A DNA stretch of 32,000 nucleotides from Nostoc punctiforme PCC 73102 (GCF_000020025.1 NC_010628.1:960001-992000); one strand, 5' to 3'. Numbered from the stretch's first letter, positions 1 through 32,000 are shown. The notes: generated from the letters alone by a model not told the origin. A program made the numbers and translations.

Positions 1-302
1 CACGCGGTAATGTTCTCTGGAGTGATAAGACAAGTGCTATCATCCCAGAACTTTCTGTGGATGTGCCTATCGCTAATAAAACTAACGCCTACTTAACTGG
101 CGGTTATTCTTTTGTAGAAAAAGATGGCTCACCAACTCCTATAGGTAACAAAGATTCAGTAGTGCTAGGTGCTGGTGTTGAATCGGAAGTTGCTAACAAT
201 TTCCTTGTCTACACGAACGCTAAAGTTGGACTTGGTGCCTACCAAAATAGCGATGCTTCTGCTGTCACCATCAATGGCGGTCTTGGCTATCGCTTCAAAT
301 AA
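1..302 (+). CDS. C-terminal fragment of a putative outer-membrane beta-barrel/porin-like protein; the 5' end lies outside the window
   Basis: Frame 3 is open from the window edge to the TAA at 300-302. The sequence has alternating hydrophobic and Gly/Asn-rich beta-strand character and ends in GLGYRFK, an aromatic near-C-terminal OMP-like signature. No specific family was recognised. Confidence 0.4.
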   Translation, partial: RGNVLWSDKTSAIIPELSVDVPIANKTNAYLTGGYSFVEKDGSPTPIGNKDSVVLGAGVESEVANNFLVYTNAKVGLGAYQNSDASAVTINGGLGYRFK

Positions 303-566
303 AAAATTATTGAGTCCTCGGTCACTCTATACTTTACTTAAGTACTCAGGACTTAGCACGGGCTAAACGCCCCGCTACCGCTAACAAAACTCACTACTCC
401 CAAAAGCTGGTTTTGTTAAGTGTTACATCACTGACAAAGCCGGCTTTTGCCGTGGTAAAATTAAATCATTCCTCATTATTCCGGCCGAATTACCGGGGAT
501 CAAGTAGCCGAAGGGTGCTAGTTCGGTGTCTACGTAATGCTTTATTGAGAATACTATACAAGTCTA

Positions 567-2483
567 ATGGTTAAATCTGCTCCTTCCCCAATCGCTAGCC
601 GTAAGCCTTCCAAAGTAGAAGGAATCAAGGAAAATAGTAATTTTTTGCGTGAACCTGTAGCAACTGAAATCCTTCAAGATACTACCCATTTTACCGAAAA
701 TGCGGTGCAGCTTTTGAAGTTTCACGGTTCTTATCAGCAGGATAACCGCGACAACCGCACTAAGGGACAGGAAAAAGATTACCAGTTTATGCTGCGGACA
801 AAAAATCCGGGTGGTTTAGTACCGCCGCAGCTGTATCTGGCTTTAGATAAAATCGCTGATGAGTATGGCAACCACACGTTACGAGCAACTACCCGTCAAG
901 GTTTCCAACTGCACGGTATTTTAAAGAAGAATCTGAAATCAGCGATCGCCACAATTGTCAAGAATCTGGGTTCGACTTTGGGAGCTTGCGGTGACATTAA
1001 CCGAAATGTGATGGCACCACCAGCCCCCTTTAAGAATCGCCCAGAGTATCAGTATGCTTGGGAGTATGCTCAGAATATTGCTGACTTGCTGACAGCACAG
1101 ACGGGTGCTTATTACGAAATTTGGTTAGATGGGGAAAAAGCAATTAGTGCTGAAGAGAACCCAGAGGTGAAAGCAGCGCGACAGCGCAATGGGAATGGGA
1201 CAATTATCCATGACAACGAAGAACCGATTTATGGCACGTACTATATGCCCCGCAAGTTTAAAATTTGCGTGACGGTGCCAGGGGATAATTCGATTGATTT
1301 GTATTCTCAAGACCTGACATTGGTAGTGATTACCAATAAGAAGAAGCAATTAGAAGGATTTAATATTTTTGCTGGTGGCGGTTTAGGTAGAACCCACGGT
1401 AAAGAAGAAACTTTCGCTAGGTTAGCAGACCCCATTGGTTATGTGGCGAAAGATGATGTCTACGACATAGTGAAAGCGATTGTTGCTACTCAGAGAGATT
1501 ATGGCGATCGCACTGATCGTCGTCATGCCAGATTAAAATATTTAATTAACGATTGGGGCCTAGATAAATTCCGTGCCCAAGTTGAAGAATATTTTGGGAA
1601 ATCAGTCGAAGCCTTCAAACCACTGCCAGAGTTTAAATATTACGACTTCCTCGGCTGGAATGAACAAGGTGATGGCAAGCTATTCTTAGGAATTTCCATT
1701 GACAATGGTCGAATCAAAGATGAAGGTTCGTTTCAACTGAAAACCGCTTTGCGGGAAATTGTCGAGCAGTTCAACTTACACATCCGTCTGACAGCCAACC
1801 ATAACCTGATTTTTTACGATATCGAACCAGATAGCAAGCAAGCTATTCAAGACATTCTCAGCCGTCACGGTATCGTAGACGACCCTAGTAAAATAGAACC
1901 TTTAGTACGGTATGCAATGGCTTGTCCGGCTTTGCCCACTTGCGGCTTGGCAATCACAGAATCAGAACGAGCAATACCGGGTATTTTGGAAAGAGTTCGC
2001 GCCCTTTTAGATAAAGTTGGTTTGCAAAATGAACATTTTGTGGTAAGGATGACAGGATGCCCTAACGGTTGCGCTCGTCCCTACCTAGCAGAATTGGGCT
2101 TTGTCGGTAGCGCTCCAGAATCTTACCAATTATGGTTAGGAGGTTCGCCAAATCAGACTCGACTGGCACAACCTTATACAGAGAAGCTGCACCACAATGA
2201 CTTAGAAATCTTCTTAGAGCCAATTTTTGTTTACTTTAAGAAATCTCGGAAATCGAAGGAAAAATTCGGTGATTTTTGCGATCGCGTTGGTTTTGATGCC
2301 ATCCGCGAGTTTGCTGCTAGCTACGATCCTAACACCGCTAATGGTGCAAACAAATCACGTCACCGGGTCAATTTGAAAGAAGAAGTTTATAGCAAGTTGA
2401 AGGAAGTAGCAGAAAGCCAAGGGAAGCCGATGACTCAGTTAGTGACTGAAGCGCTAGAAGCCTACTTCCAGAATCTTTCGTAA
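567..2483 (+). CDS. sir: Ferredoxin-sulfite reductase (siroheme/4Fe-4S) with a C-terminal ribbon-helix-helix-like tail
   Basis: 638 aa. N-terminus [16 protein letters not shown]. NiR/SiR repeat motifs are present. Siroheme/Fe-S cysteine clusters are [11 protein letters not shown] and [10 protein letters not shown]. Confidence 0.92.
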
Positions 2484-2515
2484 GCTGAAAAATTGAAGAT
2501 AATGAAATTAAAGAG

Positions 2516-2545
2516 AGACACAGATAAATCCATCTGTGTCTTTCT
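2516..2545 (+). terminator. Rho-independent terminator candidate downstream of sir
   Basis: Perfect 10-bp stem AGACACAGAT (2516-2525) / ATCTGTGTCT (2532-2541) with a 6-nt loop, followed by TTCT. Confidence 0.6.
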
Positions 2546-2594
2546 CGCGTAAATCCTAATACAGCTGGTAACACATCCGCAGGAAGACTGAAGT

Positions 2595-3239
2595 ATGGTA
2601 ACAACAGCAAAATTCGCAGAAACTAGGGATGTGCTGCAAAACATCAGCTGGCAGACATTCAAAGCTATGCTGGCAGATATGGGATCTGAGCGAAATAAAA
2701 GGCTAGCTTATGACAACGGAATAGTAGAAATTATGACTCCGCTAATGCCGCACGAGAATTCAAACCGTCTCATCGAAGGTTTTGTTCTTGTGTTGTGTGA
2801 AGAATTTGGTTTAGAAGTTAAAAGCGCTGGCTCATTGACTATGATGCGGGATGACTTGGAGCAAGGAGGCGAGCCGGACAGTAGTTACTATATCCAAAAT
2901 GAATTCTTAGTCCGCAACAAAGAAAATATTGACCTGAATACAGACCCACCACCAGATATAGTACTGGAAGTGGAATATTCCAGACCCAAGATAGACAAGT
3001 TAAGCCTTTATGCTTCAATGGGAGTCCCAGAATTCTGGCGGTATAACGGAAATGTCTTGAGGATCTACACCCTTAACAGTGGACAATACTCGCAAAGCGA
3101 TCGCAGTCCAACTTTTGCGCCTGTTTTGGTGACGGAGATTCCCCAATTTATCCAAGAAAGCAAGAAAGTTGGACAAATAGCAGCAACTCGTGCTTTCCGT
3201 ACCTGGGTTAGACAACAGATATCTACAGCAAGGCAATAA
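2595..3239 (+). CDS. Uma2-family (DUF820) putative restriction-endonuclease-like protein
   Basis: 214 aa. Shows the typical cyanobacterial Uma2 pattern: ISWQTFKAML, YDNGIVEIMTP, PDIVLEVEYS, VPEFWRY. Confidence 0.8.
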   Translation: MVTTAKFAETRDVLQNISWQTFKAMLADMGSERNKRLAYDNGIVEIMTPLMPHENSNRLIEGFVLVLCEEFGLEVKSAGSLTMMRDDLEQGGEPDSSYYIQNEFLVRNKENIDLNTDPPPDIVLEVEYSRPKIDKLSLYASMGVPEFWRYNGNVLRIYTLNSGQYSQSDRSPTFAPVLVTEIPQFIQESKKVGQIAATRAFRTWVRQQISTARQ

Positions 3240-3252
3240 TTCATTAAGAAAA

Positions 3253-4002
3253 ATGTCTCAACTGCAAAGAATTGCGATCGCACCCTCCCAATTTCAACAA
3301 GGGCAAATTTTACTCACCAAAGAACAACAACATTATTTGGGGCGTGTGTTGCGCTTGCGTGAAGGCGATCGCTTTATTGCAATGGATGGTAAAGGAAAAT
3401 GGTGGTTAGCGCAGCTAGCAGGGGAGCAGGCACAGGTTTTAGAATCGCTTTTGGTGGAAACTGAATTACCTGTATCGATTACGCTGATGGTGGCGTTACC
3501 CAAAGGCAATGGATTTGATGAAGTTGTGCGGTGTTGTACAGAGTTGGGAGTAACTTGTATTGCACCAGTATTAAGCGATCGCACTTTGCTCGATCCTAGT
3601 CCTCAAAAGCTCGAACGTTGGCGGCGCATCGCTGCGGAAGCCGCCGAACAATCAGAGCGCTCTTTTGTGCCAACAATTTTAGAGCCTGTTGCTTTTAATA
3701 CGGGTTTGTCATTGGTCATTGGTCATTTGTCATTTGCCAACAGTCAGCAATATATTTGTGAAGCGCGTGCTGAGTTTCCCCATTTAAAACATTGCTTACA
3801 GCACAAAGGACAAATGACAAGTGACAAAGGACAAGAAACCATTGTCATTGCTACTGGCCCAGAGGGAGGATGGACAACACAAGAAATTGAGAATGCGATC
3901 GCATCTGGATTTCAACCTGTTTCCCTTGGTCGCCGCATTCTGAGAGCAGTTACAGCCCCAGTAGTAGCATTATCCTTAATTACCGCAAGTTGTGAAGTAT
4001 AA
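3253..4002 (+). CDS. rsmE: 16S rRNA (uracil1498-N3)-methyltransferase RsmE
   Basis: Starts at the ATG giving MSQLQRIAIAP. Motifs are HYLGRVLRLREGD, ALPKG..FDEVVRCCTELGV, RWRRIAAEAAEQSER and GPEGGWT..EI. The upstream ORF extension to 3190 overlaps the Uma2 gene and is unlikely to be real. Confidence 0.88.
   Translation: MSQLQRIAIAPSQFQQGQILLTKEQQHYLGRVLRLREGDRFIAMDGKGKWWLAQLAGEQAQVLESLLVETELPVSITLMVALPKGNGFDEVVRCCTELGVTCIAPVLSDRTLLDPSPQKLERWRRIAAEAAEQSERSFVPTILEPVAFNTGLSLVIGHLSFANSQQYICEARAEFPHLKHCLQHKGQMTSDKGQETIVIATGPEGGWTTQEIENAIASGFQPVSLGRRILRAVTAPVVALSLITASCEV
3705..3738. repeat. In-frame heptamer (STRR-like) tract inside rsmE: TTTGTCA/TTGGTCA units
   Basis: Sequence tttgtcattggtcattggtcatttgtcatttgcc encodes LSLVIGHLSFA. 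It is complementary to the tract at 3805-3835. Confidence 0.8.
3805..3835. repeat. In-frame heptamer tract inside rsmE, inverted relative to 3705-3738
   Basis: Sequence aaaggacaaatgacaagtgacaaaggacaag encodes KGQMTSDKGQ. It approximates the reverse complement of the TTTGTCA-type units. Confidence 0.8.
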
Positions 4003-4067
4003 ATGATTTATAGCTCACGCAAAAGTGATTTTGCGCGAGACATCACTCCATCCTGTATTTAAAGTAA

Positions 4068-5135
4068 GTGATGATTGAGCAAGTTGCGATCGCCTTTGAC
4101 CATAAAGACTATCAAACAGCTGCGAAATTACTCAAACAGCTGCTAATAGAATCACCAGACAATCCTTGGGTACAATTTTATCTTGGTCGGTTGCATGAAG
4201 TATCCACAAAGTATCAGGATGCGGAAAAAGTTTATCGGCAACTGCTGCAAGACACGACAAATACCAAAATAGTGTCGCTAGCACGTCAAGGTTTGCAACG
4301 ACTGCAAGAAATTGAGATTGAACAAAGACAAAGAGCCATTTCCCAAGCAAAATCTGAACCTAATAACACTGAACTTGGCGTACTAGTTTTAGAGCCACTC
4401 AGTAACGAGATGAAAACCGACGCATCTCGAAAATTTGCCCAGATTATGCAGCTAGATCCCTATACCGCACGGCTATTAATGCCAAGTCGTGGCTGGAGGT
4501 TGTACCGTACTGGACAAGTGGGAGAACTAAAATTTTACGGCAAACAGTTACAGCAGGCTGGTATTCCTTGCTTTTGGGCAACAATAGCTCAAATTCAGCA
4601 AATTCAAGTTTATCAAGTCAAACATTTTCAAGAATCTACCCCACAAGCTACTGTAGTTTGCTGTAATGATACAAATCAACTCGGTTCTCTCACCTTTGAC
4701 TGGTCAGAAGTTACAGCCAGAGTAGTGGGACTATTGCCCATTTTTGAACAAGTTGTAGATGTCAATGCCCGCCGTAAACTGGAATGGAAAACTCAAACAC
4801 AAGACTATGCTCAATTTTGTGATTTACACCTACCTGGTAGACGTTGCATTCTTCGATTTGATGATAACGGCTATGAATTCCAGCAAGGTTTAAAAATCAT
4901 TCCCCAAGCTAGCCAAAATACAATCAGAATTAATTGGAATAGTTTATCAAGTTGGATTGACCAGCAACTACCTCAAGTTAAAATTTGGTCAGATTTCACA
5001 TCATTTGCAGATACAACATTAGATCAAACAGAAATGTTGGGTCATATCAAGTCACATATTCATTTGCTTCGCAGGGAACAGACTAATTGGGACTCAGCTT
5101 TTCATTTATATAGTGGACTGGTGTTTCTTAAATAA
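4068..5135 (+). CDS. Conserved hypothetical protein with an N-terminal TPR-like motif
   Basis: 355-aa ORF starting at GTG 4068 or ATG 4071. The N-terminus AFDHKDYQTAAKLLKQLL...FYLGRLHEVSTKYQDAEKVYRQLL is TPR-like. The rest was not recognised. Confidence 0.7.
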   Translation: MMIEQVAIAFDHKDYQTAAKLLKQLLIESPDNPWVQFYLGRLHEVSTKYQDAEKVYRQLLQDTTNTKIVSLARQGLQRLQEIEIEQRQRAISQAKSEPNNTELGVLVLEPLSNEMKTDASRKFAQIMQLDPYTARLLMPSRGWRLYRTGQVGELKFYGKQLQQAGIPCFWATIAQIQQIQVYQVKHFQESTPQATVVCCNDTNQLGSLTFDWSEVTARVVGLLPIFEQVVDVNARRKLEWKTQTQDYAQFCDLHLPGRRCILRFDDNGYEFQQGLKIIPQASQNTIRINWNSLSSWIDQQLPQVKIWSDFTSFADTTLDQTEMLGHIKSHIHLLRREQTNWDSAFHLYSGLVFLK

Positions 5136-5203
5136 TTCGTAATTCGTAATTCAGTTACCTATTACCTAATACCCTTGGATTAGGCATTTTTCCTCTTTAC
5201 GTC

Positions 5204-5545
5204 CTTCTCTAAGAGACGCTTCTCTACGTTTGTGTAGCATGTCAGAGAACTCGAATGCGCGTCTTTTGAGGTGTCCTACGGGTTAGCCTTTGGCATTCTC
5301 GTAGAGTAGTCGCTTTGCGTCTACGTTATAAAAATTGACTTTGGCAAAGATTTTTAGCCTTAGCTGAACTGTATTGATTCATTAACTACCTTAAAAAAGC
5401 AGTTCATAAATCAATCAAATGGGAGTACTATTCGCTTTTCTGAACTACAGCGATGTCTACGATGGTCACTGAGCTTGTCGTACCACTTCGTGGAAGCAAG
5501 CTACGCGGAGCGTCTCGTAGAGAAGTGTGGGCTACGCCTACGCAC
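5204..5545. repeat. Nest of small dispersed repeats, a MITE-like composite
   Basis: 17-nt inverted repeats cttctctaagagacgct (5204-5220) and agcgtctcgtagagaag (5509-5525), with one mismatch. Segment 5433-5545 is a longer copy of the element at 9253-9324. Confidence 0.7.
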
Positions 5546-5706
5546 CCTTTTTCTTCCAGATATCAAAAGTTTTTCTTGGTGTCTTTGTCTGAGATTATCA
5601 TCCGTTATTCCAGTTAGTGAAAAAATAATGATAAATTGCAGGTAAAACACTGACAGAGTGAATTAATAAAATGTAATCTACCTGAAACTTAATGTTTACT
5701 TAATAA

Positions 5707-6546
5707 ATGATTTGTAACTCACAAATAGCAGAAGGTTGGCATGGGAAACTTAATTTAGTCTATGCCGATCGCCAGGGTGCAACCCAGTTAATTTACAATC
5801 AACAACAAGCGCCCCTGAAGGTACAACGCCCATTTTATCCAGAAGCGGAAAAAGTTTGTCATAGCGTAATTTTACATACAGCTGGGGGAATGGTGGGAGG
5901 CGATCGCTTATCCTCTAACATCCACCTCCAACCCCAAGCCCAAGCCTTAATTACTACAGCTGCTGCAAGCAAAATATATCGCAGCAATGGATTACAAGCT
6001 AGGCAAACCATCCAGATGCAAGTTGATCCTGGTGCTTGTTTGGAGTGGTTGCCGCAGGAGACAATTTTATTTAACGACGCGATTTATCGGCAAGATTTAC
6101 GGGTAGAATTAGCAACCGGGGCCAGTTGGTTAGGCTGGGAAATTACCCGGTTTGGTCGCAGTGCTAGAGGAGAAAAATTCTTGCAAGGGGAATGGCGATC
6201 GCACACAGAGATTTGGCAGCAAAGCGTTCCTTTATGGATTGATCGGCAATGCTTACGAGGTAGCGAAGACATTTTCCACAGTCCCCACGGCTTGGCTGGA
6301 AAACCAATAGTAGGTAGTTTAGTTTGGGTTGGTGGTGCAGTTTCAGCAGAAATTGTCGAAAAAACACGGAGTTTATGGAATGGGGAAGGAGAAGTGGGTG
6401 CTAGCCGATTACAACATGGATTATTGTGCCGATATCGCGGTTCTTCTACTTCTGAGGTGAGAAACTGGTTTATTGATGTTTGGCAGTTGCTACGAGTTTC
6501 TTTTCTGAATCGTGGTAATTGTATACCAAGAGTGTGGCAGGTTTGA
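5707..6546 (+). CDS. ureD: Urease accessory protein UreD
   Basis: 279 aa. Motifs are GWHGKLNLVY, PLKVQRPFYPE, LHTAGGMVGGDRL and EWLPQETI. It sits immediately upstream of ureABC. Confidence 0.9.
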   Translation: MICNSQIAEGWHGKLNLVYADRQGATQLIYNQQQAPLKVQRPFYPEAEKVCHSVILHTAGGMVGGDRLSSNIHLQPQAQALITTAAASKIYRSNGLQARQTIQMQVDPGACLEWLPQETILFNDAIYRQDLRVELATGASWLGWEITRFGRSARGEKFLQGEWRSHTEIWQQSVPLWIDRQCLRGSEDIFHSPHGLAGKPIVGSLVWVGGAVSAEIVEKTRSLWNGEGEVGASRLQHGLLCRYRGSSTSEVRNWFIDVWQLLRVSFLNRGNCIPRVWQV

Positions 6547-6585
6547 ACAAACCGCAGAGGTGCAGAGAACACAGAGGAGATAAGA

Positions 6586-6888
6586 ATGCAACTTACGCCG
6601 CAGGAAAAAGATAAGCTATTAATTTTTACTGCTGCTTTATTAGCAGAAAGACGTAAAGGAAGGGGTTTAAAACTGAATTATCCTGAAGCGATCGCTTATA
6701 TTTCTGCTGCCATTTTAGAAGGAGCGAGAGATGGGCAAACTGTGGCTGAATTGATGAGTTATGGTACAACACTATTAACGCGGGATGATGTCATGGAAGG
6801 GATACCAGAAATGGTACATGATGTGCAAGTTGAAGCTACTTTTCCTGATGGTACAAAGTTAGTAACAGTACATAATCCAATTCGTTAA
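6586..6888 (+). CDS. ureA: Urease gamma subunit
   Basis: 100 aa. [35 protein letters not shown] is canonical UreA. Confidence 0.97.
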
Positions 6889-6909
6889 TTTTGTAAGTTT
6901 GAATTTATT

Positions 6910-7215
6910 ATGATTCCTGGGGAAATTATCACACCAGCAGGTGAAATTGAACTAAATGTTGGTCGTCCAACTATAAAATTACAAGTGTCAAATACAGGCG
7001 ATCGCCCCATACAAGTAGGTTCTCATTATCACTTTTATGAAGTTAACACCGCCTTAAACTTTGACAGAGAACAAGCTAGAGGAATGCGCCTTGATATCCC
7101 CGCCGGAACCGCTGTCCGCTTTGAACCAGGCGATGAAAAAGAAATCATCTTAGTCCCCCTCGTCGGTACTCGCCAAGTCTACGGCTTCAACGCCAAAATT
7201 AATGGAAACCTCTAA
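6910..7215 (+). CDS. ureB: Urease beta subunit
   Basis: 101 aa. MIPGEI...[19 protein letters not shown] is canonical UreB. Confidence 0.97.
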
Positions 7216-7278
7216 AAACCCTCTGCGTACCTCTGCGCTTCCCTCCGCGTCTCTTTGCGTTAAAAAAAAGGATTTTAT

Positions 7279-8994
7279 ATGCCTTACAGAATGGATCGCC
7301 GCGCCTACGCTGAAACCTACGGCCCAACAGTAGGTGATCGCATCCGGCTTGCAGACACAGAATTATTTATTGAAGTTGAACAAGATTTCACAAGCTATGG
7401 CGATGAAGTGAAATTTGGCGGCGGTAAAGTTATCAGAGACGGAATGGGACAATCCCCCATTGCTAACGCTGATGGTGCTGTAGATTTAGTAATTACTAAT
7501 GCCTTAATTCTCGATTGGTGGGGAATTGTCAAAGCGGATATTGGCATTAAAGATGGCAAGATTTTCAAAATTGGTAAAGCCGGAAATCCTTATATTCAAG
7601 ACAATGTAGATATTATTATTGGCCCCGGAACTGAAGCCTTAGCTGGTGAAGGAATGATTCTCACTGCTGGTGGTATTGATGCCCATATTCATTTTATTTG
7701 CCCCCAACAGATTGAAGTTGCGATCGCTTCCGGTATTACCACCATGATTGGCGGCGGTACTGGCCCAGCTACGGGTACAAATGCCACTACTTGCACCCCC
7801 GGCCCTTGGAATATTTACCGAATGCTGCAAGCTGCTGATGCTTTCCCCGTCAATTTAGGATTTTTGGGCAAAGGTAACGCCAGCAAACCCCAAGGGCTTG
7901 TAGAACAGGTAGCCGCCGGTGCAATGGGGTTAAAACTTCATGAAGACTGGGGAACTACGCCCGCAGCAATTGATACTTGCCTCAGTGTTGCTGCTACTTA
8001 TGATGTGCAAGTAGCGATTCATACTGATACCCTGAACGAAGCCGGATTTGTCGAAGATACGATCGCAGCTTTCAAAAATCGCGTCATCCACACCTACCAC
8101 ACCGAAGGCGCAGGCGGCGGACACGCACCAGATATTATCAAAGTTTGCGGTCAAGCCAACGTTTTACCATCTTCCACTAACCCCACACGTCCTTACACCC
8201 TCAACACCTTAGATGAACACCTGGATATGTTGATGGTATGTCATCACCTCGATCCTGCGATCGCTGAAGATGTGGCTTTTGCTGAGTCTCGCATCCGCCG
8301 AGAAACCATTGCCGCCGAAGATATTTTGCACGACTTAGGCGCATTTAGTATGATTTCCTCCGACTCTCAGGCAATGGGAAGAGTAGGCGAAGTGATAATT
8401 CGCACCTGGCAGACATCTCACAAAATGAAGGTGCAGAGGGGAATTCTTAACCCACAGGGAAACGAGCAAAAAGCAGATAATTTTCGGGCAAAAAGATATG
8501 TTGCTAAGTATACAATTAACCCTGCGATCGCTCATGGAATTGCTCAATATGTAGGTTCAGTGGAAGAGGGAAAATTAGCAGATTTATGTTTATGGCATCC
8601 CGCATTTTTTGGCGTGAAACCAGAGATAGTGATTAAAGGCGGAATGATTGCATGGTCGCAAATGGGTGATGCTAACGCCAGTATTCCCACACCGCAACCA
8701 GTTTATATGCGCCCAATGTTTGGTAGTTTTGCAGGGGCGCGTCATGCCACATCATTAACTTTTGTTTCACAAGCAGCTTTAGAGAACGAAATTCCTAGCC
8801 AGCTAGGTTTACAAAAGGCAGCAGTAGCAGTTTCTGGAACACGCCAATTGAGCAAGCGGGATATGAAGCTGAATGATGCACTACCCCACATTGAAGTAGA
8901 TCCAGAAACATATCAAGTCAGAGCAGATGGTGAGTTGCTGATTTGTGAACCTGCGACAGTTTTACCAATGGCACAGAGGTACTTTTTGTTTTAG
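7279..8994 (+). CDS. ureC: Urease alpha subunit
   Basis: 571 aa. Nickel-site motifs are [34 protein letters not shown] and MVCHHLD. Confidence 0.98.
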
Positions 8995-8997
8995 TTC

Positions 8998-9252
8998 ATG
9001 AGCGAGCAACTTACTGATTACGATAGTTCTTGGAAAGAAGTCATCGAGCTATATTTTCCCCGCTTTCTAGAATTATTTGAGTTCCCTGTGGCGAAACTGT
9101 TGGACTATGAGCAAGGGTGGAAAACTTTAGAGTAAACTACCAATCCTTTTGGTGTAATTGTGATGGCACATCTCAAGACCAAGACAACGAAACGAAACTC
9201 AGAAAATCGGCCAGGATTAATTTGGCTCATGAGTTTTTATGGAAAAGTGGAA
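8998..9252 (+). pseudogene. Decayed remnant of a cyanobacterial PD-(D/E)XK/transposase-like family, with an internal deletion and an in-frame stop
   Basis: MSEQLTDYDSSWKEVIELYFPRFLELF is joined directly to FPVAKLLDYEQGWKTLE. A TAA follows at 9133-9135, then the same frame continues as TTNPFGVIVMAHLKTKTTKRNSENR. The remnant is truncated by the repeat starting at 9253. The family was recognised from memory only. Confidence 0.5.
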
Positions 9253-9324
9253 GTGCGTAGGCGTAGCCCGCACTTCGGCTGCGCTCAGTGACCGTCGTAG
9301 ACATCGCTGTAGTTCAAAAAAGCG
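9253..9324 (-). repeat. Small dispersed repeat, a short un-nested copy of 5433-5545
   Basis: The reverse complement cgcttttttgaactacagcgatgtctacgacggtcactgagc...gggctacgcctacgcac matches both ends of 5433-5545. Confidence 0.8.
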
Positions 9325-9372
9325 ATACGATAAGACTTAAATCGCTCCAAATAGTAACATCTACATACAATA

Positions 9373-9603
9373 ATGGAAAGATTGCTAAACATCCATATTG
9401 AAAAATTACCAGAAGGCGTTTATTTAGCAACATCTGATGAGCTTCAAGGTTTAGTAGCTCAAGGACGGACTGTTGCTGAAACTTTAGAAATTGCCCGTGA
9501 TGTAGCGCGTAAGTTATTAGAAGCACAATCTCAGGATCAAGAACTAGATTATTTGCAACCAATAGCTGAACAATTTAACTATCCTTTAGTTGTAGGTGAG
9601 TAG
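9373..9603 (+). CDS. hicB: HicB-family antitoxin, short form lacking a DNA-binding domain
   Basis: 76 aa. IHIEKLPEGVYLATSDELQGLVAQGRTVAETLEIARDVARKLLE matches the HicB/UPF0150 fold signature. It sits directly upstream of hicA. Confidence 0.75.
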   Translation: MERLLNIHIEKLPEGVYLATSDELQGLVAQGRTVAETLEIARDVARKLLEAQSQDQELDYLQPIAEQFNYPLVVGE

Positions 9604-9610
9604 TTTATTC

Positions 9611-9838
9611 ATGGGACGGCTAGCTGGGTTTAGCTATAGACAGATTATCAAAATATTAAAAACCTTTGGCTTTGTTTTTCATCGTCAAGCCGCAGGGAGT
9701 CATGAAATCTGGTTTAATCCTGAAACTAATCGTTACACTACTATTCCCAATCATTCTGGTGATATGCCAGAAGGAACATTACGTGCAATTTTAAAGCAAA
9801 CTGCTATTGAACCTGAAGATTTTCTTAACCGCTCTTAG
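9611..9838 (+). CDS. hicA: HicA-family mRNA interferase toxin
   Basis: ATG at 9611. MGRLAGFSYRQIIKILKTFGFVFHRQAAGSHEIWFNPETNRYTTIPNHSGDMPEGTLRAILKQ matches the HicA/YcfA signature, including the conserved GSH. Confidence 0.82.
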   Translation: MGRLAGFSYRQIIKILKTFGFVFHRQAAGSHEIWFNPETNRYTTIPNHSGDMPEGTLRAILKQTAIEPEDFLNRS

Positions 9839-9866
9839 TAATAAAGGGGATTTTTATTCATTTTGA

Positions 9867-10142
9867 TTAAGCTTGTTCCTGCTGTTCTAACCAAGCTACT
9901 AAATCAGCAACTTCAGAAAAATCAAGCAAATCTTCTCCCAAATTTTCTAACTGTTCAGCAGATAAATTCCGAACCTGCTCACCTAACGATCCAGCGATAT
10001 CACCAAAACGCCGTTTAAGTAGACAACTTATTAATTTAAAAGCTTCTTTTTGAACGATATCTTGATAAATTACAGATTCTTTCATAATATCCCCCCGTAA
10101 AAATTGCCGTACCAAATCCTTTTCAAACCACAAACCCGCCAA
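9867..10142 (-). pseudogene. 3' fragment of an Rpn/YhgA-like gene; only the DUF4351-type C-terminus remains
   Basis: LAGLWFEKDLVRQFLRGDIMKESVIYQDI ... LLKRRFGDI ... LSAEQLENLGEDLLDF is the typical C-terminal part of roughly 300-aa Rpn-family proteins. A stop codon lies immediately upstream in frame. The nuclease domain is missing and groEL follows within about 115 bp. Confidence 0.55.
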
Positions 10143-10193
10143 GCTAAATATTTACAAGCCTTGTCGTAACTCACCCTCTTCCTCTTCTTTTGA

Positions 10194-10234
10194 CACAAAA
10201 AAACAGCCGCCTCCACAAGGGAAGCAGCTGTTTT
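10194..10234 (-). terminator. Rho-independent terminator of groEL
   Basis: On the minus strand: aaaacagcugcuucc-cuugu-ggaggcggcuguuuuuuu. The stem is 11+ bp including G-U pairs, followed by a U-run. Confidence 0.75.
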
Positions 10235-10257
10235 ACAAATTATGTAACTAGAAAGTA

Positions 10258-11975
<1,718 letters not shown>

Positions 11976-11986
11976 ACTAATGACCA

Positions 11987-12298
11987 CTAAATAACGACTG
12001 CTAAAATATCTTTTTCAGAAAGCAGTACATATTCTTCGGTGCCGAGCTTGATGTCAGTGCCAGCGTACTTGGAGTACAACACTTTATCACCGACTTTAAT
12101 TTCCAATTCCTGACGGCTACCGTCTTCGTTACGCTTGCCAGGGCCAAGGGCAACTACTTCCCCTACCTGGGGCTTTTCCTTGGCGGTATCGGGCAAATAC
12201 AGACCACCTGCGGTCTTTTCCTCTGAGGCGTTCACTTTTACGAAAACGCGATCGCTCAAAGGTTTAACTGTAGAAACGCTTAAAGATAAGGCTGCCAT
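11987..12298 (-). CDS. groES: Co-chaperonin GroES
   Basis: 103 aa. [12 protein letters not shown]...[28 protein letters not shown]. Confidence 0.98.
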
Positions 12299-12316
12299 AA
12301 TTATTTTCTCCAGAGA

Positions 12317-12343
12317 TTAGCACTCTCAACCCCTGAGTGCTAA
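12317..12343 (-). promoter_or_regulatory. CIRCE operator (HrcA binding site)
   Basis: Perfect TTAGCACTC-N9-GAGTGCTAA, located 19-45 nt upstream of the groES ATG. Confidence 0.93.
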
Positions 12344-12371
12344 TTTACCTAAAATTGGCATCCAATGGCAA
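12342..12371 (-). promoter_or_regulatory. Candidate sigma70-type groESL promoter
   Basis: On the minus strand: TTGCCA (12371-12366), an 18-nt spacer, then TAAATT (12347-12342) overlapping the CIRCE left arm. By-eye call only. Confidence 0.3.
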
Positions 12372-12382
12372 GAATTCCTTGA

Positions 12383-12398
12383 GTACGGGTTCCCGAAC
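12383..12398 (-). promoter_or_regulatory. K-box-like element (light/heat-responsive groE element of cyanobacteria)
   Basis: The minus strand reads GTTCGG-GAAC-CCGTAC. This fits the consensus GTTCGG-NNAN-CCNNAC as I recall it from the literature. It lies just upstream of the candidate -35. Confidence 0.5.
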
Positions 12399-12656
12399 TA
12401 GAAGAGCGTTGATGTACTTAAGTATTAATGCCTAATTATTTATATCCTTCGGGTTCTGCTCTGTAAGTTACGTATATTTTTATATGGTCATAGGGAGTCG
12501 GGAGTAGTGAAGAGTTTTCCCAATGCCCAATTTTGAGAGACTCTGATCAGTACAAGTTGCCCAATGCCCCATTCTCTTCTCAGTCAACTTTTTTTGCAAA
12601 GCTGGGAAATTGTTATAGAACTGTAATCAGGGAGCTGCTCGATAAGTAACAATACA

Positions 12657-13118
12657 GTGATCCAGTCAACCCATCAAATCCCCAAAGCCACTAAATCTCT
12701 AGTAGAATATAATGCCCTGAGTAATTGTGTAGAAAGTTTTGGACTTGCAAAAATTCAGCGACACATTTTTATTTGCGCTGACCAGACAATTGCTAATTGC
12801 TGCTCAAAACGAGCTAGTCTGGAATCCTGGGAATACTTAAAAGAGCGACTTAAAGAGTTAAAACTTGATGAGTCGCAACAGAATTATTCCTTATGCGTCT
12901 ACAGAACTAAAGCCAACTGCTTGCGCGTTTGTTGTTCTAGACGCATAATGGTGGTTTACCTTGATGGTGTCTGGTATCGCCAAGCAAACCTGGAAGTTAT
13001 TGAGCGGATCATCCAAGAACACTTAATAGGCAATAAGGTGGTAAAAGAATATGCGTTTTTCAACCATCCTTTGCCAGAAACTTCCCTAGTTTATTGTGAA
13101 CACCTCATAGAGGCTTAA
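12657..13118 (+). CDS. Thioredoxin-like (2Fe-2S) ferredoxin-domain protein
   Basis: 153 aa. HIFICADQT..NCCSK, SWEYLKERLKEL, TKANCLRVCC..IMVVYLDGVWY and VIERIIQEHLIGNKVV match the cyanobacterial family pattern. The start codon (GTG 12657) is uncertain. Confidence 0.65.
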   Translation: MIQSTHQIPKATKSLVEYNALSNCVESFGLAKIQRHIFICADQTIANCCSKRASLESWEYLKERLKELKLDESQQNYSLCVYRTKANCLRVCCSRRIMVVYLDGVWYRQANLEVIERIIQEHLIGNKVVKEYAFFNHPLPETSLVYCEHLIEA

Positions 13119-13446
13119 CAACCGAAGGATATGGAACAGCAGTAAGCTTTAAGAAAGTGCGGGTTGGTTTTGAGGTAGGGTCATCTTTAAGCCAATACTT
13201 ACTTGTGAGTCAGAAGGATATTATTTAATCAGTGTTTTTTCGCCCGCCACTTTCAATGCGATATATAATAGCGCATTATAGATACTACTGCTATACGTAT
13301 CCTTGCTGGACTTTTGCTATCGAGCTATTAGTCTCTTGAAAATGCTCGGCATTTTTGAGACTTCGAGACAGCAAAGGCAAGTTAAGTAGGAAAAAGGACA
13401 ACATCTCGAAATAACCCACCATAGAGGATAAATATTCAAGACTTTG

Positions 13447-14124
13447 ATGGACCGAAGCGCGACAAGTGCCACTGCTATGAAAGAGCCCAGCATGAAAGAT
13501 CACAAACGACTTCTATTGATTGATGATGACCCTAACCTCATCTTGCTGGTGAAGGATTACTTAGAATTCCGGGGATACGAAGTCATCACCGCCGAGAATG
13601 GACGTGAAGCTCTGGAAATTTTAGAGCAAGATGTTCCAGACATGATTATCTGCGACGTGATGATGCCGGAAATGGACGGATATACTTTTGTGGAACAAGT
13701 CCGGCAAAACGAACGCACCAGTTGGATTCCGGTTCTTTTCCTTTCAGCTAAGGGACAAAGCGCAGACCGAGTTAAGGGTCTGAATAAAGGTGCTGATGTT
13801 TATATGGTCAAGCCCTTTGAACCAGAAGAACTCGTAGCCCAAGTTGAATCCTCGCTGAAACAAACTATCCGTTGGAAAGAACACCAAGCAAAAGGAGGCG
13901 AAAACGGTTCCCGCATCCAGGTTCCCTTCGATGTGCAATTAACCCCAACCGAACTGAAAGTAGTCCAGTTTGTCGCTAGGGGTTTAGCTAACCGGGAAAT
14001 TGCTGAAGAACTAAATGTTAGTCAGCGCACGGTTGAAAGCCATGTGTCCAATATGTTGGGCAAAACCAATCTCCATAACCGCACTGAACTAGCGCGGTGG
14101 GCGATTGAAAATCAAATGGCCTAA
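13447..14124 (+). CDS. Response regulator, REC plus LuxR/NarL-type HTH
   Basis: RLLLIDDDP, MIICDVMMPEMDG and SAKG place the REC domain. C-terminal LTPTELKVVQFVARGLANREIAEELNVSQRTVESHVSNML places the HTH. The start may be a downstream ATG at 13477 or 13492. Confidence 0.88.
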   Translation: MDRSATSATAMKEPSMKDHKRLLLIDDDPNLILLVKDYLEFRGYEVITAENGREALEILEQDVPDMIICDVMMPEMDGYTFVEQVRQNERTSWIPVLFLSAKGQSADRVKGLNKGADVYMVKPFEPEELVAQVESSLKQTIRWKEHQAKGGENGSRIQVPFDVQLTPTELKVVQFVARGLANREIAEELNVSQRTVESHVSNMLGKTNLHNRTELARWAIENQMA

Positions 14125-14130
14125 AACCAG

Positions 14131-14190
14131 TAACGAGTGCTGAGTGCTGAGTGCTGAGTGTTTTTGACTCAGCACTCATAACTCAGGACT
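14131..14190. terminator. STRR (GTGCTGA x3) hairpin between convergent genes; putative bidirectional terminator
   Basis: GAGTGCTGAG (14149-14158) pairs with CTCAGCACTC (14168-14177). No clear U-run on either strand. Confidence 0.45.
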
Positions 14191-14201
14191 GAGAATTTAA
14201 T

Positions 14202-14510
14202 TTACCAGCCATCTTCTTCAGGGCTGGATTGGTACAAAACTTCTAAATCCAGTTCATCTAGGTAAGTTAGGGCACTTTCAATCTGAGAAACAGTACCTCG
14301 CAGTTCCAGATCGAAGCAGCTATATTGTGGCACGTTTGCGCTTACCTGAGCATCAGCAATAATAACTGTGATCCCATAGTGAGAAACCAGTCGTGAAATG
14401 ACTGGTTCCTCATGCAAGTCTTTAGGGATGCGAACCTGGATGCGAGTTTGGGTGCGTCTATTATCTAAAATATCTGTATTAGATTTTACTTCTTTATTTG
14501 GAATTGCCAT
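14202..14510 (-). CDS. NIL-domain (ferredoxin-fold) protein
   Basis: 102 aa. RIQVRIPKDLHEEPVISRLVSHYGITVIIADAQV ... FDLELRGTVSQIESALTYL is typical of small cyanobacterial NIL-domain proteins. Confidence 0.7.
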   Translation of the reverse strand: MAIPNKEVKSNTDILDNRRTQTRIQVRIPKDLHEEPVISRLVSHYGITVIIADAQVSANVPQYSCFDLELRGTVSQIESALTYLDELDLEVLYQSSPEEDGW

Positions 14511-14809
14511 TCTAGCTTTCTACTCGACTTCTGGGATGAGGGTTTTAGTTTGCACGATTTCTTTTAACACTAAGTCACTTATCCCACGCAGGCAAGCAAG
14601 AAAGTATTTACCTTTGCAAACCATTAATCTAGATACAAGTAGGTCAATCGCATCTTTTGGCCTGAAACCAGCCAATTCTAGCTAGATTCTTCTAATTCCT
14701 TGTGTCAAACCTGATTGAGATGCTCTTACCCTGGAAAAGTTGTCATCATCAATTTTCTGTCTTGGAGTTACGATCAATATAGTAAACGTTGTATCTGATA
14801 TACAAAATC

Positions 14810-15025
14810 ATGCTACCTTTTAAGAAAAAAATTGTGACTGATGAAGCCATGCGTCCGGTAGCAGTGTTGATTGATTATCAGGACTGGCAGCAAATTGAGA
14901 AGATATTAGAAGCTCATCAATCACAACAAAAACAAGAGTTTAATTTAAACCACTATGCAGGTGTAATTCAACTAACTCAAGACCCTTTGGAATATCAGAA
15001 GCAAATTAGGGATGAGTGGTGTTGA
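14810..15025 (+). CDS. Putative type II antitoxin (VapB-like partner of the PIN toxin)
   Basis: 71 aa from ATG 14810. RPVAVLIDYQDWQQIEKILE. Its stop (TGA 15023-15025) overlaps the start region of the downstream PIN gene. Confidence 0.65.
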   Translation: MLPFKKKIVTDEAMRPVAVLIDYQDWQQIEKILEAHQSQQKQEFNLNHYAGVIQLTQDPLEYQKQIRDEWC

Positions 15026-15390
15026 CACAAGCTTTGATTTTTTTAGATACAAATGTAGTTTTGTACTTTTTGGGTGGTCGCTTGGTAAACCCACTATCAT
15101 CAGGACAATATTTTATTTCAGTGATTACTGAGATTGAATTACTCTCTTATCCGAGTCTCAGTCTAGAAGAAGAAACACAAATTGTTGATTTTTTAAATAA
15201 AATTCCAGTTGTTGGTATTGATAATAATATTAAAAAGTTAGCAATTGCAATTTGGAAACAACACAAACTCAGGCTTCCTGACGCAATAATTGCAGCAACT
15301 GCAAAATTTCTAAATGCAACATTGTTTACAAATGATGTAAGATTGGTTAATTTAACAGAAATTAATACTCAGTCAGTGCAAATTGTGTAA
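15016..15390 (+). CDS. vapC: PIN-domain toxin VapC
   Basis: 124 aa. The PIN acidic residues lie in FLDTNVV, ITEIELLS, LPDAIIAATA and FTNDVRL. Confidence 0.85.
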   Translation: MVLTQALIFLDTNVVLYFLGGRLVNPLSSGQYFISVITEIELLSYPSLSLEEETQIVDFLNKIPVVGIDNNIKKLAIAIWKQHKLRLPDAIIAATAKFLNATLFTNDVRLVNLTEINTQSVQIV

Positions 15391-15499
15391 TTGGTGCGAT
15401 CGCGCCTACATGAATTTACAAAAGGATATTCCAGATAGCTTACACTAAGAAAAAATTGCTGTTAGAGTCATAGAAACCTAAAATTTGGCGAAATATGTG

Positions 15500-16000
15500 C
15501 TATCTCTTTCGCAACTGTATTAGCTGTTGTTGAATTTGAATCACCTGTTGCTTTTGCTCTAAAGTTTCATATAGCTTCTGTGCCTCTCTCAAATTAAGGA
15601 CTGCTTGCTCTTTCTTTCCAGTGGCTACAAACACATCTGCCAGACCCTTTTGGGCTATGGCTTGCTGGTTGACATCGGTTGCGCGTTGCAACCCTTGACG
15701 ATAACTAGACTCCGACTGAGGATATTTTTTCTGTAGCCCATAGAAATAGCCTAGAAGTAAGTAATCATCTCCTGTTGCTTTTTCTTCTCTGATTGCATTT
15801 TTCAGTCTCGCAATTTGTTCATCAGGCGGTTTATTCGGAGGACCACTGTTACCGCCTTTACCAAGGATTATGCACACCCATAACACATATTGGCACTTAT
15901 CAGCTTGGGCAATACAAGTATTAATTGCTAACACGGCAGTTATGAGCGTTAAGGTCAAAACTGTAGAAAGGGACTTGTTAAGATACATCAACATTTGCAT
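15500..16000 (-). CDS. Secreted or lipid-anchored TPR-like protein
   Basis: 166 aa. N-terminal signal-like hydrophobic segment LSTVLTLTLITAVLAINTCIAQA, then TPR-like helices (YLLLGYFYGLQKKYPQSESSYRQGLQ). Confidence 0.65.
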   Translation of the reverse strand: MQMLMYLNKSLSTVLTLTLITAVLAINTCIAQADKCQYVLWVCIILGKGGNSGPPNKPPDEQIARLKNAIREEKATGDDYLLLGYFYGLQKKYPQSESSYRQGLQRATDVNQQAIAQKGLADVFVATGKKEQAVLNLREAQKLYETLEQKQQVIQIQQQLIQLRKR

Positions 16001-16078
16001 TTCTCCTTGACCTTGAAAGTGTTAAATTAAACTTTTTGCCTAAGTATTAATATTTGTATTTTAGAAACTTTCTCAATT

Positions 16079-16108
16079 TATAATAGTACCCTTGAGGGTA
16101 CTATTATA
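16079..16108. other. Perfect 13-bp inverted repeat with a 4-nt loop
   Basis: TATAATAGTACCC-ttga-GGGTACTATTATA, between the ATPase-TM-TPR gene and the secreted TPR gene. Confidence 0.9.
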
Positions 16109-16177
16109 TTTAATTGTCGGATAAAAGAAGAATATCAATAAGGGTCTTGATATTTGAATTAAAATTGCTCAATCAAT

Positions 16178-18142
16178 CTAATAATCAGAACCAATGCGTT
16201 GCTTTGCAAAATCAATCCAAACCTTCTCATCGGGGTGTTCTGGATCACCAAATTTCCGGCATTTCTGCCATTGAGTCAGTGCTTCCTTCTTGCTACCCTT
16301 GCTTTCTAATACTTGTGCTAGTAAGCAGTGAGCCGACCCGATCTTTTCCTCTATGACAATAGCTTCTCGTAGGGTAGACTCAGCGTCTGCATAGCGTTTT
16401 TGCCCGAATTGTGCCCAACCCAAGTTTTTGAAAAGGGCATACTTCACCCTATCTACTGGTTGTAGTTTCAAACCTTTCAAGAGTAGTGCAATAGCTTGGG
16501 GATATTCTTTCTCCAAAATATACAGGCGAGCTAATTCACTGTAAGCTGAGGGGAAATTTTCTTCCCGTATAGCAGCTTCTAAGTTGTTGCGGGCATTATT
16601 TAAGTCGTTTAATTTTATATAAACTAATGCCCGGTTGTAGTAGGCTCTTTCGTAGCCCGAGTTTAATAAAAGTGCTAAATCGTATGCCTGTAATGCTGTT
16701 TGCATTTTACCAGTCTGGTAAAATTCCAGCCCTACATTGTTGAACAAAATAGCTGTCTGTTTCGCCGTAAGAATAATGGTGATGCCAGCCAACAAAAAGC
16801 CTATGATCGTAGTAACAACCCCTACACGAATGCCTGCTTTCTTTGCTTTTGTTTCTGCCTTCAAAGCAATTTGAAAGTTTCGTTTGTCGAGTTCTTGGCT
16901 GGCGGTTAAAAATTGATAATCTTGCTGATTCAGATTTTTGTCAGCCGCCCATACCATAGCATCCTGCAACGCTTGTCCCCGAAGCAAGCGTGACTCATCT
17001 TTACTCCCGTTAGCTATCCAGGTATTTAGTGCCTCTGCATACGGTCGAAGTTCCGCCAGAGCTTTATTAACCCAAAGCTCATTAAAAACCATTGCATAAA
17101 TGCTGTTATAAGTTCTCAGCTTGGACTCACGTCTGACTACCAATCCTGTCAGCCTTAATTCCATTTGTTCTGTGCTGTCATCGGCTAGCACTTCTTTTTG
17201 TTGCAAAATTTGCTGATATAAACCTAGTAACCTACCAGCACGTTGTTTATTATGCAAAATCCGATTGCGTATAGTTCTTAAATGCTCTGGCTCGTCTCGT
17301 GATTCCCAATTTTCGATGATGTGCGATCGCACCAATTCTTCAACACCAGCCGCTTCTATGTCAACATGGATGAGTTGACAAAGCTTCTGGGTAAGAAATG
17401 GTTGTCCACCCGTCCAAGCTAAAACCTCACCTAGCACTGCTTGGGGATTGCTAACTTTCCCCACTAATCCTTGGGCTAATAGTTTGGCTTCATGAAGTTG
17501 GAAACCGTTGAGTTCAATTGCTCTACCAATGTTAAATGGGGTGCGGTTTTTATCTTGAATCAAATCCGAGGGTGTAGCCACTCCTAGCAGCGTAAAAGTA
17601 AGACAGTTATACCGTGGCTTATCAGCACGCTGATTATAACAGTCTCGAATCAAAGCAAAAAAATCGTCAATCGAAAAACTCAGGCTGAGAATACTGTCGA
17701 TTTCATCTACAAAAATGACAATTGATTGAGACATCTCAACTAGCAGAACTTCTTCGATAAATTCGCTCAATCGCTGTACCGGAGAAAGATGATCGCGATC
17801 GCGCCACCAACTGCGTAAATGAAACTTTCCTGAAAGCTCAAAACTACTTACCAAAACACGTACTAAACCGGCATACCACTGATCTGGTGTAAGATACTGA
17901 CTACCAATCTTCGTCAAATCGATTCCCGCACAAGCAATGTCTTCATTTTGCAGCTTTTGCATAGTTTGCACTCGCAAGCTAGACTTGCCCATCTGCCGTG
18001 AGTTTAGAACATAACAAAATTCTCTAGCCTTTAATGCCACATACAAATCTGTATCTGCTTGTCGCACTACATAAGTAGGCGCATCAACTGGTAAACTGCC
18101 ACCAACTTGATATTCATAAGCTGAGTTTTGTTCTATGTTCAT
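16178..18142 (-). CDS. AAA-like (STAND/ORC-like) ATPase fused to one transmembrane helix and C-terminal TPR repeats
   Basis: 654 aa. N-terminus [24 protein letters not shown]. Walker A-like SRQMGKSS (aa 48-55) and Walker [10 protein letters not shown] (aa 141-149). Also [17 protein letters not shown] and a WH-like LTGLVV...[16 protein letters not shown] helix [23 protein letters not shown] (aa 438-460, nt 16763-16831), then about 5 TPR-like repeats. Confidence 0.85.
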
Positions 18143-19713
18143 CAGCTAACTCTCAAGCGATCGCGTAAATATTGACGATACAAATCACAACGTGGTGTTA
18201 CATCATTTCCTTGCTGTTGCAATAAGCCCATGCTGAGTAATTTAAAGCATTGTATCGAATCCAACCGAACTGGGCTAGTATTGGCAACTACTTTCTTGAT
18301 CGCAACAGCTAATTCTGGGCACTGTTCTAAATTCCACAAATGCCGACGTAAATGATCGCTATAAGGCCCAGCTTCTGTAGGTGCTGTTTGTAATAGCATA
18401 TTGAGCGTAGTATCCTGTCTCGCAATTTGATAAAGTCCTACTCGAACAAGATACGGATGCCCGCCCACCATTGCCATTAGTTGTTCAACTTGGGTAAAAC
18501 TCCAATTGAGCCCATGCCTTTGTGCCAAATCAAGAATCTGTTGGGCGTTGAACTCTGGTAACTCAATCGATAAGCCTACATTAAACGGCGATTGATTAAT
18601 ATTCATAGGAATATAGACTTCGGTGGAATGCACTACAACCATCCGCAGTTTTTTCCAAATCTCCCGATTTTTGCCATCCTCATGCCAAGCGCGTAATAGC
18701 CCAAAAAAGTCAGAGGCAATTTCAGGATGTTGGAATACACAATCGACTTCATCCAATCCCAAAACTATCGGTTTATTGATTTCTGCCAGAAGATACTCTT
18801 CAAAATAAGCGGTACAGTTATCTTTACTGCCAAAAATATCGTCCCAGTAGTCTGCTAACTTGTTGGGTATGCTCAACCTTCGTCCGACACTGGCACAAAA
18901 CCACTTAAGGAACTTATCCAAATCTGCAAAAACCTTTCCATCTGCCAATTGAAAACTCAAAGGCACGGTTAGATAATCTTGTTGTGACGCTCGATGAAGA
19001 ATGCGCGCCATAAGTGAGGTTTTACCCATCTGCCGGGGAGCTTTAATCCGAATCAAAGATCCTGGCTTCAAAATTGCCTCGTAGCAACGAGATTCGATGG
19101 GAAGACGCTCGATATAAAACGCCGAAGCCAAATCCACCTGTCCTTCAGGTAATTCTGGTTCTGCCACTGGCAAAGGCGGTGAGAGAGTCAGAGGGTGAGG
19201 GGGTGATGAAGGGAAAAAATCACTACTCATCTCTCCATCTGCCAATCTTTCTACATCCCCGTTTGCCAGTAAACTAAAAATTTCCTGTAAAATTTTGGCG
19301 GTATCAGTAGCCGACTTCCACTCTCGCTGCTGAATCTGTTGTAAATAACCCCGCAAATCATAATTTAGTGGCGTACTCCAAGTGAGGTTGACGCGAATGG
19401 GCAAAATCACTGGCTTATGCTCATCACTGCCATCCCGTAACTCTTTGGCCTGTCTCACCTCTTCTGTCACCATCTCGCTAGTTGCCGATCGCTCAGACAA
19501 CAGCAACAAAAAGTAATCACACTGTTTTAATTCTTCATCAATACGTTGAGGCCATTTTTCCCCTAAGCGAATACTTTCGCTTGCCATGAATGCTTCGTGT
19601 CCAGCAGTTTTAATAGCTTCATAAAAATCCTTGGCAAGGCTCAAGTCTGGATCTTGGCTGCGGTAGCTAATGAAAAATCTAGCGCTTTTGCTGGCTGCTG
19701 GCAAAGTTGGCAT
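18142..19713 (-). CDS. TIR-domain protein fused to an AAA-like (STAND/ORC-like) ATPase
   Basis: The ORF is open to a TTG at 19743, but ATG 19713 (MPTLPAAS) is the likelier start. TIR-like FFISYRSQD...[17 protein letters not shown]...[22 protein letters not shown]. Pro-rich linker [24 protein letters not shown]. Then [35 protein letters not shown] and a WH-like LLSMGLL...DLYRQYL. Its stop overlaps the start of the downstream gene (TGATG). Confidence 0.85.
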
Positions 19714-20083
19714 AGTCGGATAAATATCCAGAAATTTTGACAAATTTGACGATATTATTGCAATTTATGGAATCGAAGCCTAGTTTTTACTTTTTTCTAA
19801 ACAACTTACTAGTAGCCGATACTCGACCTACTGGTACATTTAGTAACTAAAATTTTGCCGCTATCCTCTGTATCCAGTTCTAAAAGTTTAGGAGCCATAA
19901 TTCAATTAGCTTGTAGCTATCTGCTAAAAAGGTCAGTAAAGTAGTTTTTAAAACACATTTATATAAATTTCTTAGTAAATAATTTTTCTTTGGAGGAAGT
20001 TTCCTTAAGAGAACTATCTCAAAAACTATACCAATAAACCAGTTTCCCTAAAAATTTACTTTTATCCCGTACCTTGCATCTAT

Positions 20084-21223
20084 ATGACTTCACAATCTTC
20101 TCGTTCTGGCAAAATTCTGGTAGTTGATGACTCTCCTGATAACGTGTTTTTGATCAAAACTATTTTGGAGGAAGAAGGTTACACCATTAGCACCGCAGAA
20201 AATGGTATTTCAGCCTTGGCAGAATTGAAAGCTTCTCCTTGTGACTTAGTTCTGCTGGATCTGATGATGCCAGATATGGATGGCTACGAAGTTACTAAGC
20301 ACATTCGCGGTGATATGAAATTGCCGCAATATATCCCCATACTACTGATTACTGCCCACGATGCGCCTAATGTCGCCCACGGTTTAGATTTGGGTGCTGA
20401 TGATTTTATCCGCAAACCTGTAACTGTAGATGAATTGCTGGCACGAGTGCGATCGCTCCTACGTTTGAAGCATAGTATGGATGAACGTGATGAAATTGCC
20501 CGCCAGCGAGAAGATTTTGTCTCTCGTCTCACCCACGATTTACGCACTCCCTTAGTGGCGGCCGATCGTATGTTGATGCTATTTCAGCAAGGTGCATTGG
20601 GAACATTATCACCACAAATGCACGAAGTAATCACCATTATGGCCCGTAGTAATATCAACCTGCTGACTATGGTCAATACCTTATTGGAAGTTTATCGCTT
20701 TGAAGCAGGTCGCAAAAGTTTGGCATTTCAACCAGTTAATCTAGGACGTTTGCTAGAGGAGGTGACTGGAGAATTAGCACCACTAGCTCAAGATAAAACA
20801 CTGTCGCTAAATTTGGATTTTACTGAAGAGTCAAACACAGTTATGGGCGATCGCTTAGAATTGCATCGTCTATTTACAAACCTTATCGGCAATGCGATCA
20901 AATTTACCAATTCCGGGTCTGTGACTATTCGTTTTACTTCTCAACGACAGTTAGACAAAAGTAGTCAATCTCAGTTATCAGGAAAATCCAATTCCGTTGA
21001 ATATATTAGCATTGAGATCGCGGATACTGGCCCAGGTATTCCCACCGAAGAACAAGCCACCATATTTGAACGATTTCGTCAAGGTAGTCACAAGAGTTCT
21101 GGTAGTGGCTTAGGACTCTACCTTGCTCGTCGAATTGTCGAGGCACATCAAGGCATTATTTTGCTGAATTCTGAATTGGGGAAAGGTAGTGTATTTATTG
21201 TCCTTTTACCCGCCACAACATGA
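20084..21223 (+). CDS. Hybrid response regulator / histidine kinase (REC-HisKA-HATPase_c)
   Basis: 379 aa. REC: ILVVDDSPDN, LVLLDLMMPDMDG. H-box: SRLTHDLRTPL. N-box: NLIGNAIKFT. G-boxes: DTGPGI, GSGLGL. Confidence 0.92.
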   Translation: MTSQSSRSGKILVVDDSPDNVFLIKTILEEEGYTISTAENGISALAELKASPCDLVLLDLMMPDMDGYEVTKHIRGDMKLPQYIPILLITAHDAPNVAHGLDLGADDFIRKPVTVDELLARVRSLLRLKHSMDERDEIARQREDFVSRLTHDLRTPLVAADRMLMLFQQGALGTLSPQMHEVITIMARSNINLLTMVNTLLEVYRFEAGRKSLAFQPVNLGRLLEEVTGELAPLAQDKTLSLNLDFTEESNTVMGDRLELHRLFTNLIGNAIKFTNSGSVTIRFTSQRQLDKSSQSQLSGKSNSVEYISIEIADTGPGIPTEEQATIFERFRQGSHKSSGSGLGLYLARRIVEAHQGIILLNSELGKGSVFIVLLPATT

Positions 21224-21417
21224 GAAAATTAGCAATTATAATTTATGAATTACGGGGTATTTTATCCTGATATTTCATAAATTATAACTTTGCTAATATC
21301 TTCCAAGAATTTCAAGTCAATATTCTAATTAGCAAGTCAAACGCCAAAAAATGACGAATGAAATATGTTGAGATAGCAACGCTACATTCAAAACATAGTT
21401 TTTTAGGATACCAAACA

Positions 21418-22800
21418 ATGATTACCACTGAATTATCTAAGATTGGCGATATTATCCAGAATCAGCGAGAGTTTTTTGAAACTGGTAAAACTAAAGATGT
21501 CACTTTTCGCATTGAACAACTTAAAAATCTCAAGCAAGCCATAATTGAGCATGAACAAGCAATAGTCGAGGCATTAAAAGCGGATTTACATAAACCAGAA
21601 TTGGAGATTTACATTACAGAAATAGGCGTAATTAAGGAAATTGATTATGCTATAAAACATATCAATGCCTGGACTAAGCCCAAAAAAGCAGCAGTTTCCT
21701 TTGATTTTTTTTCTTACTCAGCAAAAATTTATCCAGAACCTTTAGGGGTTGTTTTAATCATTGGCCCTTGGAACTATCCATTTCAGTTAATTATCTCACC
21801 GTTAGTAGGTGCGATCGCAGCCGGGAATTGTGCAATTATCAAGCCTTCAGAAATTGCTTCTCATACCTCTGGTGTCATTGCTAAGATTATTGCCAAACAT
21901 TTCGACCCAGCTTATATTGCAGTCTTAGAAGGAGATGTGGAAGCAAGTCAAAAACTACTTGTAGAAAAGTTCGATCATATCTTTTTTACTGGTGGCACAG
22001 CTATCGGCAAAATTATCATGGCAGCAGCAGCCAAATATCTCACACCAGTGACTTTAGAATTGGGTGGTAAAAGTCCTTGTATAGTAGATACTGATATTAA
22101 TCTTGAACACACTGTTAGACGAATAACTTGGGGCAAATTTATTAATGCTGGGCAAACTTGTATCGCCCCTGACTATCTTTTAGTTAATAAAAAAATCAAA
22201 AAAGATTTAATAGATGGGCTGAAAAAGTGCCTAAAAGAATTTTATGGTGATAATCCTATAAGTAGTCCTGATTATGCTAGAATCATCAGTCAAAAACACT
22301 TTGATAGATTGGTGAATTTTCTCAAAGATGGTGAAGTTATCATCGGTGGAGAAAATCAATCTTCAGAGCGTTATATCGCTCCCACAGTGATTGATAATGT
22401 CTCTTCGGAAGATTCTGTAATGCAGGAAGAGATTTTTGGGCCAATTTTACCAATTATTGAATATACTGACGTTGCCGAAGCGATCGCGTTGATTAACTCT
22501 AGACCTAAACCCCTGGCGTTATACTTATTTTCTCAAAACAAAAACTTGCAAAAGCGAGTTTTGCAGGAAACTTCATCTGGTGGGGTCTGCATCAATGACA
22601 CAGTAATACAGGTTGGTGTCTCGTCTTTACCATTTGGTGGGGTAGGAGATAGCGGCATTGGCAACTATCACGGCAAAGCTAGTTTTGACACTTTTTCCCA
22701 CAACAAAAGTGTATTGCAAAACTCTTTCTGGCTCGATTTAAAATGGCGATACGCTCCTTATGAAGGCAAATTGCCACTCATAAAGAAACTTTTGGGTTAA
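21418..22800 (+). CDS. Aldehyde dehydrogenase, class-3-like NAD(P)+ dependent
   Basis: Starts at ATG 21418 (MITTELSK), giving about 460 aa. Motifs are GPWNYP, LELGGKSP, catalytic GQTCIAPDY and EEIFGPILP. Confidence 0.9.
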   Translation: MITTELSKIGDIIQNQREFFETGKTKDVTFRIEQLKNLKQAIIEHEQAIVEALKADLHKPELEIYITEIGVIKEIDYAIKHINAWTKPKKAAVSFDFFSYSAKIYPEPLGVVLIIGPWNYPFQLIISPLVGAIAAGNCAIIKPSEIASHTSGVIAKIIAKHFDPAYIAVLEGDVEASQKLLVEKFDHIFFTGGTAIGKIIMAAAAKYLTPVTLELGGKSPCIVDTDINLEHTVRRITWGKFINAGQTCIAPDYLLVNKKIKKDLIDGLKKCLKEFYGDNPISSPDYARIISQKHFDRLVNFLKDGEVIIGGENQSSERYIAPTVIDNVSSEDSVMQEEIFGPILPIIEYTDVAEAIALINSRPKPLALYLFSQNKNLQKRVLQETSSGGVCINDTVIQVGVSSLPFGGVGDSGIGNYHGKASFDTFSHNKSVLQNSFWLDLKWRYAPYEGKLPLIKKLLG

Positions 22801-22889
22801 AAAAATTAGAAGTTAAGGATAAAAATCCACAACTCCTAATTATGCCAATTTTAGATTTTGAATTTTGGATTAAAGAAGAAATTTAAAAT

Positions 22890-23495
22890 CTAAAATCCAA
22901 AAGCGTTGCTGTAACGCTCCTCAGCCCAAGGTTCACCACGGCGATGGTAGCCATTGCGTTCCCAAAAACCAAGTTCTTCACCAGCTAAAAACTCTAAACC
23001 ATTAATCCACTTAGCACTTTTCCAAGCGTAGAGGTGGGGAACAACTAGCCGCATTGGGCCACCGTGTTCAGATGGAAGGTCTTCACCAAAGACTTTAAAG
23101 GCAAAGAAGTTTTCTTCCCGGATGAAATCTTCTACAGAAATATTGGTAGTGTAGCCGCCGTAGCAGTGTTCCATAATGTGGGCTACTTTCGGATCTAGCT
23201 CAATCAGATCCATGAAATCTGTAACTTTAATGCCAGTCCATTTGACATCAAGCTTAGACCAGCGCGTTACACAGTGGAAGTCTGCCGTGAATTCGTGTTG
23301 AGGTAGCGCCATAAAGTCTGACCAACTAAAAGTGGCAGGTTTTGCCAAACCCCAAACTCGAAACTCCCATTCCTCAATGCTGACTTGAGGAGTTGCGCCG
23401 TAAGTTAGTACGGGGAAACCTTTAGCTAAGTGTTGACCAGGAGGAACACGTTCCCCTTCTTCTTTCCCTGGTTTGTGAAAAAATTTTCCTAGCAT
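22890..23495 (-). CDS. Sulfite-oxidase-like molybdopterin oxidoreductase (small, single domain)
   Basis: 201 aa. FHCVTRWS (Mo-ligand Cys), HGGPMRLVVPHLYAWKSAKW. Confidence 0.8.
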   Translation of the reverse strand: MLGKFFHKPGKEEGERVPPGQHLAKGFPVLTYGATPQVSIEEWEFRVWGLAKPATFSWSDFMALPQHEFTADFHCVTRWSKLDVKWTGIKVTDFMDLIELDPKVAHIMEHCYGGYTTNISVEDFIREENFFAFKVFGEDLPSEHGGPMRLVVPHLYAWKSAKWINGLEFLAGEELGFWERNGYHRRGEPWAEERYSNAFGF

Positions 23496-23770
23496 AGTTG
23501 GAGAAAAATAAGTTTTCTCAAGGTGTTTACAAGCTTTTTTGCTGAATTGCCAACACTACCAGATGTTTTACTTTTATATGATTTGATTATTACTCATCAG
23601 TGATCGGTAATGGGTAATGGATGTTCCCAATTACTCACTACCAGTTTTTCTCGAGCTAATGAGCTTGTGTAGAGTATCTATGATTCAAAATGCAATCAGG
23701 AAAGCTAATAAAAAGCGTTGATCCAGTAGTAAGAAGATTGGTGCTGTTTATGCTTTACCTGACTGGGAAA

Positions 23771-23944
23771 TTATGATTCTTCTTCCTCTTCTTCAGCCGT
23801 TGGATACACAAATGTAGAACGTCCAGTCAAAATTGACTTACCCAGAGAGAGGGCTTTCTGAGCTTCGACGACGGCTTTGTGCCTCCATGTAGCTCGACGT
23901 TTATCTCGTTTTGATTTGGAAGTTTTCTTCTTAGGAACAGCCAT
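23771..23944 (-). CDS. rpmF: 50S ribosomal protein L32
   Basis: [20 protein letters not shown] from ATG 23944, with an acidic EEEEEES tail. Confidence 0.93.
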
Positions 23945-24111
23945 GTCAGCAGATATCGTGATTCTTGACAACCTTCTTATTCTAGGCCATCCACTGACGC
24001 GAAGAACAACAGCTAAGTTGAATTGATAGGTTGAGATTGAAGTAGGACACGGAAATAGAGGGGATTGTTTAAGTATTCCACTCTTTACATTTCCGTGTCT
24101 AGCTCAATCCT

Positions 24112-24594
24112 TCATTTTTTGCTTGATATACCATTAGCTGCTGTAGAGCTATTGTCAAAGAAAAGTAGCGATCGCGCAGTTTTGAAGTAAGTAGCCCAGT
24201 TTTGGGCATCGGGACGCGATCGCCATTGGGGACGACTCACATCTAATGCCAGAACTGGTGCGATCGCTCCAAAATTTTGTACGGATACAATGATTGAAAC
24301 ATCTGTCACCAAGATATCTTGGTCGAAGCTCCTTTGGGCGGCTGCTCTAGCGGCCGCTTCTGCCCTCCGTAGAACGGTTTCATAGTTTTCTTCCGGCAGG
24401 CGGTCAATAGCTAGATCGACTCTAGCGGTGTAAGCTCGCACAACCTGAGGCGCGATTGCTTCCGTCAAAAACCACGCAGGAATAGTGGATATGAGCAAAA
24501 TTAATAAAGGAACTATCCGGATTCTTCTGGCAATTTGGCTAATAACTGAAAAGGGAGTGATCGATGATGGTAGGTGAGCAGCAATCTTGCTCAT
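24112..24594 (-). CDS. Hypothetical membrane-anchored protein
   Basis: 160-aa ORF with one N-terminal hydrophobic helix (IVPLLILLISTIPAWFL). No family recognised. Confidence 0.6.
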   Translation of the reverse strand: MSKIAAHLPSSITPFSVISQIARRIRIVPLLILLISTIPAWFLTEAIAPQVVRAYTARVDLAIDRLPEENYETVLRRAEAAARAAAQRSFDQDILVTDVSIIVSVQNFGAIAPVLALDVSRPQWRSRPDAQNWATYFKTARSLLFFDNSSTAANGISSKK

Positions 24595-24793
24595 GACCTT
24601 CTATCTCCTTAGTGATGATCTGTTATTGAAATTAGGTAAAAGGTATTTTCCGACTATCAAACGTAATAAAAATTACATTCTAGCTTAAGATTCGATGAGA
24701 ATCACCTAGACTATAAGACATAGGTTAGCTTTGTTTTTTGGCAAAGCCAACCGCAATTTTAAGACCAGCAAACAATAACTGACAAAGAGCGGG

Positions 24794-26695
24794 ATGGCAA
24801 ATTACTGGGCGATCGCGATTGGCATCAATCACTATCAGTTATTTCAACCTTTAAGTTGTGCCCAAGCCGATGCTGAGGCACTAGAGGATTTTTTGGTGAC
24901 AGAGGCAGGCTTTCTCCCCAAACATTGCCTGCTAATGACGGATACTTCGCCGCCAATTGGAGATCGATCAACTTATCCAACTAAAGAGAATATTCTGCTG
25001 CTGCTTGAGGATTTGGCAGCCACAAGTTGGCAACCGGAAGACTATCTGTGGTTATTCTTTAGCGGTTATGGAGTGAATTACAAGGGCAAAGATTACTTAA
25101 TGCCAGCAGAGGGCAACCCCGAACTCGTGCAAGAGACTGGCATAGAATTGCGATCGCTAATGCAAAGTCTCCAACTTGCTGACTTGAATGTATTGCTACT
25201 ACTTGATATCAACCGCGCTTTTGGCACTCAAGCTGATGCTCCCGTTGGTGAAGAAACAATAGAACTAGCCCAAGAACTACAACTAGCGACAATTCTTTCT
25301 TGTCAACCAGAACAATTTTCCCACGAAAGTAGCGAATTAGGTCACGGATTCTTTACAGCAGCTTTATTAGAAGCTTTGCGTTCTGGTAATGGCAGTAACC
25401 TGTCAGATTTAGAAAGTTACCTAAGTCTGCTCATGCCAAAATTATGTCACCACCACTGGCGGCCTGTCCAAAACCCTGCAACTATCATCCCATCAAGGGC
25501 ACAGATAATCTTGCCAGAATTGGCAATGGAAAGTGACTTTGAAGCAAATCCGGTGATTTATCCTGAAGAATCTTTTGCTGTTGCTCTTGCAGCCCCTCCC
25601 CTTGACGATTACCCCAGAACTTCAGCAGAACGGGGCAGATGGGGAGAAGCTACTGTGAACTCCTCCCAGCAGGTGAAGGCTTATAAGGTTGAGAAGCCTA
25701 AAGGTCAACCAGTCCAGGAGTCAGCTACTAGCTTAGTTTCCCAGCCAATGGCGGAAACTTCTTTAGGAGCGAATCCCAAGGGAAGATTTATCCCTAATTC
25801 CTCCAAAGGTTACGTCTCTCGATTGCCATCAAATCAGCCAAGTCTCCCTTTTTGGAAACAGTTTATCTTGTGGGGTGGAGGCAGCTTGCTAGTAGCAGGT
25901 TTAATTGCTGTAGTTTTTCTTCGCAATCAAGAAACTTTTAGAATTAAGCCAATATCAAGCACATCGCCTAATGCTACTGCTAGCGATCGCCAGGTAATTG
26001 AGAATTTACCAAGCGATGTCTCCGACGAGCTACGCCTACGCACTTCAGTTGTTAGACTTAACAATCAATCTAGCGCCGAAATCATCTCTACTTCCGAGTC
26101 GAAAAAGCGGAATCAAGCAGTATTAGACTTGGCAAAAATGTCGCTCAGACAAACTCAGGCTAGCGATTTGAGTATGGCGATCGCTACAGCCCGGAAAATT
26201 AAACCTGGTGAACCACTGTACGAACAAGCTCAGGAAAATATTAAGATTTGGAGCCGAATGATTTTAGATTTAGCAGAGGGTCGTGCTAAACAAAGACAGT
26301 ATGCTAGCGCTATTGCCGCCGCTCGATTAATTACCAAAGATGAAGCCCCCTACGCCAAAGCACAAGCAGTAATTAACCTGTGGCGGCTAGAGGGTAAGCA
26401 GTATGTGAGTAACAAAACTCTTTTAGATGCAGCTAATGCCTTAATTAAGTCTGGACAGGCATCTACCTACAATCGGGCGATCGAAGTTGCCAAGAAAGTA
26501 CCAGCAGGTCAACCAGGCTTTGATAGTGCCCAAAAGTCGATCAATAAATGGAGTGAGAAAATTTTAGACCTGGCCAAGCGTCGCGCTGCCGAAGGAGATC
26601 GCAATGCGGCAATTGCGACTGCTGCGTTAGTGCCAGAGGAAACAGCCGCTTATGAAGATGCTCAGGATGCCATTCAAAAATGGCAAAAGAAATAG
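24794..26695 (+). CDS. Pseudo-orthocaspase: a caspase-like (C14) domain lacking the His-Cys dyad, then a TM helix and a repeated C-terminal domain
   Basis: 633 aa. The p20-like region is YWAIAIGINHY ... LWLFFSGYG (Tyr92 where His is expected) ... LLLLDINRAFG (Asn140 where Cys is expected). TM helix FILWGGGSLLVAGLIAVVFL. The C-terminus holds four copies of a roughly 35-aa A..A..I......Y..AQ..I..W repeat. Confidence 0.8.
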   Translation: MANYWAIAIGINHYQLFQPLSCAQADAEALEDFLVTEAGFLPKHCLLMTDTSPPIGDRSTYPTKENILLLLEDLAATSWQPEDYLWLFFSGYGVNYKGKDYLMPAEGNPELVQETGIELRSLMQSLQLADLNVLLLLDINRAFGTQADAPVGEETIELAQELQLATILSCQPEQFSHESSELGHGFFTAALLEALRSGNGSNLSDLESYLSLLMPKLCHHHWRPVQNPATIIPSRAQIILPELAMESDFEANPVIYPEESFAVALAAPPLDDYPRTSAERGRWGEATVNSSQQVKAYKVEKPKGQPVQESATSLVSQPMAETSLGANPKGRFIPNSSKGYVSRLPSNQPSLPFWKQFILWGGGSLLVAGLIAVVFLRNQETFRIKPISSTSPNATASDRQVIENLPSDVSDELRLRTSVVRLNNQSSAEIISTSESKKRNQAVLDLAKMSLRQTQASDLSMAIATARKIKPGEPLYEQAQENIKIWSRMILDLAEGRAKQRQYASAIAAARLITKDEAPYAKAQAVINLWRLEGKQYVSNKTLLDAANALIKSGQASTYNRAIEVAKKVPAGQPGFDSAQKSINKWSEKILDLAKRRAAEGDRNAAIATAALVPEETAAYEDAQDAIQKWQKK

Positions 26696-26715
26696 TAAAA
26701 AAATAATAAATAATG

Positions 26716-26785
26716 GTTAGGAGTTAGGAATTAGGAGTTATATTATTGATCCCCGACCTCTTACTCCTGACTCCTAACTTTTTCC
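26716..26785 (+). terminator. STRR (TTAGGAG) hairpin plus T-run; terminator of the orthocaspase-like gene
   Basis: gttaggagttagga... pairs with ...tactcctgactcctaac, followed by TTTTT. Confidence 0.6.
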
Positions 26786-26805
26786 TCAGCGCTCATATCT
26801 CAGTA

Positions 26806-27183
26806 TTAGCAGTACTGCGATACATCTTCGCCACACTCGTCGGCTAGATAGCACAACGCTCGGAAACGTAAACCAACCACTTCTTCATATAAGGGGTTGA
26901 GCTTGCACATGGGTGGGATGTGAAACAAGGTTTTCCCAAATACTTTGACATCGCGCTCAAAGGGGCATTGAGATGGGATCAGTTTGCACAAACGGTGAGC
27001 TAATTGGCGATCGCTGACTTGAATGTTTTCTACTCGTTGCCGTAAGGGTTGGAGAATATCCCAGTAAGGCTTAGAAGGAGAATGGTTAAGCTGGCTTACT
27101 TTATGGTCAGTAGTCTCTGCTTGATTGATTGATACCCAGCTTGCCAGAAAAATCTTTTTCGTGGTATTGTCGAATACCTTCAT
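26806..27183 (-). CDS. Mo-dependent nitrogenase C-terminal domain family protein
   Basis: 125 aa. LCKLIPSQCPFERDV..FG..LFHIPPMCKLNPLYEE..GLRFRALCYLADECGED matches the Mo-nitro_C family pattern as recalled. Confidence 0.65.
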   Translation of the reverse strand: MKVFDNTTKKIFLASWVSINQAETTDHKVSQLNHSPSKPYWDILQPLRQRVENIQVSDRQLAHRLCKLIPSQCPFERDVKVFGKTLFHIPPMCKLNPLYEEVVGLRFRALCYLADECGEDVSQYC

Positions 27184-27819
27184 GGTTAATCCTCTGTGTT
27201 ATTGAGGTTATTCACCTTTTTGATGAATATATACAGCGTGGCAACGAACTTTCCCGGAAAAATCGCGTTCTGACTGCGATATAATGTAATACCTGATTAG
27301 CCACTTAAGTCAGAACCTAATTTATTACTACGTCAAGTTAATCGCAAATTTATGGGGATCGGTAGTGTAATATTACGATCTTGTTCATAACTTGACACAG
27401 TTTAAATTTTAATAAAGACATCCATCATTGGATAGGTTTTAGTGTAACATTTACAGAACTTAATATAAGGTGTTTCTAAAAGAATTTTTGCTAAGTATAA
27501 ACATCAGTAATATCCTAGAAGGCTTTTTCCTCTCCGTGTTCCCACTTTCTCACGTAAGTGAGTCGTGTTCATCGCTGGCTGAATACCGTAGAAGTAGTGA
27601 TTTTTGATTGAGTAGAATAGATCGCATTTCACAAAGCTTAGGTTGGCAGAACGGTTTGAGAGTGATATAGTCTGAAGCTTTAAAATCAGATGAACTTCTT
27701 GATTATGGGTGTTTCTGTACTCTACAGCGCAATCCATCCTGGCAGTACGCTGTACGCACGCCTTCAGTGACAGCAACCTAACAAGTTAGATCGAAGAACT
27801 ATAGGCAAGCTCTATACCC

Positions 27820-27869
27820 ATGAGAAAAGAAAGCGCAAAGACGTTCAGAAAAATTCTGTGTCTTTGCGC
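27820..27869 (-). terminator. Rho-independent terminator downstream of rnj
   Basis: Perfect 10-bp stem GCGCAAAGAC (27833-27842) / GTCTTTGCGC (27860-27869). On the minus strand it is followed by UUUCUUUUCUC. Confidence 0.7.
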
Positions 27870-27939
27870 CCATCGAGATTTGAGCGGTGAAAGCCACTGC
27901 TCAAACTTCTCTCTGTATGAGATTTTTACCTTAAATTCT

Positions 27940-29712
27940 CTATGATGCTACCTGAGCAGCAGTCCGAGTCCGCCGTCTTCTGCCATCGGCAACTTTTACA
28001 GGTGGCTCATCAGGGATTTGCATCAACAAAGTCACAGATGGCTGACATTGCAATTCTCGACGGATAGAACGTTGCAATTCTCGTTCTAAAGTTCCTTGCA
28101 ATCCACCCCAGTCTATATCTGCTGCTTCACCTTGCTCAGGAGCAAATTCTGTCCAACGCACAGTGAGGATTTCTTCAATCCGTTGTTTTACCCAGGTTTG
28201 TAACAGCGATCGCTCTACAGTTGTAACTACACCCCGAAGGTGAGTTTCTGGTTTCGCCAACAGTTTACCATTCCAATCAATGGCAGCTGCGATCGTGATA
28301 ATGCCTTCTGAAGCCATGCGTTGGCGTTCTTGCAGCACTTTCGCACTTACCATACCCGAACTAGTAGTATCCACCAATTCGATACCAGATGGCACTTTCC
28401 CAGCGACGCGAATAGCATCTTCAGTCAGTTCGACAATATCACCATTCTGAATAATGATCATATTTTCTGAGGGAATGCCCATACTCTGAGCCGTTTCTGC
28501 GTGCTTCACTAGCATCCGATGTTCGCCGTGAAATGGCACAAAGAACTTGGGTCGAGTTAAGGCAATCATCAGCTTTTGCTCTTCCTGACAGCCGTGACCG
28601 GAGACGTGAATCCCTTTGTCCCGTCCATATACCACTTTTGCACCCTGAATCATTAATTTATCAATGGTGTTGACTACAGCGATCGTATTTCCGGGAATTG
28701 GGTTAGCAGAGAATACTACCGTATCTCCTTGGCGGATTTTAATATGGGGATGTTCTTTATTGGCAATGCGAGTCATTGCTGCCATCGACTCACCCTGAGA
28801 ACCTGTAGTTAAAATTAGTACTTTTTCATCAGGCAGATTTCGGACTGCATGTAATGGTTGCAGCAGATTATCTTCACACTTGATGTAACCTAGATTACGC
28901 GCATGAGCAATCAAGTTCAGCATGGAACGCCCTACAATCGTCACTACACGATTTTGCTTCTTGGCGATATCCAAAATCATATTGATGCGATGCACGCTAG
29001 AAGCAAAGGTTGTGACAAATAATCGCCCAGTGGCTTGACTAAATACTCTCTCCAGATTTGGATAAACTGAACGTTCTGAAGGTGTAAATCCTGGTATCTC
29101 AGCATTAGTGGAATCACTTAGCAGACAAAGAACGCCTTTTTCACCATGTTCTGCTAATCGTTGTAAATCAAACTTTTCACCATCTACTGGGGTATGGTCA
29201 ATTTTGAAATCCCCTGTGTGAATGACTACACCAAGGGGAGTATGAATGGCAACAGTGAAACTATCAGCGATGGAGTGGGTGTTACGGATATATTCCACTA
29301 AAAAGTTTTTGCCAATCCGCACTACATCGCGTGGTAAAACTGTTCTGATTTCTGTGCGATCGCGGACTCCTGCTTCTTCCAATTTACCCTCTAGCATCGC
29401 CATTGCTAGCCTAGGCCCATAAATCACGGGGATATCAAACTGCTTAAGATGGAAAGCAATCCCACCGATATGGTCTTCATGACCGTGAGTGACAATCATC
29501 CCCTTAATTTTGTGGCGATTTTCCCGTAGATAGGTCGTATCTGGCAAAACAATATTTACTCCATGCATCGCCTCTGTAGGAAAAGCCAATCCTGCATCTA
29601 ATAGGATGATTTCATCGTCATACTCAAAAAGACAGGTATTTTTTCCAATTTCGTGCAAACCGCCCAAAGGAATAATTTTCAAGGCGGAATTATTAGCTTC
29701 GTTTTTAGCCAT
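27940..29712 (-). CDS. rnj: Ribonuclease J
   Basis: 590 aa. LKIIPLGGLHEIGKN, THGHEDHIGG (metallo-beta-lactamase motif 2), beta-CASP region, HVSGHG, FVPFHGE. Confidence 0.95.
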   Translation of the reverse strand: MAKNEANNSALKIIPLGGLHEIGKNTCLFEYDDEIILLDAGLAFPTEAMHGVNIVLPDTTYLRENRHKIKGMIVTHGHEDHIGGIAFHLKQFDIPVIYGPRLAMAMLEGKLEEAGVRDRTEIRTVLPRDVVRIGKNFLVEYIRNTHSIADSFTVAIHTPLGVVIHTGDFKIDHTPVDGEKFDLQRLAEHGEKGVLCLLSDSTNAEIPGFTPSERSVYPNLERVFSQATGRLFVTTFASSVHRINMILDIAKKQNRVVTIVGRSMLNLIAHARNLGYIKCEDNLLQPLHAVRNLPDEKVLILTTGSQGESMAAMTRIANKEHPHIKIRQGDTVVFSANPIPGNTIAVVNTIDKLMIQGAKVVYGRDKGIHVSGHGCQEEQKLMIALTRPKFFVPFHGEHRMLVKHAETAQSMGIPSENMIIIQNGDIVELTEDAIRVAGKVPSGIELVDTTSSGMVSAKVLQERQRMASEGIITIAAAIDWNGKLLAKPETHLRGVVTTVERSLLQTWVKQRIEEILTVRWTEFAPEQGEAADIDWGGLQGTLERELQRSIRRELQCQPSVTLLMQIPDEPPVKVADGRRRRTRTAAQVAS

Positions 29713-29996
29713 TTTCTCCTTAGATTGTTACTTGTAGTTAATTAAGTTGATAGTTAACTTTCCTTGTATTTAAGACAACATCATCTGTCTCTTAAGTCAG
29801 TCTGAAAGCAATCAAGTTTTAATTGAAATTTTCAATTTTTTATTCAATAAAATCGACTGTACACTTAAGGATTCATAGTATATCTATCAGTCCTAGCACA
29901 GGTTTTTAAATTGCAACTTATGTATGAACAATTATGGTCATTGTTTATATCTATCTTTAGAAAGCAGCAGACTACCAACGTTTAACTAGATGGTCG

Positions 29997-30881
29997 CTAG
30001 ATTAAACTAAGTTCTTTCAGAACCCCTTCTAACTTTTGACTTACTTCTAAATCAGCTTCACATAGCGGTGGACGAGTTGAACCAACCTCCCAACCTTGGA
30101 GTTTCAGCGCTTTTTTCACTGGAATGGGATTTGAAGTGAGAAATAAAGCTTTAAACAACGGGAAGAGTTGGAGATGAATGTCCCTTGCTACTTCAATTTT
30201 TCCCGCACTAAAAGCTTGGATCATCTGCTGTAGTTGGTTTCCTACCAGATGAGAAGCCACACTTACCACACCCTTTGCCCCGATCGCTAACAAGGGCAAA
30301 GTCATGTAATCATCACCAGAATAGATGTGGAATTCTTTTGGTGTCAAGCGACGAATTTCGCTTGCCTGATCTATGCTACCAGTGGATTCTTTAATCCCGA
30401 CAATATTGCTAACCTCAGCTAACCGGGCAACTGTTTCTGGCTGAAGGTTTTGTCCGGTACGACCTGGGACATTGTATAACAACAATGGTAAGTCGGGACA
30501 GGCTTGTGCTATTGCCTGAAAGTGAGCTTCCAATCCCGCTTGCGGCGGTTTGTTGTAATAAGGAACAACTTGTAAGGAACCATGTACTCCTATCTTAGAC
30601 GCTTTTTGGGTGGCAGCGATCGCTTCTTTGGTGGAATTTGAACCACAACCTGCGATCACCTTGGCTTTTCCTGCCACGGACTGCAATACCTCGACAAACA
30701 ACTGGTATTCCTCATCCCAACTCAAGGTAGGGGATTCTCCTGTTGTGCCGCACATCACCAATGTATCTGTACCGTTGTTAGCTAGATGCACTGCCAGTTC
30801 TGCCGCTACACCATAATCTACACTACCGTCTGCTTTAAACGGTGTAATCATAGCGGTTAAAACATTACCAAAATCTCCCAC
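29997..30881 (-). CDS. dapA: 4-hydroxy-tetrahydrodipicolinate synthase
   Basis: 294 aa with a GTG start. [37 protein letters not shown]. Confidence 0.95.
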
Positions 30882-30960
30882 CCTGTTTTCACTCCTGATT
30901 GCCCATGTTTTTATATCTTGGTGGTTTCCTATTGTAATAACCTATCTGCAAATTGCTTTC

Positions 30961-31020
30961 AAGTGTCATTTATCATTTGTCCTTTGTCACTTACCAATGA
31001 CTAATGACTAATAGCTAATG
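30961..31020. repeat. STRR-like heptamer tract spanning the asd-dapA spacer and the asd 3' end
   Basis: TGTCATT, TATCATT, TGTCCTT and TGTCACT units are followed by AATGACT, AATGACT, AATAGCT and AATGG. The last asd codons (AISH) and the stop codon lie inside the tract. Confidence 0.8.
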
Positions 31021-32000
31021 GTTTGAGTAGATTTTTTTCTACCAATAACTCGGCGATTTGTATTGCATTCAATGCTGCGCCTTTGCGGATTTGGTCGCCG
31101 CATAACCATAATTCCAAGCCACAAGAATGAGAAATATCCTGACGGATTCTTCCCACTAAAACTTCATCTCTACCTGTTGCTTCAATTGGCATCGGAAAAT
31201 GATTAGTTTCCCAATCTTCTACCAATTTCACTCCAGGGGAGGAATTTAAAATTTCTCTGGCTTCCTCGGCACTAAAGGTAGTCTCAAATTCTAAATTAAT
31301 GGCTTCTGAATGGGCGCGGAGTACGGGAACCCGTATACAGGTCGCAGTGATTCTGATTTGCTGCGTGCCAAATATTTTTCGGGTTTCGTTGACCATTTTC
31401 ATCTCTTCCTCACAATAACCCAAATCATTTAATGGCGAGTTATGCGGGAATAAATTAAATGCCAATGGGTAAGGTAATACCTCAGCAACTGGCGGCTGTC
31501 CTTGTAGTATAGCGCTTGTTTGGGTTTTGACTTCTGCGATTGCTCTGGCACCAGCACCACTAGCAGATTGGTAGGTTGAAGCCACAATGCGTTGCACTGG
31601 TTTAACTTTATGCAATGGCCATACTGCCACAGTCATCAAAATTGTTGTGCAGTTGGGGTTAGCAATAATGCCTTGGTGATTAGCTGCGGCTTGTGGATTA
31701 ACCTCTGGTACTATTAGGGGAACTTCTGGGTTCATCCGAAAGGCACTGGAGTTGTCAATTACCACTGCACCCTTTGCCACGGCAACTGCTGCCCAAGTCT
31801 TAGATGTGGAACCACCCGCACTAGCTAGTACTATATCAACATTTTCAAAGGCGCGATCGCTCACTGGCTCTACTGGGATATTTTCCCCTTTGAACCGTAG
31901 CGATCGCCCGATACTACGCTCTGATGCCAATAACTTCAAGTCAGCAATCGGAAAATTACGGCTTTCTAATAATTCCAGCAACTCTGTGCCAACTGCACCA
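31001..32000 (-). CDS. asd: Aspartate-semialdehyde dehydrogenase; the 5' end lies outside the window
   Basis: The frame stays open to the window edge, where GAVGTELLELLESRNFP is part of the N-terminal NAD(P)-binding region. Motifs are NPNCTTI (active-site Cys) and SGAG. The listed Met at 31981 is internal. Confidence 0.93.
   Translation of the reverse strand, partial: GAVGTELLELLESRNFPIADLKLLASERSIGRSLRFKGENIPVEPVSDRAFENVDIVLASAGGSTSKTWAAVAVAKGAVVIDNSSAFRMNPEVPLIVPEVNPQAAANHQGIIANPNCTTILMTVAVWPLHKVKPVQRIVASTYQSASGAGARAIAEVKTQTSAILQGQPPVAEVLPYPLAFNLFPHNSPLNDLGYCEEEMKMVNETRKIFGTQQIRITATCIRVPVLRAHSEAINLEFETTFSAEEAREILNSSPGVKLVEDWETNHFPMPIEATGRDEVLVGRIRQDISHSCGLELWLCGDQIRKGAALNAIQIAELLVEKNLLKPLAISH

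Follow-up and report, generated by a model that had tools for sequence, protein, structure and literature searches.

A two-gene TIR-AAA_35 and AAA_35-TM-TPR locus of Nostoc punctiforme PCC 73102 as a candidate split STAND/NLR-like sensor/effector system

Bacterial immune proteins of STAND/NLR-like type, as far as known, each consist of one chain and recognise phage proteins in the cytoplasm. NLRs that work in pairs or networks occur in plants (RRS1-RPS4, RGA5-RGA4 and the NRC networks) and in animals (NAIP-NLRC4). Beyond the P-loop, the motifs of STAND NTPases reportedly include, after the work of Leipe et al. in 2004, a GxP motif located in the helical domain and an Arg that is conserved ahead of Walker A. 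The VMAP/iSTAND MoxR-vWA ternary conflict systems are enriched in multicellular cyanobacteria (Kaur et al. 2020, PMC7159879).

The locus and its two proteins

The window, that is, the whole stretch of 32,000 nucleotides of Nostoc punctiforme PCC 73102 DNA that was analysed, carries two minus-strand ORFs, gene A and gene B, which overlap by one base, as had been read in the initial annotation. The mechanical ORF of gene A (18142..19743, minus strand) opens with a TTG at 19743 and encodes 533 aa, and this upper end had been adopted in the initial annotation; gene callers and the closest homologues use the ATG at 19713, to which the start was moved. Residue numbers of A are given in the 533-aa frame. 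Every motif quoted earlier, including GGHPYL and GGQPFL, was found in the ORF translations. The features of gene A are as follows:

18142..19713, minus strand: gene A, TIR-AAA_35 protein, effector-bearing NTPase subunit, 523 aa from the ATG at 19713 (ORF; Pfam TIR_2 and AAA_35)
19318..19677, minus strand: TIR domain, aa 23-142 (Pfam TIR_2, E = 1.4e-18)
19135..19236, minus strand: Pro-rich linker between TIR and NTPase, aa 170-203, predicted disordered (AF2 pLDDT <50)
18163..19152, minus strand: A-type AAA_35 module, aa 198-527 (AAA_35, E = 1.4e-156), consisting of nucleotide-binding domain, helical lid and winged helix
19021-19023, minus strand: Walker A K241, invariant columns
18748-18753, minus strand: Walker B D331/E332, invariant columns
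18140..18144, minus strand: TGATG junction, in which the A stop codon has one base in common with the B start codon

The proposal that the N-terminus of A is TIR-like, with a Glu at the catalytic position, was borne out by the TIR_2 match and by the Glu itself. The residue is E95 (codon 19459-19461, motif SEMVTEEV), which aligns with the conserved Glu of "W-P-x-x-E-L" in the PdTIR chain 4c7m; E95 and its neighbour E94 are kept in 75/75 family members. By profile and catalytic-position Glu, A is a candidate member of the catalytic TIR (NADase) class. No sensor domain was found in A by Pfam or in the translation, and its description as free of repeat and sensor domains held. The AAA_35 (PF14516) score of A is 520.8 bits (gathering threshold 27 bits), and its GxP-like motif is GGHP (aa 427-430). 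The AF2 model (mean pLDDT 84.6) gave the TIR-NLR RPP1, a plant TNL, as top Foldseek match (E = 7e-12), and also archaeal ORC2/Cdc6, Avs3 and CED-4. Homologues of gene A number more than 7,400 and are mostly cyanobacterial.

The product of gene B is identical to ACC79575.1 / WP_012407597.1 and has the following features:

16178..18142, minus strand: gene B, AAA_35-TM-TPR protein, predicted membrane-anchored NTPase subunit, 654 aa
17081..18100, minus strand: B-type AAA_35 module, aa 15-354 (AAA_35, E = 2.1e-33)
17984-17986, minus strand: Walker A K53, invariant columns
17702-17707, minus strand: Walker B D146/E147, invariant columns
16835..17080, minus strand: helical stalk from winged helix to membrane, aa 355-436 (AF2 helices 355-435; family consensus)
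16757..16825, minus strand: single predicted TM helix, about aa 440-462 (hydrophobicity)
16193..16750, minus strand: about five TPR repeats, aa 465-650 (Pfam TPR families; AF2)

B is likewise a member of PF14516 (116 bits; gathering threshold 27 bits), with GGQP (aa 245-248) as its GxP-like motif. Its AF2 model (mean pLDDT 89.6) matched best the STAND-TPR protein 6mfv, followed by Avs5, Avs3, SAMD9 and MalT (Foldseek). One strong hydrophobic segment covers aa 440-458 (Kyte-Doolittle mean 2.52), and the 20 aa that precede it contain seven K/R, against one after; therefore the N-terminus is predicted to be cytoplasmic and the TPRs to lie outside, in the periplasm or thylakoid lumen. The TPR region is supported by Pfam TPR_1/2/8/16 matches over aa 465-630 and by ten AF2 helices with pLDDT >90, so that repeats, helices and predicted topology agree with the earlier picture of a single TM helix and about five TPRs across the membrane. 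No effector domain was found in B (Pfam, translation), as had been noted.

A and B have in common a module of NTPase, helical lid and winged helix (AF2), with ORC/Cdc6 and STAND/NLR proteins as nearest solved folds (Foldseek). The initial annotation had claimed this common NTPase module with its winged-helix end and had expected profile and Foldseek searches to return TIR and AAA_35/STAND-like matches; Pfam, AF2 and Foldseek gave both. The tripartite STAND layout of nucleotide-binding domain, helical domain and winged helix is present in both modules, as are the STAND P-loop and Walker B, with GK(T/S)S and hhhhDE(V/I)D invariant in both subfamilies. Since Walker A (R..GK.S), Walker B (D-E) and GG.P are invariant across the A and B subfamilies, both NTPases look active. 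Both subfamilies also have an invariant GG(H/Q)P and, upstream, an invariant Y-V-x-R, which correspond to the additional STAND motifs by position only. The typical STAND arrangement of effector, NTPase and sensor on one polypeptide occurs in neither A nor B. A sequence search of the PDB returned TIR and TPR relatives only and no solved AAA_35 structure.

As paralogues, the two modules are 25% identical over 222 aa (E = 1e-13). Scores within a subfamily are about 330-860 bits, against 25-75 bits across the A and B subfamilies, which are thus anciently distinct and not the product of a recent tandem duplication.

Pairing, fusion and neighbourhood

Of the 75 genome loci seeded with A, 57 have a B-type gene downstream and in the same orientation, in 36 cases within 300 bp; the gap is at most 60 bp in 29 pairs, 13 of which overlap (by 1, 4 or 44-49 nt). 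When B was used as seed, an A-type gene was found immediately upstream in 11 of the 12 metagenome loci with room upstream, A-types without TIR included. The synteny on which the earlier proposal had been made to depend is therefore kept elsewhere in both seeding directions, and the pairing is not due to chance. At 16/75 A-seeded loci the flank contained no B-type gene, so that part of the A-types may work by themselves or with a partner whose gene lies in another place.

The identity matrices of the A and B NTPases are correlated over 42 adjacent pairs (Mantel r = 0.71, reached by 0/2000 permutations), a value partly confounded by species phylogeny. At locus L052 the TIR domain is 90% identical, while the A and B NTPases fell jointly to 49% and 63%. 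Full-length A and B are fused in one chain in 8/150 A-type cluster representatives, in both orders; a ninth fusion (P0313) has a partial B module only, and the fusion P0242 reads Trypsin-TIR-A-B. A-B-B arrays and B-B tandem fusions are also present.

Downstream of B lies the gene of a 166-aa TPR_12 protein whose N-terminus is signal-like; a RelB-like/PIN pair in convergent orientation is also there. The vapBC module and secreted TPR gene of the initial annotation are thus both present; neither is a conserved part of the A-B system. Elsewhere the small TPR gene was found in L002, the closest relative, alone, and what it shares with B is no more than generic TPR similarity; the PIN gene at the orthologous Nostocales site is ordinary synteny, absent elsewhere. 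All-against-all clustering of flanking ORFs in 97 loci gave no recurrent third gene except Trypco1 beside trypsin-type A genes. The surroundings are core chromosomal genes (urease, GroES/EL, RNase J, dapA, asd) and not a defence island. An inverted repeat at 16079-16108 was considered as intrinsic terminator of the operon and rejected, as no U-tract follows it on the minus strand.

Exchangeable modules and readings of the pair

The family has thousands of members, and some genomes contain several copies; the A-type cluster representatives number 2,146 (50% identity, E <= 1e-30). The A-type NTPase nearly always forms the C-terminal part of its protein and is preceded by TIR, CHAT, caspase, trypsin, cyclase, kinase, HTH or EAD. 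Among 150 representatives, TIR (33), CHAT (15), Ser/Thr kinase (14) and the LuxR/sigma HTH domains GerE (8) and Sigma70_r4_2 (4) were counted; other N-termini are caspase, trypsin with a Trypco1 neighbour, EAD1/4/8 adaptors, cNMP cyclases and GGDEF. The B-type NTPase is N-terminal and is followed by variable modules, which include TPR, PG_binding, ANF_receptor/periplasmic binding protein, CHASE2, PAS/GAF, HisKA-HATPase, WD40, trypsin and CHAT. With modules of periplasmic type (TPR, PG_binding, ANF_receptor) a TM helix is present at the same position as in the B protein of the window; it is absent in HisKA, PAS/GAF and most WD40 members.

The A-B pair occupies one orthologous chromosomal site in 12 Nostocales genomes. 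There the B NTPase is kept and the C-terminus is exchanged just before the TM helix, for TPR, PG-binding, histidine kinase, periplasmic binding protein, WD40 or trypsin. Identity to B of the window stops at about aa 419-436 in the orthologous loci, and the end of the stalk is the family-wide breakpoint of C-terminal module swapping.

By analogy with plant paired NLRs and NAIP-NLRC4, the A-B pair is, on balance, probably a split STAND/NLR-like sensor/effector machine built on AAA_35 NTPases. B would be the receptor subunit, with cytoplasmic NTPase, winged helix and stalk, a TM helix and an exchangeable outer module (here TPRs), and A the output subunit, with a TIR carrying an intact catalytic-position Glu, a flexible linker and the paralogous NTPase, free of a sensor. 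The outer module of B would detect a ligand or an envelope perturbation; the signal would pass through TM helix and stalk and render the B NTPase ATP-bound and competent for assembly; B would then nucleate a hetero-oligomer with A through NTPase contacts, as in NAIP/NLRC4 and plant sensor/helper NLRs; and the clustered TIRs would become active and degrade NAD+ or make a nucleotide signal, so that the affected cell of the filament arrests or dies. From synteny, co-variation and fusions we infer hetero-oligomerisation, NADase activity and a role in conflict; a physical A-B interaction, the direction of signalling and a part in programmed cell death belong among the same inferred properties. That B senses and A executes is the likeliest reading of the polarity and not the only one, because the histidine-kinase, trypsin and CHAT C-termini of B are not sensor-like.

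In a bolder form, advanced tentatively as something short of probable, prokaryotes would have in this pair their first sensor/helper "paired NLR", which would also be a transmembrane NLR-like receptor. B would read an outer cue (for example, envelope damage, phage adsorption or ejection, a peptide or a glycan) through its freely exchangeable outer module and directly nucleate a cytosolic TIR, protease or cyclase executioner, within a large, cyanobacteria-wide family of innate immunity or programmed cell death that present defence catalogues overlook. If true, this would place the eukaryotic principle of paired sensor and helper NLRs in bacteria and would link extracytoplasmic sensing to an NLR-type switch.

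Against the split-NLR reading stand the core-gene context, the 16/75 A loci without B, the enzymatic nature of some B C-termini (HisKA-HATPase, trypsin, CHAT) and the partial confounding of the Mantel correlation. Many A N-termini, moreover, are ordinary signalling outputs (Ser/Thr kinase, LuxR/sigma HTH, cyclase, GGDEF), which suit general signal transduction no less than immunity.

The same architecture might instead serve ordinary biology, as a modular transmembrane signal-transduction pair and two-protein counterpart of the signal transduction ATPases of MalT/AfsR type. Envelope or nutrient cues would then be converted into varied outputs, of which TIR would be one, perhaps making a nucleotide second messenger for the regulation of development or stress responses. 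Such a role is possible though rather unlikely. It agrees with the kinase (14/150), GerE (8), Sigma70_r4_2 (4), cNMP cyclase and GGDEF N-termini of A, with the periplasmic binding protein, CHASE2, PAS/GAF and HisKA-HATPase C-termini of B, and with a core-genome site kept in 12 Nostocales genomes, whereas the commonest A N-termini are classic conflict/cell-death effectors (TIR 33/150, CHAT 15, caspase, trypsin with Trypco1, EAD1/4/8), and such wholesale exchange of B C-termini among close relatives, with the locus itself orthologous, is more the habit of diversifying conflict systems than of housekeeping sensors.

A reversed polarity, following the ternary grammar of Kaur and Aravind, appears doubtful. 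A would sense or generate the signal, its TIR, peptidase or cyclase domain serving as signalling enzyme, and the hypervariable C-terminus of B would be a deployed effector or a dominant-negative decoy with action on the envelope. The N-termini of A do mirror those of VMAP/iSTAND (trypsin with Trypco1, caspase/CHAT, TIR, cNMP cyclase, EADs), and the C-termini of B mirror modules of the vWA component (repeats, peptidoglycan-binding behind TM, periplasmic binding proteins, kinases); yet modules such as TPR, periplasmic binding protein, CHASE2 and PAS/GAF typically serve as inputs that bind ligands, no domain of A is a plausible recognition domain, and MoxR and vWA genes are absent from the window. 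That A and B are independent neighbouring paralogues, each homo-oligomerising and adjacent by historical accident, is very improbable: the B-B tandem fusions indicate that B modules can self-pair, and B is missing at 16/75 A-seeded loci, but order, strand and frequent stop/start overlap are kept across cyanobacterial orders despite about 25% identity, the A+B fusions, joint replacement at L052 and co-variation point to coupling, and the domains are complementary, either protein alone being without input or output.

Comparison with known systems

The initial annotation had recognised no named defence system, and PADLOC v2 gave no named match: no Avs or NLR family model matched either NTPase, A had TIR-domain-level matches only, and neither B nor four other family variants were matched. 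No name for the A-B system was found in PADLOC, NCBIfam or literature searches, and an AAA_35 pair is not described in Kaur 2020, Kaur 2021, Doré 2024 or the 2026 STAND survey. In the literature found, AAA_35 has a single real mention, where it is an accessory domain of sigma factors in cyanobacteria; PF14516 and the accession numbers gave no literature matches. A family this large, unnamed in PADLOC and NCBIfam and essentially unmentioned in the literature found, therefore represents unexplored biology in filamentous cyanobacteria, and Nostoc punctiforme PCC 73102 is genetically tractable.

Thoeris also has two genes with a bacterial TIR protein, and the best TIR-family profile matches of A are ThsB-like models; in A, however, the TIR is fused to an NTPase, and a SIR2/SLOG or Macro ThsA partner is missing at the locus. 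Identity with Thoeris was rejected, as the window has no ThsA-like gene and no ThsB or ThcB4 score reaches its curated cut-off (ThsB_TIR 17.1, cut-off 21.2; ThcB4 32.5, cut-off 220). The two-gene EACC1 system was set aside because its components differ.

The AAA_35 module has ORC/Cdc6 AAA+ initiators (1w5s, 2v1u, 1fnn, 2qby) among its nearest solved folds; paralogous subunits of these initiators hetero-oligomerise, 2qby being an Orc1/Cdc6 heterodimer, but no replication link is evident for A-B. AAA_35 is placed nearer the STAND side because of its GxP-type motif and its effector/sensor fusions.

With the VMAP/iSTAND systems A-B has in common the enrichment in multicellular cyanobacteria, the N-terminal vocabulary (trypsin with Trypco1, caspase/CHAT, TIR, cyclase, EADs) and one component whose C-terminus is hypervariable, with peptidoglycan-binding domains that follow a TM helix among the variants. 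Those systems are ternary and combine an inactive STAND with a chaperone pair, whereas A-B is binary, with two active-looking AAA_35 NTPases. Identity with the ternary system was rejected, as Pfam gave no MoxR or vWA gene among the window ORFs of at least 100 aa, all but five short ones being covered.

Single-chain STAND defence proteins (Avs1-5 and later families, bNACHT, TIR-NLR) resemble A-B in P-loop, helical lid and winged helix, in TIR or protease effectors and TPR or WD40 modules, and in the oligomerisation-activated logic to be expected; in A-B, effector and sensor sit on two paralogous NTPases, with the sensor beyond a TM helix.

Paired NLRs form a functional class and not a homology family, and A-B is a candidate member of it, having linked paralogues with divided recognition and execution modules. 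In both, two linked paralogous NTPases of NLR type carry recognition on one and the cell-death effector on the other, and nucleated hetero-oligomerisation is predicted for A-B by analogy. A alone is organised as TIR-NBD-HD-WHD, like a plant TNL minus its LRR, with RPP1 as top Foldseek match, and the A-B-B arrays resemble one helper serving several sensors. Paired NLRs are built on NB-ARC or NACHT, A-B on Pfam AAA_35, with the P-loop conserved in both partners; plant pairs are often head-to-head, whereas the A-B genes are co-directional and translationally coupled; and the sensor subunit B, unlike its counterparts there, is predicted to span the membrane and to carry an extracytoplasmic module.

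Gene pair and protein architecture

The window comes from the chromosome of Nostoc punctiforme PCC 73102, and the database entry ACC79575.1 / WP_012407597.1 has the same sequence as protein B. The pair comprises two ORFs:

18142..19743 (-): gene A as called mechanically; TIR-AAA_35 protein, the putative output subunit
16178..18142 (-): gene B; AAA_35-TM-TPR protein, the putative membrane-anchored subunit

ORF calling returned both minus-strand ORFs at the coordinates of the initial annotation; the A stop and B start codons have one base in common within TGATG, as had been claimed, and all motifs quoted there were found in the translations. The start of A was revised: TTG at 19743 is a mechanical call only, and ATG at 19713, which gives a protein of 523 aa, is preferred by gene callers and by the closest homologues. 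Residue numbers for A follow the 533-aa frame (TTG start).

Pfam domains were TIR_2 (aa 23-142; E = 1.4e-18) and AAA_35 (aa 198-527; E = 1.4e-156) in A, and AAA_35 (aa 15-354; E = 2.1e-33) followed by several TPR families spanning aa 465-630 in B. At 25% identity (E = 1e-13) the two NTPase modules are, judged by sequence, clear but old paralogues. Walker A (R..GK.S), Walker B (D-E) and the GG.P motif are invariant in both the A-type and the B-type subfamily, and on this account both subunits look catalytically competent. Residue E95 of the TIR domain was aligned to the catalytic Glu conserved among bacterial TIR NADases and is invariant in 75/75 family members. B has a single strong TM segment (aa 440-458; Kyte-Doolittle 2.52) with seven K/R before it and one after; from this asymmetry, the NTPase is predicted to lie in the cytoplasm and the TPRs outside.

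The AlphaFold models were confident (mean pLDDT 84.6 for A and 89.6 for B) and gave both NTPase modules a nucleotide-binding domain, a helical lid and a winged helix. The linker of A (aa 170-203) was predicted to be disordered; in the model of B, the module is followed by a helical stalk (aa 355-435), a long helix across the membrane region and ten TPR helices. No solved AAA_35 structure was detectable by sequence search. With Foldseek, A was matched best by the plant TIR-NLR RPP1 (E = 7e-12, TIR and NB-ARC both covered), with archaeal ORC2/Cdc6, Avs3 and CED-4 among its further best matches; B was matched best by the STAND-TPR protein 6mfv, then by Avs5, Avs3, SAMD9 and MalT amid many TPR matches. 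From these fold matches of its models, AAA_35 is assigned to the ORC/Cdc6-STAND class of NTPases.

Pairing and modularity across genomes

The A and B families have >7,400 matches each, cyanobacterial wherever the source gives a name, with an exception in label at two loci (L032, L064), where 61-64% identical TIR-AAA_35 genes stand under 'Actinomycetota bacterium MAG69'. These two contigs are probably mis-binned cyanobacterial sequence, because every other named match is cyanobacterial.

Genome loci (80) were fetched by using A as seed, and each ORF was typed against A-type and B-type modules, which separate cleanly (~330-860 bits within a subfamily, 25-75 bits across). Among the 75 loci with room downstream of A, a B-type gene followed on the same strand in 57: at <=60 bp or overlapping in 29, at 61-300 bp in 7 and with inserted genes in 21. 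B lay elsewhere in 2/75 and was not found in 16/75, mostly more distant Okeania and Microcoleus relatives. When metagenome loci with upstream sequence were seeded with B, an A-type gene was immediately upstream in 11/12, several of these A-types being without TIR. The adjacency reported in the initial annotation thus recurs in other genomes with either gene as seed. Over 42 adjacent pairs, the identity matrix of the A module correlates with that of the B module (Mantel r = 0.71; 0/2000 permutations as high), species phylogeny contributing to this value.

Both modules occur at full length in one chain in 8/150 A-type cluster representatives, in either order (P0242, P0253, P0250, P0258, P0323, P0342, P0343 and P0361); P0242 reads Trypsin-TIR-A-B and P0250 B-A, and P0313 is a further A+B fusion with a partial B module. 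Further arrangements are B-B tandem fusions (P0122-P0130 and P0152), an A-A tandem (P0241) and A-B-B arrays of genes. When all flanking ORFs were clustered, no conserved third gene emerged except Trypco1 (PF19493, E = 4e-18), which lies directly upstream of A genes with an extra N-terminal trypsin domain at 12 loci (L010:4873-5217 (+) and 11 others). A and B are separated at four loci (L046, L048, L061 and L073; contigs labelled Stenomitos, Leptolyngbya and Lyngbya) by a gene whose secreted product, ~600 aa long, contains a TPS (two-partner secretion) domain (PF05860, E = 4e-42).

The A-type module, with 2,146 cluster representatives at E <= 1e-30, is almost always C-terminal in its proteins. 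In a census of 150 representatives its partners, N-terminal wherever position was checked, were TIR (33), CHAT (15), Ser/Thr kinase (14), cNMP cyclase (at least 8), LuxR/sigma HTH (GerE 8, Sigma70_r4_2 4), trypsin, caspase, GGDEF and the effector-associated domains EAD1, EAD4 and EAD8. The B-type module is N-terminal and is followed by TPR, PG_binding, HisKA-HATPase, periplasmic binding proteins, WD40, CHASE2, PAS/GAF, trypsin or CHAT. Members with TPR, PG_binding or ANF_receptor (periplasmic-type) C-termini have a single TM helix after the module; none was found there in HisKA-HATPase, PAS/GAF or most WD40 members.

Orthologous site and neighbouring features

The pair occupies the equivalent chromosomal position in 12 Nostocales genomes, flanked on one side by molybdopterin oxidoreductase, aldehyde dehydrogenase and hybrid response-regulator/kinase genes; on the other side PIN, NIL or response-regulator genes recur in only 5/12. 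At this site the A NTPase is 80-93% and the B NTPase 63-89% identical to the window proteins, the latter up to ~aa 419-436, and the B C-terminus is unrelated to that of the window in 10/12 genomes. A mosaic pair is found here in Nostoc sp. LEGE 12450 (L052, 6001-10331), with 90% identity to the window in TIR, 49% in the A NTPase and 63% in the B NTPase, and with a periplasmic binding protein as B C-terminus. Retention of TIR while both NTPases fall together suggests that the NTPase pair was replaced as one cassette.

Other features of the window are:

2595-3239 (+): Uma2-family putative restriction endonuclease (PF05685, E = 2e-18), among housekeeping genes
14789-15390 (+): RelB-like antitoxin and PIN toxin, 10-nt overlap, convergent with the A-B operon
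15500-16000 (-): small TPR_12 protein, 164-166 aa, directly downstream of B
16079-16108: perfect 13-bp inverted repeat with 4-nt loop, TATAATAGTACCC-TTGA-GGGTACTATTATA
20084-21223 (+): hybrid response-regulator/histidine kinase (Response_reg-HisKA-HATPase), 379 aa, divergent from A
24794-26695 (+): orthocaspase, 633 aa, ~5 kb from the pair

The hybrid kinase gene adjoins the pair in 12/12 orthologous loci, which may reflect a regulatory region in common or simple synteny. Several Nostocales genomes keep the PIN gene at the orthologous site, but elsewhere it has no linkage to the pair. The inverted repeat sits in the 177-nt spacer between the B stop codon and the small TPR gene, and on the minus strand it is not followed by a U-tract. 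The small TPR_12 gene has its own AAGGAG ribosome-binding site and is conserved in the nearest relative (L002) only; its product has an N-terminus like a signal peptide and resembles the outer domain of B only as TPR proteins generally do. The orthocaspase (Peptidase_C14, E = 1e-16; PADLOC 'caspase', E = 3e-13) has a long, uncharacterised C-terminal region. The Uma2 family is very common in cyanobacteria.

Proposed mechanism and comparison with known systems

The best fit, held with moderate confidence, is a split NLR-like machine with a role in conflict or cell death. B would be the membrane receptor subunit, its exchangeable outer module detecting a cue, and A the output subunit; activated B would nucleate assembly of A through an interface of the paralogous NTPase modules, and this assembly would cluster, and so activate, the TIR domains. 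B-nucleated assembly of A would parallel NAIP-NLRC4 and plant sensor/helper NLRs. The A-B interaction and its polarity are inferred, as are the biological role and the NADase activity.

The same device serving ordinary signalling is a rather unlikely alternative, favoured by the kinase, HTH and cyclase outputs among A-types, by classic sensor inputs and by the core-genome setting of the locus. Reversed polarity, modelled on the VMAP/iSTAND MoxR-vWA ternary systems (Kaur et al. 2020, PMC7159879), draws on the N-terminal vocabulary that A-types have in common with those systems and is improbable. That A and B are independent neighbouring paralogues is least credible, with B-type genes downstream of A in most loci.

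For the pair, as had been anticipated, no named system was matched. Across six variants, PADLOC gave TIR or trypsin matches at domain level only and matched neither NTPase, and the AAA_35 region is covered by no NCBIfam model. Thoeris was ruled out because ThsA is absent and ThsB scores were sub-threshold, and the VMAP/iSTAND ternary systems because neither MoxR nor vWA was present among the Pfam-annotated window ORFs of at least 100 aa. The Trypco-trypsin module of the VMAP ternary systems also ties to the AAA_35 pair, through the Trypco1-trypsin A loci. No description of an AAA_35 pair was found in the literature searched, though one may exist elsewhere under another name; the sole real mention of AAA_35 there concerns an accessory domain on some cyanobacterial sigma factors. 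The initial observation is confirmed and, within the reach of computation, its interpretation is supported. Division over two paralogous NTPases, a transmembrane sensor subunit, the family size and the swapping of modules like cassettes together mark the pair as a strong lead for experiments, and its organism is tractable. Since its parts are known domains and its logic resembles that of NLR biology, the pair is not categorically new.
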